Positions 1 to 64,000 of a stretch of DNA of 64,000 nt are shown here, piece by piece. The position numbers and the translations under genes were made by a program. The notes beneath the pieces were generated by a model, which was given only the letters and a program-made list of their open reading frames with translations, ran no database searches and was not told where the DNA came from. Where the stretch lies: the sequence record NC_052655.1; one strand, written 5' to 3'. How positions within the stretch are numbered: the stretch's first letter is position 1; each line of letters opens with the position of its first letter. The DNA comes from Escherichia phage alia.

Positions 1-49
1 TTGTATATAGTGACAATATAATCTCAATAAAACATATATGAGGCAAGAA

Positions 50-451
50 ATGAAAAAATTATTGATCGCTGGTTTAATCTCTTTTGGCATGGTTGGAACA
101 TCTAGCGCGGCGATATCCTCCACAGTAGCAGAATTAAGCGCCGTTGATGCAATGGAAAACGTCATGCTTATTAATAATGCGATCCCCGATGAAATCATGG
201 AGGATTCACACATGATCGCTTATGGTGCTGTTACACAACTAACGGCAAAAATAGATAAATCTATTGCTAATGGCTTAAATGAAGATGTACCATGTGAAAT
301 TATTACCAGTGTGCTAACGACTCAAAATTTTACGCCGTGGTTAAAAAGTATTCAAAAGGTACACAGCACCGCCGCAGATCGTAGCAATGAAAAACTGGTG
401 TCAGCACTTGCAACGTATACCCTAGCAAAATGCACCGAAATAAAAGATTGA
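50..451 (+). CDS. hypothetical secreted/periplasmic protein (N-terminal signal peptide)
   Basis: ORF track 38..451; start moved to ATG 50 (GAGG about 8 nt upstream). N-terminus MKKLLIAGLISFGMVGTSSAA has the charge/hydrophobic/AxA pattern of a Sec signal peptide. Confidence 0.5.
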   Translation: MKKLLIAGLISFGMVGTSSAAISSTVAELSAVDAMENVMLINNAIPDEIMEDSHMIAYGAVTQLTAKIDKSIANGLNEDVPCEIITSVLTTQNFTPWLKSIQKVHSTAADRSNEKLVSALATYTLAKCTEIKD

Positions 452-476
452 CAACATAGAAAGCACGTTATAAGAT
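448..476 (+). promoter_or_regulatory. sigma70-like promoter (TTGACA, 17 nt spacer, TAAGAT)
   Basis: TTGACA at 448-453, 17-nt spacer, TAAGAT at 471-476, followed by AAGGAG RBS and ATG 499. Confidence 0.5.
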
Positions 477-498
477 ACACACAACAAAGGAGAACTAC

Positions 499-801
499 AT
501 GAACGGCATAGCTAAAACGTTTTTTCTTTTTTCTGGTGTAAATAATCCATCAATAAAAGTCGATAGTGTAAAAGAAAACAATACTATCACCGCTAAATTG
601 TTTCAAGATGAAACAAATAACGTGCTAATCATTAATCTTAAAGAAATAACGAAAGGTTATTATACTATTGCTTACCATGCGATCTATCATGCGGGTACTA
701 GTGAGGAAGTGCAAACAAGCAACAACGAAAGCGCGGCGCTACCTGGTGATCTGGTGCTGGGTGTTATCAGTTTAATTGTCAATGATTTTTTTAAGGAGTA
801 A
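499..801 (+). CDS. hypothetical protein (100 aa)
   Basis: ORF track; AAGGAG RBS 7 nt upstream of ATG. Confidence 0.55.
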   Translation: MNGIAKTFFLFSGVNNPSIKVDSVKENNTITAKLFQDETNNVLIINLKEITKGYYTIAYHAIYHAGTSEEVQTSNNESAALPGDLVLGVISLIVNDFFKE

Positions 802-805
802 AACC

Positions 806-901
806 ATGCCCTATTTACATTTATTTTTCGGGATCTTATTGTCAGGATCTTTTTTCTTCTGTATACTTGTTTCTATTGTAAACCACGTTTTAAGACATTA
901 A
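806..901 (+). CDS. small hydrophobic peptide (31 aa), candidate membrane peptide
   Basis: Not in ORF track (too short). AAGGAG 7 nt upstream of ATG 806; translation MPYLHLFFGILLSGSFFFCILVSIVNHVLRH is a single predicted TM helix. Confidence 0.3.
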   Translation: MPYLHLFFGILLSGSFFFCILVSIVNHVLRH

Positions 902-910
902 GGAAACAGC

Positions 911-1030
911 ATGAAAATTATTCCCGTACAATATAGCGTAATAAATCCAGCATACGAGGAAGGAAGGAAAACAAGCATGGCTTTATGTTGTATTGCTACT
1001 ATAGCCATGTTGTTATGCATTGTGTTTTAA
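911..1030 (+). CDS. small hydrophobic peptide (39 aa)
   Basis: Not in ORF track. AAGGAAACAGC precedes ATG 911; translation MKIIPVQYSVINPAYEEGRKTSMALCCIATIAMLLCIVF has a hydrophobic C-terminus. Confidence 0.3.
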   Translation: MKIIPVQYSVINPAYEEGRKTSMALCCIATIAMLLCIVF

Positions 1031-1059
1031 TAGGTTTTATAGTTGTACGCTTTAAAGGC

Positions 1060-1088
1060 TTGACAATTTTTTGTTATGCTTTAAACTA
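1060..1088 (+). promoter_or_regulatory. sigma70-like promoter candidate
   Basis: TTGACA at 1060-1065; weak -10 (AAACTA/TATATC) 17-18 nt downstream. Confidence 0.35.
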
Positions 1089-1130
1089 TATCTTGAAAAC
1101 GGCAAAGGCCGCAAACAAAAGGGTAAAATT

Positions 1131-1454
1131 ATGAAATCTGTGATCGGTGTTTATTTGGATAACTCTGATTTTTTCTATCATCGTGCTCGTTTCCTTGATG
1201 CGATTGAAATGATAGAATCAGGCTTTAAAGAGTATCGCCTTGCACATGATGACCTGGAAGCATTACAGGGCAATAGTGTTTTTACATTGCAAGCTAAAGC
1301 ACTATGCAAAAGCCGGATCGACATTGCGAGCAAAAAGATAGAACGCGGCATGTCCTGGTTACGCACCGCAGAAATCAACATGGGGCAATGGTACGGCGAA
1401 AACTTAGAAAATAAACATGCTTTTGTCAATGTAGAAAATATTGAAGATTATTGA
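1131..1454 (+). CDS. hypothetical protein (107 aa)
   Basis: ORF track 1071..1454; start moved to ATG 1131 because the track start lies inside the promoter. Confidence 0.5.
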   Translation: MKSVIGVYLDNSDFFYHRARFLDAIEMIESGFKEYRLAHDDLEALQGNSVFTLQAKALCKSRIDIASKKIERGMSWLRTAEINMGQWYGENLENKHAFVNVENIEDY

Positions 1455-1516
1455 TTGACAGCACACCTGATAAGGAGTATATTGTATCTCATAGAGCGGG
1501 GAAATGGTTTCCCCGC
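1455..1516 (+). promoter_or_regulatory. promoter plus 5' stem-loop cassette
   Basis: TTGACA 1455-1460, 17-nt spacer, TATATT 1478-1483, then GC-rich hairpin GCGGGG-AAATGGTTT-CCCCGC (1497-1516) with no U-tract, then RBS and ATG 1537. Confidence 0.55.
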
Positions 1517-1536
1517 CTTAACAGAAGAGATAAGAT

Positions 1537-1821
1537 ATGAAGATCACAAAAGCACTTTCCAACTATGCAGCACGTCGCGGATTATGCTTATCCGTTGAAA
1601 ACTTAGGGAAAGAAGATTTTTTGTGCTTTTGGGAGCTTGAGAATGATAATGAGTGGATCTTCTCTTATTCTATCTGCGAAGATCAAAACGGTTGTTTATT
1701 AACCTGGCGCGGTAATATCTATCTACCGGAAGAAATCAAAGAAGAATTGCCAGGCACGATCATGACTGAGAAACAGCTTAAGGAAGTGATTAATTTTGTA
1801 GGGCAAAACATTAAAAAATAA
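1537..1821 (+). CDS. hypothetical protein (94 aa)
   Basis: ORF track; preceded by promoter/stem-loop cassette and purine-rich RBS. Confidence 0.55.
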   Translation: MKITKALSNYAARRGLCLSVENLGKEDFLCFWELENDNEWIFSYSICEDQNGCLLTWRGNIYLPEEIKEELPGTIMTEKQLKEVINFVGQNIKK

Positions 1822-1822
1822 T

Positions 1823-1882
1823 TTGACACTAGGCAAACAACGTAGTAAAGTTTATCACATAGGGCGGGAAATGGTTTCCCGC
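1823..1882 (+). promoter_or_regulatory. promoter plus 5' stem-loop cassette
   Basis: TTGACA 1823-1828, 17-nt spacer, TAAAGT; hairpin GCGGG-AAATGGTTT-CCCGC at 1864-1882, near-identical to the hairpins at 1497 and 3509. Confidence 0.55.
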
Positions 1883-1905
1883 TCACAACAGAAGAGAAAC
1901 ACATC

Positions 1906-2076
1906 ATGATCCCGACTATGTTTTACGTATCGCGCAAAGGTCACAATATTTTTTGGTCTGAAGATTTAAATGAAGCCATGACGTTTGCCCGTGATCGTGT
2001 TGCTATCGGTGGCGTTAACATTACCGTAACCGATGAAAACGGCATTGAATACTATAACGGCGACGATGAAGAGTAA
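1906..2076 (+). CDS. hypothetical protein (56 aa)
   Basis: Not in ORF track (<60 aa). ATG 1906 follows cassette and AGAAGAG RBS; translation MIPTMFYVSRKGHNIFWSEDLNEAMTFARDRVAIGGVNITVTDENGIEYYNGDDEE. Confidence 0.45.
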   Translation: MIPTMFYVSRKGHNIFWSEDLNEAMTFARDRVAIGGVNITVTDENGIEYYNGDDEE

Positions 2077-2084
2077 TTAATAAG

Positions 2085-2105
2085 GCGGGGGAGTATTCCC
2101 CGCCG
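2085..2105 (+). promoter_or_regulatory. intergenic GC-rich stem-loop without promoter (RNA processing/stability element or weak terminator)
   Basis: GGCGGGG-GAGTATT-CCCCGCC hairpin between stop 2076 and ATG 2124; no TTGACA upstream and no U-run downstream. Confidence 0.4.
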
Positions 2106-2123
2106 TCAATAAAGAGGTAAATC

Positions 2124-2393
2124 ATGAAAATATCTTTGGACGTTGCAATCAAGGCCATCGAATCCGGTTACACCCTGGTAAAAGATGATAAGGCTAAAAC
2201 CGTGCACCACGTTAACAAGGAAACAGGCGAAAGCATGATCACATATAAAGCCGCCTACTTTCTCCAATCAGTAGCAGATCCGCGCGTACAACGCCAGGTT
2301 ACAGCGGCTATTGCTAAAAAATTATGTGCTTTACAGGGCACAAGTTTTAACGAGATCGCCCCGTGTTTTGACTGGTCGAGCTTGAAAAAATAG
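2124..2393 (+). CDS. hypothetical protein (89 aa)
   Basis: ORF track; AAGAGG RBS upstream. Confidence 0.55.
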   Translation: MKISLDVAIKAIESGYTLVKDDKAKTVHHVNKETGESMITYKAAYFLQSVADPRVQRQVTAAIAKKLCALQGTSFNEIAPCFDWSSLKK

Positions 2394-2394
2394 T

Positions 2395-2452
2395 TTGACA
2401 ACAATTATAAATCGGGTAGAATGTATTTCGTAGGGCGGCAATAGTGCCGCTC
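2395..2452 (+). promoter_or_regulatory. promoter plus 5' stem-loop cassette
   Basis: TTGACA 2395-2400, TAGAAT -10 near 2417-2422, hairpin GGGCGGCA-ATAG-TGCCGCTC at 2433-2452. Confidence 0.5.
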
Positions 2453-2473
2453 ACAACTAAAAGAGAAATCAGC

Positions 2474-2668
2474 ATGGCGCTTAAAAAACTAACAAGCAAT
2501 ACTCGTTGGGATGAAATCGACGGAGAAGTTTACATTTTCGCCCGTAAACCAGGTGATCAAAAATGGTCAAAGGCTTTTACTTGCCACCCTGCAACAATAG
2601 ATCTAATAAAAAGTAAAGGTTTACGTGAAGCAGTAGCGAGAAGTTTACTGATCCCTTATAAAAAATAG
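2474..2668 (+). CDS. hypothetical protein (64 aa)
   Basis: ORF track 2444..2668 starts at GTG inside the hairpin; ATG 2474 (AAAGAG RBS upstream) chosen instead. Confidence 0.5.
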   Translation: MALKKLTSNTRWDEIDGEVYIFARKPGDQKWSKAFTCHPATIDLIKSKGLREAVARSLLIPYKK

Positions 2669-2669
2669 T

Positions 2670-2731
2670 TTGACAATATGCTGTTATCTGGTAAAGTGTA
2701 CGACATAGGGCGGGGCAATAAGGCAACGCCC
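2670..2731 (+). promoter_or_regulatory. promoter plus 5' stem-loop cassette
   Basis: TTGACA 2670-2675, -10 TAAAGT, imperfect hairpin GGGCGGGGCAATAAGGCAACGCCC at 2708-2731. Confidence 0.5.
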
Positions 2732-2749
2732 ATTAATGAGGGTAGAATC

Positions 2750-2854
2750 ATGTTAGAGAAAATTTTCACGGTTGTAATAGTGGGCCTGGCGTTATCGGTT
2801 GGATTGGTTGCAACTATGGCTAACATGATCCTATCTTCCCACGGTATTGGATAA
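2750..2854 (+). CDS. small membrane peptide (34 aa)
   Basis: Not in ORF track. GAGGGTAGAATC precedes ATG 2750; translation MLEKIFTVVIVGLALSVGLVATMANMILSSHGIG is one hydrophobic helix. Confidence 0.35.
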   Translation: MLEKIFTVVIVGLALSVGLVATMANMILSSHGIG

Positions 2855-2864
2855 GGTGAATCAA

Positions 2865-3080
2865 ATGATCACGAATAAGACAGGTAAAACAGAATTTTTA
2901 CGCGGCTTGCAAATAGGTAAACCTGAGATCTGGCATTGCACTAAATCCGCGCATAATGAAATGAAAGATTTTACCGCTACTTTACAACGTGTTAAAATAT
3001 CTATCACACAGAAAAAAGCCTTGTTAGTAGTAGAAAACGAGATCCCGCAAACCATTATTATTGTCGAGCGTACAGCATGA
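2865..3080 (+). CDS. hypothetical protein (71 aa)
   Basis: ORF track 2847..3080; start moved to ATG 2865 (AAGGTG 6 nt upstream) to avoid overlap with the small upstream ORF. Confidence 0.45.
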   Translation: MITNKTGKTEFLRGLQIGKPEIWHCTKSAHNEMKDFTATLQRVKISITQKKALLVVENEIPQTIIIVERTA

Positions 3081-3463
3081 AAACTGAAATCATTAACGAA
3101 ATGATCAACGGCTATAAAGAAGCCTTTATTTTTGCCGAACCAGCGACGGATCACAATGGGGAATATATTGAGAATCTAGACGATTATGATTTTTCTCCTA
3201 GCGCCCTGAAACGTATTACCAGCGATGTGACCGCCTTTTGTAGTGCCAATGTTGCCGCTATCTCTGAGGCAATGAGCGACGGCGCAACAGCAAACCAGAT
3301 CGGGAATGACTTACATTTCACCCGTAACGGTCACGGCGTAGGCTTTTGGGATCGCCCTGAAATATACACTACTAACACCGCCAACCGCCTAACAAATGCA
3401 GCTAAATTAATGCCATCGGTGCATGCTTACATTGGTGAAGATAATTTGATTTATATTGAATAA
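3077..3463 (+). CDS. hypothetical protein (128 aa)
   Basis: ORF track; start overlaps upstream stop (ATGA coupling). Confidence 0.55.
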   Translation: MKTEIINEMINGYKEAFIFAEPATDHNGEYIENLDDYDFSPSALKRITSDVTAFCSANVAAISEAMSDGATANQIGNDLHFTRNGHGVGFWDRPEIYTTNTANRLTNAAKLMPSVHAYIGEDNLIYIE

Positions 3464-3469
3464 AAAGTA

Positions 3470-3529
3470 TTGACACCGATCCCCAATATGGTATTATTTA
3501 CCACGTAGGCGGGAAATGGTTTCCCGCCA
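3470..3529 (+). promoter_or_regulatory. promoter plus 5' stem-loop cassette
   Basis: TTGACA 3470-3475, 17-nt spacer, ATTATT/TATTAT -10, hairpin GGCGGG-AAATGGTTT-CCCGCC at 3509-3529. Confidence 0.55.
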
Positions 3530-3551
3530 GGTAATCAAAAAGGTAAATACT

Positions 3552-3941
3552 ATGCGCAACCTGGTTTCTGTTTCTAACGTTGAAAAATTCCAATCTTTAC
3601 AGGGTATCGTTAACAACGTAGCGCCTTTTTTAGTAAACGGCTTGATTGCAAAGATGAAAAATAAACATCATGCGGCATGGTCTGCTTATTGCTTTGATAA
3701 TGATGAAAAAGCGGCTGAAATGATGTTAGATATGCTGTTAGATAGTGTAGAAACATCTTTACCGGAAAACATCGCAGAAGAGATCACCTATCGTTATAAT
3801 ATGGCGATCACTTACCAGGAGGTTGCGCAATTCAACATGATGGATGATGACGAACAACAGGATCAAGAAATGTTTTGGGAGTATGCAGATCGTCAATCGG
3901 CTTTTGATGAAAAGTTAGCGATGTATTATAACGAATATTAA
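3552..3941 (+). CDS. hypothetical protein (129 aa)
   Basis: ORF track 3516..3941 begins inside the hairpin; ATG 3552 with AAAAAGG RBS chosen. Confidence 0.55.
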   Translation: MRNLVSVSNVEKFQSLQGIVNNVAPFLVNGLIAKMKNKHHAAWSAYCFDNDEKAAEMMLDMLLDSVETSLPENIAEEITYRYNMAITYQEVAQFNMMDDDEQQDQEMFWEYADRQSAFDEKLAMYYNEY

Positions 3942-3955
3942 TACACGGTAAAAGA

Positions 3956-3982
3956 AAGGGGCGCACTAAGCGCCCTTTTTTG
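3956..3982 (+). terminator. rho-independent terminator
   Basis: GGGGCGC-ACTAA-GCGCCCC hairpin followed by TTTTTT. Confidence 0.6.
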
Positions 3983-4326
3983 TATTCTTTTTTCACGATG
4001 GAAACAACACGTAAAGAATAGGCGTAAAGGTGGCGTAAAACAGTCTAAAACCGATTATAACCGCTTAAACAAGGTAACAATGACTAATCACCTTGCCAGG
4101 ATGAAAAAGCTGTTAGAAAGCTGTTTAGAGCGTTTAAAGCACATAGGAAATAACTTGCTTTTTATCTTGCCTTTTATCCTGCTTTTGATTATTATTATGG
4201 AACGGGCGGCACCTGGGGACAGGGGAAGATAATCACCGGAAGATCTTATCATATATTGATAGCTTCCCCCTATCAAACAACAAAACATTAAAGAGATAAA
4301 CTATCAAATCTTTACAATCCTACCTA

Positions 4327-4361
4327 TTGACCGATAAATCACAACAGTTTAATATTGTTTT
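4327..4361 (+). promoter_or_regulatory. sigma70-like promoter (TTGACC, 17 nt spacer, TAATAT)
   Basis: TTGACC at 4327-4332, 17-nt spacer, TAATAT; about 40 nt upstream of ATG 4404. Confidence 0.45.
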
Positions 4362-4403
4362 TAGAGGTTAGAATATTCCCCAAACGAAAACAGGAAAAAG
4401 AAA

Positions 4404-4640
4404 ATGAAAGAAGTCATGATCCTCAAAAAATCACCTATTTTACGTGGCGGTTTTATCGCTTACTCTGATGATCTGTTAATTGCAACAGTTGCAAAAATAC
4501 TAAAATCAGAAGAGGATAGTAAAAACGGCGTTTATCGTATCTGTTTCACCCGTGGAAAATTACAAGGCAAGATCGCCTATGCCTTTGATTTACAAGATGT
4601 AAATGATAAAATCTGCGCTGTTATTGATTATGCAAAATAA
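4404..4640 (+). CDS. hypothetical protein (78 aa)
   Basis: ORF track; purine-rich leader (ACAGGAAAAAGAAA). Confidence 0.5.
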   Translation: MKEVMILKKSPILRGGFIAYSDDLLIATVAKILKSEEDSKNGVYRICFTRGKLQGKIAYAFDLQDVNDKICAVIDYAK

Positions 4641-4652
4641 TTAACTTTCTTA

Positions 4653-4681
4653 TTGACACCGGATCACGCTTACATTATTAT
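4653..4681 (+). promoter_or_regulatory. sigma70-like promoter (TTGACA, 17 nt spacer, TATTAT)
   Basis: TTGACA 4653-4658, 17-nt spacer, TATTAT 4676-4681. Confidence 0.5.
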
Positions 4682-4727
4682 TTATCACGTAGGGCAAATC
4701 ATTTTAAACGGTAAACGAGGAAACACC

Positions 4728-5111
4728 ATGAGCAATATCATCAACCTGGCGGCTACTGTAAACGGTAAAGATTTTAACGGCGCTGTAGATCGTGATCCTA
4801 TGTGGTGCTTATCAGTGTTTAAAGGCGATCTGGTTGAAGTTAGAACAACCGAAGGGTATAGCGATGATTATAAATGCGAGATCCATTTACATAACTGGTA
4901 CACGGGTAAAACTTATGCGCTGAATCATGCGTTTATCGGGAAAATTGAATATCGCGAGATGATCGACGAAGAAACGGGGCAAGATTTTAGCGAGCATGTT
5001 TATATTCGTTCAGAAACATTAGCCGAACGTTTGATCGAGAAAATGAAAGCAAAAAATAAAATTAATTTATCTCATTGGATTGATATAACAAACGATCCGG
5101 CTTATCAGTAA
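4728..5111 (+). CDS. hypothetical protein (127 aa)
   Basis: ORF track 4653..5111 begins inside the promoter; ATG 4728 with GAGGAAACACC RBS chosen. Confidence 0.55.
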   Translation: MSNIINLAATVNGKDFNGAVDRDPMWCLSVFKGDLVEVRTTEGYSDDYKCEIHLHNWYTGKTYALNHAFIGKIEYREMIDEETGQDFSEHVYIRSETLAERLIEKMKAKNKINLSHWIDITNDPAYQ

Positions 5112-5127
5112 ATAACATTTCATACAA

Positions 5128-5153
5128 GGGCGCTTATTGCGCCCTTTCTTTTT
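5128..5153 (+). terminator. rho-independent terminator
   Basis: GGGCGC-TTATT-GCGCCC hairpin followed by TTTCTTTTT. Confidence 0.6.
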
Positions 5154-5357
5154 ACCTAAATAAAGATGATAGCTTTTACCTATCAAAAACGTTCACCGAA
5201 AAAAGTGAATAGATCGCGGTATCGAGCTAATCAAGGAGCAGATGAACAACCATACCATGAAGATCATAAGGCGCTTACAGCGTGTTTTAGACCGCTTATT
5301 TTTAATTTCTTCATGTAACTATCTGGCAAAAACAGCCTTTTTCTTGTCTTTCCTCTT

Positions 5358-6488
5358 AAATGATAATCATTCTTATTTATAGCTGATTATTTATGCAATA
5401 AACTGCATAATGCAATAATGATAATCATTCTTAACTTAAGACCATCTAACTTATAAAATAATAAGTTATCTAACTAAATTAAAGCTAATTATCTTACTTT
5501 TATTTATAACATACTGTTACTATCTTATTGATAACCTTATATTAAACAACAATAATCAATGTAAATCATTACTAAGCTAACTATAATCTATCTAACCCTT
5601 AAAACTACAATTATAATCTATCAAATTGTTGCACAAAGTAACTATTAAATTGTTAGTAACATTGCTAAATAATTAATATCCTATCTATTTATGATCTAAT
5701 CTTTACCTCCCTATCTATTACCTAAATAACCATTTCATGTGGTAATCATTTCATACAATAACTATAACAAGAAATATAATTCGCAAGCGTATCATTAGCA
5801 GCCTATGCCGGACACATAGGCGGCTAATAATAACGCAACTACACACCCCACATAATAACCATCACCGATAGTTATTATTTGTGCTTATGTAGCTTGCAAC
5901 AATTGCAAGCGCAACAATATACATGGTATATTGTATCCCTTACATTGTTGCGGTGCGTTATTATTAGCTAATGTTTAGAACATTGGCTATAATATAAGCT
6001 AAGTAATAAGCTAGTCAATAATAAACATAATGAATAATGACATTAATGATCATAATGCGCCACCCTCCAGGGGGCGCTATGTGAACACAAAGAAATCATT
6101 CTTGTCAAGAAAAATATCACCCTATTGCGCAAAATTATTTATATCTGAATAGATGATTTTTCATACTATTGCCCCCTATAACATACCTCATTTGTTGAGC
6201 CTACTTTCTTAAAAGCGCAATAAAGTAGAATTATCTTGATTTTTAGTCGGTTTTATAGTACAGAAAGTATGCAAATGATAATCATTATCAGCTATCCTCC
6301 AGGGTGGCACTATTTCACGCCAGATCATTTCATTTGGCAAGGTGTATATAGATGTTTAGAAATGCCAAGCCATTGATTTACTTAGAATTTATCTGTTTTG
6401 TTGTGAGTAGTACCTTTCTTGCTTAGAAAATAATCAAAAGTCTTATAAGTCATTGAATGATAATGCAAATGATAATTATTCTCATTGA
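5358..6488. repeat. AT-rich non-coding region with iteron-like repeats (core AATGATAATCATT) and repeated CCTCCAGGG(G/T)G(C/G)CAC motif
   Basis: Copies of (A)AATGATAATCATT(C/A)T near 5358, 5415, 6269 and 6455 (degenerate copy near 5741); CCTCCAGGGGGCGCTAT at 6064 and CCTCCAGGGTGGCACTAT at 6297. No credible ORF. Confidence 0.55.
5803..5965. repeat. palindrome-rich segment (hairpin GCCTATG...CATAGGC; inverted TAATAATAACGCAAC / GCGTTATTATTAGC)
   Basis: Read directly from sequence: 7-bp inverted repeat at 5803-5826 and longer inverted repeat arms flanking 5830-5960 with the central TTGCAACAATTGCAA palindrome. Confidence 0.45.
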
Positions 6489-6604
6489 TATTTGAGGGGG
6501 ACGGTCGGCAGAAATCGGGGGGCGCTGAAAATCGCGTTAAGCACCTCTCGCAAGCGAGCAGTATTTTGCGGCAAGTTATTGATATTATTGACTTTACGCT
6601 TATG

Positions 6605-6711
6605 AAAAGGGGTGTGTCGAAATAAATCGGGTATACCGGAAAATTTTTTGTGGCATAGATATTTATTTGTCTATATTATGTACAAAGGGGTGTGTTAAAA
6701 ATAATAGGTAT
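6605..6711. repeat. direct repeat AAAGGGGTGTGT-(N)-AAATAA-(N)-GGTAT, two copies
   Basis: AAAAGGGGTGTGTCGAAATAAATCGGGTAT (6605-6634) and CAAAGGGGTGTGTTAAAAATAATAGGTAT (6683-6711). Confidence 0.5.
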
Positions 6712-6779
6712 ATATAGAATAATTGATAGGGAAATCCTATACTAAATCCTTCATTAATGATGTTCCTATGTTGCTGTTC

Positions 6780-6808
6780 TTGTAACAGATGAAAAGACGC
6801 TGTATGAT
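6780..6808 (+). promoter_or_regulatory. candidate promoter for the downstream plus-strand gene array
   Basis: TTGTAA 6780-6785, 17-nt spacer, TATGAT 6803-6808; lies upstream of the first gene of the array (ATG 6932). Confidence 0.35.
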
Positions 6809-6931
6809 GTGTAGCATGAGACGTAAATTTATAAGATGCAAATAATGCTTGCATTGAATAGAAATGTCTGTACACTGTGTTCCATAAGATATGCAATATC
6901 GCGCATAACAAACTACTAATGAGAGGTGTAA

Positions 6932-7249
6932 ATGAGAACCTTAGCTTTGTATATTGATCCTCACTCCATTCGAGAAATGCGAGATGTACAACAGGATTAT
7001 GAATTCTACCCAGAAATTTGTGAACGCTATGAAACTATTCTTAGTTCTGTAGAAGATCCAGATACTAGTGAAACAGGTGCTTCCCACTTACTGTGGATGT
7101 TGAATGAAATTCAGGATGGGTGTAATGATATGTCTGAAACCAAACGCCATCGTTGGCTAGGCTATATTCAGGGTGTTATGGTTATGAAAAACCTTATTAC
7201 AGTGAACGATGAACGTAACGCTACACGCCCCGTCTTTAATGGAGCATAA
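6932..7249 (+). CDS. hypothetical protein (105 aa)
   Basis: ORF track; GAGAGG RBS; first gene of a co-directional packed array. Confidence 0.55.
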   Translation: MRTLALYIDPHSIREMRDVQQDYEFYPEICERYETILSSVEDPDTSETGASHLLWMLNEIQDGCNDMSETKRHRWLGYIQGVMVMKNLITVNDERNATRPVFNGA

Positions 7250-7250
7250 C

Positions 7251-7466
7251 ATGAAAAGCATTCAGGTGTGTATTGAAAATAATTGTGGTTATCTGGGATT
7301 GACACACGTTGCTTTCCCTCTTATGTTAAATGCCGATATCGCTTACAGCGGAGTTGCTTATGTGTCATTCAAGACAATGAGCCAAGTACCTGGCTGGAAG
7401 TGGGAAGTAGTTGATGTTGTTGAAGGAGAAGACTATGTTTTCCTTCCACACGAATATACTGTTTAA
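7251..7466 (+). CDS. hypothetical protein (71 aa)
   Basis: ORF track 7209..7466; start moved to ATG 7251 immediately after the upstream stop (GGAG upstream). Confidence 0.5.
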   Translation: MKSIQVCIENNCGYLGLTHVAFPLMLNADIAYSGVAYVSFKTMSQVPGWKWEVVDVVEGEDYVFLPHEYTV

Positions 7467-7481
7467 AGAGAGGAAAAGCAG

Positions 7482-7664
7482 ATGGATAAACAAACTACTG
7501 TGTACTTAGTAACAAAGAATACCCTAGACTGGAACCAATGCAGCACTGTCCCTTACAAGATCTGTGCAACATTAGAACTAGCACAACGCGCAGAAGCAGA
7601 AGTGGATGCCATGCAAATGCAACACAGCTATGGTGAGATCATTCCTCTTACTCTTGAACAATAA
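7482..7664 (+). CDS. hypothetical protein (60 aa)
   Basis: ORF track; GAGAGGAAAAG leader. Confidence 0.45.
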   Translation: MDKQTTVYLVTKNTLDWNQCSTVPYKICATLELAQRAEAEVDAMQMQHSYGEIIPLTLEQ

Positions 7665-7675
7665 GGATTTGTGTA

Positions 7676-8128
7676 ATGTTTGAAATTGGTAAAGTGTATC
7701 GTTTTAAGAACCCATCTTATATCCGTAAGTTTGCTAACATGTCTGAGTGCAATAGCAGGATTGCTTCTTTTTTAGGTGATTCCTATTTTCGTGTATTAGA
7801 TGTGGATGATTGGTATGGTGTCACTGCTTTGCAATCCTTAGCAGGAGAACAAGAAATTATCGCTCAAAATGAAGGAGACTTTCTTCAGTGTTACACGTTG
7901 CTTGCAAAAAGTGAGTTTGAGTATTTTGTAGAAGTCTTAGAGGAAGCACCAAAAAGTAAACACGAAGAGAAATACCTGCTTGTAGTGGATGGAGTTCCGA
8001 TCATGGAAACCATCTCCCGTGAGGAAGTTGAAAAAGAGGCGAAACGTTACAAGCTGGATCGTACACAGAGTGTAGTTGAAATCTATTCTCTTATTGGTGT
8101 TGCAGATATTAGTGTGAACATCGTATAA
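7676..8128 (+). CDS. hypothetical protein (150 aa)
   Basis: ORF track; AAGGA leader; packed array. Confidence 0.55.
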   Translation: MFEIGKVYRFKNPSYIRKFANMSECNSRIASFLGDSYFRVLDVDDWYGVTALQSLAGEQEIIAQNEGDFLQCYTLLAKSEFEYFVEVLEEAPKSKHEEKYLLVVDGVPIMETISREEVEKEAKRYKLDRTQSVVEIYSLIGVADISVNIV

Positions 8129-8131
8129 TAT

Positions 8132-8344
8132 ATGTGTAATGACAGATACATTCTTCGTGTATCTGATAAGTCTCCTATGTTTGACTGGCGGGGCTGGTGG
8201 CTACTAGCTCCGATGCAAGGTCTGACAGACGTGGAAAAGGAGGCTTATGTGTATACAAAAGAAGAGATAGAAGATAGTCTTTATTTGACAGATAACATTA
8301 AGAATGGTATCTTTGAGTGTAAATTGAAAGGAGAGGAAGAATGA
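8132..8344 (+). CDS. hypothetical protein (70 aa)
   Basis: ORF track; abuts neighbours. Confidence 0.45.
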   Translation: MCNDRYILRVSDKSPMFDWRGWWLLAPMQGLTDVEKEAYVYTKEEIEDSLYLTDNIKNGIFECKLKGEEE

Positions 8345-8640
8345 CTGTTACAGAAAAACTGCGTTGTATTGCAAAGCAAAGTGGAGAAGGCTTATGGTTT
8401 CCTATTGATGAAGTTATTCAGGACTGTTATGATCAGGCTAAGACTGGCAAATATTCCAAAGCATTTAAACCATCTGTTTTCGGTTTGGATGACTATCCGA
8501 CAAATGAACAAGCAAAGAAACGCCAAGTTGATTTGATTGATCTTGCTATGGAAGCACTACGAGAGCGTGGACTTAGTAAGGTGTATGCTTTAAACACCAA
8601 AGAGGGTTTTGTAGATTCAGTGATCGTAGACTGGTATTAA
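8341..8640 (+). CDS. hypothetical protein (99 aa)
   Basis: ORF track; ATGA overlap with upstream stop; GGAGAGGAAG upstream. Confidence 0.55.
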   Translation: MTVTEKLRCIAKQSGEGLWFPIDEVIQDCYDQAKTGKYSKAFKPSVFGLDDYPTNEQAKKRQVDLIDLAMEALRERGLSKVYALNTKEGFVDSVIVDWY

Positions 8641-8649
8641 GGAGAAGTC

Positions 8650-9018
8650 ATGCAAGAAAATAATAAAGTGTGTAACATGAAAAGCAGCCCCTATTTGCTA
8701 CAATTTTATGAGTGGTGGTTAGAACAAGAAGATACAAACTTTAGCAAAAAGCATTATGGTCTTTGCACGTGTCTTGTAGACTTCTTATACAATATTGCTT
8801 GGATAAAAGATGTTGAGAGTGTATCAAAGCTCCAATCCTCTGTACGAGAGGAAATGAAGGAACAATTTAAGAAAGCGGGTTTGAACCATTTACATCCGTT
8901 TAATACGGATTTCTCGCACTACTTTACGGAAACAGAGCTAGGCATTGCACACCTTAATAAAGAACGTGTACAATGGGTGATTGATCGTATTCGTGATATG
9001 GAGGAATACAATGGTTAA
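8650..9018 (+). CDS. hypothetical protein, paralogue family A (122 aa)
   Basis: ORF track; shares LLQFYxxxL...LHPFN...HLNxxRxxWVxxRI pattern with the 9928..10512 product. Confidence 0.55.
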   Translation: MQENNKVCNMKSSPYLLQFYEWWLEQEDTNFSKKHYGLCTCLVDFLYNIAWIKDVESVSKLQSSVREEMKEQFKKAGLNHLHPFNTDFSHYFTETELGIAHLNKERVQWVIDRIRDMEEYNG

Positions 9019-9220
9019 GTTTAAAACTTTCTGTGCAATCACTGTTTGTCTTATTCTTGCATACGTGTTATTCTCTGGTATCGTTCGTTTAGGTGAGTAT
9101 ATGGCAAGAGAAGCTCGTGAAAGTGCAGCTAAAAAAGAACAGTGTATTGTGTTCAAGCATCAAAGAGATGCTGAAAAATTTCTTGAACAGGATTGTGGGC
9201 GCTATGTGAATTATAATTAG
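9011..9220 (+). CDS. hypothetical membrane-anchored protein, paralogue family B (69 aa)
   Basis: ORF track 8981..9220; start moved to ATG 9011 (GGAGG upstream). N-terminal TM helix plus C-terminal C-I-V-F-K-H...AE-F-L...C motif shared with 13379..13603. Confidence 0.5.
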   Translation: MVKFKTFCAITVCLILAYVLFSGIVRLGEYMAREARESAAKKEQCIVFKHQRDAEKFLEQDCGRYVNYN

Positions 9221-9229
9221 GAGGGAGAT

Positions 9230-9478
9230 ATGTTAGATATTTTTACCTTTGATCGTGTTGGTACACCGATTACCGAAGAAGAACGTACCAAAATTGAACA
9301 AGAATTGGATGCTTTACGTGCGTCTCTTACAGACACAGCCTCACTACAACGTGAAGCTGCACATCTCACAGAGATCACTGGTATTCAGTGGAGCACGGAG
9401 TGGGTTGTAATTACAATTGAAGCGGATATTTGGGGACATGAAGAGACGCTACGTACCGGAGTAGTAACGATTTGGTGA
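9230..9478 (+). CDS. hypothetical protein (82 aa)
   Basis: ORF track; GGAGGGAG RBS. Confidence 0.55.
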   Translation: MLDIFTFDRVGTPITEEERTKIEQELDALRASLTDTASLQREAAHLTEITGIQWSTEWVVITIEADIWGHEETLRTGVVTIW

Positions 9479-9524
9479 TAGATGTTATTCTTTTGTGTTT
9501 CTTGATATATAAATAGGAGGACTT

Positions 9525-9749
9525 ATGGTAAAACGTTTGGAATGGGATGCGTGTACTGCTCACGCTTGTCACTGCGATATTGTTGAAGATCCTAATGGAG
9601 AGATGGTGTATTATGAGGATTACGAAGCATTGCACAATGCTGTGATTGCTTTACTGGATGACATTAGCTCACGCTATCCAGGACAACAGTTTACGTGTCC
9701 ACATATCCAACTATTAGCCAAACTTACGGAGTATCCAAGTGTTCCATAA
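9525..9749 (+). CDS. hypothetical protein, paralogue family C (74 aa)
   Basis: ORF track; AGGAGG RBS; shares CDIVxDPxG...YV...DY motif with 14264..14527. Confidence 0.55.
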   Translation: MVKRLEWDACTAHACHCDIVEDPNGEMVYYEDYEALHNAVIALLDDISSRYPGQQFTCPHIQLLAKLTEYPSVP

Positions 9750-9750
9750 T

Positions 9751-9918
9751 ATGGGTGTCCCTGAACAACTGCTCTTTATTGTAGGATTAGTAGGCTTATT
9801 GGCGGCTGGCGCTAAAGCCGCTTCTCACACGCATCACATAATGTTAAGATTTCTATTCCTGCTCCCTTCTATCCTCGTACTACTAGTCATACTGATCGAT
9901 AACATTTTTCACAATTAA
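9751..9918 (+). CDS. small hydrophobic protein (55 aa), candidate membrane protein
   Basis: Not in ORF track. ATG 9751 directly after upstream stop; translation contains LLFIVGLVGLLAAGA and LFLLPSILVLLVILI hydrophobic stretches; no clear SD. Confidence 0.3.
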   Translation: MGVPEQLLFIVGLVGLLAAGAKAASHTHHIMLRFLFLLPSILVLLVILIDNIFHN

Positions 9919-9927
9919 GGAGAGGCT

Positions 9928-10512
9928 ATGAGTAAAATTATACCAAGCAGTTATGAATTATTGCAGTTTTATGTATATTACTTAGACTGGGTTAATAGAT
10001 CGAATGTTAAAGACAATGCGATGTTTAGTAAAAACATCTGTTTAACAGAAAGTATCTTCCGTTATTGGCACACAGGCAGAAAGTGTACACACAGTGAAGC
10101 TATGCGTATTGTAGGTGAATACCTGGAGCAATTGCAAAAAGCAGAACTTCCTGTCCTTCACCCATTCAATGAATCTAAAGAAGAATTAGAACAAGAGTGT
10201 AGAGAAGGTAAGTGCCATTTGAATGAAAAACGTATCGAATGGGTGAGGCAACGTTTAGCCGATGCAGGAAAGACTCCTAGTGACTCTGACTATACGTGGT
10301 ATGATGTAGAGGGTTTAGTTCAAGGTTTTGAGGCTTGTGCTATAGATAATACAAACTTTGCCAAAGTTTTATGCGAGGCGTATGACCTGGCAGATAAAAT
10401 CCGAAATCACGGATGGAAACAAGAGCATAAAGAATCATATGAACGCCTTGACAAGATTTTCAAACAGATCTATTCTAACCACAAGAAGATGTTCCAAATG
10501 GAGGATGTGTAA
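9928..10512 (+). CDS. hypothetical protein, paralogue family A (194 aa)
   Basis: ORF track; AAGGAGAGG RBS; paralogue of 8650..9018. Confidence 0.6.
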   Translation: MSKIIPSSYELLQFYVYYLDWVNRSNVKDNAMFSKNICLTESIFRYWHTGRKCTHSEAMRIVGEYLEQLQKAELPVLHPFNESKEELEQECREGKCHLNEKRIEWVRQRLADAGKTPSDSDYTWYDVEGLVQGFEACAIDNTNFAKVLCEAYDLADKIRNHGWKQEHKESYERLDKIFKQIYSNHKKMFQMEDV

Positions 10513-10578
10513 TGAAAGAGATTATGTTTGAAGGGCATCGCATTGAATTGCTAAAACACGTTAAATAAGGAGAGTAAT

Positions 10579-10983
10579 ATGTGGTCTGTTAAAATCAAAT
10601 ATAATGCGCAGTATTATGGTGGAAAGCCTTACGAAGTTGTTATTTGTGACTGTATCTCTAAAGAAGTTGCACAGCTTTGTGGTGCTGGTGTTAGTGAAGC
10701 TATGAACAAAATGCATAACTCGACTGTGCGTTACCTGGATCAAGATATTCCAGAAGATGTAAATGACTATGCTTACGAAGTTATTTACAGTGAAGGTAAG
10801 AAGCTCTCTATTGAAGATGCACTTAAAGCACTACCTGTTATGTGCAGCCCAACACCAGAAGCAGTTAAAGAGATTTTACCAGAATCCAACCCCGATGAAT
10901 ATGCTTCTATGGTTGCTTCAGATATGTGGAATCTCTGTCGAGAAACTATGATTAAAAATCTTGTGGAAATGGCGCATGAGTAA
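10579..10983 (+). CDS. hypothetical protein (134 aa)
   Basis: ORF track; AAGGAGAG RBS. Confidence 0.55.
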   Translation: MWSVKIKYNAQYYGGKPYEVVICDCISKEVAQLCGAGVSEAMNKMHNSTVRYLDQDIPEDVNDYAYEVIYSEGKKLSIEDALKALPVMCSPTPEAVKEILPESNPDEYASMVASDMWNLCRETMIKNLVEMAHE

Positions 10984-11194
10984 AACACACTTTATACATC
11001 CGTTTGATCCAAAGAACAAGGCGGTTATACACCGCCGTTGGACTGAAACGCGCATTACAAAATGTCCTGTGCCAGCAGCACAGGAATATAACAAAACATA
11101 TAAAGCAGAATTTGTGGAGTACACCTTTGTAAATAACAAAGGGAAGGAGGTTTATGTTCCAGAATACTGCCTTTGGATAAAATGGGAGGAATAA
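10976..11194 (+). CDS. hypothetical protein (72 aa)
   Basis: ORF track 10961..11194; start moved to ATG 10976 overlapping the upstream stop. Confidence 0.45.
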   Translation: MSKTHFIHPFDPKNKAVIHRRWTETRITKCPVPAAQEYNKTYKAEFVEYTFVNNKGKEVYVPEYCLWIKWEE

Positions 11195-11361
11195 TGCAAA
11201 CATTTTTTATCGACAAGTTCAATAAAAGTATGAACACGTGGATGGCAACATTCACTATGCAATTTGCGTCATTTAAAGAAGCTCAAGAATGGTGCGATCA
11301 ACACAAGGATTTTGATTTTTACTATCAAGTTAATGCAAACCTTTCTCCAGAGGAGAAATAA
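11194..11361 (+). CDS. hypothetical protein (55 aa)
   Basis: ORF track 11173..11361; start moved to ATG 11194 (GGGAGG 4-5 nt upstream). Confidence 0.45.
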   Translation: MQTFFIDKFNKSMNTWMATFTMQFASFKEAQEWCDQHKDFDFYYQVNANLSPEEK

Positions 11362-11362
11362 T

Positions 11363-11707
11363 ATGTTAGCTGATATTGAAATCCTTATGTACCGACAAGG
11401 TATGATCAAAATGTGGCTAGATTCTTTTAGCAACATATACTGCACAGTACGATCAGCAGACGAGCGTAAAACGCTTATTTTATCTGCTATTGTTGATAAA
11501 CAACGTTTCTTCAAAGAAATTTTGCAAACAGGCTTCTCCGATGCAGGAGTAGAGATTGCAACGCTTAGTCTTGGAGTGCTGTCTTACTTGGAATCCGTTG
11601 TTTTATATGTCTTCTCTTTAGAAGAACACTTGCAATTTGAAGCATTAAAACTTATCTTAGATGCTGCAATTGACATAGAACAAAATCGAATTGATTCTTT
11701 TGAATAA
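11363..11707 (+). CDS. hypothetical protein (114 aa)
   Basis: ORF track 11264..11707; start moved to ATG 11363 (AGAGGAGAAATAAT upstream), giving a non-overlapping chain. Confidence 0.5.
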   Translation: MLADIEILMYRQGMIKMWLDSFSNIYCTVRSADERKTLILSAIVDKQRFFKEILQTGFSDAGVEIATLSLGVLSYLESVVLYVFSLEEHLQFEALKLILDAAIDIEQNRIDSFE

Positions 11708-11723
11708 AAATAAGGAGGAAACT

Positions 11724-12182
11724 ATGCAAGAGGTTAAACATTATCCACATGGTCGTAGTTTTGTAGCTGTATGGCATGTTCCTGCTCGTAATGAACTATT
11801 TTGTGCATCTTTTCATTACAAAGATGGACAATATTTCACCTATGACGAAACGATGGATGATTTTATCCCAGAGTGCGATCATGGGTATACACCAATGTTC
11901 TTTAAACGTATGAAAGCTCGTTTCTTCGTTACAGATGTTGATGGTGAACCTACTTGGCACATCGAAGAAGATTGGCAAGATTCTGTGGATATTAAAGAAG
12001 CCCCAGAATGGGCTACATTACTGGTACACGTCAAAACCCCTACTCTTGACGTTATGGCGTGGGTTAATCATGATGATACCCATTACCAATACATAAATGG
12101 TAGCACAGAGATTTCTGGTGAGATTATTGGTCGTTGGAAGCCTACGAATCAGGTTGCTATTGTCGGGTATAAGACAGTATAA
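11724..12182 (+). CDS. hypothetical protein (152 aa)
   Basis: ORF track 11691..12182; start moved to ATG 11724 (AAGGAGGAAACT upstream). Confidence 0.55.
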   Translation: MQEVKHYPHGRSFVAVWHVPARNELFCASFHYKDGQYFTYDETMDDFIPECDHGYTPMFFKRMKARFFVTDVDGEPTWHIEEDWQDSVDIKEAPEWATLLVHVKTPTLDVMAWVNHDDTHYQYINGSTEISGEIIGRWKPTNQVAIVGYKTV

Positions 12183-12183
12183 T

Positions 12184-12378
12184 ATGAAAAATAATGTAGA
12201 TTGGGATGATTTATCCGATTTTGAAAAATGGTTCTTAGGTAGTGGTTGTTATGCAGACGGGGATCTCGAAAGAGATCCTTCTGGAAACTACACTATGCCA
12301 TTAACCCAAGGTTTTTATGAGTGCTGGTGCGCAGCACAAAACAACGTACTGAATAAGGAGACAACACAATGCAATTAA
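12184..12378 (+). CDS. hypothetical protein (64 aa)
   Basis: ORF track 12097..12378; start moved to ATG 12184 after the upstream stop; SD weak. Confidence 0.4.
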   Translation: MKNNVDWDDLSDFEKWFLGSGCYADGDLERDPSGNYTMPLTQGFYECWCAAQNNVLNKETTQCN

Positions 12379-12608
12379 ACATCGGACAACCAATTTTTGA
12401 TGCAGATACTGGTCAATATGCAGTGATTGTTGCTCGTATGAGCGGTGATGACCTTATTGTTTCAGAACTACTCGGATCAGATCCGCAACTGCGCGTAGTA
12501 TGTGACCTATATCTTCGAGACGAAAGTGATCGCATTGCACTGAAAGAAGATGGTATGCTCTACTACACCTGGACTAGAGATCCTGGAGTAACGGAGGTAG
12601 AGGTATAA
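12369..12608 (+). CDS. hypothetical protein (79 aa)
   Basis: ORF track; AAGGAGACAAC upstream. Confidence 0.5.
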   Translation: MQLNIGQPIFDADTGQYAVIVARMSGDDLIVSELLGSDPQLRVVCDLYLRDESDRIALKEDGMLYYTWTRDPGVTEVEV

Positions 12609-12907
12609 TGGTAAGGAATAGGGGTTTACATAAAAGAAGACACCTTACTTACTGGCATCGTAAAGTACATGAACCTGTATCAAAGAAAGAATGGCAATAT
12701 CTGCCTTATGGGAAGGAGCGAAGAAAGTATTTGTTAGCTCATTTAAGGGTACATGGTTCTCTTCCTGTTAACAGTAAGTGGCAATTGCAAACAGCTTATG
12801 ACGAAGATATGAAATATCTGTTAAAGAGAGGCATTATTTGCCTTGTTAAGATCGGACGATGGAAATCTCGTCAATCTTATATCGTACTTAAACAGGAGAA
12901 ACGATGA
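12608..12907 (+). CDS. hypothetical basic protein (99 aa)
   Basis: ORF track; GGAGGTAGAGG upstream; K/R-rich. Confidence 0.5.
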   Translation: MVRNRGLHKRRHLTYWHRKVHEPVSKKEWQYLPYGKERRKYLLAHLRVHGSLPVNSKWQLQTAYDEDMKYLLKRGIICLVKIGRWKSRQSYIVLKQEKR

Positions 12908-13155
12908 ATATCAAAGATGTTGTAGCATACGTAGAAGATGAAGTTAAAAACCATACAAGTTTACTGAAAGTAATGGTTGTGGTTAAAGATGGTATTGGAC
13001 AAGTAAACGTACAACATGTCTTATCTGACACTGTATATAATGTGTTTGAATGTAAAGAAACACCTCATGGAGTACGTGTGGTTTATATTGATAACAATTT
13101 CAAAGAATGTGTGAGACATACCTTAGAAAATGAACTAAGGATCACAATCTTATGA
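12904..13155 (+). CDS. hypothetical protein (83 aa)
   Basis: ORF track; ATGA overlap; CAGGAG upstream. Confidence 0.5.
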   Translation: MNIKDVVAYVEDEVKNHTSLLKVMVVVKDGIGQVNVQHVLSDTVYNVFECKETPHGVRVVYIDNNFKECVRHTLENELRITIL

Positions 13156-13325
13156 GTTATTATGTTGTACCTTATGCCAATAAGTGGAGAGTAAGAGAAA
13201 CTTGTTTTCTATTCTCCTGGTGGGCTACGTTCGGAGATGGTTGTGGAAATGATACAGGGAAGCCTGTAGAGTACGACACAAAAGAAGAATGTGAACAGTG
13301 GATAAAATTAACACAAAGATGTTGA
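13152..13325 (+). CDS. hypothetical Cys-containing small protein (57 aa)
   Basis: Not in ORF track. ATGA-coupled to upstream stop; translation MSYYVVPYANKWRVRETCFLFSWWATFGDGCGNDTGKPVEYDTKEECEQWIKLTQRC. Confidence 0.35.
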   Translation: MSYYVVPYANKWRVRETCFLFSWWATFGDGCGNDTGKPVEYDTKEECEQWIKLTQRC

Positions 13326-13378
13326 CACGATCTTAACTTCTTGTTAGTATCAATGTGTACTAACGATAAGGAGGGTTT

Positions 13379-13603
13379 ATGAAGTCTGTAAACAAGTTGC
13401 AACAATTTTTGTTATCAACAGCAATCTTTTTGCTTTTGTTAATTGGTATTCTGTATGGTGCATCTAATTTGTACAATCTACATAATGATGTAGAACAGAA
13501 CAAAGAGAAGTGCATCATTCTAAAACACAATAAACAAGCAGAAGATTTCTTAAAGAATAAGTGTTACAACTACATTGATTATGAGGAGACAAACAATGAT
13601 TAA
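13379..13603 (+). CDS. hypothetical membrane-anchored protein, paralogue family B (74 aa)
   Basis: ORF track; AAGGAGGG RBS; TM helix plus C-I-I-L-K-H...AE-F-L...C motif as in 9011..9220. Confidence 0.55.
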   Translation: MKSVNKLQQFLLSTAIFLLLLIGILYGASNLYNLHNDVEQNKEKCIILKHNKQAEDFLKNKCYNYIDYEETNND

Positions 13604-13838
13604 AGAATTAGGTATGCGAGTATACAGTGAGTGGACTCCAAGCAATGGCCCAGGAGTTGTTGCAGCTAAATGTATCAATGGTCGTATTGAGTACCTGGAA
13701 GGGTATGAAGATAATGAAGAGTTAGTAGATTATGCTAAATCTTTTATTGAAGATGATACAGACTTTATTGTATTATATGATACAGGAGAGTTAGAGTATG
13801 GATATGATGGAGATGGGGATATCTTTGAACTTCAATAA
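13596..13838 (+). CDS. hypothetical protein (80 aa)
   Basis: ORF track 13575..13838; start moved to ATG 13596 (GAGGAG upstream). Confidence 0.5.
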   Translation: MIKELGMRVYSEWTPSNGPGVVAAKCINGRIEYLEGYEDNEELVDYAKSFIEDDTDFIVLYDTGELEYGYDGDGDIFELQ

Positions 13839-14045
13839 GAGTAGTAAGTAAGGTATAAAGAGTATATAGTTAGTTATAGAGTTAGTAACATTACATATAC
13901 TCTTTCCATGTATAACATGGAATATTCTCTACCTCGCTATCGCTCGGTATATAAGATTAGGGTAGCATGTTTTTTACGAAAAGTAAAACTGTTTATACCG
14001 ATTGATAGCAGGTTTTTAATAGATTTTATCTATGAGGAGTAGAAA

Positions 14046-14264
14046 GTGTACAAATTATATAAAGCAAAAGATAAGTTTACGGGTAATACATCTGGTTTCT
14101 ATGTAACACCACGTGGTGTTGCTGTGTTTGATTGGATCTCTGGTACGCCAGATCGTGAAATGATCTCTCTTGTAAAACTGTCAGAACAAGATTATACTTA
14201 CGGTGACATTACAACGTTCTATTCTCGTGCAGAAAATCCAAAACTAATTGCGGAGTGGGAATAA
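14046..14264 (+). CDS. hypothetical protein (72 aa), GTG start
   Basis: ORF track; GAGGAG 7 nt upstream of GTG 14046; follows a 200-nt AT-rich spacer. Confidence 0.45.
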   Translation: MYKLYKAKDKFTGNTSGFYVTPRGVAVFDWISGTPDREMISLVKLSEQDYTYGDITTFYSRAENPKLIAEWE

Positions 14265-14527
14265 TGGTTACACGATATGGCTTAGAGGTGTACAGTCAAG
14301 GTGCTGCTGGTCAATGTGATATTGTACCAGATCCAGAAGGAGATTATGTTCTCCTTGCCGATTACAATAAGCTAGAAGAAAGACTTCTGGCTGTGTATGC
14401 TAAAGAGAACAAAACAATCTGTCCTTATTGCAGTGGCATGGGTTGGGTGGTTGCAGATGTTGGACAAATGTACGAATGTGTACCTTGTAAAACCACAGGC
14501 TTTATTGAAAAGGATACTAACAAATGA
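14264..14527 (+). CDS. hypothetical protein, paralogue family C (87 aa)
   Basis: ORF track 14255..14527 (GTG); ATG 14264 chosen. C-terminal CxxC...CxxC cysteine pairs; shares CDIVPDPEGDYV motif with 9525..9749. Confidence 0.5.
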   Translation: MVTRYGLEVYSQGAAGQCDIVPDPEGDYVLLADYNKLEERLLAVYAKENKTICPYCSGMGWVVADVGQMYECVPCKTTGFIEKDTNK

Positions 14528-14772
14528 CTGTAGCAGATAGAATGAGAGAACTAGCAGAAAACGCAGAACTTAACAAAGCAAAGGATAGTCTACAAAATAT
14601 CTACTCGTATATTGAGAGAGCAGCTAAAGATGGAGACAGAGAAGTTGCTATATACACGCTTTATCCAACTTTTGTAAAAGTTAACTTGGATGCTGAAGGT
14701 TTTTCAACTTTTATTGATACAGAAACATCTCATTACGACGAAAACTTTACTCGAATAGTTATTCGATGGTAA
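14524..14772 (+). CDS. hypothetical protein (82 aa)
   Basis: ORF track; ATGA overlap. Confidence 0.5.
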   Translation: MTVADRMRELAENAELNKAKDSLQNIYSYIERAAKDGDREVAIYTLYPTFVKVNLDAEGFSTFIDTETSHYDENFTRIVIRW

Positions 14773-14877
14773 ATTTCTGACATTTATGCGCCCTGGCTAC
14801 CTGGGCGTAATAAATTCAGCTTATATTTGATCCGCGCCTTCGGCGCTTAGGCAAAGCCACGCCACACAGGAGGGTTT

Positions 14878-15288
14878 ATGTTCAAATGGTTAAAAGGGTT
14901 TCTAACATCTTTGGCAGAACCTAAGCAAGATGTTATTAAAAGCTCTATCACAGGGAAACCGCTTGTTATAGTTACAGGCGGCTTTGGTCATGGGTTTTCT
15001 CTTAAACAAACAGATATAGGCTTACAGGGGTGTCTGATTAGTTTTAGAATCACTCAATTAGGAGATAATAGACAAACAATCTTAGATCTTTTCAATGGGG
15101 AGTTTGATGATTATTTATCTAAGAGTGATAAAGAACGTCTGATCGAGCATATAAAACACCGCTATGAGCGTGGTGGTTACTATTTAGAGACAAAACGTAA
15201 TTCACAAGGTGATCTTGACATAGTTAGCATAGCGTGGGATAATGAATTTAAAACTAAACTTGGTAAACTTCTGGAGGAGTTATGGTAA
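14878..15288 (+). CDS. hypothetical protein (136 aa)
   Basis: ORF track; AGGAGGG RBS; follows GC-rich hairpins at 14790-14850. Confidence 0.55.
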   Translation: MFKWLKGFLTSLAEPKQDVIKSSITGKPLVIVTGGFGHGFSLKQTDIGLQGCLISFRITQLGDNRQTILDLFNGEFDDYLSKSDKERLIEHIKHRYERGGYYLETKRNSQGDLDIVSIAWDNEFKTKLGKLLEELW

Positions 15289-15464
15289 ATATTAAAACAG
15301 GTGATATTGTACGTCTTGCCAGCGAAGAAATGTTAATGACTGTAATGGTATCTACTTACGATACTTGCGAAGTGGTGTGGTTTGATGTTAATGAGCAACT
15401 ACAGAAAGCTACATTTGATAAACGTATGCTTCGTAAAGTTGAAGAAGTGAAGGAGGAAGAATAA
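15282..15464 (+). CDS. hypothetical protein (60 aa)
   Basis: ORF track; GGAGGAG upstream. Confidence 0.45.
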   Translation: MVNIKTGDIVRLASEEMLMTVMVSTYDTCEVVWFDVNEQLQKATFDKRMLRKVEEVKEEE

Positions 15465-15465
15465 T

Positions 15466-15678
15466 ATGGGAATGTTGCTTCGTGTTTTTGTGTTTCTTAT
15501 GTTCTGGATTATCGTTGGTAACGGTATTGTATTTTTGATTTTTCCTGAAGTGATGACAGGTAATGAAAATAAGGCAGTGCCTTACATTATGCTTATCGGT
15601 TACGGTATTGGTACACTTGGACTACTGTTTGCTGATTGGTTAATCAATACTTTGTTCTCTAAGTACAGGAACAACTAA
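15466..15678 (+). CDS. hypothetical membrane protein (70 aa, two predicted TM helices)
   Basis: ORF track; translation has two hydrophobic stretches (VFVFLMFWIIVGNGIVFLIF and YIMLIGYGIGTLGLLFADWLI). Confidence 0.5.
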   Translation: MGMLLRVFVFLMFWIIVGNGIVFLIFPEVMTGNENKAVPYIMLIGYGIGTLGLLFADWLINTLFSKYRNN

Positions 15679-15679
15679 T

Positions 15680-15952
15680 ATGTCGGAAAACTTACCTAAT
15701 GTTTTCTTTTGTTTTGTAGATTGTGTTACACAAGAAATTATAGTTGACGAAGAAGGTATGTTTACTTATTTTGCATCTGAAGAAGAGGCAAAACTATCAG
15801 CTATGAAATGTATAAGCCAAATGTCAGTATCTGCTGTCAACAGGTTCGGTATTGCCCAGGTGTATAAAACAGTAACAGAGTTTACACCAGATCGAAAACT
15901 AACTTTTCTTAACGTTCACTTTGTTTGTAAGTTTAGTGAACTACGACATTAA
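15680..15952 (+). CDS. hypothetical protein (90 aa)
   Basis: ORF track. Confidence 0.5.
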   Translation: MSENLPNVFFCFVDCVTQEIIVDEEGMFTYFASEEEAKLSAMKCISQMSVSAVNRFGIAQVYKTVTEFTPDRKLTFLNVHFVCKFSELRH

Positions 15953-15966
15953 AAGCAGGAGTAAAA

Positions 15967-16566
15967 ATGAAAGAATATTGGAGTGGTGAGAAGGGCTTGC
16001 TAAAGCCAGGGATGCTTTTGCGAGTAAAGAACATGTTGATCACACAAGATTACATAATGCCTAATCCTGGAGCATTAGTAGAATTCCTTACTGCGCGAGA
16101 TCAACCTGGGGTTGGTGAAATGTGGATTGTAACGTGGATATCTCTCGATAGTAAATTGCGCGTTGCTCCTATTGACCCAAAACACTTGGAATCTCCTTAC
16201 GCCAGCATTGATTCTCGGATCATAGATTTGGCTAGAGTTTATAAGGCTAGGACTGGTGTAGAATTAGATGTAGAAATTTTAAATCAATGTATTGACTTCT
16301 TACCTGAAAAAGTGCATAATGCACAACAAGAAGATAGCAGTTTAGAAGTTATTCTTCTGAATGATGGGATGTTCTCTGGTTTGGCATCTGTAGATTTTCC
16401 AATAACATTAAGATTGTTACCTGGAGAATACGTACTAGATGAAGATACTATTGCTATATCCTCTAAAATTTTAGAACTCATTCCAGGTGCAAGGTGTGTT
16501 GGTGATACATCTTCCTTGCTGTTTACTCTGAATGAAGAAGCCGTTATAGTTAAAAAGGAGAAGTAA
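15967..16566 (+). CDS. hypothetical protein (199 aa)
   Basis: ORF track; AGCAGGAG RBS. Confidence 0.6.
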   Translation: MKEYWSGEKGLLKPGMLLRVKNMLITQDYIMPNPGALVEFLTARDQPGVGEMWIVTWISLDSKLRVAPIDPKHLESPYASIDSRIIDLARVYKARTGVELDVEILNQCIDFLPEKVHNAQQEDSSLEVILLNDGMFSGLASVDFPITLRLLPGEYVLDEDTIAISSKILELIPGARCVGDTSSLLFTLNEEAVIVKKEK

Positions 16567-16671
16567 ATGATGACGTTTATTGTTGGTGTTGTTGTTGGTT
16601 ATTTTGGTCACAAGTATCAGGATGTTATCATCGCTAAAGTTGACGAAGTAATCGAAAAATTTAAACACTAA
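16567..16671 (+). CDS. small membrane peptide (34 aa)
   Basis: Not in ORF track. ATG directly after upstream stop with AAGGAGAAG upstream; translation MMTFIVGVVVGYFGHKYQDVIIAKVDEVIEKFKH. Confidence 0.35.
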   Translation: MMTFIVGVVVGYFGHKYQDVIIAKVDEVIEKFKH

Positions 16672-16722
16672 TTTTCTAAAAGGCTGTACTATTGTGCAGC
16701 CTATCTTTCAAAGGAGAGTAAA

Positions 16723-16896
16723 ATGTTCAAAGATACCAATTATAAATGTGTACATTGTGGTAAATCTTTTGGTGATCACCAAGCTAAGACGTTCAATTGT
16801 CCACGAAAAGGGCGAGGTAGCTTTAAAGGTTTTAATCCATCCCACGTTTATTCTCCCAACTACGAGAAACCAGAAGAAGAAAAATTTGTAATCTGA
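16723..16896 (+). CDS. small Cys-pair protein (57 aa), possible zinc-ribbon
   Basis: AAGGAGAG 6 nt upstream of ATG 16723; translation MFKDTNYKCVHCGKSFGDHQAKTFNCPRKG... has CxxC plus a third Cys. Preferred over the overlapping track ORF 16694..16891 (different frame, no RBS). Confidence 0.45.
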   Translation: MFKDTNYKCVHCGKSFGDHQAKTFNCPRKGRGSFKGFNPSHVYSPNYEKPEEEKFVI

Positions 16897-16905
16897 GGAG
16901 GCAAT

Positions 16906-17193
16906 ATGGAACTAGTACAAGAAGTTTATGAAAAACTAAAAGAAGAGAATCTTGATTGGCCTGAACATGCTCTTATTGTCGTCAAAGATACTAATGGTGA
17001 AATAAAATTCTCAAGTGTAAGTGAAGACGATGTTGTTTTAAGTCCTACAGGATATTATATGAGAGGTGTTACGTGTCTATTCAACACCAAAGTGTATCCT
17101 GAAGTTAAACTTAGTTACGGTGAACCTGATCATCCAGAAATCGTTACACGTAATGAATATGAAAATTATTATTTTGCTCGTGAAAGCAAATAA
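16906..17193 (+). CDS. hypothetical protein (95 aa)
   Basis: ORF track; GAGGAGG RBS. Confidence 0.55.
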   Translation: MELVQEVYEKLKEENLDWPEHALIVVKDTNGEIKFSSVSEDDVVLSPTGYYMRGVTCLFNTKVYPEVKLSYGEPDHPEIVTRNEYENYYFARESK

Positions 17194-17201
17194 GGAAAAC
17201 T

Positions 17202-17525
17202 ATGCAAAAAATAAACACTGGTTCTCGTCCTAAACAGAAGCAAACAAAAGCAAGGGTATCTTATGTTGATAACTCTTGTTATAATTTTAAAAATGTTAAA
17301 GAAGTCATCATTGACGAAAAAGAAGGTTTGATTCACATTTCATCTGAACGTTTGAAAGGTAGTGTTACTCTTCGTGAGAATGTATCTATACCTATGAAAG
17401 TTGTGGTTACACTCTGTGTTGATAAGCCAGATGTTGTTAACTATTATGTGTTCCGTGATAGTTGTATTTCATCACATAATAAGATTTTTAAATCTTCGCA
17501 CGTTAAAACAAAACACATTGTATAA
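17202..17525 (+). CDS. hypothetical protein (107 aa)
   Basis: ORF track; AAGGAAAACT upstream; followed by terminator. Confidence 0.55.
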   Translation: MQKINTGSRPKQKQTKARVSYVDNSCYNFKNVKEVIIDEKEGLIHISSERLKGSVTLRENVSIPMKVVVTLCVDKPDVVNYYVFRDSCISSHNKIFKSSHVKTKHIV

Positions 17526-17531
17526 CACATA

Positions 17532-17553
17532 AACCCGCTTCGGCGGGTTTTCT
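17532..17553 (+). terminator. rho-independent terminator
   Basis: AACCCGC-TTCG-GCGGGTT hairpin followed by TTCTTG. Confidence 0.5.
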
Positions 17554-17610
17554 TGTATGTATGCTCTTTATCTGTTATAAACACTTTTAGCATAAACAAT
17601 AGGAGGTATT

Positions 17611-17832
17611 ATGTCTGTAGTTGTAGAAGGTAGTATTGGTTTCTTAGTAGATAATCCTCACCCTTTCGTGGTTAAGGTTCATATTCAAGAAAAGGTAAGC
17701 AACAATACGTGGCTGTGCTTGTTAGATAGTAAGATACACTCTTATACAGAGGTTTATCTTCACACTTGGCAAATTGGTACAATAACAGCAGAGGATGAAT
17801 TGATAATTGAACTATATGAACGAGATCTATAG
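17611..17832 (+). CDS. hypothetical protein (73 aa)
   Basis: ORF track; AGGAGG RBS. Confidence 0.5.
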   Translation: MSVVVEGSIGFLVDNPHPFVVKVHIQEKVSNNTWLCLLDSKIHSYTEVYLHTWQIGTITAEDELIIELYERDL

Positions 17833-17910
17833 ATGACTTTACTAGAGAGTATTGTAGTGTTAATCATCTTTATCATTATTGTCATAGGATATTTTACAGA
17901 AGACTAAAAT

Positions 17911-17946
17911 AAAGCCCCTAGAAGCGATTCTAGGGGCTTTTGTTTG
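17911..17946. terminator. bidirectional rho-independent terminator at the plus/minus strand switch
   Basis: GCCCCTAG-AAGCGATT-CTAGGGGC hairpin flanked by an A-run upstream and a T-run downstream; sits between convergent gene ends 17832(+) and 18008(-). Confidence 0.6.
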
Positions 17947-18007
17947 CATTAGGTAGGGAAACGTATTACTAGAATAAAAAGTGCGTTAGAATGCGTTACA
18001 GGAGGTT

Positions 18008-18265
18008 TTAAGAATGCATAAAATCTTCTTCAGGGCAGGTTGAGAGATAAGAGATGCACGTTGGGACAACAACAACATTATCTTTAAGGTTTTCAACCAA
18101 GCCTTTTGTAATCCCAGCCACTGCCCCGTTAATATCTGCTTGACGGATACCAAAGCCTTGTTGTGCGGATAGATAACAAAATCCCTCACCTTTCTGTTGA
18201 TTGTTATTGAAGTAATAAACGTAGTGCATCATAAAATGGTCTTTAACGATTTGCTCTGTGGTCAT
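18008..18265 (-). CDS. hypothetical protein (85 aa)
   Basis: ORF track; minus-strand AGGAG RBS upstream of ATG; last gene of the minus-strand block. Confidence 0.5.
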   Translation of the reverse strand: MTTEQIVKDHFMMHYVYYFNNNQQKGEGFCYLSAQQGFGIRQADINGAVAGITKGLVENLKDNVVVVPTCISYLSTCPEEDFMHS

Positions 18266-18282
18266 AATATTCTCCTATAAGA

Positions 18283-18300
18283 AAAGGGGCTTTCGCCCCC
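18283..18300 (-). terminator. rho-independent terminator (GGGGCTTTCGCCCC family)
   Basis: Minus-strand RNA would form GGGGGCGAAAGCCCC followed by UUUU; downstream of the Sir2-like gene. The same core recurs at 29567 and 42655. Confidence 0.5.
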
Positions 18301-18309
18301 TTGGTTAAG

Positions 18310-19122
18310 TTATTTAGTCAAATGATCTTCTATCATTTTTATGAAAGCAGGATTGCTAAAAGCATCTGCGGCTTTTTCTCGATAAACAAAGACTCCTCTA
18401 TCTTCGTAAAGAAGAGTTTCTTCGTAATTAATTCCTGGGTTAACAACAATCATTTTTGTACCCATATTAAGTGCAGGGAATAATTCCCAATTAAAATTAA
18501 TAACTTGGTTTGAACATCCTACTACAACAACCAAATCTTGCATGGTCAAAGTATCAAACAAGTGAGCCATATCTGCATACAAAGGTGCAGCCTCACCAAA
18601 AAATACAACATTAGGCTTCACCCAGTTATAATCATCTATGTTTATATTGTTGTAACCGATATCTACCAGTGTCTTGTAATCTCCAGGATGCATACGATAA
18701 ACTACTTCAGGAAGATATCCGTGCACGTGAATAACAGAATTTCTGTCTACACCTGCTCGCTCTAGTAGATCATCAACGTTTGTTGTCAAGTTTACTATTT
18801 GGTTAGGATATTCCTTAAACCACTTTGCTATTTGAATATGTGCAGCATTAGGTTGTACATCTTTAAGCTCAACACGTCTTTTGTTATAAAATTCGTGTGT
18901 TTTGGCATACAAATCCATACCGTTTTCGTCTACACCACCAACCACTGGAAGATCTGGAGATGTTCTCACACGATAACCTGCTTGGAAAGCTCCAATATCG
19001 CAGATCTCTTCTAAATCATATTCTTCCCATAAAGCACGACCACTATCTGTGTCTGTTCGGAATGTTCGAATCCCACTGTCTGCACTTAAACCTGCGCCAC
19101 TGACAAAAATTACTCTTCGCAT
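18310..19122 (-). CDS. Sir2-family NAD-dependent deacylase/ADP-ribosyltransferase-like protein
   Basis: N-terminus VIFVSGAGLSADSGIRTFR matches the Sir2 Rossmann signature GAGIS-x3-GIP-x-FR; 270 aa. Confidence 0.7.
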   Translation of the reverse strand: MRRVIFVSGAGLSADSGIRTFRTDTDSGRALWEEYDLEEICDIGAFQAGYRVRTSPDLPVVGGVDENGMDLYAKTHEFYNKRRVELKDVQPNAAHIQIAKWFKEYPNQIVNLTTNVDDLLERAGVDRNSVIHVHGYLPEVVYRMHPGDYKTLVDIGYNNINIDDYNWVKPNVVFFGEAAPLYADMAHLFDTLTMQDLVVVVGCSNQVINFNWELFPALNMGTKMIVVNPGINYEETLLYEDRGVFVYREKAADAFSNPAFIKMIEDHLTK

Positions 19123-19664
19123 TCAATATCCTCTTCGTAATCATCATACCAAGAAGATGCGTCGTAACGCTCTTCCTCTTCGAAATCCCAATTAATTTCT
19201 ACTCCAAAATCTAAAAACAATTTAACAATGTTTTCTGTAGAGTAGTATTTATCATAAGCATTAGCTAGTTCCCAATACTTATCACTCAATTTTTTATAAT
19301 TAGGATCATTGTAATCATGAGCTACTTTATCACCATAATCATACATCTCTTCTTCAGCTTTAAGCATAGCTTCTGGTGTAAGAAGATTAGGGAACGGACG
19401 ATTTCTTTCTTTTAACTTAGAAGCAATCCAGTTTGCAACATTCGCCACTTCACCATCTCGATTATCACCTAAACAACTTGCATAATCTCCATCTTCGTAA
19501 GTGCCTAAATCCCCACTGACTTCATGTACAATAGATGAATACGATCCACACGTTTCACAATCTGAAAAAGTGTCTACTGTTGTAATATCAATAGATAAAA
19601 CTGGTAAAGCCATAGCTTCTTTCACACAAGCCTCCTCATATAATAACATATCATCAAAACCCAT
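19110..19664 (-). CDS. hypothetical acidic protein (184 aa)
   Basis: ORF track 19110..19679 (TTG start); ATG 19664 with GGAGGA RBS chosen. Very acidic, Tyr/Asp/Glu-rich. Confidence 0.5.
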   Translation of the reverse strand: MGFDDMLLYEEACVKEAMALPVLSIDITTVDTFSDCETCGSYSSIVHEVSGDLGTYEDGDYASCLGDNRDGEVANVANWIASKLKERNRPFPNLLTPEAMLKAEEEMYDYGDKVAHDYNDPNYKKLSDKYWELANAYDKYYSTENIVKLFLDFGVEINWDFEEEERYDASSWYDDYEEDIECEE

Positions 19665-19682
19665 ATATCCTCCAGACAAATA

Positions 19683-19702
19683 AAGCCCCTGGTTGGGGCT
19701 TT
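19683..19702 (-). terminator. rho-independent terminator candidate
   Basis: AAGCCCC-TGGTT-GGGGCTT hairpin; minus-strand transcript has a U-rich tail; the RBS of the next gene follows. Confidence 0.4.
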
Positions 19703-19718
19703 GGTTAAGTTTTATGGA

Positions 19719-20330
19719 TTATACCAGACTTTTAAGGTACTTGTCAAGGGCTTCTTGATCACCTTGACAAACATAGCAACGGAAGTCTTGAGCAGAAGGT
19801 TCTTTATCCTCTTCCCAATCCCAATAGACAGTACCTTTATAGCGTGAGCCTGGGAACTCGAAGTATGCTACATGGGTAATATGGTGTGGGCCACCCCAAA
19901 ACTCTGTAAAAGTAAATTGAGGATACGCTGCTTTAACTGTATTTTCAAACCAAGTTTTACGATCTAATGCTTCGTTTATAAAATAAGCATGGCGTTCCAT
20001 TTCATCCCAATCTTTCCAAACGCATTTTTCATCCAGAGAAAAAACAAAATTCTCACTGTTAAAATCGTCTGTATCTGATTCCAAAATATCATAATCATGT
20101 GCGCTAGGTATCCACCATCCAGCTTCTAATAGGGCTTTCGCAGGTACAAAACCTTTTTCAGCGTATTGATCAAATTCTTTTACTCTACGTACAGTGCAGT
20201 ATTCATCTTCACCACCAATATCCAGTATACAAGCGCCTTTGCGTCTTGCTGCAAGACCATGTGTATCAAAAACTACAACACTACCTTCACCATCTTCACG
20301 ATCTACTTGATATGCAACTTTTTGAGTCAT
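19719..20330 (-). CDS. hypothetical protein (203 aa)
   Basis: ORF track. Confidence 0.55.
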   Translation of the reverse strand: MTQKVAYQVDREDGEGSVVVFDTHGLAARRKGACILDIGGEDEYCTVRRVKEFDQYAEKGFVPAKALLEAGWWIPSAHDYDILESDTDDFNSENFVFSLDEKCVWKDWDEMERHAYFINEALDRKTWFENTVKAAYPQFTFTEFWGGPHHITHVAYFEFPGSRYKGTVYWDWEEDKEPSAQDFRCYVCQGDQEALDKYLKSLV

Positions 20331-20453
20331 ATTACCCCCAATGTATATGGGAAATTAACCAAAAGATAAATTCCCAAAAACACCAACCAAGAAAAGTTAA
20401 TGGAATTATAAAAGCTATCAGAGCAGTCTTCCAGCCTTTCCACAATGTTTCCA

Positions 20454-21443
20454 TCATTCCTCCATACACTTAAGAATATGTGCAATGACAGGTATAGTCC
20501 AACCATTACCTAACATCTTATATGCTTGTGTGTTACTACTCACTTTAAAGTAATCATCAGGAACACCTTGCAAGCGGCAACACTCTTTAACCGTTAACTT
20601 TCTATAATGTACACCTTCACTCAATTTTTCAAAGGCATCCAGATATCTTCCAGGTGGAATGTAAGCTAATAGTACGTCTTTCGGCACAGTCGTGAGGCAA
20701 CGAGTTTTTTCACTGTCCTGAACTTCCAAGCAATGTACCAAACGATCAGTTTTAGATGTACTACGTTTGCCATTTTCATTAATTCTACGCCCATATATTG
20801 CTGCTGGATAAAAAACCAGTTGTCTGCGACTCTTTTCAAAATATTGTTCTATATTACCACCTTTGGCATAATTTGCATCTATGCAATAAGCCTTATCCCT
20901 GTCTACAATACTATCATCTTCAATGATATCTTGCAACACTTCATTGGTAATATCCCAAGGTTTTATTTCCCAATTGCACCAGTATAAACGTTGTCTATTC
21001 TGTGCAGTGAAATCTGCGGAGTTAATGAATACGGGATCAACACCTAAGTAACTTGTGATCACGTTTTCCCACTCCACCTTCATCTTAACGTTTTCAAGCA
21101 TGAACTTAACATTAGGGTTAAACTTTTTAATATGTTCAAGAATTTCAACATATTCAAAGAACAGTTTAGATCGCGGATCTTGAAAGTTCAAACCCTTACC
21201 AGAAGAAGAGAAGCCTTGGCACGGGCTACCACCTAACAAAAGATCAATTTCTCCCCACGGGATATCCCATTCTCTCCATTTTGTAACATCACCTAATTGA
21301 ATAATATCTGGAAAATTGGCTTGGCTTTCAGCTATGGCAAATTTATCCAATTCTGAGGCATAATACTTATCTACTTCAATACCTGCACTTTTTAGTGCAA
21401 GCATTCCTCCTGACATACCATCAAAAAGACTTAAAACTTTCAT
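20454..21443 (-). CDS. DNA cytosine-5 methyltransferase
   Basis: Motif I LSLFDGMSGG (FxGxG), motif IV GGSPCQGFSSSG (PCQ), motif VI ENV, motif VIII QNRQRLYW and motif X GNGWTIPV seen in order in the translation. Confidence 0.85.
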   Translation of the reverse strand: MKVLSLFDGMSGGMLALKSAGIEVDKYYASELDKFAIAESQANFPDIIQLGDVTKWREWDIPWGEIDLLLGGSPCQGFSSSGKGLNFQDPRSKLFFEYVEILEHIKKFNPNVKFMLENVKMKVEWENVITSYLGVDPVFINSADFTAQNRQRLYWCNWEIKPWDITNEVLQDIIEDDSIVDRDKAYCIDANYAKGGNIEQYFEKSRRQLVFYPAAIYGRRINENGKRSTSKTDRLVHCLEVQDSEKTRCLTTVPKDVLLAYIPPGRYLDAFEKLSEGVHYRKLTVKECCRLQGVPDDYFKVSSNTQAYKMLGNGWTIPVIAHILKCMEE

Positions 21444-21856
21444 TATTGCTTCTTCTCCTTAACACTAGCTGGTAATTCTGCCTTAAGGCAGAAGTTTAAA
21501 CGGTAAGCCTCATTTTCATTTAAAAGTACAGATTCACACGACAACCAGAACAAGAGATCCTCAATACTAGGACTGTGAAGCCAACAGTGCAGAAGAGAAT
21601 GTTGTTCTATATCAATGTAATTTAGCAACAAGCCTTGTAAGGCGTAACTAGTTCCTGTCGTTTTTGCTTTTTCAAGGATGATATTGTGTTTACTAACAAC
21701 CTTCTTTCTAAGACCAAACCATTTACTAACAACAACAGTTTCTTCTTGTAGTTGTTTTCTTATTTTCTCACATTCTTTAACTACAATCTGCATCTTATCC
21801 ACTGCTGATTGAAGTTGTTCTTTTGTTGGGTTTACAAAATAGTCACTATAATACAT
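21443..21856 (-). CDS. hypothetical protein (137 aa)
   Basis: ORF track; ATGA-type overlap with the MTase gene. Confidence 0.5.
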   Translation of the reverse strand: MYYSDYFVNPTKEQLQSAVDKMQIVVKECEKIRKQLQEETVVVSKWFGLRKKVVSKHNIILEKAKTTGTSYALQGLLLNYIDIEQHSLLHCWLHSPSIEDLLFWLSCESVLLNENEAYRLNFCLKAELPASVKEKKQ

Positions 21857-21879
21857 GCTAATCTCCTCTTCTGTTTTTG

Positions 21880-21935
21880 TGTAGTTTATTCGAAAAGACT
21901 GGTGTTGTCAACAAAAAACCCGCCGAAGCGGGTTT
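21880..21935 (-). promoter_or_regulatory. intrablock terminator hairpin followed by candidate minus-strand promoter
   Basis: Minus-strand AACCCGC-TTCG-GCGGGTT plus U-run (plus 21911-21935), then minus-strand TTGACA, 17-nt spacer, TAAACT within plus 21880-21910. Confidence 0.4.
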
Positions 21936-21938
21936 ATA

Positions 21939-22196
21939 TTATTCTACAGGAATTTCTTCACCAAGAGAAACTTCCAAACGGAATGCTTTACTTTCAATAC
22001 ATTCACTACCTTTTAAGAAATCGAATTGCACTATAGACTGACTTAATAGAATAGATAGAATCACATCGCAATCTTCACTAGGAGCCAGATGTTTGTATTC
22101 TTCCTTCAAGGTAACATCATAAAAACATAAATCCCCTACTCCTAGTTCATCCCATCCTTCCCACGCATCTACAAAGTTAAACTCTAAACCTTTCAT
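21939..22196 (-). CDS. hypothetical protein (85 aa)
   Basis: ORF track. Confidence 0.5.
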   Translation of the reverse strand: MKGLEFNFVDAWEGWDELGVGDLCFYDVTLKEEYKHLAPSEDCDVILSILLSQSIVQFDFLKGSECIESKAFRLEVSLGEEIPVE

Positions 22197-22717
22197 ACAA
22201 CCTCCTCGTAATTGTTATTGTGTTTTACTGTCTCAACATACAATAAAGATTCCATCTGTAAGACATTACCAGAAATAATAAACCCATAAGCCATTTCAGA
22301 TGTGTCTATATCATACGCCCCGTCTTCCGGTTTGGCAAAGTGTAAAACTATTTCATCTGGGTTTTCTTCATCCCATATTTTAGAAATTTTCCGAACCAGA
22401 ATATTAGCTAAAATAGTTGACATTCGGGATAAAGCTGTATCCTCGTATCTTTTAAAACCTAACCAATAGAGATTAAGAATTTCTACTTCTTCTTGTGTTA
22501 AGTTTTTGTCTAAAGTAATCAGATCTGTAGGATACATCGTTTTTGTTGAATCTACTATTACAAAACCTGGAGTGTTATGAAAAACAATCTTAACTTTATC
22601 ACGTATGAAGTTTAAACCTTGTGCCTCAACTATGTATTGTATTGTAGGTACAATATCGTTTGTTACATCAATAAAGCTATCTTTAATGACGCTTATATTA
22701 TTTCTGGACAAGACCAT
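22193..22717 (-). CDS. hypothetical protein (174 aa)
   Basis: ORF track. Confidence 0.55.
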   Translation of the reverse strand: MVLSRNNISVIKDSFIDVTNDIVPTIQYIVEAQGLNFIRDKVKIVFHNTPGFVIVDSTKTMYPTDLITLDKNLTQEEVEILNLYWLGFKRYEDTALSRMSTILANILVRKISKIWDEENPDEIVLHFAKPEDGAYDIDTSEMAYGFIISGNVLQMESLLYVETVKHNNNYEEVV

Positions 22718-23276
22718 TCTCCTCTAAAATAGGTTTAATAAATTCGAAGATTTGTTTTTTACTTTTACCTCGAATATTAAAACAAGGAACATTAAACTTT
22801 TTAGCCAACATCCAAGCTGTTCTTGTACCACCTAAAGGATCTCCATTTTTATCTGTATTTGCACAAGCTAAAAGAAAACAAGATGGTTTTGGATTCTCAA
22901 GATCTCTGCCAAGAACTTGGTGGATATTCCTTTGATGTAATTTTTTAGCACCTTGGGATAATCTGTCCCAAGCTGGATGCAATTCTTTTGCATATTGCAA
23001 AGTTAGAGCATAGTTCACACTGTCTGGTCTGTCAAGAACAATAACCTCTCCCTCTATCTCATTACCTTTAAACGAAGGCCAAGGAATGTATATTTCTTTC
23101 TTTGTATTGTTTCCACTATCATATACCCCGCATTCAAATGCGGAATCTGCACCTTCTGCTTTACCAGATCGCAAAATGAACCATGTAGATAACCATTTTG
23201 CAACAGCTACCATAGTGTCCCATTCTTCGTCTGTAATATCTCTGCTACCAACACCTGTGTAGAATAAATCGCTCAT
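22698..23276 (-). CDS. SLOG/DprA-like Rossmann-fold protein
   Basis: ORF track 22698..23393; start moved to the internal ATG (MSDLFYTGVGSRD...). GxGSR...SGxAxGADxA pattern resembles the DprA/Smf/LOG (SLOG) nucleotide-binding fold. Confidence 0.45.
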   Translation of the reverse strand: MSDLFYTGVGSRDITDEEWDTMVAVAKWLSTWFILRSGKAEGADSAFECGVYDSGNNTKKEIYIPWPSFKGNEIEGEVIVLDRPDSVNYALTLQYAKELHPAWDRLSQGAKKLHQRNIHQVLGRDLENPKPSCFLLACANTDKNGDPLGGTRTAWMLAKKFNVPCFNIRGKSKKQIFEFIKPILEENGLVQK

Positions 23277-23286
23277 GGTTTTCTCC

Positions 23287-23607
23287 TTAACAAGTAATAT
23301 TAGGAATAATACTGGGAGTAACAATTGGAGTAATAGGGTACGTAAACCAAGGGCTTCCAATTTCCCAAGGACTATAAGGTGTACGAGGATCAAATGGAGG
23401 CGTTACTTGAGGCTTTTTCCAAATCTCCGCTAGTTGTTTCTTCCATTTATCCCTTGCTGTATCGTTATCTTCATCCAACTGTTCGTCATTATCTTTTATT
23501 TCTGATTTTGGAAATAAAAGCTCTTTGACTAACTCAACGTCTTCCGTTTCAATAGTAGTTTCTTTCGTAATATTCCCTACCGTCTCTTTAATTGTGACTT
23601 TATACAT
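23287..23607 (-). CDS. hypothetical protein (106 aa)
   Basis: ORF track. Confidence 0.45.
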   Translation of the reverse strand: MYKVTIKETVGNITKETTIETEDVELVKELLFPKSEIKDNDEQLDEDNDTARDKWKKQLAEIWKKPQVTPPFDPRTPYSPWEIGSPWFTYPITPIVTPSIIPNITC

Positions 23608-24353
23608 TAGTCCTCCTCTAAAGTAGAATAAAATTGTAACGTATTTGAATCATCAAAATATGCAAAGGTTAAATTACCATTGAAGCAAGATCCTGTATCC
23701 ATATATACCCTATTACTGCTAATTACAGGTTTAGGAACATAAGAATGCCCGTGAAATACATAATCTACTCCTGAAACTCTAGGAAGAAGAATCCCTTCAA
23801 GGGCGCAATCTATCATATCACGATCCCACATTAAAGATTCTGTGAATCGAGATACTTGTTCTTTATTCATATTCGAACAAAATGGCAAAACTTCCGTCAC
23901 TGGTAGATGTTCCAAAACTGAAGGATATCCTCCGTGAATAAAGCCTAGTTTCATATTACGATAATTGACAACAAGTACAACAGGTAAGTCTTCTAGCATC
24001 AAAGCAAGAGCAGTTGCACCTTCTTCTCCACACTCGTTTAGAACTGTATGGCCTCCGTTCTGAAACCAACATTCGTAATATCGCCTATCACCTTCTAGCA
24101 ACCCTTTAATCATCATATCTTCGTGATTTCCACGAATAGCATAGCGATTTAGCTTTCTGGTGAATTCAACGGTACAACGAAAATTCTGCTTGCCGCGATC
24201 TGTAAGATCTCCTAAAGATACAACAACATCTTGATCTCGAATACCTAAAGTATTAACACCTTTCTGGTATAAATCAAAGCAACCATGTAAATCACCAATA
24301 ATAAACAGGTCTTGATCATCTTTTACACTAATTTCTTGATATACTAGCATCAA
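23607..24353 (-). CDS. Ser/Thr protein phosphatase (calcineurin-like metallophosphatase, PPP family)
   Basis: GDLHG, GDLTDRG and GNHE metal-binding motifs in canonical order and spacing. Confidence 0.8.
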   Translation of the reverse strand: MMLVYQEISVKDDQDLFIIGDLHGCFDLYQKGVNTLGIRDQDVVVSLGDLTDRGKQNFRCTVEFTRKLNRYAIRGNHEDMMIKGLLEGDRRYYECWFQNGGHTVLNECGEEGATALALMLEDLPVVLVVNYRNMKLGFIHGGYPSVLEHLPVTEVLPFCSNMNKEQVSRFTESLMWDRDMIDCALEGILLPRVSGVDYVFHGHSYVPKPVISSNRVYMDTGSCFNGNLTFAYFDDSNTLQFYSTLEED

Positions 24354-24676
24354 CTCTCCTCAAAATCCATAAGTATAAAGATATTAACTTTACCTTCTAT
24401 ATTATGTTCTACAACAAGATCTGCAAATTCTTTGTAGGCTTTTTCTTCTATTTGTTCAATGTGAGACGCTACATCTTTGTATATAGCGTCACCATCTACT
24501 TTAACAAGGAGGAATAGAGATCTTACCTCAATCTCTTTATTTTTGCGGGGTAGAAAATCGACGGCTTCTTGTATACGCCAGCCGAGATACCCTGGAGTCC
24601 TTTGAATATCCTCCAAATGACTTTCTAAGATTTCCCTTCCTTTGTCTATTAAAGCCTGTTCTGTCGTTATTTTCAT
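24350..24676 (-). CDS. hypothetical protein (108 aa)
   Basis: ORF track; ATGA overlap. Confidence 0.5.
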   Translation of the reverse strand: MKITTEQALIDKGREILESHLEDIQRTPGYLGWRIQEAVDFLPRKNKEIEVRSLFLLVKVDGDAIYKDVASHIEQIEEKAYKEFADLVVEHNIEGKVNIFILMDFEES

Positions 24677-24686
24677 CCCCTTCTCC

Positions 24687-25259
24687 TTAATGTGTTAATG
24701 AAACTGCGTAACTAAACACAGGTTCAGATATTACATCGGCTACAGTAATAAAAACGTCCTCATCTTGCGTTGTTTCTACACGACATACAGTTACACCATT
24801 TACTACAAATTCAACGCAATGTGGAATATCTTCACAAACGAATGTAGTGTAAGTAACACCCAAAGCATCATACAAAGATTTAACAGTATTTGCAAGTGCC
24901 GCAGTTTCTTCTTTTTCTGAGACAATGAATGCTGTAACAACAAGATTGTTTGCATAGTTTAGACTGTCCTCTATAGCCAATGATTTACAAGGTAGTAATG
25001 CAAAATATTTACCTGGTTTAATCAGACCTGCTTCCCATTGATTCAAAATTGCCTGGGATGGTTTAGTAATATAAAACAGATTTTCACTTGGGTTATCAAT
25101 ATTACTTCTGGCGATACAACGTGAAGGATTATTAATATCAAACACATGATCAAAATCTACACAAACTGGTAAACTGAAAGGTGTAAATTTTTTACCTAAT
25201 AATCCTACTGCTGACAATATGTTTGCTGTGCTTATCTTCCCGTTAAAAGCTAAACGCAT
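24687..25259 (-). CDS. hypothetical protein (190 aa)
   Basis: ORF track. Confidence 0.55.
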   Translation of the reverse strand: MRLAFNGKISTANILSAVGLLGKKFTPFSLPVCVDFDHVFDINNPSRCIARSNIDNPSENLFYITKPSQAILNQWEAGLIKPGKYFALLPCKSLAIEDSLNYANNLVVTAFIVSEKEETAALANTVKSLYDALGVTYTTFVCEDIPHCVEFVVNGVTVCRVETTQDEDVFITVADVISEPVFSYAVSLTH

Positions 25260-25270
25260 ATTTAACTCCT

Positions 25271-25474
25271 TTAACTAGCAACCGTAACTTCCGAACTTTC
25301 TTCTTTCGTACTGTCTACGATATGCCTGGTGGCAATATACGAGACTTGCCAGTTACCATCTGGTGTAGTCTCAATAAGTACCCTATCTACTTCGAGAAAA
25401 TGCAAAAATTCAACCATCGCTCGCTTCGATAGGAATTGTTTTTTAACAGTCTCCTCAAAAGATTGAACTGCCAT
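25271..25474 (-). CDS. hypothetical protein (67 aa)
   Basis: ORF track. Confidence 0.45.
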   Translation of the reverse strand: MAVQSFEETVKKQFLSKRAMVEFLHFLEVDRVLIETTPDGNWQVSYIATRHIVDSTKEESSEVTVAS

Positions 25475-25483
25475 GTTTCCTCC

Positions 25484-26146
25484 TTATTTAATATTCAATT
25501 TTGCACAAAGACGTTGTACCGCTTTGGCATCGAACAAACTCCCACGAATAGTTCTCTTTCCTGATTCATTCAGATGCTTTGCAATCGTCATATATGGCGT
25601 TTTACAAGCTCTGTATGCAACTAAAGAATCTTTTAAAGAAAGTGCAAACTCTTTTGAGCGTTTTGCTTCTTCCGTTTTCGTATAATCTGTTCTTTTGTAT
25701 TTAGGGTTTGCTGCACCAAGAAGCGTTCCCTTCGCTTTTGCTACCTTAAGGCTCTTCTTAACACGATCAGATATTGCACGAGCCTCTTCTTCTGCCAGAA
25801 CTGCTAAAATATTTATTATCATATTTTCAGCGGAGGGCATAGTGGCTATCCGTACATTAATCATCTCTAACAAGGTTGCAACAGAAGCTGTGTTACGTCC
25901 AAGACGGTCAACCTTAGCAACAACAAGTGTAGCACCTGTTTCTTTGCAAAGATTAACAGCTTTTACAAGCTCTCTACGTTGCTTCCAATCGCCTTTACCA
26001 GAATAAAACTCTGCAAAGCTACCTACAATAGTATAATTTTCTTGTGAATCCAGGAAGCGTTGGATATCTGCTTCCTGTGATTCTATACCATACTGGTTGC
26101 CTTGTTGTTTCTTCTTAGAAAGTCGATGATACAGTACAAACTTCAT
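25484..26146 (-). CDS. serine recombinase (resolvase/invertase family) with C-terminal HTH
   Basis: ORF track 25484..26200; start moved to ATG 26146 (AGGAGG upstream). Catalytic YHRLSKKKQ (Y-x-R-x-S) and ATLVVAKVDRLGRN motifs. Confidence 0.7.
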   Translation of the reverse strand: MKFVLYHRLSKKKQQGNQYGIESQEADIQRFLDSQENYTIVGSFAEFYSGKGDWKQRRELVKAVNLCKETGATLVVAKVDRLGRNTASVATLLEMINVRIATMPSAENMIINILAVLAEEEARAISDRVKKSLKVAKAKGTLLGAANPKYKRTDYTKTEEAKRSKEFALSLKDSLVAYRACKTPYMTIAKHLNESGKRTIRGSLFDAKAVQRLCAKLNIK

Positions 26147-26203
26147 AATACCCTCCTGTTCTGTTGCAGGAAGTATGCACGACCTTAACGCTAAAGTCAA
26201 CAG

Positions 26204-26407
26204 TTAAGTAGTGGTAATATCATCTTCTTGAATATCAGGGTCAACTTCTGCAAAGATAGCCTCTACAGGAATTTCTTCACCTGCTATTCTAGAAAGAAGC
26301 ACTGAACCAATAGCTTTTGCGTGTTCTTCGGATTCCGCATAAACATTAGTTCCTGTGTCTTTTTTCTTAGTTTCGTTAAAATATACCAGATAGTAATTGT
26401 ATGCCAT
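26204..26407 (-). CDS. hypothetical protein (67 aa)
   Basis: ORF track. Confidence 0.45.
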   Translation of the reverse strand: MAYNYYLVYFNETKKKDTGTNVYAESEEHAKAIGSVLLSRIAGEEIPVEAIFAEVDPDIQEDDITTT

Positions 26408-26658
26408 TATTCATCCCAATCGTTGTTGCGAGCACTTTCAAGAACCTTGACAACTTCTGCGTACTCTACAGCTAAACCAGCACACACTTCAGCTTGTTTT
26501 GCAATTGCTTGCTTAAAGAACATAGCGATTGCAACACTCTGTGTTGTGTGAATGTTATCTGCTTTAGTTGATACATGAAGATCAAAATCTTCTTCATCAA
26601 AGGTGAGTTCCATAGTAACAATAAATTTCTCGGTCATAAAAATGCTCCTCTTAAACAA
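26407..26658 (-). CDS. hypothetical protein (83 aa)
   Basis: ORF track. Confidence 0.45.
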   Translation of the reverse strand: MFKRSIFMTEKFIVTMELTFDEEDFDLHVSTKADNIHTTQSVAIAMFFKQAIAKQAEVCAGLAVEYAEVVKVLESARNNDWDE

Positions 26659-27160
26659 AATAGAAAGGTTGAGTTAAACCCAGCCTGTTTTTTGGGTCGT
26701 AGACGTACCAAGCATATGCTGTCTTATCAGTACCACCTGCAACAAAAGATGGTCGTTCAGAAAGAACAATCAAATTTGTTGGTGGGTTCTGTTTATGGAA
26801 TTCCCTTCGTTTAATAGACTCTAGGAATCCAAGACGCAACAAGTATATGCAAACGTCTGCTTCTTTTAAGCTCTTTTGCAAGAACTCAAGTGCAAGTCTG
26901 AATGGTGGATTTGTGATTATAATATCCGGCTTAGTATGCCATTCGTGGTTAAAATAATCCTTCCCCTCTTCTAACTCACAATATTCTGATCCTTCTGGAA
27001 AATGTTGATAAATTGCAGCAGCAGCGCCTTTACACGGTTCTGCAAAAATAAAACCTTCTTCTTTAAGGTTATTAAAATCTATTACACTAAATAATGCATT
27101 TATACATTTTTGTGGAGTAGGATAGTAATCAGTTGGTGGACGATCATACTTATTTGCCAC
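26651..27160 (-). CDS. DNA N6-adenine (or N4-cytosine) methyltransferase, small
   Basis: DYYPTP near N-terminus and TNPPF (D/NPPY/F catalytic motif IV) in a 169-aa protein. Confidence 0.65.
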   Translation of the reverse strand: MANKYDRPPTDYYPTPQKCINALFSVIDFNNLKEEGFIFAEPCKGAAAAIYQHFPEGSEYCELEEGKDYFNHEWHTKPDIIITNPPFRLALEFLQKSLKEADVCIYLLRLGFLESIKRREFHKQNPPTNLIVLSERPSFVAGGTDKTAYAWYVYDPKNRLGLTQPFYFV

Positions 27161-27578
27161 TACTTAAAATCTCCTCTTTTGTGATTTCAGGGTTTTCTTC
27201 AAAAACCATAATATCTCTTAAGAATGTTAATTCTTCCATAGATACTGGTATTGTATCTTCTTCTGTTTTTCGTTTACATAAGTCGTCAAGAAAGTTTTTA
27301 ACGCTTTCTGACACATCGTAAAATTTCAACAGTTGATAATCACAGGAGGAGATCCTATCTAGTTCTAACATTCTTTCTAAGATATTTTCTGTGTTGCCGT
27401 ACAACACACGAACTTCTCCGAAAGGGTTGACTAAATATTGTGAAGTTCTGAACCATCCCTTTTTAGATACAGTGTAACGCTGTTCTGCTAAACTTTCAAT
27501 AAAATTTTTAGCCCTTTTACAGTTTTGTTCTAAAGAGTAGTAGGCTTTTTCTACAAAGATTACAGGTACTGGTAACAT
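27150..27578 (-). CDS. hypothetical protein (142 aa)
   Basis: ORF track. Confidence 0.5.
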   Translation of the reverse strand: MLPVPVIFVEKAYYSLEQNCKRAKNFIESLAEQRYTVSKKGWFRTSQYLVNPFGEVRVLYGNTENILERMLELDRISSCDYQLLKFYDVSESVKNFLDDLCKRKTEEDTIPVSMEELTFLRDIMVFEENPEITKEEILSSGK

Positions 27579-27617
27579 ATCTCCTCCTAATAACCCCGTG
27601 AGGGGGTTTATGTTAGA

Positions 27618-28271
27618 TTAATTATCAGAGGATACTTTATCAAGTTTTTCAGAGACTGTCAATACTTTTTCTTGTGATTCTTTCATTTCTGCTAAAATAC
27701 TTTCAGCTTCATCACTATCAGGATCACCAGTCAACAGCATACTAATTAGTTGCTCCTTGCTGAAGTTCAGAATATCTTCCGCTGTTAGCTCCAGTTGTTC
27801 TTCGATCTCTTCGACAAAAGTTTCACCGCCTGAAAAAGCATCTCGTAGTTTTGCAACTTCCATCGCTTCTTCTGGGGTTGCCCCAGCGTCTAAAGCTGCT
27901 AAAGCAAAATCTGCCCCACTACCAACAGCATAGTAATCTTCAGTTAAAGGATATGCTCGCGTTGGATTATTACCCTCGTGCATATAAATTTTACCGTCTG
28001 GGTGAACAACCAATGCCACAAACTCTTCATCTTCTTTATCAGGATCTGACTGGATCACCAAACCTGGGATTGTCTCTTGTGCTGCCTGGCACTGTAAGTT
28101 TTGTTCGAACCAAGAAAAGAAAGTCAGGATAGAAGACAGACGTCCTGCACCACCAACAAGGTAATCCCCAATTTTACGCACTTTCTTGAAATTTAAAGTG
28201 TCTACTCGATTACCTACTGTTACTTTACCATCAGATAGAATTTTGTTATGTGTTGCAATAATTGTTGTCAT
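27618..28271 (-). CDS. HslV-like N-terminal-threonine peptidase with acidic C-terminal extension
   Basis: Begins MTTIIA (Thr2 as candidate nucleophile, as in HslV MTTIVSV); KKVRKIG and AVGSGADFALAA align by eye with HslV KKVRRL and AIGSGGPYAQAA; acidic tail of about 50 aa. Confidence 0.6.
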   Translation of the reverse strand: MTTIIATHNKILSDGKVTVGNRVDTLNFKKVRKIGDYLVGGAGRLSSILTFFSWFEQNLQCQAAQETIPGLVIQSDPDKEDEEFVALVVHPDGKIYMHEGNNPTRAYPLTEDYYAVGSGADFALAALDAGATPEEAMEVAKLRDAFSGGETFVEEIEEQLELTAEDILNFSKEQLISMLLTGDPDSDEAESILAEMKESQEKVLTVSEKLDKVSSDN

Positions 28272-28762
28272 TGTACTTCCTCCTGTAGTGTTTTAAGGAC
28301 TGCTTTACCACCGCTTACATACTTACGTAGGTAATCAATAGCTCTTAGTGTTTCTTTATCCACAAGAATCTTATTAGTTCTTGTCAATGGGTGATTCAGT
28401 AAGTCACTGCAATTTCTTACTAACATAGATTTCTTGTGAAAGATACTGCTAAGAAAAAGAAGTTTAGAATCTTCTTCATCAATCAGGAGTAGTTCTGAAT
28501 TAGACCCAGCTACATTTATTATACACTCAAACAAGCCTTCTTGACTATCAGATAATTCCTGGTAATATTTAGTTAGCCAATCCTCTCCTTTTAACCAACT
28601 AAAAAACATCTGAACTTTTTGCAAAGTTGTCATGTTCTCTAAACGAAGAGATATTTCTTTTTCAATCTTGTCAATATAAATCTGTCTAAACTCATTCGGC
28701 TTAACTAAGCCAGCTTGATAGCATTCATCAATACCATTGCGATCAATCTCAATTAGCGTCAT
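28268..28762 (-). CDS. hypothetical protein (164 aa)
   Basis: ORF track; ATGA overlap. Confidence 0.5.
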   Translation of the reverse strand: MTLIEIDRNGIDECYQAGLVKPNEFRQIYIDKIEKEISLRLENMTTLQKVQMFFSWLKGEDWLTKYYQELSDSQEGLFECIINVAGSNSELLLIDEEDSKLLFLSSIFHKKSMLVRNCSDLLNHPLTRTNKILVDKETLRAIDYLRKYVSGGKAVLKTLQEEVQ

Positions 28763-28798
28763 TTAACCTCCATAACAGGCATCCTTGCCTTGTAATTA

Positions 28799-29551
28799 TT
28801 AATATACTTCCGTGATGAACTGAGACAAACGGGAACGTTGGTTATCAGCAGTTGTCATTTCAACATAACCAATAAAATCTACAATAGCTTCCCTTTCTCC
28901 TTCTTCGTTAATAGGAACAACACGATCTAACAAATCACCTAACCCGTTAGCTCTTCGTTTAATTGCATATGTTTGATTAACATCACCCATAATGACAATA
29001 CGTGTATTAAGACCTGCTCGCTCAAGGAGAAGTTTTACTGTGTTTGGTGACATAAGTTGAACTTCATCAATAAGAATAATGCTGTTATCCCACGTAGCAC
29101 CTAGTGCATAGTTCGGAATATTAAGTTCAATTTTTCCACTTGCAATATCGTTTTCCAATTTATTTGCAGTCATAAACTGTTGGAAAATTCTTTTAGTTGA
29201 CTCGTAGTGTGCTGCTAGTTTATCAGTCTTATCTCCAGATAAGAAACCGATTTGGTCATCACCTACTTCTGTCGGGTTTTTAAGGAAAATCAACTTTCTG
29301 AAGTCACCAGCTTTAAGCATTTGCAATGCTTTCCATAGTGCTGTTGTCGTTTTTCCTGTTCCTGCTGGGGCATTAACAATGGTTAAATCATTCCAAACCA
29401 TGCTTCTTACAATAGCTTCTTGATTCCCAACAGGGGTAAATTCATCAAGACGGTAATCATCATTTCCTACTGCTTTAGCCGCATAACGACTGGCACGTTT
29501 GTCATCATTGGCTGCTGATTGACGACGAGCCTTTGCGGTTTTATTTCCCAT
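28799..29551 (-). CDS. phoH: PhoH-like ATPase
   Basis: Walker A NAPAGTGKTT, Walker B IILIDEVQ, and MGDVNQT motif typical of the PhoH family. Confidence 0.85.
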   Translation of the reverse strand: MGNKTAKARRQSAANDDKRASRYAAKAVGNDDYRLDEFTPVGNQEAIVRSMVWNDLTIVNAPAGTGKTTTALWKALQMLKAGDFRKLIFLKNPTEVGDDQIGFLSGDKTDKLAAHYESTKRIFQQFMTANKLENDIASGKIELNIPNYALGATWDNSIILIDEVQLMSPNTVKLLLERAGLNTRIVIMGDVNQTYAIKRRANGLGDLLDRVVPINEEGEREAIVDFIGYVEMTTADNQRSRLSQFITEVY

Positions 29552-29566
29552 GTTTGCACTCCTTAT

Positions 29567-29588
29567 AAAAGGGGCTTTCGCCCCTTTG
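29567..29588 (-). terminator. terminator hairpin (GGGGCTTTCGCCCC family) directly followed by RBS
   Basis: AAAGGGGC-TTTC-GCCCCTTT between lysozyme stop and phoH start; minus-strand U-run then AAGGAG RBS. Confidence 0.45.
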
Positions 29589-29589
29589 T

Positions 29590-30090
29590 TTAGTTATAAG
29601 CGTCTAATGTTCCAGTTTTAAGCACCTGAATTACACGCTCTGCGCGATTAGGCGTTTGGCGATACCATTTACTTTTACGTAAATTTATAGAGGCTTGAGT
29701 ATAATATGAATTACTCACTAAAGTCAAGCTATTTTTGAAAGATTCTGCACCTTTCAATCCCATTTGAAATACCATATTAATAATAGCCATTTTACGATTA
29801 GGACTTACTTTATCGTAAATAGGAGATAGTATGGTACTTGAATGGATTTGTTGTATCGCTTTCTTTACGTCACCCTCAAAGATTTTTCTAGCTTCCGCTT
29901 CAGTAATAACCCCATTAGTTTTTCTACCTACTAAGTTATCAAGAATGCGTATAGCTTCTGATTTATCTTTAAGTTTTGTCAGAAGGTGTCCAATACCAAC
30001 CGTCCAATACCCTTCGGTATCAGTATATACAGTTAGCTTTAGTCCTTCATCAAAACGTAACATATCAAACACATCAACTACTTTAGCCAT
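29590..30090 (-). CDS. T4-type lysozyme (GH24 endolysin)
   Basis: MLRFDEGLKLTVYTDTEGYWTVGIGHLLT and C-terminal KSKWYRQTPNRAERVI are near-identical in pattern to phage T4 lysozyme (catalytic Glu/Asp/Thr triad positions conserved). Confidence 0.9.
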   Translation of the reverse strand: MAKVVDVFDMLRFDEGLKLTVYTDTEGYWTVGIGHLLTKLKDKSEAIRILDNLVGRKTNGVITEAEARKIFEGDVKKAIQQIHSSTILSPIYDKVSPNRKMAIINMVFQMGLKGAESFKNSLTLVSNSYYTQASINLRKSKWYRQTPNRAERVIQVLKTGTLDAYN

Positions 30091-30102
30091 GTTTTCCTTA
30101 TA

Positions 30103-30246
30103 TTAGTCGCCCTCCCCATGATCTAGCTCTTGAAACAGTAGGTGTTCAGGAGACATTTCACGTTTAGGCTTCGTCTTTTTAGTTTGGGACTTAAGCTCTG
30201 TTGCCAAAGCACGAGAAAAGATCTTACGTTTCTGTTTACCTTTCAT
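30103..30246 (-). CDS. small basic protein (47 aa)
   Basis: Not in ORF track. Minus-strand GGAG RBS then ATG; translation MKGKQKRKIFSRALATELKSQTKKTKPKREMSPEHLLFQELDHGEGD. Confidence 0.35.
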   Translation of the reverse strand: MKGKQKRKIFSRALATELKSQTKKTKPKREMSPEHLLFQELDHGEGD

Positions 30247-30250
30247 ATTG

Positions 30251-30517
30251 TTACTCCGCAATCTGAGCCATGAATTCACGTAGTTCAGAAAAACCTCCTA
30301 CGTGGGTTAGCTGTTCACCATCTTCCACAAAAATCTGAGGGAATGTGCGTGGTAGAACACCTGTTTTCTCTAAAACCAGATTCTGAAGCTGATCTAAAGA
30401 ATAGTCTTCATCTAAGGTAAGATATTTAAAATCCTGTTCACGCTGTTCCAGTAGAATCTTAGCGTTAGTGCAGAAAGGACAATTTGGTTTACCGTAGATA
30501 ATAAAATTCATTTTCAC
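30251..30517 (-). CDS. glutaredoxin/NrdH-like redoxin
   Basis: Active-site CPFC at residues 13-16 in an 88-aa thioredoxin-fold-sized protein; located beside the nucleotide-metabolism genes. Confidence 0.8.
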   Translation of the reverse strand: MKMNFIIYGKPNCPFCTNAKILLEQREQDFKYLTLDEDYSLDQLQNLVLEKTGVLPRTFPQIFVEDGEQLTHVGGFSELREFMAQIAE

Positions 30518-31344
30518 TCCTTGTTTAAAAGTATAGTTAAAGTTCTTACAATACCGCTATCAACACTTCGCGGATTTAAAGTAGGATCTGTTTTTAAATA
30601 AGATGTTGCTGGTCTGACTGCTTTAGAATTATAGGTTGAAGCAGATACAGGATTAACTGTAACAGATAAATCTATAACAAGAAATATCTTACGTGCAAAA
30701 TCATACCAAGAAATATAATCTGCACCTGCATAGTGTACAATTTTACTATTTACACCATCTTTTACAAGTTTAAAAATTGTTTCTGCCAGATCAGGTGCAT
30801 AAGTAGGACATGATAAATGATCACATACTACATTAAATTCTTTTTGACCACCGTTGTAGCGTTCCAACATAGTTTTCAAAAAGTTATGTCCAAATTCACT
30901 ATAAACAGAAGCTGTTCTGATAATAAGTGCTGTAGGACAAACTGTTTGTACTAAAGTTTCACCTAATTGTTTACTGTAACCGTAGGTGTTCAAGGGGTTT
31001 GTTTCACTATCTTCTGTGCCAGCAACATGCCCATCAAAAACATAGTCTGTTGAAATATGTACAAACTGTATCAGTAAATCATTACATGCTTTGGCAATGT
31101 TTGTTGCACCGTATGCATTAACATTTATACAGGTGTTAACATCTTCTTCAGCTTTATCTACTGCTGTGTAAGCCGCACAATTCACAACAACATCAGGCAC
31201 ATGCTGTACAAGACTATTCATAACATCTTTAAAGTTGGTAATGTCTACATCACTTGCTTCAATCAAAATAACATCTTCGGGCGCAACTTTTGCCAAAGAC
31301 TGTCCTAATTGACCTTTTGAACCAAAGATTAAAAATTTTGTCAA
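30514..31344 (-). CDS. rmlD: dTDP-4-dehydrorhamnose reductase
   Basis: N-terminal FLIFGSKGQLGQ Rossmann motif, length 276 aa, last gene of the rmlB-A-C-D order. Confidence 0.8.
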   Translation of the reverse strand: MTKFLIFGSKGQLGQSLAKVAPEDVILIEASDVDITNFKDVMNSLVQHVPDVVVNCAAYTAVDKAEEDVNTCINVNAYGATNIAKACNDLLIQFVHISTDYVFDGHVAGTEDSETNPLNTYGYSKQLGETLVQTVCPTALIIRTASVYSEFGHNFLKTMLERYNGGQKEFNVVCDHLSCPTYAPDLAETIFKLVKDGVNSKIVHYAGADYISWYDFARKIFLVIDLSVTVNPVSASTYNSKAVRPATSYLKTDPTLNPRSVDSGIVRTLTILLNKE

Positions 31345-31895
31345 AATATGATCTCCTTTAGTGTTTTGGCTTGCTGATCTTTTTGTGACAAGATAGGTTT
31401 AAAATTAATATCATTAAAGATTAAATCAAAACCCCAATCTATATTGATATCTGGATCATTCCACGCAAGACTACACTCTGAAGTCGGATCGTAATATTCT
31501 GTACATTTATATTCAAAATCAGCAATGTCGCTAATCACAACAAAGCCATGAGCGAAACCAGGAGGAATCCAAAATTGTGTTTTATTCTTTTCAGATAAGA
31601 GAACACCTACCCATTCTCCAAATGTTGGACTACCAACCCTAATATCTACAGCAACATCATAAACTTCACCACGAACACAACGTACTAACTTCCCTTGTGG
31701 GTTTTTCTTTTGAAAATGAAGCCCACGTAGAACTCCTCGAATAGAACGTGAATGGTTATCTTGGACAAAGTTTTGTTTACCTATGTATTGATCATATAAA
31801 GCCTGATTAAAACTTTCTAAGAAAAAACCACGTTCATCTCCGTAAACGTCAGGTTGAATGATCAACAAATCTTCGATTTTTGTTGCTTGAATCAT
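31341..31895 (-). CDS. rmlC: dTDP-4-dehydrorhamnose 3,5-epimerase
   Basis: 184-aa cupin; ERGFFLESF and LRGLHFQ motifs characteristic of RmlC. Confidence 0.85.
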   Translation of the reverse strand: MIQATKIEDLLIIQPDVYGDERGFFLESFNQALYDQYIGKQNFVQDNHSRSIRGVLRGLHFQKKNPQGKLVRCVRGEVYDVAVDIRVGSPTFGEWVGVLLSEKNKTQFWIPPGFAHGFVVISDIADFEYKCTEYYDPTSECSLAWNDPDINIDWGFDLIFNDINFKPILSQKDQQAKTLKEIIF

Positions 31896-31906
31896 TTAAT
31901 TCCCCC

Positions 31907-32776
31907 TTATTTTAATTTAAGTAAATACTTACCGTAGTCTGTTTTACTTAAAACCTCTCCAGAACTTTTTACAGAGTCTAAAGTAATCCATTCATTTTTA
32001 AAAGCAATCTCTTCTAGGCATGCAACCTTCATACCTTGTTGCTTTTCTATTGCATGAACAAATTGAGATGCTTCCATAAGACTTTCATGTGTTCCTGTAT
32101 CCAGCCAAGTGAAACCTCTTCCTAGTTTACAGACACGTAAAGCCTTTTCTTTCCAGTACATCTCATTTATATCTGTAATCTCTAACTCCCCTCTAGCAGA
32201 AGGTTTAACGCTCTTAGCTTTCTGTATAACAGAATTATCGTAAAAGTACAAGCCTGTAATTGCATAGTTGCTTTTTGGTGCTTTTGGTTTTTCCTCAATA
32301 CTCACCACTGTACCTTCAGAATCAAACTCAACAACACCAAATCTTTCAGGATCATTTACGTGATACCCAAAAATATTAGCTCCACCATTCTTTTCAATAT
32401 GTTCTTTAGCAGAATCTAAAATGCTACCAAAACTCTGACCAAAGAATAAATTATCACCTAGCACAAGTGCTACAGAATCTTCACCAATAAAGTTCTCACC
32501 AATAATAAAGGCTTCTGCTAAACCTTTTGGACTGTTCTGTACTGCATACTGTAGGGAAACACCAAAAGAAGAACCATCACCTAAAAGATTTACAAAATTA
32601 ATTTGATCTTCTGGTGTTGTAATTATTAGTATTTCCCTAATTCCAGAAAGCATTAGGACAGAGAGTGGATAATAAATCATAGGCTTATCGTAAATTGGTA
32701 ATAGTTGTTTACTAACCCCTTTAGTAACTGGGTAAAGTCTTGTTCCGCTACCACCTGCTAAGATAATACCTTTCAT
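31907..32776 (-). CDS. rmlA: glucose-1-phosphate thymidylyltransferase
   Basis: N-terminal [18 protein letters not shown] (G-x-G-T-R-L nucleotidyltransferase signature), 289 aa. Confidence 0.9.
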
Positions 32777-32784
32777 ACTCCTCC

Positions 32785-33774
32785 TTAAACTTTATTTTCC
32801 CACCACTCTTTGTTATCTACATACCAATCAATGGTTGAATAAAGTTTTTCTTCAAATGTGCCTTTAGCTTTCCACCCTAATTCCTTTTCGATCTTATAAG
32901 GATTCACTTCATATCTCAGATCATGCCCAGGTCTATCTGTAACCATCTCAATTAGGCTACAAGCATCTGTTTCAGATGGATACACCGCATCCATATAATC
33001 ACAAATCATATAGATTACATCAATATTAGTTCTAGGGTTTCTGCTCCCAATATTATATGTTTCTCCAGATTTGCCTTTAGTTACTACTAGGTGTAATGCT
33101 TCTGCGTGATCGTCAACGTATAACCAGTCTCTTACTTGAAGACCATTGCCATAAACAGGGATTGGTTTATTCATCAAGATATTTGTTATCGTTTTAGGTA
33201 TTAGTTTTTCTGGATGATGATATGCTCCAAAATTATTTGAACAATTTGTTAGAACTGTCGGAATACCATAAGTACGATGCCACGCTCTTACCAAATGATC
33301 GCTTGCTGCCTTAGATGCAGCATATGGACTACTTGGCTTATAAGGATTCTGTTCTGTAAACGGATAATCCCCCTCTTCCATATCACCATATACTTCATCT
33401 GTTGAAATATGATGGAACATTTTAAGATTTGATTTATCTCCCATTAAACGAACAGCTTCTAGGAGATTAAATGTCCCAACAATATTTGAATTTATAAAAA
33501 CACTCGGTGATGCTATTGAATTATCTACGTGACTTTCTGCTGCAAGATGCATTATATAATCTGGATTAACATCTGCCACAATCTTAGCAGTTAACTGCGC
33601 ATTTGTCAAGTCAACACGACAAAACTTTACATTGGGTGTTTCTGATAAATTTCTAGGGTCTGAAGCGTAACCCCATTTATCTATAACGTAAATATCATTT
33701 TTAGTATTTTTAGCCAGGAAACGAACTACCGCACTTCCAATAAAGCCTAAACCACCTGTTACTAAGTATTTCAT
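32785..33774 (-). CDS. rmlB: dTDP-glucose 4,6-dehydratase
   Basis: N-terminal [12 protein letters not shown] Rossmann motif; SDR Tyr/Lys catalytic pair (YAASKAA); 329 aa. Confidence 0.85.
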
Positions 33775-33968
33775 TTAGTCTCCTTCCAATTATTCCCTTC
33801 AGTAAAAATAATACCTTCATAAAACAACCATCTGGAACCTTTTTCAACAGGAACAGGAATCTCTTCTTCAGTAAAGTTATAAACCTCTCTAGCATCTTCT
33901 AAAAGTGATGCAAATGTTTTTGGACTTACTGTTACGCGAGGAGCATTGATCAGTTGATCTAGCATCAT
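33771..33968 (-). CDS. hypothetical protein (65 aa)
   Basis: ORF track 33771..34061; start moved to the internal ATG-ATG preceded by minus-strand AAGGAGG. Confidence 0.4.
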   Translation of the reverse strand: MMLDQLINAPRVTVSPKTFASLLEDAREVYNFTEEEIPVPVEKGSRWLFYEGIIFTEGNNWKETK

Positions 33969-33981
33969 TCTACTATCCTCC

Positions 33982-34308
33982 TTACCAAACGTGTTGAGAA
34001 ATAATAGTTTCCGTTTCAATGTTATATTTTTCAAGAAGTTGTGCGTAGGCTTCTTTTGCATTCTTATTTAGTTGCTCAAGATCTACAGCTATACTTCCTT
34101 CGCCACCTTCTAAATAAATGCCATATATGCAATAAGATTCATCAGCATCATAGAAAGGAGAGATACGGCTTAAATCAAGACCTTCTTGTAAGAACCAATT
34201 AAGATCTCCATCAAATTCTTCTTCAATTCTAGGATCTTCTCCTACAGCCTCTTCCCATTTATTAAAAGGTGCACCCTGTAACATACGCCATGCAATATCA
34301 ACCCCCAC
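33982..34308 (-). CDS. hypothetical acidic protein (about 100-108 aa)
   Basis: ORF track (GTG start at 34308); the alternative in-frame ATG at 34284 would remove the overlap with the small upstream ORF. Confidence 0.45.
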   Translation of the reverse strand: MGVDIAWRMLQGAPFNKWEEAVGEDPRIEEEFDGDLNWFLQEGLDLSRISPFYDADESYCIYGIYLEGGEGSIAVDLEQLNKNAKEAYAQLLEKYNIETETIISQHVW

Positions 34309-34443
34309 TATCTTCCTCCTCTTCTTTTTCTTCTATATGAACGAAACCTAAACCGTTACAATTCCAACAAGGAATAAATTGTTCCATACTAACAATAAAA
34401 TTCCCAGTGCCGCCGCAGATAGGACAAATACTTACATCGTCCA
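34297..34443 (-). CDS. small zinc-ribbon protein (48 aa)
   Basis: Not in ORF track. Minus-strand GAGGAG RBS then ATG; translation MDDVSICPICGGTGNFIVSMEQFIPCWNCNGLGFVHIEEKEEEEDSGG has CxxC...CxxC. Confidence 0.4.
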
Positions 34444-34446
34444 TTA

Positions 34447-34629
34447 TTAAAGCTCCTCAATCTTTTCTAACATCTGTTTTAACTCATTCTCTGTTAACAG
34501 AATTTCTGTGATACCATCATAAGTTTCTACCATCAGAGTAAAACATTTCTCTCCATCTGAACACACAAAAGCACCACCTTCATCTTCTGTTAAGTCAGAA
34601 TTAATATCTACATCAACAAAATCAATCAT
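34447..34629 (-). CDS. hypothetical protein (60 aa)
   Basis: ORF track 34447..34653; start moved to the internal ATG preceded by AAGGAG. Confidence 0.45.
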   Translation of the reverse strand: MIDFVDVDINSDLTEDEGGAFVCSDGEKCFTLMVETYDGITEILLTENELKQMLEKIEEL

Positions 34630-34840
34630 CTTTTTCTCCTTTGATAATTTCAAACTTGGCTACACCATTAACTATAATATGACCGCAAGACATAACTCCT
34701 AGCCAATGATCACCATTCTTTTTTAAACGTTTGCCGTAAACATCACAGAAACCATTCTGTAATTCGGAAGCCTCATAAGAGGCTCCCTTTTCGAAAACGT
34801 CTTTGAAGTCAGAAATTAATCCAACACAAAGTAGTTTCAT
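34622..34840 (-). CDS. hypothetical protein (72 aa)
   Basis: ORF track; start abuts the nrdB stop. Confidence 0.45.
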   Translation of the reverse strand: MKLLCVGLISDFKDVFEKGASYEASELQNGFCDVYGKRLKKNGDHWLGVMSCGHIIVNGVAKFEIIKGEKDD

Positions 34841-35925
34841 TAGAAGTCTAACTCCTCGTCATCACTTACATCTTTATTTGCTGAATTCAGTTTGTAAGCT
34901 GTAATTTGGATCTCTTGTGCTGCTGCTTGAATTTGGTCTGGATTTAACCAAACATCCATCCAAGGCAGTGGACTTTTCTTCGGTGCACGGAATTTGTGTT
35001 TCATTTTCAGTCTGCGATAGATAGGCGCAGCATTGAAGTAAACCCAAAGTTTGAACAACTCTGCGTTACCACCAACGATAATCCTTCCTTCACTAAACAG
35101 ATAGTCACACCAATCTTCCTCTTGTCCAACTACCGTGTCAAGAATTTCTGTCAGAACGTCGATATTATCTTCGTATACTTTTCTCCAGACAGGATCTTTC
35201 AGCAGTGCATCAATAATAGCATAATCCATTTTAACGTGCAATAGTTCATCCAACATAATTTTTTGAATGAGTTTAGCTGCACCTACAAACAGTTGCTGCT
35301 CTGCTAAGGCAAATGTTGCAGCAAAAGATGATATGAATTGAATGCCTTCCAGACCGATAAGTGCAATCATTCCTTTCAGAATCAGTAGACGAAGGTTATC
35401 ATCCTTCTCAATCAGACCTAGAGCATATTTATGTCCTGCCTCTGCCAGATCACTCATTATCTCTTCAACTATACCCATCCTCTGGAAGATTCTTTCGTTC
35501 TCCATAATCTGATCGATAACTTCATTTGGATTAGGGATACACTGACGAATAATTTCAGAATATGTCAAAGCGTGTAAAACTTCCATTTCTGATTGCTTCA
35601 TCATCATTGCACATGCTTCGTTGTTGCTTAAAAATGGTGCAAACAAAGTGATGATTGATTTAGCAAGTGAATCATTTTCCCATTGGAAGGATAGGTTTTT
35701 GATCATAACATCATAGTTGCTTTTAGAACAAGCTACGAAATCTTTTCGTGTCTGATCTAAGTTTACTTCGTTTTCATCCCAATCTTGCTGTTTTTGTAGT
35801 TTGTACAGACGATGCATTTCTGGGTATGTTACATTAATAGAATCAAAAATACCTAACTGTTCTCCCAAAAATACAGGATAGAAACCTTCTTTGTAAGTGT
35901 CGTTGTATAAATTAATCGCTGCCAT
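34840..35925 (-). CDS. nrdB: ribonucleotide reductase class Ia small (beta) subunit
   Basis: 361 aa; di-iron ligand pattern (EVLHALTYSE...; ExxH motifs) and acidic C-terminal tail (DDEELDF) typical of NrdB; directly downstream of nrdA. Confidence 0.85.
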   Translation of the reverse strand: MAAINLYNDTYKEGFYPVFLGEQLGIFDSINVTYPEMHRLYKLQKQQDWDENEVNLDQTRKDFVACSKSNYDVMIKNLSFQWENDSLAKSIITLFAPFLSNNEACAMMMKQSEMEVLHALTYSEIIRQCIPNPNEVIDQIMENERIFQRMGIVEEIMSDLAEAGHKYALGLIEKDDNLRLLILKGMIALIGLEGIQFISSFAATFALAEQQLFVGAAKLIQKIMLDELLHVKMDYAIIDALLKDPVWRKVYEDNIDVLTEILDTVVGQEEDWCDYLFSEGRIIVGGNAELFKLWVYFNAAPIYRRLKMKHKFRAPKKSPLPWMDVWLNPDQIQAAAQEIQITAYKLNSANKDVSDDEELDF

Positions 35926-36247
35926 TTAAATCCTCCACAATATCACACATTGCTTTTATTGTATCAATGTGTTTTCTCTCCATACCATTCTCTATGTAAG
36001 CCTTCTCTAATGCGTTCCATACACTCTTTGTGAGTAGTACAGTAACCTCTCCATCATATCTTGCCCTGGTTAAAGCATACCAGGTAGCTTCTGGATCATT
36101 GGAAGCCCATATTTCAACACTGGAAAATTGAAAACCTGCAATATGATGACAACACCAATCGAATGTAAAATCTTTACTATCTACCAGTGTATAATTGCCC
36201 CAACGCCTTTGTGGTGTTGCCCCAGGTAATACAACTAATGTAGGCAT
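35912..36247 (-). CDS. hypothetical protein (111 aa)
   Basis: ORF track 35912..36289; start moved to the internal ATG preceded by AAGGAGG and located after the terminator-like hairpin GGGGGCTTTGTCCCCC. Confidence 0.5.
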   Translation of the reverse strand: MPTLVVLPGATPQRRWGNYTLVDSKDFTFDWCCHHIAGFQFSSVEIWASNDPEATWYALTRARYDGEVTVLLTKSVWNALEKAYIENGMERKHIDTIKAMCDIVEDLNGSD

Positions 36248-36288
36248 ATTCCTCCTTAAGAAATGGGGGACAAAGCCCCCTAGCTTCA

Positions 36289-38550
36289 TTACATCTTACA
36301 AGCCTCACAACCGGATTCTTCATCCTCTTGAGCGAGTGAGGTTGCTGATTTTGTTCGACTATTTAGATAGTACAAAGATTTACCACCAAGTTTTGCAAAC
36401 TGAAGGATATATTGCATTTCTGATTTAATGGATAAACGACCACCTTCCATCTTAGAATAGTCAATCCACTTGTCACATGATGCACCTTGATCTAAGAATT
36501 TAGTCAACAGTCCATATGCTTCAGCCATATCTTTATCTGGCGTATCCCAAGCCGATTGGTAAATATCTTTTAGTTTATCGTAATCTGGCACAATAAACAA
36601 GACATTACCTTTTTGGCTTTGTTTATAAACTATAGTATCACGTACAGGATACACAGAGTTAGTCGTATTACTTACAAGACTACTGGACTCATTCGGAGCA
36701 ATAGCTGCTAATACACTATTTCGGATACCACCTTGTGCAATTATATCTTGTCGTAAACCTTCCCAATCCATTTTAAGTTTAAAATTGCCAATATCGTCTA
36801 CAGCTTTAGCGTAGGTATCAATAGGCAACCATCCTTCAGGCCATTTGGTTTTATGCATCCATTCTGCATTACCTTTCTCTTTTGCCAAACGAAGAGAAGC
36901 TCTTGCTAACCAGTAATAATGTCTTTCTGCTAATTCGTGAATTAGTTTTTTGCCGTAAGGATCTGAATAAGTAACAAAATTACTTGCCAGATAATGTGCC
37001 AGGTTTGTAATACCTACACCGATAGACCTACGTGCTTTAGCAGTGATTTCGTTATGTTTGAACGGATACTGCATTGTTTCAATAACATTATCAATAGTTA
37101 GAACGGTATAATATGCAACATCTTCATATTCTTCTGGTGTAACACGACCAGCTACAATAGAAGACAGGAAGCATAATGCCAATTCTTGATCTTCTGTATT
37201 CTCACCTGTGAAAAGATCAGTCATACTGTGAAATGCTTTCGTAGGTAAGAAAATTTCTTGGCACAAGTTTGACTGATAAATAACATCCTTAAACGGAGTA
37301 TGCTTATTAGCATTATCCGCAAAGAACATATAAATACGTCCTGTCTCTGCTCTTTGTGTAATAATTTCTGCCAGAAGATCTCGTGCTTTTACAAACTTCT
37401 TCTTAATTCGTTTGCGACTAACTTTTTCATATACTTCTTCAAACTCTTCCTCGCTTTTATAAAGCGCCTCATAGAGTTCTGGTGCTTCGTCATAACTGAC
37501 TAGCATCCAATCTTTGCCTTTTGCTGCACGGCGCAGGAAAGCATTGTTTACTACAATAGAGTAATCAAGTTTATCTACTCGTTTTTCACTAACAGTAGTT
37601 GGGTTTTTCAAACGTACCAGATCTTCAAAATCAGGTTCTAATATTGTAAACGTTACTGTTGCACTTCCACCACGACTTGCTTGTTTTGATGCTCCAACAC
37701 TTGTTTCCATCCATTTCAGATATGGTAAAAGACCACCGTGAACGATACGGTTGTTCTTAACACCTTGTCCTGTAGCACGGGTTTGTAGGTTAACACCAAT
37801 ACCTGCATTATTCAAGGTATATTCATGAGCAAGATAGTTAGCAATTGCTAAAGATTCTGCTGTATCATCTGCTCTAAACAGACAACAAGAAGCACTACCT
37901 TTAATCTTAGTACGCAAAGTTGTTAAATAAGGTGATGGTAAATTAATCTTAAGATCACTTACGTAGGTATATAGACGTTTAATGTCTTCTACTCTGCGAT
38001 CTTTTGGTTGGATTTCCATTACCTTCATTGCTACACCAATGAATAAAAACTGTGGTGATTCAAAAACCACATCATTGATCGCATCTTTCACAAGATACTT
38101 ATCAACCATCTGACGCAGTACGGAATAACCATAAGTTAGGTTTTTATCATGATTGATAATTTTACCAATCTCAATAATTTCTTCTTCTGTATAATCCATT
38201 TTCCCCCAATAGCCTTTACTTACAGACATATTGTAGAAATCCAGGAGGGAGGGGATATTGTGATATCCCCCATGAGCCTGTTTATAGATCATACCAAGAA
38301 GTAACCGACCTGCCATATCACTATATGCCTGATCTTTCTTATCAATACATGCTGCTATCATAGCTTTATGTAAATCACGAGTAGGCACACCGTCGTAACA
38401 ACGTTTAACAGCTTCGAGTTCTATTTCAGACCAATTTAATTTACCAGCAGCAAACTCTGACCATTTACGAAGTTTTTCTGGATTAAATTCTTCTTTCTTG
38501 CCGTTTGTTTTTGTTACATAACGGATAGATTTGCTTAGATACTGAGTCAC
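36289..38550 (-). CDS. nrdA: ribonucleotide reductase class Ia large (alpha) subunit
   Basis: 753 aa; N-terminal ATP-cone-like region (VTKTNGKKEEFNPEKL), active-site Cys/Asn/Glu context (NLCQEIFLP) and C-terminal redox cysteine pair (SGCEACKM). Confidence 0.9.
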   Translation of the reverse strand: MTQYLSKSIRYVTKTNGKKEEFNPEKLRKWSEFAAGKLNWSEIELEAVKRCYDGVPTRDLHKAMIAACIDKKDQAYSDMAGRLLLGMIYKQAHGGYHNIPSLLDFYNMSVSKGYWGKMDYTEEEIIEIGKIINHDKNLTYGYSVLRQMVDKYLVKDAINDVVFESPQFLFIGVAMKVMEIQPKDRRVEDIKRLYTYVSDLKINLPSPYLTTLRTKIKGSASCCLFRADDTAESLAIANYLAHEYTLNNAGIGVNLQTRATGQGVKNNRIVHGGLLPYLKWMETSVGASKQASRGGSATVTFTILEPDFEDLVRLKNPTTVSEKRVDKLDYSIVVNNAFLRRAAKGKDWMLVSYDEAPELYEALYKSEEEFEEVYEKVSRKRIKKKFVKARDLLAEIITQRAETGRIYMFFADNANKHTPFKDVIYQSNLCQEIFLPTKAFHSMTDLFTGENTEDQELALCFLSSIVAGRVTPEEYEDVAYYTVLTIDNVIETMQYPFKHNEITAKARRSIGVGITNLAHYLASNFVTYSDPYGKKLIHELAERHYYWLARASLRLAKEKGNAEWMHKTKWPEGWLPIDTYAKAVDDIGNFKLKMDWEGLRQDIIAQGGIRNSVLAAIAPNESSSLVSNTTNSVYPVRDTIVYKQSQKGNVLFIVPDYDKLKDIYQSAWDTPDKDMAEAYGLLTKFLDQGASCDKWIDYSKMEGGRLSIKSEMQYILQFAKLGGKSLYYLNSRTKSATSLAQEDEESGCEACKM

Positions 38551-38561
38551 TTCCTCTCCTA

Positions 38562-38822
38562 TTAATTGTGCATGTTTAGAACATCTACATCATAACCGCC
38601 ACGCATCTCATTATATAAGCCATTTGCGTATAGAAAACCTTCAAAATGATCTATACCTTCAAAACCTTTTGCCTTTGCTTTGCGGTCTGCTTCTTGTCTT
38701 TTTGGGGATAATCTTTTAGATGTATCAAGGATAACTGTTACATTGCAACCTAATGTTTCATCAAAATAGACTTCAATTTCACAGCCTTCATATTTATTAC
38801 TTTCTGTCATTTGGCCTCTCAA
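38562..38822 (-). CDS. hypothetical protein (86 aa)
   Basis: ORF track. Confidence 0.5.
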   Translation of the reverse strand: MRGQMTESNKYEGCEIEVYFDETLGCNVTVILDTSKRLSPKRQEADRKAKAKGFEGIDHFEGFLYANGLYNEMRGGYDVDVLNMHN

Positions 38823-39233
38823 TTAGAATTCAGAATCATCATCTCGTGATGGATCATGTTCATTTCCGAAGTCTTCCATTTTGATATGAGAGCTACCCCA
38901 ACCTGTAAAATCTTCTTCTCCAAAGTGCAAAATATCTACACCTTGATAGATTCGCTTATATTTATAGTCTTGTCGAACTGGGAAAGTATACAATGTAGTA
39001 TTTGCAAACACCACACGTCGATTATTGTTACTACGAATATTAACACCACGTTCTACTGTATAATGTCCATCGGTAGACATACCAAGCATTACTAATGCTG
39101 CTCGCAATGTAGTGTTATGATACTCGTGAGGAATTTTTCCTCCGTGCTTTTTAGCCATTTCTTTCCAGATCGGTGTAGCCTTAATGGTAGACATACTTAC
39201 GGTCGCCCAAATGGTTGTATTAATTAGTGACAT
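38823..39233 (-). CDS. hypothetical protein (136 aa)
   Basis: ORF track. Confidence 0.5.
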   Translation of the reverse strand: MSLINTTIWATVSMSTIKATPIWKEMAKKHGGKIPHEYHNTTLRAALVMLGMSTDGHYTVERGVNIRSNNNRRVVFANTTLYTFPVRQDYKYKRIYQGVDILHFGEEDFTGWGSSHIKMEDFGNEHDPSRDDDSEF

Positions 39234-39330
39234 AAATTCTCCTTCTCTCTTTTAAGGAGAGCATAGCTCTCCTAACGTTAGCCTATACTACACGAATCTC
39301 AATTAAAAGTCAACTATAATTTTAAGTTGA

Positions 39331-40302
39331 TTACCATTTTGTATGGTTAGTCAAAAGTTGACGATGTTGAATCCAACCACAGAAGTTTCCACTCCACAAA
39401 CGATGTTTACGATCCATATGTGTAATACCTTCTTCCCAAGAAGTAGGGAACGGAGGAATATTAATACCACCTTTCTGTTGTTTTAATCCTGACAAATCCA
39501 TTTCTTTCATTGGCGTTGCCTGGTGTTCAAACGGAGATGCATGTACCTTTTGTCCAGACAGCAAACGAGAATAGATATCCAATGCTTTATCTTTAGTATC
39601 ATTCAATTTACGATAACTTACCTGAGCGCAACAAGAAGCTGAAATAGCTTTTGCTTCCTCTTCTGTCAACATTTTCTCGTTGGAGAAGGTTTCACCTAAG
39701 AAATAACGGATCATACCAGTTTCTGGATCTCGATCACGATTAACGTAAGGTGTATGCCATTCCCCTGGGAAAAGAAGATATGGTTCAGAAGATTCATACA
39801 GTTTTTTAATTTCTTTAGCAAGAGCCTCAATAGTAGGATCTGCATCAGCATCTACGCGCAACCACAAGAAGTTTTCTAGCTCTGTAGCGGTGACTACAGT
39901 CTTCATACGCTGGAATGGTTCTAGTAGGCGGTTTGCAACCTGTTTATGATAACCAGCAAGGGCAAACTCTTCTGCAAAACGTGCAGCACTTAGTGCAGCC
40001 AAGTCCCACCATTCTTTTGCAGTGTAACCTGCATCAATCAGGGCATCGTGATCTGTGCCTTTATCTTGCATACCTGGTTGGTTAGCACCAAAACGATAAG
40101 GACGTGCTGGAGATTGCCGTACCATTTCAATTAGAGTTTTAACAGGGATAGCTCGACTTGATGCAGCATTACGAGAAAACAAACGATGCGTCATCAATTC
40201 AGAGTGAATGATTCGGGGATATTCAAGTTCAAAGGTAACAATATCCTTACCTTCAGATGTTTGAGAGTGTGCAATAATTTTTGCTGAAATAGAGTTTGTC
40301 AT
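39331..40302 (-). CDS. ThyX-like flavin-dependent thymidylate synthase family protein
   Basis: THRLFSRNAASSR segment fits the ThyX signature (R/T)HR-x7-S-x-R; 323 aa, longer than typical ThyX; lies next to tdk and nrdAB. Confidence 0.6.
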   Translation of the reverse strand: MTNSISAKIIAHSQTSEGKDIVTFELEYPRIIHSELMTHRLFSRNAASSRAIPVKTLIEMVRQSPARPYRFGANQPGMQDKGTDHDALIDAGYTAKEWWDLAALSAARFAEEFALAGYHKQVANRLLEPFQRMKTVVTATELENFLWLRVDADADPTIEALAKEIKKLYESSEPYLLFPGEWHTPYVNRDRDPETGMIRYFLGETFSNEKMLTEEEAKAISASCCAQVSYRKLNDTKDKALDIYSRLLSGQKVHASPFEHQATPMKEMDLSGLKQQKGGINIPPFPTSWEEGITHMDRKHRLWSGNFCGWIQHRQLLTNHTKW

Positions 40303-40311
40303 TATTTCTCC

Positions 40312-40902
40312 TTAAGGTAGTAAAATACTTTCAATTTCTTCCCACTGATTATCTAAACCAGTGATAATTACATTAGGAAGTTTCTTTAACTCTTCCAAGT
40401 ATGGATCTTCGTAAATAGTGTTGAAATATATTTTCAACGTTTCATCTGGAAATAGGACAAGATTTTCAGCCCTATCGTCAATAGTTACGTCGCAAGGTAA
40501 TAAGTATTTTTCTTTTGTTGCGAAAAAGCCATTACCAGATGTTCTACTAAAGTCCACTTTATCTAAAGATCGTGTTACGTGTCTATATTTAGAACTAAGG
40601 TGTCCACCCTTAGTGTGGCTTGCTATAGATATATTAGCTCCATTTGCAATTATACGATGAACAACATCTGTACTATTAGGTACTACTCCCATAGTATCAT
40701 ATAGATGTTGGTTATCCCAAAAAGAGTAAGGATCTACACCAAATTGCTTTTTAAAATCAGGAAAATATTTCGTAATATCATAATGCACAGTCTTTTGTGC
40801 CTTATCAAACTTGATATTAGATCTACTTACCGCATTTAACCAACTCAACCATTCTATATCGGCAGGAGCTATTACTAAATCCCAATCACATACTAGACGC
40901 AT
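40312..40902 (-). CDS. putative 5'(3')-deoxyribonucleotidase-like HAD-family protein
   Basis: ORF track 40312..41016; start moved to ATG 40902 to limit overlap with tdk. N-terminal LVCDWDLVIAPAD resembles the DxD nucleophile motif of HAD-type deoxynucleotidases. Weak call. Confidence 0.4.
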   Translation of the reverse strand: MRLVCDWDLVIAPADIEWLSWLNAVSRSNIKFDKAQKTVHYDITKYFPDFKKQFGVDPYSFWDNQHLYDTMGVVPNSTDVVHRIIANGANISIASHTKGGHLSSKYRHVTRSLDKVDFSRTSGNGFFATKEKYLLPCDVTIDDRAENLVLFPDETLKIYFNTIYEDPYLEELKKLPNVIITGLDNQWEEIESILLP

Positions 40903-41449
40903 TATTTCTCCTGTTATAACATTTTCTACACATTGTTTCGTAAATGTCTTCTCCTCCAATAACAATCTGTTCTTTAGAGTCGATAAGTCTAGCATTGAAA
41001 ATAGCTTTTCTTCCACATTTACAAATGCTTTTCAATTCTGTAATTGAATCTGCTATGGCTAATAACCGTTCAGAACCTTCAAACAATTCTGTAGCAAAAT
41101 CTGTTTTAAGCCCATAACAGAATACAGGAATATCGTAATTATCTACCACATCTCCAAGAATGTCAACCATATCTTTAGTTAGGAATTGTGATTCGTCCAC
41201 AAATACTGCATCTACTGGATTTTCTTTAAGCTGTGTATAAATTTCCAGCATATCTTCTTTTGTTTTAACTGGTTTTGCTTCCTCTTTAATACCTATCCTA
41301 GAAGCAATAGCACAACCAGATCTGGTATCTAAAGCTGAAGTTAAAAGAAGAACTTTCATATTTCTTTCTTTATAGTTCCAAGCTGTTTGTAGCAGATGTG
41401 TGCTTTTACCACTGTTCATCGGACTATATCGGAAATAAAGTTTAGCCAT
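40886..41449 (-). CDS. tdk: thymidine kinase
   Basis: MAKLYFRYSPMNSGKSTHLLQ (P-loop), VFVDESQFL, and C-terminal zinc-ribbon cysteines (CxCG...C..C) align position by position with bacterial/T4 Tdk. Confidence 0.9.
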   Translation of the reverse strand: MAKLYFRYSPMNSGKSTHLLQTAWNYKERNMKVLLLTSALDTRSGCAIASRIGIKEEAKPVKTKEDMLEIYTQLKENPVDAVFVDESQFLTKDMVDILGDVVDNYDIPVFCYGLKTDFATELFEGSERLLAIADSITELKSICKCGRKAIFNARLIDSKEQIVIGGEDIYETMCRKCYNRRNNASSM

Positions 41450-41494
41450 ATTTTCTCCTCTAACGCTCCCATTTGTGGGAGCGATAATACTTTA

Positions 41495-42070
41495 TTATTT
41501 CTCTTCGTCAAGAAGAATTTTTACTATTTGTTTTCTTCGCTTACTTACTGTACTTTCTGGTGAAATTCCGCGCTTCGTTAGCCAATTTTTATCCTTTTTA
41601 GACTGGCATAAAGCTATCGCTTCCTTCTCCGCTTTTGCTTCCCTGAATGTCATATCGTGCTTGTCAGCATAAGCCAGGATAGCGTTACACTGCTTACAAA
41701 CTACACGCAGGTCGTCTTCTGTTACATACAATAGGCGTAAAACAAAACTTGGGATATCTTCATAACAGGTTAATGTACCTGCTGCATTGATATGGTCTAC
41801 TTGAAAGTCTTTCATACCTCCTGTGTGTCCACACAATTCACACTTACAATTCCAAACCTGTTTCGGTTTGCCTGTTTTCTTATCTAAAACTACATTGCCA
41901 TCTTTGTCCAACCTATCGGCTTTAAATCGTACAGATTGGATCTTTTTTATCTTATTCGGGTGTCTCACCCATGCTTTCCTTAAGCAACCCCTTAAATATG
42001 TATAAAAGGCTGCTTGAGTTTTCCAAGGTGTTCCATCTCCCCAAATAACTTTAGGTTCTTTATTTTCCAA
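41495..42070 (-). CDS. HNH endonuclease family protein
   Basis: CKCELCGHTG...QVDHINAAG...CKQCN: the Cys pairs and His-Asn-His spacing of an HNH nuclease. Confidence 0.65.
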   Translation of the reverse strand: MENKEPKVIWGDGTPWKTQAAFYTYLRGCLRKAWVRHPNKIKKIQSVRFKADRLDKDGNVVLDKKTGKPKQVWNCKCELCGHTGGMKDFQVDHINAAGTLTCYEDIPSFVLRLLYVTEDDLRVVCKQCNAILAYADKHDMTFREAKAEKEAIALCQSKKDKNWLTKRGISPESTVSKRRKQIVKILLDEEK

Positions 42071-42254
42071 TAGTGCTCACCTTTTTAGCTACATAATCTC
42101 CAGGTGGGATGTTATATTTAAAGAAAAGCATACGGTCTAAACCAGCCTTACACATGTTTTCTGGGATTGTGATTGTATATAGGAGTTTATCTCCACGTTT
42201 ATTGTATATTTTATATACTTCACCCTCTCCGTATTGTTTACCGTGAGAAGCCAT
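42060..42254 (-). CDS. hypothetical protein (64 aa)
   Basis: ORF track. Confidence 0.4.
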   Translation of the reverse strand: MASHGKQYGEGEVYKIYNKRGDKLLYTITIPENMCKAGLDRMLFFKYNIPPGDYVAKKVSTIGK

Positions 42255-42639
42255 CTACACTCTCCTTCAATTGTTCAATAGCATCTGCTGCTTCAATGTA
42301 CTTACCTTTATACATTGCTTTTAAAGCCTTACGAACAAGATCATCGTCTGTGTATAAATCAATTAGCTGATTAGCTAACTCAATTTTTACAGGGTTTTTT
42401 AGATTAGGGTAGGCTTCATACAACATATTGTAATACTTATCACTTAATTCTTTTTCAATATGAATAACGTGAATCGCTTTGTTTAGGTTGATCACACGAT
42501 CACCTTTGTTTCGACAAGCATACTTAGCTAACTTAGTGAAACAAGGAGTTGCACCAATTAGATATGCAAGTTCCAGAGGTTGCATACGCATACGTTTGTA
42601 GTGATCACCATCAATTTGAATATCCAGTGCTGTAGTCAT
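42238..42639 (-). CDS. hypothetical protein (133 aa)
   Basis: ORF track. Confidence 0.5.
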   Translation of the reverse strand: MTTALDIQIDGDHYKRMRMQPLELAYLIGATPCFTKLAKYACRNKGDRVINLNKAIHVIHIEKELSDKYYNMLYEAYPNLKNPVKIELANQLIDLYTDDDLVRKALKAMYKGKYIEAADAIEQLKESVDGFSR

Positions 42640-42654
42640 AAATCCTCCAAAAAT

Positions 42655-42675
42655 AAAGGGGCTTTCGCCCCTTTT
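42655..42675 (-). terminator. terminator hairpin (GGGGCTTTCGCCCC family)
   Basis: AAAGGGGC-TTTC-GCCCCTTTT; on the minus strand it follows the stop of the exonuclease gene and precedes the RBS of the next gene. Confidence 0.45.
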
Positions 42676-42677
42676 TA

Positions 42678-43640
42678 TTAAATTCCAATAACAGTATTTA
42701 CACGCTTCTCTTTGCTACGCAAATTAACACGTCCACGAGACAGGCTATTACATGATGTGCATCTTAGCACTTGGAATGTACTAACCGCTGTTGTGTAAAC
42801 CTTACCAGGAACAACTTCAAGGTGCTCTTTACCGCAACGAGGACAACGAAGTTTTTCATCGTCATAGAATGCAGATACGTTAGGATGTTGTGGAATCCAT
42901 GCACGAAGTTTGATGTAAAGATCTCTAAGAGAAACAACATCACCATCATTGTATGTTTGCATACGGAAGAAGGCATGTCTATCTCCTTCACAACATGCTT
43001 TCCACAAAGGAAAACCTTCATTATCAAGTTTAAAGTTTTCTGTATCAAAATACAAACACATTTCTTTAAGCGCATTAGAAGGTAGTGCAAACTGCTTCTT
43101 AGCTGCCTTGAGTGTATCAATTACAACATAATGTGATGGTGGCTCCATACCGTGAAAAGCAAAACGTTGGTTAATATAAGCCTTATCAAACTTAATACCG
43201 TTGTGCGCGATCACAATATCTGCATCGTCAAGCAAGTGCCAGAGATCTTGACATAATTCCCAATCATCTGTATGATCTATGTCAAACAAAGGGTAATTAC
43301 TAAGGTTCTTACCTTCTACTTCCCCTGTTTCTAAATCAGCAGATGAATAGGAAAGCAAGTAACCTCGACGAATAACTTGTTCAGGCGCAATAAAGGCTTT
43401 GAAACGTGAGAAGCTATACACAATCTCCGGTGCTGTCTCTACGTCAATAATTTTAATTACTGGCCCACCTTTATCTTGCGGAGCACCTCGATGTGGTGAA
43501 TTTACACGAGCTAAGTAATCATTTACTGTGCTCTTCTTAGTAGAACTTCCCAACACCTCTTGTGCAATCTTACGCGAAGAATAACCTTGTGCTTTCATAG
43601 ATACAATCAAGGCTTTCTGTTCGTCTGTTAATTTACTCAA
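42678..43640 (-). CDS. DnaQ-like (DEDD) 3'-5' exonuclease with N-terminal HTH
   Basis: N-terminal HTH-like segment (GYSSRKIAQEV); Exo I IIDVETAP (DxE), Exo II IVIAHNGIKFD; C-terminal Cys cluster (CPRCG...CTSC). Confidence 0.6.
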   Translation of the reverse strand: MSKLTDEQKALIVSMKAQGYSSRKIAQEVLGSSTKKSTVNDYLARVNSPHRGAPQDKGGPVIKIIDVETAPEIVYSFSRFKAFIAPEQVIRRGYLLSYSSADLETGEVEGKNLSNYPLFDIDHTDDWELCQDLWHLLDDADIVIAHNGIKFDKAYINQRFAFHGMEPPSHYVVIDTLKAAKKQFALPSNALKEMCLYFDTENFKLDNEGFPLWKACCEGDRHAFFRMQTYNDGDVVSLRDLYIKLRAWIPQHPNVSAFYDDEKLRCPRCGKEHLEVVPGKVYTTAVSTFQVLRCTSCNSLSRGRVNLRSKEKRVNTVIGI

Positions 43641-44671
43641 TGTTCCTCCTGCTCTGAAATATATGCTTGTAGCATACTTTCAAAAGTTGTTTCATCATTC
43701 GCCCAACGTTTCATATATACCAACTGAAAAATTGTCTCTATCCATTCATCAGTTGTCATTTCTACTTCTTCACCATCCCAAGAAGTAAATTTAACGCCAT
43801 CTGGGAACCATTCATAATACTGATCTTTAACTGTCTGAAAAAGTTCAGCCTGTGTTTTACATTTGGAAATAAGATTAAAGCAAGTAATATCTCCAAACTT
43901 AACATCGAAATCTTGGTAAGGTCGAATACTATCTGTCTTATCGCCCATTAGCATTTGATAAGCTAACCAGTAACTACCCCAACCCTTAACTTCTTTTTTC
44001 TTACCTTTTTCTACGATCCAGATATCACCGATAGATTCATCAATCAGAATAACACAAGGATTTTTATAAACACCATCCTCTTTATAAAAGTTAAAGAGTA
44101 AACTTGGTGTGTGTAAGCTATCTTTGTCGATAGATGCTACAATATGAGAAAACTTACCAGTTTCCTTGTAGGCTTTATACCCTGCATATCCATAGATTTC
44201 TAAAGCATCATCTGCCTCAATACCAGTAACAACGTCACCGTTATGTTTTTCAACTAGATAATCTTTAGTATCTGATAATTGGATTGGTCTTAAATCTGAT
44301 CGTTCTGATTTATATTCTTTTGGCATTTTGAAAGAATGCCGGAAGGTTTTTCCTACCCCGATGACACCGCAATACTTTTGAAGTTTTAGGTGATCCACCA
44401 TCTGGGTTATTTTTGTCTTTGCAGCTTGAAACGTAAAAGAAATATTCTCTGGGACTATTTGAACATCTTTTATTTCAAAATCTTCCTTGGAGAACAACTT
44501 CTTACCAGCAGCTTCGCGTTGCGCGTTAAGTGCTCCTAACCATCCCCCAATATTTTTTGAAGATTTACCCCAAAAATCTGTTCTTGTTTCAAACTCTTTT
44601 ACATTACCGGAAGCCTTGTGTACAGCGTGGATTTTTCTTTGTTCTAAAGCTGAAGATGCTTGGAACGCCAC
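43637..44671 (-). CDS. 5'-3' exonuclease / flap endonuclease (FEN/RNase H-like)
   Basis: VTGIEADDALEIYGYAG matches the G-x-EADD motif of Pol I-type 5' nucleases and phage RNase H/FEN; 344 aa. Confidence 0.65.
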   Translation of the reverse strand: MAFQASSALEQRKIHAVHKASGNVKEFETRTDFWGKSSKNIGGWLGALNAQREAAGKKLFSKEDFEIKDVQIVPENISFTFQAAKTKITQMVDHLKLQKYCGVIGVGKTFRHSFKMPKEYKSERSDLRPIQLSDTKDYLVEKHNGDVVTGIEADDALEIYGYAGYKAYKETGKFSHIVASIDKDSLHTPSLLFNFYKEDGVYKNPCVILIDESIGDIWIVEKGKKKEVKGWGSYWLAYQMLMGDKTDSIRPYQDFDVKFGDITCFNLISKCKTQAELFQTVKDQYYEWFPDGVKFTSWDGEEVEMTTDEWIETIFQLVYMKRWANDETTFESMLQAYISEQEEH

Positions 44672-44763
44672 TTGATCGTAGTCTATTGCAAGAATTGTGT
44701 TCTCGTCAACATATTTGTGCAGGTCTTCCGGTTGGATTAAAATGTAACCGCTAATATTACCTC

Positions 44764-44976
44764 CTATTCATCATCTGAACTCTCTGTTGAGAATGTTCGT
44801 GTGTAGGGACACTGACGACTTGCAGAAACCTCTATAACCTTGTCGTACATACCGTTAGAGTAAAAACAGTATTTTGTACTTCCAGAAACTTGTTCTCTAG
44901 AATTAATTAAAGTTATTTGACCAGCATAAGAATAAGAACTGATTACTAAAAGTAAACCGACAAGAAGTTTTTTCAT
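44764..44976 (-). CDS. small secreted protein (signal peptide)
   Basis: MKKLLVGLLLVISSYSYAGQ N-terminus; no Cys at the cleavage region, so probably not a lipoprotein. Confidence 0.5.
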   Translation of the reverse strand: MKKLLVGLLLVISSYSYAGQITLINSREQVSGSTKYCFYSNGMYDKVIEVSASRQCPYTRTFSTESSDDE

Positions 44977-45051
44977 TGGTGTGTCTCCTTAAAAGCCCAC
45001 CTAACTAAGTAGGTAGGCATATTAACACATATTAAATTAGTAAGTCAAGTA

Positions 45052-45936
45052 TTATTTTTGAATAGTTGACTTAATAAGGTCTTGCATAATACCACGGATT
45101 TCATTAAAGCACAGAAGGACAGATGCTTCAAAAGATCCTTCTTCATCGTTAAAGTATTTAGGGAATTTAATACCACTCAACTTAAATTCTTTATCAACAA
45201 TAAAGTTAACGAAACCGTCATATTCCAGGCCAATGGCAACAACGTGCTTACCATCTTCCATAAGTTCTACTGCACGAGATTCATAAAGGGATTCTTTACT
45301 CCATACAACCACACCTTCAGAATCTTCAAGTTTAATATAGTTACCAAGGGTCAGTCGTTCAGCCTCATGTTCTTCTAAGATGGTATCAAAACCTTTAATA
45401 ATGGCTTCTTCGTGTACACTAAACGGCAGGACTGGGAAAGTACCCAACACCTCACGAAGAAACACAGCAATATCTTCACTAATTTTCTTAGTACCATTAA
45501 GAACGTAGGTAATACTGTTTTCAGTGTCTACAACAACATAGTTATAGAAATCATCTGCCTCTGTTTCTGGGAGCAGAGAAAACACGATATCAGCCTCAAT
45601 TGCTTTTTTACTTTCTTTGTCCAAGAAGAACTCTTTAGTAGGATTTGCAGCAATAAACTCTTGTTCCATCTCTTGGAGTTTTTCATTAAGAATGCGTTTA
45701 ACTTTTTTCTTGTTAACTTTCTTAACAGATTGCCCTACTTTAATAACCTCTAAACCAGAGAACACTTTTACATAGGAACCATCATCTTCAAAACGAACAA
45801 GACCAATGGTATGTGCTTGTTGACCCTGTGCCACAACAAAATCCAGCGGTTTGTCTGTTACTGTGTTCAGTGCGGAAATAGACAGACCATCACCAGAAAT
45901 CAGGGTTACGCAAGATTTGAAATTTTTAGCAAACAT
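45052..45936 (-). CDS. rdgC: RdgC-like recombination-associated protein
   Basis: 294 aa; MFAKNF N-terminus and central LPETEADDFY...VVDTENS...GTFPVLPFSVHEE region parallel E. coli RdgC (MLWFKNL...IDTVNG...GSLPVVPLSMENP). Confidence 0.65.
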   Translation of the reverse strand: MFAKNFKSCVTLISGDGLSISALNTVTDKPLDFVVAQGQQAHTIGLVRFEDDGSYVKVFSGLEVIKVGQSVKKVNKKKVKRILNEKLQEMEQEFIAANPTKEFFLDKESKKAIEADIVFSLLPETEADDFYNYVVVDTENSITYVLNGTKKISEDIAVFLREVLGTFPVLPFSVHEEAIIKGFDTILEEHEAERLTLGNYIKLEDSEGVVVWSKESLYESRAVELMEDGKHVVAIGLEYDGFVNFIVDKEFKLSGIKFPKYFNDEEGSFEASVLLCFNEIRGIMQDLIKSTIQK

Positions 45937-45946
45937 AGTTTTCTCC

Positions 45947-46225
45947 TCAAATAATAACTACAAAATATTTTACACCATCATATTCGACAATATGATCAGG
46001 ATATTTAAATCCTTTATAAGATTTACCAAACAGACTAACAGCCTCATTAGCTTTGTTTTGCGGATTACTCAGCCACTGTTCTTCTGTGTAAAACTTAAAC
46101 TCTGTTCTCTTACCTTCTTTTTCTAAACCAACAATTTCCTGTGTGATATCTTCAATACCTGCATTCTTCAAGGATTTGATTACCTGACGCAAACCGTGTT
46201 TAAAGATATCTTCTGCTGTTAACAT
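45947..46225 (-). CDS. hypothetical protein (92 aa)
   Basis: ORF track; preceded on the minus strand by hairpin and GGAGG RBS. Confidence 0.5.
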   Translation of the reverse strand: MLTAEDIFKHGLRQVIKSLKNAGIEDITQEIVGLEKEGKRTEFKFYTEEQWLSNPQNKANEAVSLFGKSYKGFKYPDHIVEYDGVKYFVVII

Positions 46226-46261
46226 AATACCTCCAATAAGCCCCCGAAGGGGCTTTATTTC

Positions 46262-46984
46262 TTAAGCAATGATTGCTGCGATATTAGGTTTAACAAAGGT
46301 AGATGGTTTCATAATTTTACCTTTGTCATCAAAGAATACGTACACCTTTTGAACTTCGTTATATACAGCATGTACCCCAGTATAAGAACCTTCTGCACGA
46401 TCTTTGCTTCGCATCTCGATAGCATCGCACTCTTTTTCAAGAGCTTCAATAATATCCTTAGTTTCCCAAATAGCCAGGAGTTGCTTCTTGGTAGGATACT
46501 TGGACTCATTGCTATTCAACACTTCACGCATAACCTTCTTCTCGTTATAAACAGAACGCACCAAAGTATCTCGTGCCATACGGGTAAGTGTAAGAGACAT
46601 TAAGGCAAATTGCAAGTCATTTTCTACCATTTTATCAAATTCAATGATAACATCGTAAATGTTCTCTGCCAGAACATCTCCTGTCGGCATTTCCAGAGCT
46701 TTATCAACACCTTCTTTACCAAAGAACATAAACGCCAGGTAGGATGCTACCACAAAAATATCTGCTGCTGCATCAAGTAATTCAACGTGATCATTTTCCT
46801 GTGCTGCTGCTTGAAACTCTTTAAGTTCTTCTCGTACAAAAGAAAGTTGAGCTTCAAACATCTCTTGAGTAAATTCTGGAGTTACTCCACCACGCGCCTT
46901 AGCATTCCAAGCAACAATTTGATCGGCAGCTTTGATAAAGAAGCTATTGTCCACTTTTACTTGTTTGAAAAAATTCTCGATCAT
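46262..46984 (-). CDS. MazG-like nucleoside triphosphate pyrophosphohydrolase
   Basis: REELKEF...ELLDAAADIFVVA fits the EExxE-x(n)-ExxD metal-binding pattern of all-alpha MazG/dUTPase-like NTP pyrophosphatases. Confidence 0.5.
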   Translation of the reverse strand: MIENFFKQVKVDNSFFIKAADQIVAWNAKARGGVTPEFTQEMFEAQLSFVREELKEFQAAAQENDHVELLDAAADIFVVASYLAFMFFGKEGVDKALEMPTGDVLAENIYDVIIEFDKMVENDLQFALMSLTLTRMARDTLVRSVYNEKKVMREVLNSNESKYPTKKQLLAIWETKDIIEALEKECDAIEMRSKDRAEGSYTGVHAVYNEVQKVYVFFDDKGKIMKPSTFVKPNIAAIIA

Positions 46985-46993
46985 TGTTTCTCC

Positions 46994-47200
46994 TTATTTA
47001 AAATATTGTTCTAACAAAACACTAATGCGAACTACCGATTCGCCCATATACGCCCCAGCACAAAGGAAAACAACAAATCTACAAAAATTGCAGTACCATT
47101 TGTCCACTGGAAACGAGGCTAACATTATAATTGCAATAGCAATTAACATCATAAGAACTGTTACTAATACCATATTACCTCTTACTCTGCTGGTTCCCAA
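46994..47200 (-). CDS. hypothetical membrane protein (68 aa)
   Basis: ORF track; hydrophobic stretch VLVTVLMMLIAIAIIMLASF. Confidence 0.4.
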   Translation of the reverse strand: MGTSRVRGNMVLVTVLMMLIAIAIIMLASFPVDKWYCNFCRFVVFLCAGAYMGESVVRISVLLEQYFK

Positions 47201-48297
47201 GTACCTGGAATCATCTTACGTACACGTACCCCAACAGGTTTGGTAGGAATACCTTCGTCTGAAAATTCTTCGTACTCAATTTCAACAAATTGACCAATAA
47301 GTGTCAAAGCATTTTCTTCTTTACGATAGTTAATGGTTTCATCTGAATCCTTACGCATCAGGAATTCGACTACTTTACCATTTTCCATCTCTCCTGTCAA
47401 TACCCCGTCACCATTTTTATCACGCTTTGCACTTACCACTTTAACTTCAAGCGTCTGACGTGGTTTACGTTTAATAACATCATAAGAACGTTTATCGAAT
47501 TCGTAAACACCTTTTGCGTTACGATACACCACACCTTCCGCTTTCTCATGTAGGGCTTTTGCATAGAAAGCATCAAACTGTTCTTGGTTTTCAATGTACT
47601 CTGTATGTACTACACAAATAAGTTCATCTAAACCTTTATCTTCAACAACTTCTTTTAGAGCAGCCAAAACTTGAACCCTCTTCTCAAATGGTACAGATGC
47701 CACAGGAACATCATATACATAGTATTTAAGAAGCGGTGTGTTAGCATTATGCTTTTTCCACGCACTATTAATTTGTTGAAGGCTAAGGACACCCAAGCCA
47801 GCAAAAACTTCACCGTCAAGAGGATGACCAACTACTTCTTTAATGAAGGTTGGAATTTCTTCCCAGTGAGGTGGAAGTTTATATACCTCCCCAGCTTTAG
47901 ATAAACATTCACCTTGCATGTTAATCATTGAACGTAGACCATTCAATTTATATTGTGCATAACCTGGGAACAAAACACGATCAGCATAATCTTTATAATC
48001 CTGACATTTCATGGGTGTGGAAGGAACATGGTTTTCAGCTTCCTCTTTTGTTTTATAATACCCATTCTTAAGTTGCTTTGTCCATTTGGCAAGAGCTTCT
48101 ATTTCAGCTTGTTCTTCTGCTGTTGTTTCATTTGAGCGACCAATATTTTTAGGTTCTGCTGTATAAGATTTGCTAGTAATTTTTCCACCTAATTGACCAT
48201 GAGCAACAGTTACAACACTACCTTCGGTATAGACTGACCACTGTTTAATTTTACCTGTAGAAGTTTTACCATATAATGTAGGATTAGTTTGTTTCAT
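47182..48297 (-). CDS. ATP-dependent nucleic acid ligase (likely DNA ligase)
   Basis: ORF track 47182..48345; start moved to ATG 48297 (GGAGG upstream). Nucleotidyltransferase motif I KLNGLR (KxNGxR), motif IV EGVVYRN, motif V-like VIKRK. Confidence 0.6.
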   Translation of the reverse strand: MKQTNPTLYGKTSTGKIKQWSVYTEGSVVTVAHGQLGGKITSKSYTAEPKNIGRSNETTAEEQAEIEALAKWTKQLKNGYYKTKEEAENHVPSTPMKCQDYKDYADRVLFPGYAQYKLNGLRSMINMQGECLSKAGEVYKLPPHWEEIPTFIKEVVGHPLDGEVFAGLGVLSLQQINSAWKKHNANTPLLKYYVYDVPVASVPFEKRVQVLAALKEVVEDKGLDELICVVHTEYIENQEQFDAFYAKALHEKAEGVVYRNAKGVYEFDKRSYDVIKRKPRQTLEVKVVSAKRDKNGDGVLTGEMENGKVVEFLMRKDSDETINYRKEENALTLIGQFVEIEYEEFSDEGIPTKPVGVRVRKMIPGTWEPAE

Positions 48298-48487
48298 CTT
48301 TAACCTCCAGTTGCGAAAGAACCCATTTAGCCATTTCAATTTCACCGTGCAGTCTGCCTAGTTCATAGGCATCATCAATATTACCACCAGTGTAATCATC
48401 CACCATAAAGTAAGGATCTTCGCTACTGTTAGGTGCGTTTGCAATTCTCGTTAGTTCTTCAATAAATGTCATAGTTACCCTTACCAA
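48284..48487 (-). CDS. hypothetical protein (67 aa)
   Basis: ORF track. Confidence 0.4.
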   Translation of the reverse strand: MVRVTMTFIEELTRIANAPNSSEDPYFMVDDYTGGNIDDAYELGRLHGEIEMAKWVLSQLEVKDETN

Positions 48488-48705
48488 TTATACACAAGAG
48501 TTTGAATCTCTTCCATCAAGTCTTCAAGATCTGTATCAACGTATTCAGAAGATGTTGCCATAAAGTATGTAATCATTGTGAACCCTTCCGAAGAAAGGGC
48601 ATCAAGGATATCATTAAACATATCTTCCATTTCAGTATTCTCACCAAATGAGAATAACATTTGTTGATCTTCGCTTACACCTTTAACATAGATAGCTGTA
48701 CTCAT
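48481..48705 (-). CDS. hypothetical acidic protein (74 aa)
   Basis: ORF track. Confidence 0.45.
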   Translation of the reverse strand: MSTAIYVKGVSEDQQMLFSFGENTEMEDMFNDILDALSSEGFTMITYFMATSSEYVDTDLEDLMEEIQTLVYNW

Positions 48706-48708
48706 ATA

Positions 48709-49029
48709 TTAATCCTTAAGACGTTCATTTAAATCTGCAATAACATCACCTAAATCTTCACATTCCAGTGTTAACTCTGAAACTTGTTCATTCAAACAAG
48801 AAACTTCTTCGTTTAGATCTGAAATAATATTTTCTAATGAATCTACTTGGTCATCATATGCACGTTTTGTTTCTTCAAGTTCTTCCGTAAGATCATTAAT
48901 CAAACGGAGCAAAGATAAGATATAGCCGTCTCCTGTCTCGTTCCTCCACTCACTTCCGTAGCGATAAATAATAATTTCACCATCATCGACTACTGTAAAA
49001 TACTTACCTTCACCAGAATAAATTTCCAT
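48709..49029 (-). CDS. hypothetical coiled-coil protein (106 aa)
   Basis: ORF track; C-terminal heptad-like acidic repeats (LEETKRAYDDQVDSLENIISDLNEEVSCLNEQVSELTLE). Confidence 0.5.
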   Translation of the reverse strand: MEIYSGEGKYFTVVDDGEIIIYRYGSEWRNETGDGYILSLLRLINDLTEELEETKRAYDDQVDSLENIISDLNEEVSCLNEQVSELTLECEDLGDVIADLNERLKD

Positions 49030-49038
49030 ACACTCTCC

Positions 49039-49443
49039 TTATTGTAGCTTAAGTGAACTGCGAAGACGTTTCTCTTGCTGATCACGAATATGTTGTGGAA
49101 CATCATGAATTGAGTCGTTACCGTGCCTATTTTCAACAACTAAAGAGATAACTTGATAACCAAACTCTTCAGCAAGAGTTAAATAAGGTTTAAGTTCTTT
49201 CTCTGTGGTTGAAGTGTTAGAGACAATAATCTTTTCAACACCATACTGCATATATTTTTGTACTTTGACACGACACCATTGGTGTGCTTTATGGATATTC
49301 TCTTCCTTCCACTCATACACACCATCTTCAGTGTAGTGGTATTGATCTGCCTCACAAATAGGCCAATGATTTTCAGAAATAATTTCTGCTACTGTAGATT
49401 TACCTGCACCTGAAACACCACGTAAAATGATAAGTTGTTTCAT
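49039..49443 (-). CDS. P-loop kinase, polynucleotide 5'-kinase-like
   Basis: ILRGVSGAGKSTVAE Walker A and IIVSNTSTT parallel the T4 Pnk kinase domain (ILTIGCPGSGKSTWA...VIISDTNL); 134 aa, kinase only. Confidence 0.65.
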   Translation of the reverse strand: MKQLIILRGVSGAGKSTVAEIISENHWPICEADQYHYTEDGVYEWKEENIHKAHQWCRVKVQKYMQYGVEKIIVSNTSTTEKELKPYLTLAEEFGYQVISLVVENRHGNDSIHDVPQHIRDQQEKRLRSSLKLQ

Positions 49444-50376
49444 TTAGCCTCCAAAGAAGTTTTCTATTTCTTTACGTCGCTCTTGTGGATCTAGAGCAGC
49501 CCATTGAACCTTCGTAAAGTTATTTCGAAGCCATTCTAGCAAAGTATAATATTCTTCGTCAACAATTTGTTTAGCATTGTTTGGGTTGTCCCAAATCATA
49601 TCCCACTTCTTATTGCCACCACGCATAAGGAATTTCTTAGCAAGATAGTATGGTGACTTAATCTTTAAGAGTAAGTTAAACGGATAGTTTGTTTCACGAA
49701 CAACAAAGCCTTCGTGTCTACAATGTTTAGACATTTCAACAACATCTGAAAATTTAATCATCGGATAAACTTCAGGACGTTTAAACTTTGTAACAGATGC
49801 AATCCCATCAAGAACACCTTCAGGTAACATGAAACTTGTCCCATCAAGATTTTGAATTCTTGCTCCAATTAAGTATGCGCCTGGTTCTTCTTCGACAATA
49901 TGTGGATCAGAAGGATCACAGATTTCAAAAAGGAAAGTTGCTTTTGCACTTTCTGTCCACTTAATGAAATACTCTATGTCGTCACACTCGGAAACAATAC
50001 GGTTCTTTGCCATAATTGCAAAATCTGATTCTAGGCTCCCTGTTGTTGATACAACAAGTTTCCCTTTGTACACACCTACAGATGCCATAAAACCGTTTAC
50101 TTTACGGACAGCATCTACAAGTTCATCTGCTGGAAGATCTGTACCATTCTCAAAACGATTAAAGATTTTAGTAAAAGGCCAAACAACAACATTGTCTTCT
50201 GAGTCAACAACCAACCCACGACAATCTAGAAGTCGTTTGTCAACGTTCCACAAATTATCCCAGAATACATTGTTTTTGTATTTAAGTACAGCAAGACCAG
50301 CATACTCTCCAGATTTAACTTCTTTTTTATGCACTAAACCTTTTGCAATCAGGTCATCACAATTGAACTTAGCCAC
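49444..50376 (-). CDS. RNA ligase (Rnl-type nucleotidyltransferase)
   Basis: Motif I RKVNGF (KxNG), motif IV EGFVVRE, motif V LLLKIK; 310 aa; immediately between the kinase and phosphoesterase genes. Confidence 0.65.
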   Translation of the reverse strand: MAKFNCDDLIAKGLVHKKEVKSGEYAGLAVLKYKNNVFWDNLWNVDKRLLDCRGLVVDSEDNVVVWPFTKIFNRFENGTDLPADELVDAVRKVNGFMASVGVYKGKLVVSTTGSLESDFAIMAKNRIVSECDDIEYFIKWTESAKATFLFEICDPSDPHIVEEEPGAYLIGARIQNLDGTSFMLPEGVLDGIASVTKFKRPEVYPMIKFSDVVEMSKHCRHEGFVVRETNYPFNLLLKIKSPYYLAKKFLMRGGNKKWDMIWDNPNNAKQIVDEEYYTLLEWLRNNFTKVQWAALDPQERRKEIENFFGG

Positions 50377-50377
50377 C

Positions 50378-50929
50378 TTAATCTCCTTTGATTATCTTAT
50401 GATGGTCTACAACAACAATATCACGTTTATCCATAATAGAGATGATTTCGTCAAAATGCAAGATTTTTCCGTGTGCATCCCAACCAACATCCAACATTTT
50501 CCCATACAAATGATCAGGGAATGATCCGTGAGAGTGTCCGTGTAGCATGATTGATCCATGCCCTTGTTTATTCCAGGCAGCCATAGGGTAATGGCTTAAG
50601 ACGAAAAACAGCTTCTGATATTTCACTTCGTCATAATAAATCACTTCTCCATACTCTGCAAGCACTTTTCTGTGTTTACTGTAATCATGATTCCCAACAC
50701 AGTAAGTAATATCCCCTTGGAGACGGGAAGCAATCTTACGGGTATCTTCTTCAGTCCCGAAACAGAAGTCCCCAAGATGGTACATCTTTACTCCTGGTGT
50801 TGTGGCACATTTATTCCATGCTTCGATCAGTGCTTCTGTCATATGTTCCATATCTTCCCACGGGCGATATTCAGGAGCAAACTCTCGAATACGTTTGTGC
50901 ATAAAATGCAAATCACTTGTAATAAACAT
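50378..50929 (-). CDS. calcineurin-like metallophosphoesterase
   Basis: DLHFMH...GDFCFG...GNHD...GHSH metal-ligand motifs; 183 aa. Confidence 0.75.
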   Translation of the reverse strand: MFITSDLHFMHKRIREFAPEYRPWEDMEHMTEALIEAWNKCATTPGVKMYHLGDFCFGTEEDTRKIASRLQGDITYCVGNHDYSKHRKVLAEYGEVIYYDEVKYQKLFFVLSHYPMAAWNKQGHGSIMLHGHSHGSFPDHLYGKMLDVGWDAHGKILHFDEIISIMDKRDIVVVDHHKIIKGD

Positions 50930-51288
50930 TAGTATAATCCCTCGCTGAATAGTTCACTGTCGTGACCATTTCTTTCATAGTTAATTTGTTTGGCGTTATC
51001 TGCAATGATATAAGCATCTTTGCGACTCCACCAATTATAATACTGATCAATAAACCCTTGATTATCAGGTAAGCAAAACAGTTTATCGATCAATCCTGCA
51101 TCTTTTAAAACATTAAGTTGTGCAGATAGTACAGGATTTGCATGCCTAACACAAGGAATAATTAACTCTTCGCCATTGTTGAGAATATACTTATTCGCAG
51201 CGCAGACTATAACACGTTGAGCATAGTGATCCTCACCAATCCAAGTAAGAGGTTGGTAACAAATATCATGTTGATTAGTAGCGCACAT
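50929..51288 (-). CDS. hypothetical protein (119 aa)
   Basis: ORF track 50929..51291 (alternative start); ATG 51288 chosen. Confidence 0.5.
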   Translation of the reverse strand: MCATNQHDICYQPLTWIGEDHYAQRVIVCAANKYILNNGEELIIPCVRHANPVLSAQLNVLKDAGLIDKLFCLPDNQGFIDQYYNWWSRKDAYIIADNAKQINYERNGHDSELFSEGLY

Positions 51289-51446
51289 CAATTTTCTCCA
51301 TACTCTTTTAATTTATCAGCGAAAAAACTGTAATCAGGAAGTAAAAGATCATTACTCGTATCGCTCCAGTTTTCTTCCTCTCTATAGATAAAATGCCCTT
51401 CATCCTCTTCTTGCTCTGACCAAACTGAGTAATGCATAACACCTAC

Positions 51447-51821
51447 TTAGTAGTTAACACGTTTAATTTCAACACCATAGGATGAAATAAAATTTTCCTT
51501 GGCTAACATATATTTACCAGCAGCAGAAGGATTTGATGTATGAACATAGATAGTTTTAAGAGCATCCCATTCACCCGCGTACAACATACATTCTACGTCT
51601 AAGAACGCATGATATCCTTCTTGATCTTCTCCAAGATCATTATCGAAGTGTATCTCTGAGATATTATTGAAATTATCTTCATCTGAAACAAAAGATGACC
51701 AATCCCCAAAAGATTTTAACCAAATGGCATCCTCATAACCATAATCTTTAGGATCTCTTAAATCGTCTAACCAAAGAATTTTAGCCACTATCAACCCCCT
51801 TCCTGTTTCTCTTCTTTCCAA
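51447..51821 (-). CDS. hypothetical protein (124 aa)
   Basis: ORF track. Confidence 0.5.
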   Translation of the reverse strand: MERRETGRGLIVAKILWLDDLRDPKDYGYEDAIWLKSFGDWSSFVSDEDNFNNISEIHFDNDLGEDQEGYHAFLDVECMLYAGEWDALKTIYVHTSNPSAAGKYMLAKENFISSYGVEIKRVNY

Positions 51822-51982
51822 GTTTTACCTTTATCTACCAATTGCTTAGAAACAGCAAATCTTTCTCCATTGACATAAAACAGATAAAGAATAAAGGATT
51901 TTCCTATAGTTACAGTATCTACTACTTCTACACGCTTTACACCTTGCATGTATTTGGCTTTACCTGAATAAATAAGGAACAT
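51791..51982 (-). CDS. hypothetical protein (63 aa)
   Basis: ORF track; overlaps downstream start by 31 nt. Confidence 0.4.
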   Translation of the reverse strand: MFLIYSGKAKYMQGVKRVEVVDTVTIGKSFILYLFYVNGERFAVSKQLVDKGKTWKEEKQEGG

Positions 51983-52260
51983 TATTTATTCCTTTTGTTG
52001 TTGATTACATCTAAAGCTGTGTAAGGTTTGTTTGTACCGCTGTATTCAAGAATAATTGGTGCATGTTCATAGACAAACTCAAAAGTACCATACACAGAAT
52101 CTGCAACTGAAATAAGCATTTCAGTGTCTTCATCGTTCTTAATTAATGAAAACCTTGCCCCTGGTTTATTGAGCACTTCATATTTCTTACCTGCTGTCAG
52201 CAAACCTGAATACCATTCATTTTGCACAACAGACAAACACTTCAGATAGGTTTTTCTCAT
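51982..52260 (-). CDS. hypothetical protein (92 aa)
   Basis: ORF track. Confidence 0.5.
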   Translation of the reverse strand: MRKTYLKCLSVVQNEWYSGLLTAGKKYEVLNKPGARFSLIKNDEDTEMLISVADSVYGTFEFVYEHAPIILEYSGTNKPYTALDVINNKRNK

Positions 52261-52598
52261 TTCTTTTTGCTCCTTCTTTTAGGCTTCTCGTATAAACCTA
52301 ACACAGCAGACTCTTTTGCACAGATAGGAACTGACTTCATTCCTCGTTTTTTGGCTTCTGGTAGATTCAAAACCCACCAGCCAAACCAATACAATTCATC
52401 TTCTGTGAAAGGATCTGCCATAGGATCTGCATCACGTTCTTCAAATTTAGCAAGAGCTTCTTCTATCTTTTCTATTGGAGTGTCAAAGACAAAAGCCTCT
52501 GTGTCAAATTTTTGTTTCTTAGGAGCGGCCTTTGCCGCCCCATCTTTAGATGCGTGCTTTGTTACGGATCGCTTCTTCGGTGTTTTCGCCATCAACAA
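52257..52598 (-). CDS. hypothetical basic protein (113 aa)
   Basis: ORF track; Lys-rich N- and C-termini. Confidence 0.45.
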   Translation of the reverse strand: MLMAKTPKKRSVTKHASKDGAAKAAPKKQKFDTEAFVFDTPIEKIEEALAKFEERDADPMADPFTEDELYWFGWWVLNLPEAKKRGMKSVPICAKESAVLGLYEKPKRRSKKK

Positions 52599-52785
52599 CC
52601 TCCATACGGTGTAAGAAATCTTGCTGGAATCGCCAATACTGTTGACCAGTCCTTACATCTTCGTAGATCACAACAGGATCAAACACTTTAGATACACCCG
52701 CTGGTTTAGGAAAACCAACTACACGATATAAACCACCTTTACTAATACAAGAATATGTTACATCAGTTAAAATTTCTTTTTTCAT
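52546..52785 (-). CDS. hypothetical protein (79 aa)
   Basis: ORF track. Confidence 0.45.
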   Translation of the reverse strand: MKKEILTDVTYSCISKGGLYRVVGFPKPAGVSKVFDPVVIYEDVRTGQQYWRFQQDFLHRMEVVDGENTEEAIRNKARI

Positions 52786-52979
52786 TTTTTAATAAACTCC
52801 AAAACAGGTACGTGATCAGCAGTCAAAGTTACACAATTGTAACTTACCTTTTCAACTTCAGAGAATGCTTCAACCCAAAGCAAGAAATTCTCTTTAGCTT
52901 CTTCATAATTCAATGTTGACTTAACAACATGGAACTCACCAAGAATTACTCTATAGATTGTTTGCATAGTTTGATTCAT
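52782..52979 (-). CDS. hypothetical protein (65 aa)
   Basis: ORF track. Confidence 0.45.
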   Translation of the reverse strand: MNQTMQTIYRVILGEFHVVKSTLNYEEAKENFLLWVEAFSEVEKVSYNCVTLTADHVPVLEFIKK

Positions 52980-53045
52980 TTATTTTTCCTTTGTTTAAAA
53001 TGTGTTAAACAATCGCAAATGCTTGTGACGCACTTTGTGATCCCA

Positions 53046-53414
53046 CTAATTAACGTCAGCACTATGATTGTTGAGAGTATAGGATACTCCATCGCCCAAG
53101 TCAACATGAATCTCAACTCCTAACTGTCTGTCTAATGGTAAACGTTTTGAGAATTGATAATTACAAAGTTTGCAATCTAAGTCAAGCAACTCATGTTTGC
53201 TTAGGCCTGGAATGATAACTTTGCTTCCCACTGTCCACTCAATACCTTCAAAGTTATCTCTTCTTTTCAAAATGTCAAGTAAGAAGATGATTTGTTGCCA
53301 TTCCGTAGACAAGTCTTCTTCATAGAATGCTGAACAAAAAGTTTTATCATCGTAGAAAGCATACATTATGCCTCCATCTATTGTTTCACTTCTAACGTAA
53401 CGTGTGACCCTCAT
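53046..53414 (-). CDS. hypothetical protein (122 aa)
   Basis: ORF track; first gene of the minus-strand block. Confidence 0.5.
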   Translation of the reverse strand: MRVTRYVRSETIDGGIMYAFYDDKTFCSAFYEEDLSTEWQQIIFLLDILKRRDNFEGIEWTVGSKVIIPGLSKHELLDLDCKLCNYQFSKRLPLDRQLGVEIHVDLGDGVSYTLNNHSADVN

Positions 53415-53545
53415 TATTCCCTCCTGTATGGCTCTGTAACGAGCTAATAGCCTCTAAGATATGCAATCACCTTACCTCACAGTAAAACTCGTTACAATCG
53501 TTTTTAGGAGGTTTAGGTTGTACTTAAAAATAATCCAAAAAGGTG

Positions 53546-53606
53546 TTGACAAACGCAAAAAAGTATGCTACCCTAACCCCCGAAAAACGCCGAGCGCAGC
53601 GAGGGG
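53546..53606 (+). promoter_or_regulatory. promoter plus 5' stem-loop with no downstream ORF
   Basis: TTGACA 53546-53551, 17-nt spacer, TACCCT; hairpin CCCCC-GAAAAACGCCGAGCGCAGCGA-GGGGG at 53576-53606; the next 150 nt are AT-rich with no ORF before the promoter at 53756. Confidence 0.35.
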
Positions 53607-53755
53607 GTGTTATCTAATCTTGTGATACATGATCTAACAGACAACTGAGTAGTCTACATATAGCACTATGTTATGTCTATAATACTAACATACGTACTCT
53701 ATACTAACAATAGATTCTTTATTAATTTTATTATTAATTAAATAATAAATATCTA

Positions 53756-53784
53756 TTGACTTTAGATCTATCTGTATGTAGAGT
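53756..53784 (+). promoter_or_regulatory. sigma70-like promoter (TTGACT, 17 nt spacer, TAGAGT)
   Basis: TTGACT 53756-53761, 17-nt spacer, TAGAGT; AAGGAG RBS then ATG 53824. Confidence 0.5.
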
Positions 53785-53823
53785 AGAGAACATAAAGTCC
53801 TAACTCAACTAAGGAGATAAACA

Positions 53824-54717
53824 ATGAAAGTTAGTATTCTACATGGTGTTGACTGTTATGTTACTGATGTAGACGTTAAAGTCTTTACATTCTCTGGTGG
53901 AGAACAACATGTTCAACTAGACACGAATCTATCAGGTTTCAATCATGCTACAGACAGAATCTTACTCTCTTTAGAAGTAAGATCTGCTAAAGACTTGATG
54001 ACTTTGGTTATGACTAAGAATGCATTGGACAATATGCTATATCATAAACCATATTGTGTTGATTTGCTCATGTTGTATGTGCCATATGCACGACAAGACA
54101 GAGTGTGTGAACCTGGGGAAGCATTCGGAGTTAAAGCATTTGCTTCTATAATTAATTCATTAAATTTCTCACGTGTTATCGTTGCTGATCCACATAGTGA
54201 TGTTACTCCAGCGGTGTTTGACAGACTCTGTGTAATACCTCAAGAAGAGATTGCTTACGAAACTTTAAAGTGGAAGTTACGTATGGAGAATTTTGCTCTT
54301 GTTAGTCCTGATGGTGGTGCTCTTAAGAAAATATTTAAATTATCTAAGAAAATGTCTTTAGATGTGTTCTGTGCAGAGAAGGTTAGAGATACTGCAACAG
54401 GTGCTATTGTTCGTACAGACATTTCTGTACAGGATTTCAATAAGCGTAACCTGATGATCGTAGATGATATCTGTGACGGCGGTAGAACTTTTATTGAATT
54501 GGCTAAAGTGCTACGTGCTCGTAACGCAGGTAAGATTGAGTTATATGTTACACACGGTATCTTTTCTAAAGGTCTTAAAGAGTTAAGTGAGCACTTTGAC
54601 TGCATTCATTCTCTTAATGTGTGGGAAGATAACATCCAAGAAGATTCCGGTGTTCTTGTTAAGAATCAGTCAGATTTGCAACAACAAATTGTATCTCCAT
54701 ACGTGTGGAATTTTTAA
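53824..54717 (+). CDS. ribose-phosphate pyrophosphokinase (PRPP synthetase)-like protein
   Basis: 297 aa; phosphoribosyl-binding loop MIVDDICDGGRT (compare Prs VDD-x-x-DTGGT); N-terminal half parallels Prs. Confidence 0.7.
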   Translation: MKVSILHGVDCYVTDVDVKVFTFSGGEQHVQLDTNLSGFNHATDRILLSLEVRSAKDLMTLVMTKNALDNMLYHKPYCVDLLMLYVPYARQDRVCEPGEAFGVKAFASIINSLNFSRVIVADPHSDVTPAVFDRLCVIPQEEIAYETLKWKLRMENFALVSPDGGALKKIFKLSKKMSLDVFCAEKVRDTATGAIVRTDISVQDFNKRNLMIVDDICDGGRTFIELAKVLRARNAGKIELYVTHGIFSKGLKELSEHFDCIHSLNVWEDNIQEDSGVLVKNQSDLQQQIVSPYVWNF

Positions 54718-54727
54718 ATAATAAGTG

Positions 54728-54762
54728 TTGACAATAGGGAGTATGCTTAGTAAGATACTCCC
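54728..54762 (+). promoter_or_regulatory. promoter overlapping a stem-loop
   Basis: TTGACA 54728-54733, 17-nt spacer, TAAGAT 54751-54756; inverted repeat GGGAGTAT...ATACTCCC (54737-54762) encloses the -10. Confidence 0.45.
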
Positions 54763-54788
54763 ACACTAACAAACAAGGAGACATAACT

Positions 54789-56522
54789 ATGAATATTTTT
54801 GCACCTTTTGCTACTGATTGGTATAAACCTGGTCACAAGCAGATGTACAACCAAAATACAAAACTTATTTTCTCTAATTTAACTCCTCGTAATGATAAAA
54901 ACTTTGCACACTATGCAGATCGTGAAGCACGTGGTGTAATTGTTTTAGGTATTCGTCGAGCAGTTACTGATGCTCTTGTAACTATGTGGGATAGCTTCTT
55001 TAAAATGTCTCGTAGTGCAGCAGTAAATAAGTTTTATCGTATGTCTAAAAATGCATTAGGTGCTTCTGCTCCTTCTGCTGAATGTTGGGGAGAATTGCAC
55101 GATTTAGGTTATCTTCCGCTGGAAGTTCGATCTCTGCCAGAAGGTGTTTTGTGTCCTATTGGTGTTCCTGTGTTTACTGTGCATAATACTTTAGAAAAAT
55201 TCTTTTGGTTAACTAACTATGTGGAAACACTATTGTCAGATGAAACTTGGAAGACAATGACTAATGCTACAGCAGCTTTTCAGTATAAGCGTATTGCTAT
55301 GGCATATGCGATGGCAACGTGTGATAATATTGATCACGTTAACTTCCAGTGTCATGATTTTAGCCTACGTGGTTTAAGTAATATCGAAGATGGTTATAAG
55401 AGTGGTATCGCTCATTTGGCATCTTTCACAGGAACAGATAACATTCTGGCTATTGAGACTGTGCATGATTATTATGGTATTGATTATGATCAGTTTGTTG
55501 CAGGTTCTATTCCGGCAACAGAACATTCAGTAGCAACGACTAACATTGGAGCTATTGTTGAAGATCTGAAGAAACATTTCCCACATCTTAAAGATGATGT
55601 TGATGGGCTTCGTTATGTAGCAGAGAAAGAGTTTCTTCGCCGCTATATCGAAGAAATTGTTCCAGAAGGTTTTTGTTCATATGTAGCAGATTCTTATGAC
55701 TACTGGGCTGTCTTGACTCGCATTCTGGTAGAATTGAAAGAATCCATTATGTCACGAAATGGTCGTCTTGTTATTCGTCCAGATTCAGGAGATCCGGTTA
55801 AAGTTGTTGCAGGATACAATGTTGAATCTTTTGATAACTATGAAGACCTTTTAAATAATGGTATTGCTACAGCCACTGAAGTAGTTCATTTGGCTGATGT
55901 TAATAAGTATTACAATGTTCTTCAGGATTGCAGTGTTGCTGATTGTATTGATGAAACTTATGAGATTCCTTATTGTGAAGCAGTAGGTTCTATTCAAATC
56001 CTTTGGGAAGTGTTTGGTGGTACTATCAACCGAAAAGGCTACAAGGTTCTTGATCAGCACATCGGTATGATTTATGGTGATTCTATTACTGTTGAACGAG
56101 AACACGAGATCTTACGCCGACTGAAGAAGAAAGGTTTTGCAGCTTCCAATATTGTATTTGGTGTTGGTAGTTATACTTATCAGTTCAATACACGAGATAC
56201 TTTTGGTTTTGCTGTTAAAGCAACAGGTAGTATCATCGGTGAACACGAAATTTTGGTAAGTAAGGAGCCTAAAACTGATCCTGGTAAACGTTCTGCAAAA
56301 GGTTTTATTAAGGTTGTTAAGGATACAAACGGTAAACTTTCTCTCGTGGATAATCTTTCTTTTAAAGATATTCAAGATGAAGACAATGAGTTAAAAGTTA
56401 TCTTCAGGGATGGTACGGTTATTACACCACAAGTAGAAGGACGTGATGAAACATTTACGGATATCCGCAACCGTGTTGATGTAGAGGTTCTTCGTACTAT
56501 GGGAACCATCCAGGTTGACTAA
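54789..56522 (+). CDS. nicotinamide phosphoribosyltransferase (NAMPT/NadV)-like protein
   Basis: 577 aa; N-terminal FATDWYKPGHKQMY parallels the NAMPT TDSYK-x-x-H motif; size and glycine-rich central segments are consistent with the type II phosphoribosyltransferase fold. Confidence 0.7.
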   Translation: MNIFAPFATDWYKPGHKQMYNQNTKLIFSNLTPRNDKNFAHYADREARGVIVLGIRRAVTDALVTMWDSFFKMSRSAAVNKFYRMSKNALGASAPSAECWGELHDLGYLPLEVRSLPEGVLCPIGVPVFTVHNTLEKFFWLTNYVETLLSDETWKTMTNATAAFQYKRIAMAYAMATCDNIDHVNFQCHDFSLRGLSNIEDGYKSGIAHLASFTGTDNILAIETVHDYYGIDYDQFVAGSIPATEHSVATTNIGAIVEDLKKHFPHLKDDVDGLRYVAEKEFLRRYIEEIVPEGFCSYVADSYDYWAVLTRILVELKESIMSRNGRLVIRPDSGDPVKVVAGYNVESFDNYEDLLNNGIATATEVVHLADVNKYYNVLQDCSVADCIDETYEIPYCEAVGSIQILWEVFGGTINRKGYKVLDQHIGMIYGDSITVEREHEILRRLKKKGFAASNIVFGVGSYTYQFNTRDTFGFAVKATGSIIGEHEILVSKEPKTDPGKRSAKGFIKVVKDTNGKLSLVDNLSFKDIQDEDNELKVIFRDGTVITPQVEGRDETFTDIRNRVDVEVLRTMGTIQVD

Positions 56523-56593
56523 ATAAAAACTTCGTGATAAGATTAAGGTAAGGAGAGCCTGCAACTGCCCTGGATGGGCTTCACGAAGGATTT

Positions 56594-56815
56594 ATGAAAC
56601 AACATAATTTTTATTTTCGTTGCCGAGCCTGTAACAGACACTTGACTAATCATTCCCGTAGAGACAGGAATGGTAATATTCAAGAGTCGGATCTATGCTC
56701 GATTTGTACAAGTTTGGCATTCGACGACAGTCCCGAAAGGGTTTATCAACATCAAAGTGTAACTGATCTTCTTCTAAATTACACAGCACCAGAGGAGGAA
56801 TTAGATTTCACATAA
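56594..56815 (+). CDS. small zinc-finger-like protein (73 aa)
   Basis: ORF track; CRACNRH...CSICTS Cys pairs. Confidence 0.45.
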   Translation: MKQHNFYFRCRACNRHLTNHSRRDRNGNIQESDLCSICTSLAFDDSPERVYQHQSVTDLLLNYTAPEEELDFT

Positions 56816-56828
56816 TTAAGGAAACAGT

Positions 56829-56936
56829 ATGTCTACAGAAATTATTTTTGGCTTATCTGTTTTTATTGCTATTGTATCTTTTGTATGCGGTTATACACTA
56901 GGTTACAGATCAAGAAAAAATATTGTAAAAAACTAG
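56829..56936 (+). CDS. small membrane peptide (35 aa)
   Basis: Not in ORF track. AAGGAAACAGT precedes ATG; translation MSTEIIFGLSVFIAIVSFVCGYTLGYRSRKNIVKN. Confidence 0.3.
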   Translation: MSTEIIFGLSVFIAIVSFVCGYTLGYRSRKNIVKN

Positions 56937-56966
56937 TTGACAACATAGCTAGTTATTTGCTAAGAT
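56937..56966 (+). promoter_or_regulatory. sigma70-like promoter (TTGACA, 18 nt spacer, TAAGAT)
   Basis: TTGACA 56937-56942; TAAGAT -10; AAAGGAG RBS then ATG 56997. Confidence 0.45.
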
Positions 56967-56996
56967 AAGCACAAGTTAAACAAAAAGGAGAAAACT

Positions 56997-57263
56997 ATGA
57001 CAGAAAAGACTTATGGTAAAGAATTGATTGAGAAGCACGTATTGATTGATAATAAAGGTGGAGCAATCTTTATTTTTGAACCTGAATCAGTTCTTACTGA
57101 AAACGAAAATGGTAGCGTTAGCCTTAAAACAGAAAGTTTGGTAATTGACTTCCTTGCTCTTCTGGATGAAATGGGGCTTCCTCACGAAGAAGAAGCAGCT
57201 ATTGCTTTGATTGCAGTTCTTCTGGAGAAACGCGAAGCTGGTGAAATGACCCAGTATGCTTAA
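56997..57263 (+). CDS. hypothetical acidic protein (88 aa)
   Basis: ORF track; AAGGAG RBS. Confidence 0.55.
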   Translation: MTEKTYGKELIEKHVLIDNKGGAIFIFEPESVLTENENGSVSLKTESLVIDFLALLDEMGLPHEEEAAIALIAVLLEKREAGEMTQYA

Positions 57264-57271
57264 TATTCAAG

Positions 57272-57347
57272 GTTCCATAGCTCACTGACGAGAGCGCACA
57301 CCTCATAAGTGTCGAGGGCAGGGATTGTAACCCTGGGGAACCACCAT
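57272..57347 (+). tRNA. tRNA-Met/Ile2 (anticodon CAT)
   Basis: Hand-folded cloverleaf: acceptor GGTTCCA/GGGAACC (one mismatch), anticodon loop CTCATAA, 3' CCA encoded. Confidence 0.55.
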
Positions 57348-57377
57348 TTAAAAGGAGGTGCTATGCATCTCCTATAT

Positions 57378-57463
57378 GCAAGTGTGGTGGAATTGGTGAT
57401 ACACATTGTGCTTAAAACGCAACGCTTAAATGCTTGAGGGTTCGAATCCCTCCACTTGCACCA
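57378..57463 (+). tRNA. tRNA-Leu (anticodon TAA)
   Basis: Acceptor GCAAGTG/CACTTGC, anticodon stem TTGTG/CGCAA with loop CTTAAAA, long variable arm, T-loop GGTTCGAATCC, CCA encoded. Confidence 0.7.
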
Positions 57464-57478
57464 ACACCTAAAAATATC

Positions 57479-57507
57479 TTGACATTTACTTAGTTTTTTG
57501 TTATAGT
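57479..57507 (+). promoter_or_regulatory. sigma70-like promoter inside the tRNA cluster
   Basis: TTGACA 57479-57484, 17-nt spacer, TATAGT. Confidence 0.5.
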
Positions 57508-57518
57508 CGTTATGAAAA

Positions 57519-57600
57519 CGGGGTGTATCTCACCTGACTTCTAATCAGGCGTTAACCGAGTAATTGGAGTATGCAGGTTCGAATCCTGTCACCCCGGCCA
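57519..57600 (+). tRNA. atypical tRNA-like gene (possible anticodon TCT)
   Basis: Perfect acceptor CGGGGTG/CACCCCG and T-arm GCAGG-TTCGAAT-CCTGT with CCA, but only one internal hairpin (CCTGA-CTTCTAA-TCAGG) and no recognisable D-arm; isotype uncertain. Confidence 0.4.
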
Positions 57601-57618
57601 AAAAGTTTTAAAAACTAC

Positions 57619-57647
57619 TTGACAAGCAAGATAGTTTTATGTTAGAT
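57619..57647 (+). promoter_or_regulatory. sigma70-like promoter inside the tRNA cluster
   Basis: TTGACA 57619-57624, 17-nt spacer, TTAGAT. Confidence 0.45.
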
Positions 57648-57663
57648 TTAAAGTATGATAACG

Positions 57664-57753
57664 GGAAGGTAGGGCGCAGCGGTGCGCAACCAGGTTTGAA
57701 CCCTGGCCCATTGTAGCGATACGGTGATGGTTCGACTCCATTATCTTCCTCCA
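57664..57753 (+). tRNA. tRNA-Ser (anticodon TGA)
   Basis: Acceptor GGAAGGT/ATCTTCC (G-U at pair 6), anticodon stem CCAGG/CCTGG with loop TTTGAAC, long variable arm, T-loop GGTTCGACTCC, CCA encoded. Confidence 0.65.
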
Positions 57754-57798
57754 AATTCAATTAGTAACAGATTCAGGTTGTTTTGAATAATTAAAAAT

Positions 57799-57884
57799 GG
57801 TAGATTGGTGAAATGGTAGCCACAACAGTTTGCTAAACTGTCGTCGGAAACGGCGTGTAGGTTCAAGTCCTACATCTACCGCCA
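57799..57884 (+). tRNA. tRNA-Ser (anticodon GCT)
   Basis: Acceptor GGTAGAT/ATCTACC, anticodon stem ACAGT/ACTGT with loop TTGCTAA, long variable arm, T-loop GGTTCAAGTCC, CCA encoded. Confidence 0.7.
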
Positions 57885-58054
57885 AGTTATCTTTAATGTA
57901 GCTTGTTGCTCTTAGTTGCTTGGTGTAACTTTTTGGAAGAATGGCTGCAACCATCTTACTTTAATAGAGTAAACTTTCGGCAGATGGCCCCCACCATCTT
58001 ACCGATACCTCATAGTCAGTGGTGCGAACACTGGCTATTTTAAAGATAATTTAT

Positions 58055-58129
58055 ACATCGTTAGCCAAGCGGTAAGGCACTTGACTTTTAATCAAGGGAG
58101 CGAAGGTTCGAATCCTTCACGATGTACCA
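58055..58129 (+). tRNA. tRNA-Lys (anticodon TTT)
   Basis: Acceptor ACATCGT/ACGATGT, anticodon stem CTTGA/TCAAG with loop CTTTTAA, T-loop GGTTCGAATCC, CCA encoded. Confidence 0.65.
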
Positions 58130-58134
58130 AACAC

Positions 58135-58221
58135 GTAGGTATCGCATAGCGGCAATTGCTGGAGACTGTAAATCTCCTGCCCTTCGGGGCTTCGTTGGTT
58201 CGAGTCCAACTACCTGCACCA
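58135..58221 (+). tRNA. tRNA-Tyr (anticodon GTA)
   Basis: Acceptor GTAGGTA/TACCTGC (one G-U), anticodon stem GGAGA/TCTCC with loop CTGTAAA, long variable arm, T-loop GGTTCGAGTCC, CCA encoded. Confidence 0.65.
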
Positions 58222-58228
58222 AATTAAA

Positions 58229-58313
58229 GATGGATTGGCCTAGTGGTTGGGCGACGGACTGTTAATCCGTGAACGAAAGTTCTAGCAAGGTTCAAATCCT
58301 TGATCCATCGCCA
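58229..58313 (+). tRNA. tRNA-Asn (anticodon GTT) with unusually long variable region
   Basis: Acceptor GATGGAT/ATCCATC, anticodon stem ACGGA/TCCGT with loop CTGTTAA, extra hairpin GAAC-GAAA-GTTC in the variable region, T-loop GGTTCAAATCC, CCA encoded. Confidence 0.55.
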
Positions 58314-58392
58314 AATAGTGCTTGTAGAGTTAATAGAAACCTCTAGAATTTTCTAGAATTGTAGGTATCAAACCCTACCAAGCAAATATTTT

Positions 58393-58467
58393 GCTCCTAT
58401 CGTATAACGGCTATTACGGTTGCCTTGTAAGCAACTTATCAGGGTTCGAGTCCTTGTGGGAGCACCA
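58393..58467 (+). tRNA. tRNA-Thr (anticodon TGT)
   Basis: Acceptor GCTCCTA/TGGGAGC (one G-U), anticodon stem GTTGC/GCAAC with loop CTTGTAA, T-loop GGTTCGAGTCC, CCA encoded. Confidence 0.7.
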
Positions 58468-58489
58468 ATTTAACTCTAAAGGAGTGTAT

Positions 58490-58813
58490 GTGACAGAAAA
58501 AGAGTTAGAGAAATATTTTAATATCAATGTTTTCGATGGTTTTGATGCTATTGAAGATGTTGAAAGATATTATGAAGTAGAGTTAGATAAGGATAACATT
58601 GTAATTCTTTCTGCCACTTATGATTGTGCATATTATGAAGGCGAATCTCACGTTTATTTCTATGATATGAAAACATCTTTGTTTTATGAAGTACACGCAT
58701 ATCATTGTTCTTGTTATGGCTTAGAAGGTCAGTGGGAACCTGAAGAAATAGGTGATTTGAGCTTTACGGTTGCATATCTAAACAGACGTGGCGCATCTAC
58801 TATTTTAAAATAA
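58490..58813 (+). CDS. hypothetical Cys-rich protein embedded in the tRNA cluster (107 aa, GTG start)
   Basis: ORF track 58391..58813 overlaps tRNA-Thr; start moved to GTG 58490, 5 nt after AAGGAG. C-terminal YHCSCYG cysteines. Confidence 0.5.
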   Translation: MTEKELEKYFNINVFDGFDAIEDVERYYEVELDKDNIVILSATYDCAYYEGESHVYFYDMKTSLFYEVHAYHCSCYGLEGQWEPEEIGDLSFTVAYLNRRGASTILK

Positions 58814-58827
58814 ATATTAAAAGCCTC

Positions 58828-58856
58828 TTGACAAAGGGGCTAATAATATGTTAGAG
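58828..58856 (+). promoter_or_regulatory. sigma70-like promoter inside the tRNA cluster
   Basis: TTGACA 58828-58833, 17-nt spacer, TTAGAG (TAATAT alternative). Confidence 0.45.
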
Positions 58857-58868
58857 TAATATTGTTAA

Positions 58869-58943
58869 GCGGGTATAGTGTTAATGGTAGCATATGAGGT
58901 TTCCACCCTCCAGGTGCAGGTTCAAGTCCTGTTACTCGCTCCA
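58869..58943 (+). tRNA. tRNA-Gly (anticodon TCC)
   Basis: Acceptor GCGGGTA/TACTCGC (one G-U), anticodon loop TTTCCAC, T-loop GGTTCAAGTCC, CCA encoded. Confidence 0.6.
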
Positions 58944-59042
58944 AGATTATTTAAATGGAATCGCTAGAGAAAATTTCTCTTTTCGCTCATGGTTTTCTCC
59001 TTCAAACTCTAGCGGTTCTTTTTAAGTGATTTTTAGTTTTAT

Positions 59043-59117
59043 TGGAGATTAGCCTAGTGGGAAGGCAACGGCCTTTGAAGTCGTGATGACTAGGTTCGAT
59101 TCCTAGATCTCCAGCCA
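59043..59117 (+). tRNA. tRNA-Gln (anticodon TTG)
   Basis: Acceptor TGGAGAT/ATCTCCA, anticodon stem ACGGC/GTCGT with loop CTTTGAA, T-loop GGTTCGATTCC, CCA encoded. Confidence 0.65.
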
Positions 59118-59124
59118 ATATTTA

Positions 59125-59200
59125 CAGTGCGTAGCGCAGTTGGTAGCGTGGGAGCTTTGGATGCTTCGGGTCGCAGGTTCGAGTCCTGCCGCACTGACCA
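59125..59200 (+). tRNA. tRNA-Pro (anticodon TGG)
   Basis: Acceptor CAGTGCG/CGCACTG, anticodon stem GGAGC/GCTTC with loop TTTGGAT, T-loop GGTTCGAGTCC, CCA encoded. Confidence 0.7.
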
Positions 59201-59205
59201 AATTT

Positions 59206-59280
59206 GCAGAGATAGCTGAGACGGATTAGTGCTACCCTGAAAAGGTAGAAAGGATGGATCGTTACCATCTCTCTGCACCA
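59206..59280 (+). tRNA. tRNA-Phe (anticodon GAA) with non-canonical T-loop
   Basis: Acceptor GCAGAGA/TCTCTGC, anticodon stem CTACC/GGTAG with loop CTGAAAA, T-arm GATGG-ATCGTTA-CCATC (not the usual TTCGAAT), CCA encoded. Confidence 0.55.
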
Positions 59281-59357
59281 AATAACACCATCCAAGGAGT
59301 AGACTTGGTTAACTGTCAATAGCACATTGAGGCTTCTTACAGTGGTGTACTTATTAT

Positions 59358-59442
59358 GGCTAAGTGGTGGAATGGTATACACGATACGCTTAGAACGTAT
59401 TGCCCCAAGGGATTGTGAGTTCGAGTCTCACCTTAGCTACCA
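59358..59442 (+). tRNA. tRNA-Leu (anticodon TAG)
   Basis: Acceptor GGCTAAG/CTTAGCT (G1-U72), anticodon stem ATACG/CGTAT with loop CTTAGAA, long variable arm, T-loop GAGTTCGAGTCTC, CCA encoded. Confidence 0.65.
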
Positions 59443-59457
59443 AATTATTACAGGTTT

Positions 59458-59536
59458 CGCGGGATAGAGGAGTCTGGTCGTCCTCGCCAGTTTCATATGC
59501 TGGAGATCATCGGTTCGAATCCGATTTCCGCCTCCA
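59458..59536 (+). tRNA. tRNA-Met/Ile (anticodon CAT), C1/C72 mismatch
   Basis: Anticodon stem CCAGT/GCTGG with loop TTCATAT, T-arm ATCGG-TTCGAAT-CCGAT, CCA encoded; first acceptor pair is C-C, and D-loop is long. Confidence 0.5.
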
Positions 59537-59613
59537 ATAAATACCTCCATTCTGGTGTAATGATTAAATTACATTGACACTTCAAGGAACTCATAGCCGG
59601 GTAGATTTAAAAG

Positions 59614-59680
59614 AGTATGGTACTCAATATGGCTCCAAACCATAGATCAGGGGGTTCGATTCCTCACCTTGCTGCCAATT
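59614..59680 (+). tRNA. degenerate or D-arm-less tRNA-like element (possible anticodon CCA, Trp)
   Basis: Canonical T-loop GGTTCGATTCC and 3' GCCA, internal hairpin TATGG-CTCCAAA-CCATA, but acceptor pairing is imperfect and no D-arm fits; only about 64 nt before CCA. Confidence 0.3.
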
Positions 59681-59682
59681 AT

Positions 59683-59758
59683 TGTGGTATCGTACAGATG
59701 GTTAGTACACTCGACCGATAATCGAGAAACAACGGTTCGACTCCGTTTACCACGACCA
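59683..59758 (+). tRNA. tRNA-Ile (anticodon GAT)
   Basis: Acceptor TGTGGTA/TACCACG (T1-G72), anticodon stem CTCGA/TCGAG with loop CCGATAA, T-loop GGTTCGACTCC, CCA encoded. Confidence 0.6.
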
Positions 59759-59869
59759 AACTCCGTGCCAGCGGTGTCTTCGAAGAACAAGCCTAGTTCC
59801 TTCTGAGATGGAGGGGTGCGACTCCTTAACGCACAACATACTACTACTAAATACTTATCAGGAGATATC

Positions 59870-60139
59870 ATGTATACTTTAAAAGTAATTCGCAAGTTTC
59901 CTCAAGAAGAGGAAGTAAGAATTTATAACACTGTACCATTCGTAGTAAATGAAGAAGAATTCTTTTATTGCTTAGAAGATGAAGTAATTATTCAATATCA
60001 TTGGGAAGGTTACGACAGACAAGATGGTGTTGTAGCTTCTGTGCTTGCTGGTGACAGAGTGTTATTCATTCACAAAACTGAATCAGCATATTTAATGAAT
60101 GATAAAGGACAAACTGTTAAAGTAATTAACAGACCATAA
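59870..60139 (+). CDS. hypothetical protein (89 aa)
   Basis: ORF track 59816..60139; start moved to ATG 59870 (CAGGAG upstream) to clear the tRNA region. Confidence 0.5.
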   Translation: MYTLKVIRKFPQEEEVRIYNTVPFVVNEEEFFYCLEDEVIIQYHWEGYDRQDGVVASVLAGDRVLFIHKTESAYLMNDKGQTVKVINRP

Positions 60140-60149
60140 AGAATTTTAT

Positions 60150-60176
60150 AAAAGCCTCCTTTTTGGAGGTTTTTTA
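60150..60176 (+). terminator. rho-independent terminator
   Basis: AAAGCCTCC-TTTTT-GGAGGTTTTTT. Confidence 0.6.
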
Positions 60177-60245
60177 TTATCTATAAAATAAAGATCTTTA
60201 CAAAACGTATAAAATATGTTATCCTTAAGTAAGGAGGTGCATATT

Positions 60246-60536
60246 ATGCCTAAATTGAAAAGAGGTCGAGGTAGACCTACAGCCGAAATGCAACAGATTT
60301 ATGCTATGGATGCTGCACAGGCGCAAGTAAAAGAAATTTTTGCTGGTCGTTATTTAGATGCTATGCGTTACATTGCAGATCTTGTTGTAGATGAAAAGGC
60401 TTCTGCTAATATTAAGTTGACTGCTTCTAAGATCATCAAAGAACAAGTAGAAGAATGGCTGGAAGAACATTATGAATCTATGGAAGAAGAAGATATTCTT
60501 CCAGAAAATTCTCCCCCTCAAAAAATCGTTATCTAA
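60246..60536 (+). CDS. hypothetical protein with AT-hook-like basic N-terminus (96 aa)
   Basis: ORF track 60216..60536; start moved to ATG 60246 (AAGGAGG 8 nt upstream). N-terminal PKLKRGRGRPT resembles an AT-hook. Confidence 0.5.
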   Translation: MPKLKRGRGRPTAEMQQIYAMDAAQAQVKEIFAGRYLDAMRYIADLVVDEKASANIKLTASKIIKEQVEEWLEEHYESMEEEDILPENSPPQKIVI

Positions 60537-60584
60537 TTCTCCTCTCTTGGGAACTTTGTTCCCCCTCTCCTTGTTAATTAACAC

Positions 60585-60612
60585 CCCTTTCCGAAAGGTT
60601 AGGGGGTTTTTT
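60585..60612 (+). terminator. rho-independent terminator candidate
   Basis: CCTTT-CCG-AAAGG hairpin then TTAGGGGGTTTTTTATTTT. Confidence 0.45.
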
Positions 60613-60674
60613 ATTTTATACCTATTGCTTTTATATATGTTTTTATGATATGATTAATACAGGAGGACTATAAA

Positions 60675-60848
60675 ATGAGAAACTATGTAGCTAAACACGA
60701 TTTTAATAGGGCTTCTTATCACAGAGATAAGAAGAACAGTTATTCGCGTAAATGGGATCTGGAGGAAGAGTTAGATTATGATTACAGAAGAACAATGGAA
60801 GGAGATTTTGGAGAATGCACAACCGATGGTAGTGAAGAAGATAGTTAA
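60675..60848 (+). CDS. hypothetical protein (57 aa)
   Basis: Not in ORF track. AGGAGGA 8 nt upstream of ATG 60675; translation MRNYVAKHDFNRASYHRDKKNSYSRKWDLEEELDYDYRRTMEGDFGECTTDGSEEDS. Confidence 0.4.
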   Translation: MRNYVAKHDFNRASYHRDKKNSYSRKWDLEEELDYDYRRTMEGDFGECTTDGSEEDS

Positions 60849-60883
60849 TAATTCACCAAATCTGCCTAAAGTAAAATTTAAAG

Positions 60884-61315
60884 ATGATGATACTGACTAT
60901 GTTAATAAACCTACTGAAGAATAAATGGGTTAGGTATTTTGTTCTTATTATAGCACTGTTTGGTGGTTTGTATGTTGGTTTAAACAAATTACACGATGAC
61001 GTGTATGCACAAGGCTACAACGCAGGTATTGCTAAACAAGAACAAATATTACAACAAAACCAAATTAAAGCAAAACAGCAATTCGATATCTTACAAGCAA
61101 AAGCAGATTCAGAAAGATCTAAATTGAATGAAAAAATTCATTCACTAACGAAAGAAAGAAATGATCTTCTTACACAACTGGATAAGAAGAGTAATAACAT
61201 AACACAAGAGAGAATAGATTATGCGAAAACATCTTCTGGCGCTATGTCTTGTTTTAGCCCTAATGATGACGGGTTGCGCATCATCAACAACAGCTTCCCA
61301 GCCTCTACTGATTGA
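60884..61315 (+). CDS. i-spanin-like (Rz-like) inner-membrane-anchored coiled-coil protein
   Basis: N-terminal TM segment (WVRYFVLIIALFGGLYVGL), then Q/K-rich coiled-coil region; the downstream lipoprotein ORF is embedded in its 3' end in another frame. Confidence 0.55.
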   Translation: MMILTMLINLLKNKWVRYFVLIIALFGGLYVGLNKLHDDVYAQGYNAGIAKQEQILQQNQIKAKQQFDILQAKADSERSKLNEKIHSLTKERNDLLTQLDKKSNNITQERIDYAKTSSGAMSCFSPNDDGLRIINNSFPASTD

Positions 61316-61550
61316 GCAGTGTAAAGCTGTAGCAACACAACAAATAAAAGCCCCTGATTCTGTCAGTATGGAAAAACCATCTACCCCTGTTTTATATACC
61401 CCTAATCAAATAAAGAAAGGAGTTACAAGATCAGAGGTAGTTGATAATCAAACTTTAAACAACGCTTTGTGGGAAAAAGATAGGATAAAACTTATCAGTT
61501 TACAAAACTATATTAAAACATTACAAAGTGAAGGAATAATTTCTAATTAG
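61221..61550 (+). CDS. o-spanin-like (Rz1-like) outer-membrane lipoprotein
   Basis: Lipobox LALMMTGC in MRKHLLALCLVLALMMTGCASS; starts 95 nt inside the i-spanin gene in a different frame. Confidence 0.6.
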   Translation: MRKHLLALCLVLALMMTGCASSTTASQPLLIEQCKAVATQQIKAPDSVSMEKPSTPVLYTPNQIKKGVTRSEVVDNQTLNNALWEKDRIKLISLQNYIKTLQSEGIISN

Positions 61551-61558
61551 GAGGAGAT

Positions 61559-63643
61559 GTGGCAAGGAAACCTGTCAAACAATCTTTTGAAAATGTAGAT
61601 ATTGAAGTTAAAGCCCAACCTGGCAAACAAACACTAGCTATGGATCTTATGCCTGAAGTAATGATTTATGGTGGTGCGGCAGGTTGTGTTTCAGCAGAAA
61701 CAGAATACCTAACAAGAGACGGTTGGAAACAAATAAGTGAATATGATGGTGAGGATATTTATCAATACAATCCAAGAAATAAACGTCTTGAATTAGTTAC
61801 ACCATCTTTTGTAGAATACGATGCTAAAGATAATCTGTATTGTATCACAAACGGAGTAGGTGTCTTCCAAGAATTAAGTATGGAACATCGCTTTGTTTTC
61901 TACAAGAAGAAAAAATCCAAAAAACATTTTGAAATTCTTGTTGGGGATCTTATTGCACTACAGCAAGCAGGACACCCATTACGAGGATATATTGAAAATC
62001 CTTTTGGTAAACGTGTTCCGTTTAACATTCAAGGTAAACCTAACACATACCTAAAAATTCATGAGGTAATGACAAGTGATGATAAGAAATATTGCTTTGA
62101 AACTCCAAGCAGTTATGTCGTGTTTAGACGTGGCGATCACATCTTCGTTACTGGGAATAGCGGCAAAAGCCGTCTGCTACTTCTAAAGGCACTTAAATAC
62201 GCATATAAAGATCCCCTGTTTGGTGGTATTCTTTTCCGTAAAAATACAACAGCTTTGCGTAAATCTGGTGGTTTGTTTACTGAAGCTAAAAAACTTTATC
62301 TACCATTAAAGCCTCACGTAAGAGAACAAGCTATGGAGATGGAGTTCAGAGCCACAAAAGGTGGTACACTTAAATTTGACCATCTTGAAAATGATAACGT
62401 AACTGCTGAAACTAACCATCAAGGTACACAGTATTCGATGGTGGGGTTTGACGAACTTACACATTTTACACAATATGAAATGCTATATCTGTTAGGGCGT
62501 ATGCGTTCCGAATCAGAAACGTCTTTTATGCTGTGTACTTGTAACCCTGATGCGGATAGTTGGGTGTTAAAGTGGGTACTTCCTTATTTGGATGAAGCTG
62601 GTTATCCACGAGAAGATATGTGTGGCAAACAGTTATACTTCCTTATTGTGCAAGATGAACCAGTATTTGCTGAAACAGCAGAAGAGTTGAAAGAAAAGTA
62701 TCCTGAAAACTGTTTTATGCAAAACCCAAACACAGGTGAAACAGTGGTTATTGAACCACAAACATTTGTGTTCATTGGTGGTACTATCTTTGATAACCCT
62801 GAACTAATAAGACTTAACCCTAAATACTTAGCTTCTTTGAAGGCTCAAACCGCCGTTAAGAGAGCACAGCTTTTAGATGGTTGTTGGTTTGCTCGTGCAC
62901 AAGAAGAGAGTTTCTTTAATAGAGAATGGTTACACGTTATCAAGTTTAAAGATTTACCAAACAATCTTAAATATATGCGAGCGTGGGATAAAGCAGTATC
63001 TGTTCCAACAGAATCTTATCGTTATCCTGACTACACAACATCTGTTAAAATGGCTAAAGACTCTGATGGAAATTATTACATTTTTGGTGATTATGATTAT
63101 GATGCTCACGATGAAGGTAGTAAAATTTTTGGTAGATTCAGAAGACTACCAGGTGATCGAGATAATTTAATTCTAAACCAATGTAAGATTGATGGAGATG
63201 AAGTTACAGTTGTATTGCCAAAAGATCCTTCTGGTGCTGGTTTGATTGAATATACAGAATCAGCTAAAAAACTAATTGCTGAAGGGTTTGTTGTTAAACC
63301 AGATGCTATGCCTGGTAACAAGAAAAAATTACAACGCTTTATGCCATTTAGTAGTGCTTGTCAAAATGGTTTTGTTTATATTGTAGAAGAATCTTTCCCT
63401 AACAAAGAAACTCTTGATCATTTCTATAAAGAGATGGAGTCATTTAATGGAGAAAGATCTACGGCAACATTAAAAGATGATATTCCAGATGCTGCTGCAT
63501 CTTGCTTTAATACTTTGTCAAAAGAACAGATGTTTAAAGCAGTAGCAATACCTTCTGCAACAAATGCATTAACAGGGTACGGTAAGATGGGTGGAAGATC
63601 AAGAAACTCTTTATCTTCTCCATATAGTATCAGAGGAAGATAA
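61559..63643 (+). CDS. terL: terminase large subunit (ATPase + nuclease), interrupted by a putative mini-intein
   Basis: Walker A split as YGGAAG | (158-aa insert) | SGKSRLLL; Walker B MVGFDELTHF; C-terminal acidic nuclease-like motifs. GGAGGAG RBS upstream. Confidence 0.75.
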   Translation: MARKPVKQSFENVDIEVKAQPGKQTLAMDLMPEVMIYGGAAGCVSAETEYLTRDGWKQISEYDGEDIYQYNPRNKRLELVTPSFVEYDAKDNLYCITNGVGVFQELSMEHRFVFYKKKKSKKHFEILVGDLIALQQAGHPLRGYIENPFGKRVPFNIQGKPNTYLKIHEVMTSDDKKYCFETPSSYVVFRRGDHIFVTGNSGKSRLLLLKALKYAYKDPLFGGILFRKNTTALRKSGGLFTEAKKLYLPLKPHVREQAMEMEFRATKGGTLKFDHLENDNVTAETNHQGTQYSMVGFDELTHFTQYEMLYLLGRMRSESETSFMLCTCNPDADSWVLKWVLPYLDEAGYPREDMCGKQLYFLIVQDEPVFAETAEELKEKYPENCFMQNPNTGETVVIEPQTFVFIGGTIFDNPELIRLNPKYLASLKAQTAVKRAQLLDGCWFARAQEESFFNREWLHVIKFKDLPNNLKYMRAWDKAVSVPTESYRYPDYTTSVKMAKDSDGNYYIFGDYDYDAHDEGSKIFGRFRRLPGDRDNLILNQCKIDGDEVTVVLPKDPSGAGLIEYTESAKKLIAEGFVVKPDAMPGNKKKLQRFMPFSSACQNGFVYIVEESFPNKETLDHFYKEMESFNGERSTATLKDDIPDAAASCFNTLSKEQMFKAVAIPSATNALTGYGKMGGRSRNSLSSPYSIRGR
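61685..62158 (+). other. putative mini-intein within the terminase P-loop
   Basis: Insert begins with Cys (CVSAETEYLTRDG, block-A-like), contains SMEH (block-B-like T/S-x-x-H), ends ...DHIFVTGN with Ser as the +1 residue; removing it restores GGAAGSGKS. No homing-endonuclease domain (158 aa). Confidence 0.5.
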
Positions 63644-63646
63644 ATC

Positions 63647-63708
63647 TTGACAAAACTATTTAAAATATGTTAAAGTAGCATTATATGTCTACCCCTTCAA
63701 TGGGGTAG
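63647..63708 (+). promoter_or_regulatory. promoter plus 5' stem-loop cassette
   Basis: TTGACA 63647-63652, 17-nt spacer, TTAAAG/TAAAGT; hairpin TCTACCCC-TTCAA-TGGGGTAGA at 63687-63708; then GGAGG RBS. Confidence 0.5.
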
Positions 63709-63740
63709 AGTCATTTGTCCAGCATTAGCGGAGGTTCTGA

Positions 63741-64000
63741 GTGTCTACAGGTAAGCGTAAGTACACTAAAAGATCGGATTACTGGAACAAAGGCTCAACT
63801 GAAAAAGCTGCACTGTCTCCAACACAAAGTGCAACTAAAGAGAAGAACTTGGTACTTTCACCAGAAATAGGTACTATTGGTCTTAATTCGATTAAAGCCT
63901 TTACGAACTTCATGCAACCGTATGAAACTCGCTTCCCAGAAAACATCCGAACATACAAAGAAATGGGTGAAGACCCTGACGTAGCTACTGCTCTTGATGC
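63741..64000 (+). CDS. hypothetical protein, 3'-truncated by window end (position after terminase suggests portal)
   Basis: GTG 63741 seven nt after GGAGG; open to the end of the window (86 codons). Functional guess is positional only. Confidence 0.4.
   Translation, partial: MSTGKRKYTKRSDYWNKGSTEKAALSPTQSATKEKNLVLSPEIGTIGLNSIKAFTNFMQPYETRFPENIRTYKEMGEDPDVATALD

Follow-up and report, generated by a model that had tools for sequence, protein, structure and literature searches.

Small conserved hairpins lying shortly past early promoters, several to a phage genome, are found at lambda nut (boxA-boxB) and HK022 put, which act in cis on the transcribing polymerase. The hairpin of the ompA 5′-UTR is an example of a 5′-terminal mRNA stabiliser, and T4-type phages carry PeSL cassettes, multi-copy units of an early sigma-70-type promoter and a stem-loop in which the stem-loop precedes the promoter and terminates the previous gene. 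The ops-type elements (RfaH ops, GGCGGTAGCGTG; Bacteroides opsE, CTGCGAAGCATA) are mini-hairpins in the non-template strand of leaders (PMC11213015), and the ops-type mini-hairpin motif has been defined as GCGNAGC or GCGNNAGC (PMC13037366). Hairpins of the form GC-GNA-GC or GC-GNNA-GC, closed by a C-G pair, also mark sites where RNA synthesis starts, at the complementary-strand origins of G4 and St-1, at RSF1010 ssiA and at the N4 virion RNA polymerase promoters; these function as single-stranded DNA, recognised by primases or by a hairpin-specific polymerase (PMC13037366).

The locus described here shares with nut and put a small conserved hairpin shortly past a promoter and several copies per genome, and with the ops-type elements (RfaH ops; Bacteroides UpxY opsX) the leader position and the mini-hairpin itself. 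Like the ompA stem-loop, the hairpin is predicted to lie a few nucleotides from the 5′ end and to be independent of downstream sequence. It was flagged in a 64-kb window, the whole stretch of DNA analysed, which belongs to a phi92-like coliphage of the genus Justusliebigvirus. Many phi92-like and phAPEC8-like phages have been isolated for therapy, and their transcription programme is essentially unmapped; we found no transcriptome study of the Stephanstirmvirinae in the literature, nor any published description of the promoter-hairpin module in work on rV5 and phi92 promoters, on subfamily transcriptomes or on GA-cis.

The promoter pair and the inner hairpin

Inspection of the sequence found all of the elements flagged by the initial annotation in place (Table 1). 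The promoter TTGACA-17-TACCCT (P1) and the further promoter downstream of it (P2) were both as claimed, and they do lie in the genome's main divergent control region, where gene orientation switches. In addition, P1 carries a TG at 53566-53567, an extended −10 that had gone unrecorded. With a good −35, 17-bp spacing, this TG and a weak hexamer, P1 would be, to judge from these sequence features, a host sigma-70-type promoter, and canonical spacing predicts a start at ~53581-53583, ~7 nt past the −10. P1 and P2 together would feed the Prs-NadV-small ORF-tRNA unit; co-transcription of all of it is suggested by orientation only.

Table 1. Features of the flagged locus, its downstream unit and related sites (coordinates in the 64-kb window)
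Feature	Position	Strand	Details
Promoter P1	53546..53574	+	TTGACA 53546-51, 17-nt A-rich spacer, TACCCT 53569-74
GC clamp around HP1	53576..53608	+	ACCCCC 53576-53581 pairs with GGGGGT 53603-53608
HP1 mini-hairpin	53590..53604	+	C-C-GA-GC-GCA-GC-GA-G-G
Spacer/leader	53609..53755	+	77% A+T, non-coding
Promoter P2	53756..53784	+	TTGACT-17-TAGAGT; upstream of Prs SD and start
Downstream unit	53824..59758	+	Prs, NadV, small ORFs, 15 tRNA genes
Prs gene	53824-54717	+	Start codon 53824; SD AGGAG 53812-16 upstream
NadV gene	54789-56522	+	
tRNA genes (n=15)	57271-59758	+	
Site B	13858..13987	−	P1 13987..13959; HP1 CCGAGCGATAGCGAGG 13947..13932
Site B, further hairpins		−	HP2 13922..13904; HP3 arms 13903..13895 and 13867..13859
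Site C	60197..60225	+	TTTACA-17-TATCCT with TG, no HP1; directly before AGGAGG, ATG 60246

Taken alone, the match of P1 to consensus is unremarkable. A consensus scan returned 10 promoter-like sites in the region, no excess over the 9.6 expected from shuffles, and P1 fails such a simple scan because its −10 agrees with TATAAT at only 3 of 6 positions. Support for P1 is carried by recurrence and conservation: its −35, the 17-nt spacing and TGCTACCCTA(A) are kept in Klebsiella phage KP13-26, contig L140 and Phapecoctavirus B15, the sequence of the spacer varying. P2 is likewise conserved in position and sequence, reading TTGACC-17-TACACT in KP13-26 and TTGATC-17-TACAGT in B15. Candidate promoters were also seen in the leftward direction, namely a convergent TAGACA-17-TAGACT inside the spacer (53679..53651), with a TACAAT site in KP13-26, and better ones left of P1 (GTTACA-16-AATAAT at 53440..53413 here; TTGACA-17-TATCAT in KP13-26). 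A convergent leftward promoter inside the spacer is conceivable but not needed.

The strong GC-clamped hairpin reported after P1 is real, but its conserved part is the inner 13-nt tandem-G.A hairpin, HP1, and not the surrounding clamp. As RNA, the clamp hairpin folds at −14.7 kcal/mol, a value that does not stand out from dinucleotide shuffles (z −1.6; 15 of 200 equally stable). The predicted start falls inside the 5′ arm of the clamp, RNA beginning at 53582 folds at just −6.9 kcal/mol, and L140, KP13-26 and B15 show no conservation of the clamp. HP1, by contrast, has a defined architecture, with two Watson-Crick pairs, tandem G.A/A.G, two further Watson-Crick pairs and a GNA triloop, and in its general form comprises 13-14 nt, C-GA-GC-(GNA or GNNA)-GC-GA-G. 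Its core was unchanged in 12 distinct instances, with 10 core bases fixed, and the outer pair was CG in 5, AU in 4 and UA in 1. In agreement with these changes, the outer pairs covary, with a score of 0.379 compared to 0.178 for shuffles (1 of 500 as high) and at most 0.19 for slid controls. A one-base-pair deletion in the HP1 stem of contig L143 is compensated on both strands, and in contigs L239 and L153 the stem sequences differ but the tandem G.A geometry is the same. Nearest-neighbour energies of HP1 are modest (−3.7 to −7.9 kcal/mol). It is very likely that P1 and the hairpin are transcribed from the plus strand.

HP1 also contains the mini-hairpin motif, a G-C/C-G stem closing a GNA or GNNA loop; the cores read GCGCAGC at the flagged locus (site A), GCGATAGC at site B, GCGAAGC at site D and GCGAAAGC in contig L144. 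The generic motif occurs in 20-30 copies per genome, about as expected, so that only the GA-flanked form is specific.

Past the hairpin, the initial annotation had described about 150 nt of AT-rich sequence with no ORF, and we found no credible ORF in 53609-53755, only unsupported ones of 22-24 aa. This spacer has ATACTAACA twice (53682-90 and 53701-09) and ends in an AT-repeat tract (~53716-53755) immediately upstream of P2. The 130-190 nt after HP1 are poorly conserved and differ in length between lineages, and even near-identical genomes differ most in the spacer, where one of the differences is a 12-nt AT indel at 53718. Across lineages the conserved blocks are P1, HP1, P2 and the SD. No plus-strand intrinsic terminator-like site occurs in 52500-55000, hence none between the hairpin and Prs; the sole match in that interval is on the minus strand (53601..53588). 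A terminator-like site at the same place in KP13-26 uses another pairing register and is not clearly conserved.

An ORF of 54 aa (53461..53625), annotated in phage Eryne, overlaps P1 and the hairpin, and AGGAGG at 53506-11 with TTG at 53518 could open a 35-aa version of it. Neither form is conserved in KP13-26, L140 or B15, and the frame is shifted in contig L124; we therefore rejected both. Judged by this comparison the annotated ORF is probably spurious and can be removed.

Copies of the module within and between genomes

Recurrence, and not promoter match or hairpin energy, raises the finding above chance. CCGAGC-N3-8-GCGAGG occurs twice in the window, where 0.00 were expected, both times 11-15 nt past ATGCTACCCTAA, and GAGCG(N1-2)AGCGA occurs exactly 3 times per genome compared to 0.1-0.3 expected. 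The Justusliebigvirus genome A145 holds three copies of the promoter and hairpin module (104171 plus, 64611 minus and 36709 minus), as does Phapecoctavirus B15, and HP1 lies 9-16 nt beyond the −10 in every copy. Two of the three lie inside the window, at sites A and B. The copies fall into three context types common to Justusliebigvirus and Phapecoctavirus: one lies in a divergent control region and is followed by a second promoter, one forms the 5′ leader of a gene for a small protein, and one is antisense within a gap among early genes. The divergent-region type is also present in KP13-26.

Site B lies antisense to the plus-strand genes gp023 and gp024, in the gap that separates them. Phapecoctavirus has the same context and the same three-hairpin layout, with compensatory changes in HP2 and HP3, and there the type B copy is more conserved than the flanking genes. 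RNAalifold on a poor MAFFT alignment of type B returned only 5 pairs, and single-sequence folds were compared by hand instead. HP2 and HP3 being palindromic, both type B strands fold at z ~−3, and the promoter strand is indicated by HP1 only, through its tandem G.A pairs and GNA loop. At site D of phage A145 the module is followed by a 75-nt leader and then AGGAG and ATG, an ordinary mRNA leader, and the same holds for the second B15 copy (B15#2), the distance to AGGAG and ATG being 75-115 nt in these two. Site C shows that the promoter class can exist without HP1 when the leader is short.

The HP1 13-mer is also common among unrelated viruses of 28-68% G+C. In viral contigs CGAGCGAAGCGAG was ~40 times commoner than a control word with identical dinucleotide content (77 vs 2 loci), and it often caps longer stems there. 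A first IMG/VR pattern, CCGAGC...GCGAGG...TA, was too unspecific, giving ~120 loci that were mostly unrelated. The over-representation of the 13-mer in unrelated viral contigs means that the element could be a widespread unrecognised signal.

A proposed promoter-proximal leader and its alternatives

We tentatively favour the reading in which the locus is a cis-acting, promoter-proximal leader module with a 5′-terminal protective or marking hairpin, and no separate gene. P1, as the upstream member of a tandem pair with P2, would read into Prs, NadV and the tRNA array, and its transcripts would start within a few nucleotides of the 13-nt HP1. With its C-G pairs, tandem sheared G.A pairs and GNA or GNNA loop, HP1 would fold, as the RNA emerges, into a compact and highly stable stem-loop at the 5′ terminus and may protect or mark the transcript, for example against 5′-end-dependent decay. 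The A+T-rich 150 nt would then be mostly unconstrained leader together with the upstream A/T tract of P2. In favour of this reading are the recurrence of the module, its conservation and covariation, the mRNA leaders among its paralogues and the lack of a plus-strand terminator-like site ahead of Prs. Linker lengths suggest that the extended HP1 stem begins ~2-7 nt past the predicted start in most copies, a position typical of 5′-terminal stabiliser hairpins. The ~40-fold excess and the capping of longer stems likewise fit an intrinsically favourable hairpin better than a private protein site. The invariance of the 10 core bases across old paralogues, in turn, exceeds the needs of stability and suggests recognition by a factor. 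Counting against the leader reading are the antisense type B copy, which has no gene to serve, the HP1 energies of only −3.7 to −7.9 kcal/mol, and complementarity that overlaps the predicted start in several copies.

Such recognition is the core of an alternative that we consider unlikely, in which HP1 serves to load a factor for elongation or antitermination, as lambda nut, HK022 put and RfaH ops do. The factor, from host or phage, would read HP1, in the nascent RNA or as a mini-hairpin of the non-template DNA, just after initiation and render RNA polymerase resistant to Rho and to pausing, which would permit transcription of the untranslated 240-nt leader, 2.5-kb tRNA array and antisense RNA of site B. 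The invariant core with covarying flanking pairs and varying loops would suit such a site, and so would the several copies per genome, all promoter-linked, and the ops-type non-template hairpin motif in the core. Untranslated tRNA arrays, moreover, require shielding from Rho, and Rho protection of untranslated arrays is established for rrn operons.

The extra complementarity bears on the same alternative. It reaches the predicted start in the clamp (53576..53608) and in contig L144 (TCCTAT/ATAGGA), and in site D and B15#2 it lies between the −10 and HP1, as CCTGAAAGG or CCCGAAGGG. Pairing that reaches the predicted start could not sit in RNA and thus fits a hairpin at the DNA level better. We know of no evidence in RNA comparable to that available for the stability of such triloops in DNA, where GNA triloops with a C-G closing pair are described as extraordinarily stable (PMC13037366). 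Against a loaded factor, searches at the sequence level with approximate queries (tblastn, phmmer) found no NusG or RfaH homologue in either phage genome. G5 and T6, which RfaH reads in the ops loop, are not conserved, two copies having 3-nt loops, site B lacks the pyrimidine-then-G step of the ops pause (T11/G12), and no boxA-like motif was seen near HP1 on inspection of the sequence listings. The wide distribution of the 13-mer in unrelated viruses argues against a dedicated partner, and the tails are not consistently C-rich and G-poor (C/G ratio 0.44 to 1.43 in a check for Rho-site-like composition). An undescribed system of processive transcription control in the Stephanstirmvirinae, with HP1 as its recognition element, is likewise an unlikely prospect.

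The separate small-RNA gene that the initial annotation had proposed fared worse than the elements on which it was built, and we regard it as quite unlikely. P1 would yield a discrete non-coding RNA of ~60-200 nt, acting in trans or as a cis-antisense RNA, whose 3′ end would be made before P2 by Rho, by processing or at a non-canonical terminator; a short RNA might also derive from the leader. The locus would have a promoter of its own for such a gene, the predicted −35, 17-bp spacing, TG and T-A-N3-T being kept across paralogues and genera, followed by a structured 5′ end without an ORF, and U-rich sequence follows HP1 in the type A copies. In contrast, there is no plus-strand terminator-like site, neither the sequence nor the length of the body is constrained, the module at paralogue D heads an mRNA, and no Rfam family was found at threshold. 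A conserved sRNA body or single-stranded seed is not visible because the spacer is poorly conserved, variable in length and the most variable segment among near-identical genomes. Further points for a small RNA come from the paralogue: the antisense position of site B, its three hairpins with compensatory changes across genera, and the conservation of type B in Phapecoctavirus above that of adjacent genes. As a candidate sRNA, site B (13987..13858, minus) is preferable to the flagged locus, and it is highlighted here for annotation.

A replication origin activated by transcription, like the T7 primary origin or T4 oriF/oriG, is very unlikely. Transcription from P1 would open the A+T-rich DNA or provide a primer, and the mini-hairpin of the displaced non-template strand would mark where the primase-helicase of the phage loads. 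Between the two promoters, 150-190 nt of 75-79% A+T are found in all three lineages, and short repeats occur there (ATACTAACA here, GTACT five times in B15), but these repeats are brief and not conserved from one lineage to the next, copy D lacks an A+T-rich region for unwinding, a gene following it directly, and neither an origin-binding protein nor an iteron set was identified. Multiple copies would parallel T4, which has multiple replication origins. GCGNAGC/GCGNNAGC mini-hairpins do occur at the priming sites of G4, St-1 and RSF1010 ssiA (PMC13037366). The locus also coincides with the orientation switch and with the minimum of cumulative GC skew of this genome, near 54 kb; skew is uninformative as an origin marker here because it tracks the direction of transcription everywhere in this phage type, as the rV5 paper also states (PMC3606486). 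Finally, a double-stranded DNA operator, in which CGAGCG(N)AGCGAG, lying at about +10 to +25, would be the duplex target of a phage regulator that blocks or tunes P1, is scarcely credible: the invariant sequence, its roughly fixed position after one promoter class and its readability as a direct AGCG repeat are outweighed by a half-site spacing that shifts with loop length (5 vs 6 nt), a distance to the −10 of 9 to 16 nt, flanking bases that covary as pairs, the geometry kept by L239 and L153 on other stem sequences, and a motif that is not a DNA palindrome.

Significance and comparison with known systems

The module offers a testable entry to regulation in these phages, with three promoter-hairpin units per genome, one of them upstream of NAD-salvage genes and a tRNA array, and the ~40-fold excess of the 13-mer in viral metagenomes suggests relevance beyond this phage group. 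Should HP1 only stabilise 5′ ends, it could be used in engineering as a compact and portable stabiliser; should it load a factor, it would represent a new signal of the antitermination type, and processive control, if true, would license long untranslated transcription of the tRNA array and of antisense RNA over early genes.

HP1 resembles several described elements and departs from each. A lambda-type nut has boxA and a GNRA-like pentaloop on a 5-bp stem, whereas HP1 has neither, its 2+2+2 helix including tandem G.A and bearing a loop of 3-4 nt, and it lies much nearer the start; it also lacks the two-stem fold of HK022 put, and we know of no N-like protein in phi92-like phages. RfaH ops reads GGCGGTAGnnTG, with G5/T6 and T11/G12, and site B (AGCGATAGCGAG) agrees with this E. 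coli element at 9 of 12 positions, with A5 and A11, so that A-G replaces the T11/G12 pause step. Sites A and D have 3-nt loops, unlike ops, and tandem G.A pairs flank the mini-hairpin in HP1 only. Elsewhere in each genome the exact 8-mer GGCGGTAG turns up 2-3 times, roughly as often as chance predicts.

The 3′ hairpin of the consensus of Rfam family RF02987, GA-cis (CcGAgcGaAagcGAgG), equals the HP1 core, and its flanks resemble site A. Under permissive Rfam thresholds GA-cis scored 21.3 bits at site A, below the gathering value of 34.7 (E 0.053 in 601 nt), its 5′ AGGAGG/CUCC helix being matched solely across a 61-nt insertion spanning P1. At the E-value limits used, no match was obtained in 15 other loci with HP1 or related GA hairpins, including site B. 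Membership was rejected on this sub-threshold score at site A alone, and GA-cis is kept as a resemblance.

Compared to the mini-hairpins of priming sites and N4 promoters, HP1 comes after an ordinary sigma-70-type promoter, and to our knowledge phi92-like phages carry no N4-type polymerase. The PeSL stem-loop stands before its promoter, whereas the HP1 hairpin is transcribed from its promoter. Among 5′-terminal stabilisers of the ompA kind, which share the predicted position of HP1, we know of none that is sequence-invariant or multi-copy, whereas 10 bases of HP1 are the same in all paralogues and in different genera.

The divergent gap between gp106 and Prs

The window comes from a phi92-like coliphage, a member of the genus Justusliebigvirus in the subfamily Stephanstirmvirinae. 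Results showed that 55 phage records match 601 bases around the flagged site, 54 of them at 95-99.5% identity. In phi92 the locus lies inside a 410-bp divergent gap between gp106 and gp107, and the annotation of this gap is empty. The initial annotation had described here, at 53546-53760, a promoter (P1), a strong GC-clamped hairpin and an A+T-rich stretch without an ORF before a second promoter (P2), and had proposed a small RNA locus. All four elements are where it placed them, and once paralogues and relatives are taken into account the arrangement is non-random. The TG of an extended -10 in P1 had been missed. The clamped hairpin folds at -14.7 kcal/mol, with a z-score of -1.6, and the clamp is confined to Justusliebigvirus. 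The canonical start predicted for P1 (∼53581-83) falls within the 5′ arm of the clamp, and RNA from 53582 folds at just -6.9 kcal/mol. Promoter-like sites showed no excess in a consensus scan, which P1 itself fails because TACCCT matches at only 3 of 6 positions. Taken alone, the flagged site thus provides weak evidence.

Features of the flagged locus and of related sites, with variable columns per 100 nt among four near-identical genomes
Feature	Position	Strand	Description	Variable columns per 100 nt
gp106	53046..53414	minus		
Upstream of P1	53417-53545			3.1
P1	53546-53574	plus	TTGACA (53546-51), 17-nt spacer, TACCCT (53569-74); TG at 53566-67	
P1-HP1	53546-53608			1.6
GC clamp	53576-53608	plus	ACCCCC (53576-81) with GGGGGT (53603-08)	
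HP1	53590-53604		conserved inner mini-hairpin	
Spacer	53609-53755	plus	147 nt, 77% A+T	13.6, including a 12-nt AT-repeat indel
P2	53756-53784	plus	TTGACT-17-TAGAGT	
P2-SD	53756-53823			2.9
gp107 (Prs)	53824..54717		ribose-phosphate pyrophosphokinase; followed by NadV, then 15 tRNA genes in the window	
Site B	13987..13858	minus	second copy of the module	
Site B promoter	13987..13959	minus		
Site B HP2	13922..13904	minus		
Site B HP3	13903..13895 and 13867..13859	minus	two arms	
Site C	60197-60225	plus	TTTACA-17-TATCCT with TG and A-rich spacer; same promoter class	

The proposal of a stand-alone small RNA was only partly borne out. No plus-strand terminator-like site was found between the flagged locus and Prs, and across the window, Klebsiella phage KP13-26, contig L140 and Phapecoctavirus B15 the stretch from HP1 to P2 is poorly conserved and variable in length. 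The blocks conserved among these four are the -35, TGCTACCCTA, HP1, an A/T tract with P2, and the SD. The AT-repeat tract 5′ of P2 (∼53716-53755, units like TTATTAAT; indel at 53718) is not equally long in all near-identical genomes: contigs L124 and L125 carry insertions of 11-12 nt. One relative, phage Eryne, annotates a 54-aa ORF across the gap (window 53461..53625, plus strand) that overlaps P1 and the hairpin, and a 35-aa version would open from AGGAGG (53506-11) and TTG 53518. This ORF is probably a spurious call, since KP13-26, L140 and B15 do not conserve it and the close relative L124 has a frameshift in it.

Other signals were noted around the gap. On the opposite strand, the HP1 complement and the A-rich linker score as a terminator-like hairpin followed by a U-rich tail in the window (53601..53588) as well as in KP13-26 (L148, 1239..1223), in differing pairing registers. 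A 9-bp inverted repeat that KP13-26 does not have, TGTAACGAG / CTCGTTACA (53435-53443 and 53488-53496), stands between gp106 and P1 and may serve the divergent control region as an operator. One of its arms overlaps a candidate leftward promoter (GTTACA-16-AATAAT, 53440..53413), which would serve the shorter gp106B start and not gp106A. Further downstream, the phi92 record places a "hypothetical tRNA" within the coding sequence of NadV, at 49736-49886 (∼window 55380-55530); since ARAGORN predicts none at this point of the window, the entry is probably an annotation artefact.

Copies of the promoter-hairpin module

A mismatch search of the window for further copies of the promoter brought up sites B and C, which have an extended motif in common with it. 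The site B promoter is followed 11 nt further on by CCGAGCGATAGCGAGG, and P1 is followed 15 nt further on by CCGAGCGCAGCGAGG; the window holds two matches to CCGAGC-N3-8-GCGAGG, versus 0.00 expected. A third copy, ACGAGCGAAGCGAGT, lies outside the window and is seen in the full genome of A145, a near-identical phage; its outer C-G pair has become A-T. Each genome contains exactly three matches to GAGCG(N1-2)AGCGA, where 0.1-0.3 would be expected. Site B occupies a gap of 207 bp that separates two plus-strand early genes, gp023 and gp024, to which it runs antisense. Its context and three-hairpin layout are kept in Phapecoctavirus, with compensatory stem changes, and it is a better candidate for a stand-alone small or antisense RNA than the flagged locus. 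Read on the plus strand, its HP2 also scores as a terminator for gp023. Site C is without a hairpin and directly precedes AGGAGG and the ATG (60246) of a ∼96-aa gene; a terminator-like hairpin lies just 5′ of it, at ∼60154-60175.

Copies beyond the genus were sought by pattern scans of IMG/VR and by BLAST against phage records. The module was found in three more groups: KP13-26, Phapecoctavirus (phAPEC8_ev052, phiWec188) and distant contigs (L143, L144); a relative whose Prs is 64% identical also has it upstream of Prs. In phAPEC8-like phages a ∼200-nt non-coding element is the sole matching part of a 1.2-kb query, and is therefore better conserved than the flanking genes. B15 likewise carries exactly three copies. 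Three context types are common to Justusliebigvirus and Phapecoctavirus. Type A, that of the flagged locus and also of KP13-26, occupies the main divergent control region, where A+T-rich non-coding sequence of 130-190 nt separates P1-HP1 from P2, and an SD and a gene come next. In type D, P1-HP1 precedes a structured 75-115-nt leader and the AGGAG and ATG of a small protein, and in type B it is antisense in a gap of the early-gene block, with two further hairpins after it and no ORF. Several GenBank entries that bear the name "Campylobacter phage" and an UNVERIFIED flag (MG065645.1, MG065650.1 and related) share 98% identity with phi92-like or phAPEC8-like phages of E. coli, and their host labels look unreliable.

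Pairing in HP1 and in similar viral hairpins

HP1 has the form N-C-GA-GC-(GNA or GNNA)-GC-GA-G-N′, in which Watson-Crick pairs flank tandem G.A/A.G pairs under a 3- or 4-nt loop. Comparison of 12 distinct copies showed the three inner Watson-Crick pairs to be invariant in all of them. Just outside the G.A pairs, five copies have C-G, four A-U and one U-A, while two have no pair; the position two beyond this one is always paired, by four pair types. The covariation score was 0.379 versus 0.178 for shuffles (1 of 500 reached 0.379), and partner-slid controls gave at most 0.19. In L143, one C lost on the 5′ side and one G lost on the 3′ side constitute a compensated base-pair deletion. The invariance of the core is not merely a search artefact, since the exact core also occurs in copies reached by protein homology, BLAST or a promoter-only scan. 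A likely distant relative of the module is found in a 92-kb contig of 49% G+C (L239, 1531-1586), where TTGACT-N14-TGCTACCCTAA is followed at once by CCAC-GA-GUGC-CAUA-GCAC-GA-GUGG; promoter type and tandem G.A geometry are the same, whereas stems and loop differ.

In IMG/VR, CCTAA-N6-22-CGAGCGAAGCGAG matched 77 loci (L158-L229), whereas a control, CGAGCGAAGAGCG, with the same mono- and dinucleotide content as the 13-mer CGAGCGAAGCGAG and no hairpin, matched 2 (L250-L251). The matches come from contigs of 28-68% G+C, giant-virus bins among them; about a quarter of the distinct ones have at least three extra outer pairs, and one is terminator-like (AAAAAA-core-TTTTTT). The hairpin appears to be a widely used, over-represented module in viral genomes. 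Paired tandem-G.A hairpins also stand before successive small genes in unrelated large phage contigs (L153 1758-2710, also L154, L156 and L157, contigs of 135-163 kb; L209 ∼5690..5596, minus strand), for example TTACGAGCGATAGCGAGTAA and then CCTTTTAT-GA-GC-GGA-GC-GA-ATAAAAGG. One hairpin of these arrays shows a compensatory inner-stem change, GC/GC to AC/GT, and no Rfam match was obtained for these loci. The excess over the control, the broad G+C range, the longer stems and the arrays together speak more for a hairpin that is useful in itself, or for a universal partner, than for a protein specific to the phage.

A proposed leader module and its resemblance to known elements

The reading that best fits the flagged locus is that of a promoter-proximal leader module. 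Of two tandem promoters feeding Prs, NadV and the tRNA array, P1 with HP1 would be the upstream one. Tentatively, and at somewhat less than even confidence, we take HP1 for a 5′-terminal RNA stem-loop that would protect or mark the transcript, because the module heads ordinary mRNA leaders elsewhere and the extended stem begins ∼2-7 nt past the predicted start in most copies. No transcriptome study of Stephanstirmvirinae was found in the literature.

Less likely, though with a modest chance of being right, is the reading that HP1 is instead a factor-loading site and a new elongation-control signal. Ten bases invariant across old paralogues are more than stability alone needs, and several copies have additional complementarity extending to the predicted start, where an RNA hairpin could not use it; the core also shares a motif with priming sites, N4 promoters and ops-type elements (PMC13037366; PMC11213015). 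Against an ops-like reading, a sequence-level search of the phage for a NusG or RfaH homologue found none. A transcription-activated origin is compatible with the promoter, A+T-rich region and second promoter arranged at a GC-skew minimum, but the skew tracks gene orientation throughout and type D is without the A+T-rich element. Variable spacing and covarying flanks make a double-stranded DNA operator unlikely.

Among known families, the consensus hairpin of Rfam RF02987 (GA-cis), CcGAgcGaAagcGAgG, is the same as HP1, but the flagged site reaches 21.3 bits, below the gathering score of 34.7, and no other copy matches within the E-value limits applied, so that the module is not assigned to this family. 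It also lacks the defining sequence features of nut and ops. Ops-type leader elements are read by NusG paralogues as non-template-strand hairpins (PMC11213015), and RfaH ops, GGCGGTAGCGTG, and Bacteroides opsE, CTGCGAAGCATA, have the same mini-hairpin motif inside (PMC11213015); however, the RfaH-specific loop bases are not conserved in HP1, and site B, the copy compared, has A-G in place of the ops T11/G12 pause step. HP1 fits the generic mini-hairpin definition, but that motif by itself has 20-30 copies in each genome, a number close to expectation. Its core includes GCGNAGC or GCGNNAGC, the "mini-hairpin DNA" motif reported at the G4 and St-1 priming sites, RSF1010 ssiA and the N4 virion-polymerase promoters (PMC13037366).

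Follow-up and report, generated by a model that had tools for sequence, protein, structure and literature searches.

NAD+ reconstitution pathway 1 (NARP1), described in 2024, combines an ADP-ribose pyrophosphokinase, or ADPR-PP synthetase (Adps), with a nicotinamide ADP-ribose transferase (Namat). The conversion of ADP-ribose (ADPR) and ATP into ADPR-PP, and then into NAD+, has been shown only with enzymes of SPbetaL1, DyoEdafos, and P. foliorum and in Bas63-infected cells. The NARP1 of Bas63 (JohannRWettstein), a Felixounavirus, is formed by genes 79-80 and has been studied by deletion (Osterman et al. 2024), while that of the Bacillus phage SPbetaL1 is formed by the abutting genes 190-191, for which structures of Namat are available (9w5x and 9w5w; Lan et al. 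2026). Purified SPbetaL1 Adps gave zero Prs-type product in vitro, and it was therefore judged not to be a Prs (Osterman et al. 2024); its K162A mutant is inactive. The same Adps and Namat core occurs in NARP1-AP, which adds a Macro-domain ADPR-1''-phosphatase (Adpp), and in the DyoEdafos operon with RyDEP, a RyR-domain glycosidase. NARP2, composed of Nampt and Nmnat/NatV in KVP40, likewise restores NAD+, and its Nampt is homologous to Namat with an identical catalytic core, but it starts from PRPP, and the Nampt gene adjoins natV or a cytidyltransferase gene. The two pathways occur together in no phage (Osterman et al.).

A Prs-like and Nampt-like gene pair in a phi92-like phage

We analyzed a stretch of 64,000 nucleotides (the window) from Escherichia phage alia (NC_052655.1), a phi92-like E. 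coli myovirus of the Justusliebigvirus group (∼99% identity). The original prediction of a tandem of Prs-like and NAMPT-like genes was borne out, with both open reading frames (ORFs) at exactly the predicted coordinates and family profile matches far beyond chance. The first gene (53824..54717, plus strand, stop codon counted) encodes a 297-aa protein of the Prs family, predicted to be Adps, and the second (54789..56522, plus strand, stop codon counted) encodes a 577-aa protein of the Nampt/NAPRTase family, predicted to be Namat. A spacer of 71 bp separates the two, and namat is directly the next gene on the same strand, i.e., within the 10 genes from adps that Osterman et al. allow for a Namat homologue. 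A search at ≥95% identity retrieved the pair from 54 phage records, and the terminase region from just as many. We also observed a nucleotide-metabolism block close to the pair, with genes for RNR, thymidylate synthase, and thymidine kinase.

By family and clade, by its catalytic residues and specificity signature, and by the adjacency of its genes, the pair matches NARP1, and we consider it highly probable that it constitutes the NARP1 module of this phi92-like phage. From its homology to the systems of Bas63, SPbetaL1, FADO, ICP1, and DyoEdafos, we infer that it also shares the NARP1 chemistry and anti-defense phenotype. The clades, the signatures, and published tables all agree with the predicted architecture of an ADP-ribose pyrophosphokinase next to a nicotinamide ADP-ribose transferase. 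Indeed, proteins of phi92, arall, PaulScherrer, and JohannJBalmer are present in the Prs/Adps and Namat tables of Osterman et al. (2024), where phi92 FR775895_00103 carries the entry "Namat within 10 genes = Yes" (Table S1) and the Namat entries of phi92, arall, and PaulScherrer are tagged "Adps-associated" (Table S2). The orthologues in phi92 (gp107/gp108), arall, PaulScherrer (Bas60), and JohannJBalmer are essentially the same genes as ours, with 99% identical DNA and a single residue that differs between the Adps of phi92 (FR775895_00103) and that of the window; no functional difference from them is expected. The pair is thus already known, since NARP1 was described in 2024 and the genes of this genus are in those tables, and we claim no new biology for it.

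Compared with the NARP1 of Bas63, the window has the same order of adps followed by namat on one strand, in a phage of the same host species, but the spacer is longer (71 versus 45 bp) and the phage groups differ. Identities are 32 to 35% for Adps and 44 to 46% for Namat, against ∼27 to 35% and 44%, respectively, for the SPbetaL1 proteins.

The Prs-like protein groups with phage Adps

The first ORF matched the profiles PF00156, PF14572, TIGR01251, and phrog_619 (5e-91). TIGR01251 is a broad subfamily model, and its cutoff was passed only narrowly (118.8 bits versus 113). The protein fell below the cutoffs of all the other NCBIfam Prs models (99.6 versus 297 bits for NF002320, 98 versus 296 for NF002095, and lower scores for the rest). 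In a neighbor-joining tree built with Poisson distances from 26 sequences (7 bacterial Prs and 19 phage proteins), the bacterial Prs were split from the phage proteins with 100% bootstrap support, and the window protein was found on the phage side, in the Adps clade that contains the tested enzymes of Bas63, SPbetaL1, and FADO; this tree and the one of Namat described below are both small neighbor-joining trees with a limited sample. Identity to the tested homologues is 26 to 35%, and the Adps of ICP1 gave a partial match (41% identity across 84% of the query).

We then examined individual residues by alignment. The catalytic residues shared with Prs, including those that bind ATP, Mg, and ribose, are intact (R90, D92, R93, H124, D163, K186, R188, D214, D215, and T222). 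K186 (nucleotides 54379-54381) aligns with the catalytic K162 of SPbetaL1 Adps and with K194 of E. coli Prs. At the columns that discriminate between the clades, the window protein has P123, S125, T192, G219, and F223, where Prs have L, A, A, T, and I/L/M, respectively, and it lacks Prs-specific residues, including Thr225 of the ribose-5-phosphate loop. The question of whether the protein is a Prs or an ADPR-pyrophosphokinase, for which the original prediction had proposed profile searches, is thus answered in favor of Adps by the clade and by its specific residues. We rejected a canonical class I PRPP synthetase, as the protein scored far below what the dedicated Prs models require and does not group with the bacterial Prs. 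We found no solved structure of an Adps; the PDB contains only Prs relatives (E of ∼6e-15).

The predicted Namat carries the adenine-clamp signature of Adps-linked proteins

The second ORF matched PF04095 (2.5e-37), NF006629 (460.6 bits, cutoff of 405), and phrog_448 (1.4e-187). The closest solved structure is SPbetaL1 Namat (9w5x, E of 9e-118), with human NAMPT at ∼3e-48. A neighbor-joining tree of 12 sequences, composed of 7 Adps-linked proteins (window included) and 5 Nampt, separated the Adps-linked proteins from the Nmnat-linked or KVP40-like Nampt with 100% bootstrap support and placed the window protein on the Adps-linked side. Its identity is 43 to 48% to the other Adps-linked proteins of the tree (43 to 46% to the tested homologues) but only 28 to 33% to Nampt.

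All core residues are conserved in the window Namat (D10, Y12, F191, R194, D217, A243, H246, R330, D332, G430, and D431). The core residues that contact NAD+ in SPbetaL1 all map one to one onto it. Of the Nampt-like catalytic core of SPbetaL1, F189, D215, R306, D13', and Y15', together with the catalytic His (H245 by alignment), correspond to F191, D217, R330, D10, Y12, and H246, respectively. Absence of catalytic residues would have spoken against the original prediction, and they are present in both proteins of the pair.

The motif of the selectivity-clamp helix (SCH) has been reported as the determinant of ADPR-PP selectivity (PMC12774641). We found its signature, as defined in that study, as GSYTYQFNTRD at aa 460 to 470 of Namat (56166..56198, plus strand), and by alignment the positions that stack adenine, F392 and Y396 in SPbetaL1, are taken by Y462 and F466. 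The pattern GS[YF]TYQxxTRD is present in 7/7 Adps-linked proteins, including ours, and in 0/5 Nampt, which have GGGLLQ instead; Bas63 has GSYTYQYMTRD, a motif of the same type. On the choice between NadV and Namat, also listed as a check in the original prediction, the Adps-linked clade and this adenine-clamp motif support Namat.

The second element of the clamp, which in Namat spans the dimer interface, is the selectivity-clamp loop (SCL, defined in PMC12774641), located at aa 32 to 49 (TPRNDKNFAHYADREARG; 54882..54935, plus strand). According to the published rule, the third residue after TPR is R, K, or Y, and the fourth stacks the adenine if the third is K or Y (PMC12774641). The window loop reads TPR-N-D-K37-N38-F39 and follows this rule in part: the third residue is Lys, as in Bas63, but the fourth is Asn, which is no stacking residue, where Bas63 has Trp, and an aromatic residue (F39) comes one position later. 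The loop is longer than in the tested enzymes, exceeding those of both SPbetaL1 and Bas63; the short SCL of SPbetaL1 stacks via Arg40.

In addition, the alignment revealed two insertions, which are shared with Bas63 and are both absent from the 491-aa SPbetaL1 Namat. Insertion 1 (aa 248 to 283; 55530..55637, plus strand) has 36 aa, compared to 28 in Bas63 and 13 to 15 in the other proteins compared. Insertion 2 (aa 343 to 399; 55815..55985, plus strand) has 57 aa, compared to 88 in Bas63 and 53 in KN2-1, and the corresponding stretch is reduced to 11 to 12 aa in the Namats of Gram-positive-host phages, mycobacteriophages, and ICP1 and to 0 in Nampt. The long SCL, with Asn where a stacking residue is expected, and the two insertions could confer another donor preference or a novel regulatory input. 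PRPP and ADPR-PP might, for example, both be good donors, or further molecules derived from ADPR might be accepted. Alternatively, the pathway might mainly recycle the products of the Sir2-like enzyme described below. We regard such a departure from the canonical function as unlikely: insertion 2 is common to Bas63 and KN2-1, insertion 1 is partly present in Bas63, and the NARP1 of Bas63 behaves canonically.

Proposed pathway and related modules

We propose that the pair functions as NARP1. An NAD+-depleting defense, for example, SIR2-HerA/Nezha, DSR1/2, type I Thoeris, or SEFIR, would cleave NAD+ into ADPR and nicotinamide. Adps would then transfer pyrophosphate from ATP to the free ribose of ADPR, yielding ADPR-PP, and Namat would exchange the pyrophosphate of ADPR-PP for nicotinamide. 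NAD+ would thus be formed directly, and host NMN adenylyltransferases would not be needed. As NARP1 is a broad-spectrum counter-defense, phi92-like phages are predicted to plate on E. coli strains equipped with SIR2-HerA, DSR, SEFIR, or type I Thoeris. We found in the literature no experiment on a phi92-like NARP1, including rescue from an NAD+-depleting defense.

The pair was also compared with the other modules that share its components. We rejected membership in NARP2: the window Namat lies outside the Nampt clade, which lacks the aromatic SCH signature, and the 64 kb of the relative J-01 that correspond to the window carry no annotated gene for Nmnat, NatV, or a cytidyltransferase. An extended NARP1 was likewise rejected, since the pair lacks an accompanying Macro or RyR gene. 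A third gene is present neither in the spacer, which contains no ORF, nor next to the pair, where the flanking ORFs (53046-53414, 56594-56815, and 56997-57263) gave no Pfam match to Macro (Adpp) or RyR (RyDEP). Depletion of the aRES type yields ADPR-1''-phosphate, and phi92-like phages should remain sensitive to aRES because they have no Adpp phosphatase; they are absent from the supplements of the aRES paper.

Candidate promoters, translation signals, and RNA elements

Candidate sigma-70-like promoters, identified by consensus match only, are located 5' of adps (TTGACT-N17-TAGAGT, 9/12 positions; 53756..53784, plus strand) and in the 71-bp spacer (TTGACA-N17-TAAGAT, 10/12; 54728..54756, plus strand). 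In the window, TTGACW-N17/18-TAAGAT occurs 5 times, versus 0.10 expected. Judging from these consensus sites, the genes are predicted to be transcribed by the host RNA polymerase, possibly from one promoter each. The original prediction had assigned a separate promoter to each gene; consensus matches do precede both, and adps and namat may also be cotranscribed, since there is no terminator-like site between them. Each gene has a Shine-Dalgarno sequence AAGGAG, 7 nt 5' of the ATG of adps (53811..53816, plus strand; an equivalent ribosome-binding site is annotated in phi92) and 8 nt 5' of that of namat (54775..54780, plus strand).

An Rfam search of positions 53000-57300 (E ≤ 1) for riboswitches or other RNA elements returned a single subthreshold match, to GA-cis (21.3 bits versus a gathering score of 34.7, E of 0.38), which we treated as chance. 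We rejected the "hypothetical tRNA" annotated inside the Namat coding sequence of phi92 as an annotation artifact, as ARAGORN detected no tRNA in 53000-57000.

The Sir2-like gene and a possible housekeeping role

As originally noted, the window also encodes a Sir2-like protein, which is CobB-like (18310..19122, minus strand; PF02146, E of 1.6e-22). With this gene in the same genome, NARP1 chemistry could serve mainly for phage housekeeping, i.e., to recycle the ADPR and nicotinamide set free when enzymes encoded by the phage itself, for example, the Sir2-like protein, consume NAD. NARP1 homologues in non-mobile regions of bacterial chromosomes have indeed been read as having a housekeeping role. 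However, the Sir2-like gene is 35 kb from the pair, in a different transcription block. We found Sir2 homologues in 981 phage records; they are common among T5-like phages (SuperGirl and TrudiGerster), which are absent from the Adps and Namat tables of Osterman et al., and also occur in KVP40-like phages. Bas63 is annotated with NARP1, and we saw no Sir2 in the part of its genome examined; its ADPR-PP was seen only with a defense system present. We therefore judge a mainly housekeeping role very unlikely. Because Sir2 homologues occur in phages outside the Adps and Namat tables, an obligatory link between Sir2 and NARP1 is not supported, and neither is the coupled scheme, suggested earlier, in which the phage may both consume and regenerate NAD-derived metabolites.

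The salvage alternative and the annotation of phi92-like phages

Most GenBank records annotate the pair as salvage enzymes, in which case a PRPP synthetase would convert ribose-5-phosphate into PRPP, NadV/Nampt would make NMN from PRPP and nicotinamide, and host NadR or PncC routes would complete NAD+, as a general boost of nucleotides and NAD during infection. The broad curated cutoffs of TIGR01251 and NF006629 are passed, the nucleotide-metabolism block is close by, and Namat enzymes retain PRPP-to-NMN activity in vitro, so that some contribution to conventional salvage is conceivable. As an account of the pair, however, this is hardly credible, given that the first protein lies in the Adps clade without the Prs-specific residues, that purified SPbetaL1 Adps showed no Prs-type product, that the second protein has the adenine clamp missing from Nampt, and that the NARP1 of Bas63 functions in a pncC nadR double-deletion host. 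With NARP1 as the preferred assignment, the value of our analysis is mostly one of annotation, as most GenBank records of the therapy-relevant phi92-like phages use salvage-enzyme names (ribose-phosphate pyrophosphokinase and nicotinamide or nicotinate phosphoribosyltransferase), and the curated models TIGR01251 and NF006629 will go on giving such names.

Identification of the gene pair as a very probable NARP1

ORF calling on the window yielded two tandem + strand ORFs at 53824-54717 (297 aa) and 54789-56522 (577 aa), exactly where the original prediction had located a Prs-like and a NAMPT-like gene. The two ORFs, hereafter adps and namat, are separated by 71 bp, each has an AAGGAG ribosome-binding site 7 to 8 nt 5' of its ATG, and their GC content (0.37) is like that of the remainder of the window. 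They start a + strand block that follows a long run of - strand genes and a 409-bp intergenic region. In profile searches, the 297-aa protein matched the phosphoribosyltransferase and PRPP-synthetase domains PF00156 and PF14572, TIGR01251 (118.8 bits; cutoff, 113), and phrog_619 (5e-91), and the 577-aa protein matched PF04095 (2.5e-37), NF006629 (460.6 bits; cutoff, 405), and phrog_448 (1.4e-187).

NARP1 was described by Osterman et al. (bioRxiv 10.1101/2024.02.11.579819). In it, the Prs homologue Adps converts ADP-ribose to ADPR-PP by pyrophosphorylation, and the Nampt homologue Namat then forms NAD+ from ADPR-PP and nicotinamide; the pathway is effective against SIR2-HerA, DSR1/2, Thoeris, and SEFIR. 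We aligned the window Adps with seven bacterial Prs, namely, E. coli Prs (NC_000913) and six taken from the table of Osterman et al., and with 18 homologues from phages, among them the three tested Adps. The resulting tree separated Prs from the phage proteins with 100% bootstrap support (300 replicates) and placed the window protein within the phage clade. Residues common to both groups were intact in the window protein (R90, D92, R93, H124, D163, K186, R188, D214, D215, and T222, equivalent to R96, D98, R99, H131, D170, K194, R196, D220, D221, and T228 of E. coli Prs); we take these to have ATP, metal, ribose, and phosphate-loop roles. K186 aligns with K162 of SPbetaL1 Adps, the alanine mutant of which is inactive (10.1101/2024.02.11.579819). 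Where alignment columns discriminate between the clades, the window protein shows the Adps state (P123, S125, T192, G219, and F223): the first two lie in a DPHS context versus DLHA in Prs, the G219 column holds Thr225 in all seven Prs, and the F223 column is Phe in 19/19 phage proteins versus I, L, or M in Prs. Except for the broad TIGR01251, the NCBIfam Prs models all scored the window protein far under their cutoffs.

For Namat, the tree contained the window protein, six proteins whose genes adjoin adps (Bas63, SPbetaL1, FADO, DyoEdafos, ICP1, and KN2-1), and five KVP40-type Nampt, two of them encoded adjacent to natV or to a gene for a cytidyltransferase. Adps-linked proteins and Nampt were again split with 100% bootstrap support (500 replicates), and the window protein was 43 to 48% identical to the other Adps-linked proteins and 28 to 33% identical to Nampt. 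The helix of the Namat selectivity clamp, whose motif reportedly sets the preference for ADPR-PP (PMC12774641), carries the signature GS[YF]TYQxxTRD in 7/7 Adps-linked proteins (GSYTYQFNTRD at aa 460 to 470 of the window protein) and in 0/5 Nampt, which read GGGLLQ. The top solved-structure match was SPbetaL1 Namat (9w5x; E value, 9e-118), with human NAMPT at ∼3e-48. Lan et al. solved the structure of SPbetaL1 Namat with NAD+ (PMC12774641), the numbering of which equals the 9w5x chain numbering in our alignment. All core contacts map to the window protein: D13/Y15 to D10/Y12, F189 to F191, R192 to R194, D215 to D217, A242 to A243, H245 to H246, R306 to R330, D308 to D332, and G360/D361 to G430/D431.

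The original prediction had left the choice between Prs and an ADPR pyrophosphokinase, and between NadV and Namat, to subfamily analysis. Tree split, discriminating columns, and NCBIfam cutoffs place the first protein on the Adps side; tree split, identity, and signature place the second on the Namat side; and the core positions of both are all kept, with no loss of catalytic residues in the alignments. The published catalogue agrees: Supplementary Table 1 of Osterman et al. lists phi92 (FR775895_00103, one residue different from the window Adps), arall, PaulScherrer, and JohannJBalmer, each marked "Namat within 10 genes = Yes," and their Table 2 classes the Namat of phi92, arall, and PaulScherrer as "Adps-associated" (10.1101/2024.02.11.579819). 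The predicted NAD+ reconstitution module is thus very probably NARP1, and this identity was already known. As a practical point, the database names of these genes are misleading.

Experiments in Osterman et al. covered Bas63, SPbetaL1, and FADO (10.1101/2024.02.11.579819), and later NARP1 studies dealt with ICP1 NrsAB, DyoEdafos, Vibrio phage Gary, and Paenibacillus foliorum. Since our literature search found no paper with an experiment on a phi92-like copy, the chemistry and defence evasion of the phi92-like pair are predicted by homology.

Deviations of the window Namat and related ORFs

The clamp loop of the window Namat is longer (TPRNDKNFAHYADREARG). As in Bas63 Namat, the third position of the loop is occupied by Lys; the fourth holds Asn, and Phe stands one position on. 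When the third residue is Lys, the fourth is the stacking residue (PMC12774641). Two insertions, at aa 248 to 283 and aa 343 to 399, also make the protein exceed SPbetaL1 Namat in length by ∼85 aa. KN2-1 and Bas63 have the second as well, and Bas63, whose NARP1 was validated in vivo (10.1101/2024.02.11.579819), has part of the first, so both are compatible with NARP1 function.

In some Ackermannviridae-type phages, one ORF combines ∼220 N-terminal aa of Adps with ∼315 C-terminal aa of Namat, the junction lying directly past the DDICDGGRTF loop (e.g., Shigella phage Ag3 FJ373894_00125, in Table S1 of Osterman et al.; PHROGs family phrog_12872). This ORF looks like a deletion remnant, not a working fusion, because the N-terminal half of Namat, with D10, Y12, F191, and D217, is missing. 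In phi92 (NC_023693.1), a 151-nt "hypothetical tRNA" is annotated within the Namat CDS (∼55381-55531 of the window); ARAGORN did not predict a tRNA at this position, so the feature was probably annotated in error.

Distribution and accessory genes

The region is 99% identical to that of the Justusliebigvirus phages Eryne, arall, phi92, PaulScherrer, and ∼50 more. Fifty-four phage records contain the pair at ≥95% identity, and the terminase region of the window yields the same number; the pair is hence distributed like a core gene set of the genus, not like a sporadic island. Four records named Campylobacter phage (host, C. jejuni; e.g., A110a, MG065689.1) are ∼98 to 99% identical to this E. 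coli phage across NARP1 and terminase, which likely reflects a misassigned host or contamination.

A Pfam search of the small ORFs flanking the pair found neither a Macro domain (Adpp) nor a RyR domain (RyDEP), the adps-namat spacer contains no ORF, and the equivalent 64 kb of the relative J-01 has no annotated Nmnat. Given these absences in the scopes examined, the gene content points to a plain two-gene NARP1, which, we infer, would not handle the ADPR-1''-phosphate produced by aRES-type depletion; phi92-like phages are absent from the supplementary files of the aRES paper. Justusliebigvirus is reported to carry the anti-TIR gene Atd1, per AntiDefenseFinder (PMC11724313); if this holds, NARP1 may be paired with an inhibitor of Thoeris or TIR in these phages.

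Candidate promoters and neighbouring genes

Each gene had been predicted to have its own promoter. A candidate site does lie 5' of each (TTGACT-N17-TAGAGT for adps; TTGACA-N17-TAAGAT at 54728-54756, + strand, in the spacer for namat), but both are consensus matches only, and no terminator separates the genes. TTGACW-N17/18-TAAGAT occurs five times in the window (448-476, 33581-33609 on the - strand, 54728-54756, 56515-56543, and 56937-56966), against a chance expectation of 0.10. Three of the copies are grouped around and just past namat, and two precede the next small ORFs downstream. The pattern is suggestive of host-polymerase promoters, and the motif may define a class of phage promoters recognized by the host RNA polymerase.

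Within the 409-bp intergenic region, the - strand at 53560-53660 folds strongly (-32.9 kcal/mol; z = -3.2), with a terminator-like hairpin and T-run at 53601-53588; a weak promoter-like site on the - strand (53679-53651) lies upstream of the hairpin. This stretch may encode a small RNA or act as a terminator; an Rfam search of the region returned only a subthreshold GA-cis match. On the other side, 15 tRNA genes (57271-59758, + strand) begin 750 bp 3' of namat; Bas63 also has a tRNA cluster, but ∼26 kb away from its NARP1 genes.

The original prediction also noted a Sir2-like protein in the window and proposed that the phage may both consume and regenerate NAD-derived metabolites. The gene is present (18310-19122, - strand), encoding a 270-aa CobB-like protein (PF02146, 1.6e-22; phrog_2162; under all NCBIfam cutoffs). 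Homologues were found in 981 phage records, with T5-like, rV5-like, and KVP40-like phages among them. Functional coupling to NARP1 is not supported: the gene lies 35 kb from the pair, and T5-like phages with a homologue, such as SuperGirl and TrudiGerster, are absent from the Adps and Namat tables of Osterman et al.

A divergent operon 2 kb 5' of adps encodes a 124-aa protein (51447-51821, - strand) matching PF20274 (cREC_REC, "cyclic-phosphate processing receiver domain"; E value, 3.9e-13). With the neighbouring - strand genes for a phosphoesterase (50378-50929; phrog_547) and a T4 Rnl1-like RNA ligase (49444-50376; PF09511), it looks like an RNA-repair cassette; a link between the cREC_REC protein and ADPR-cyclic-phosphate, a decay product of ADPR-PP, would be pure speculation.
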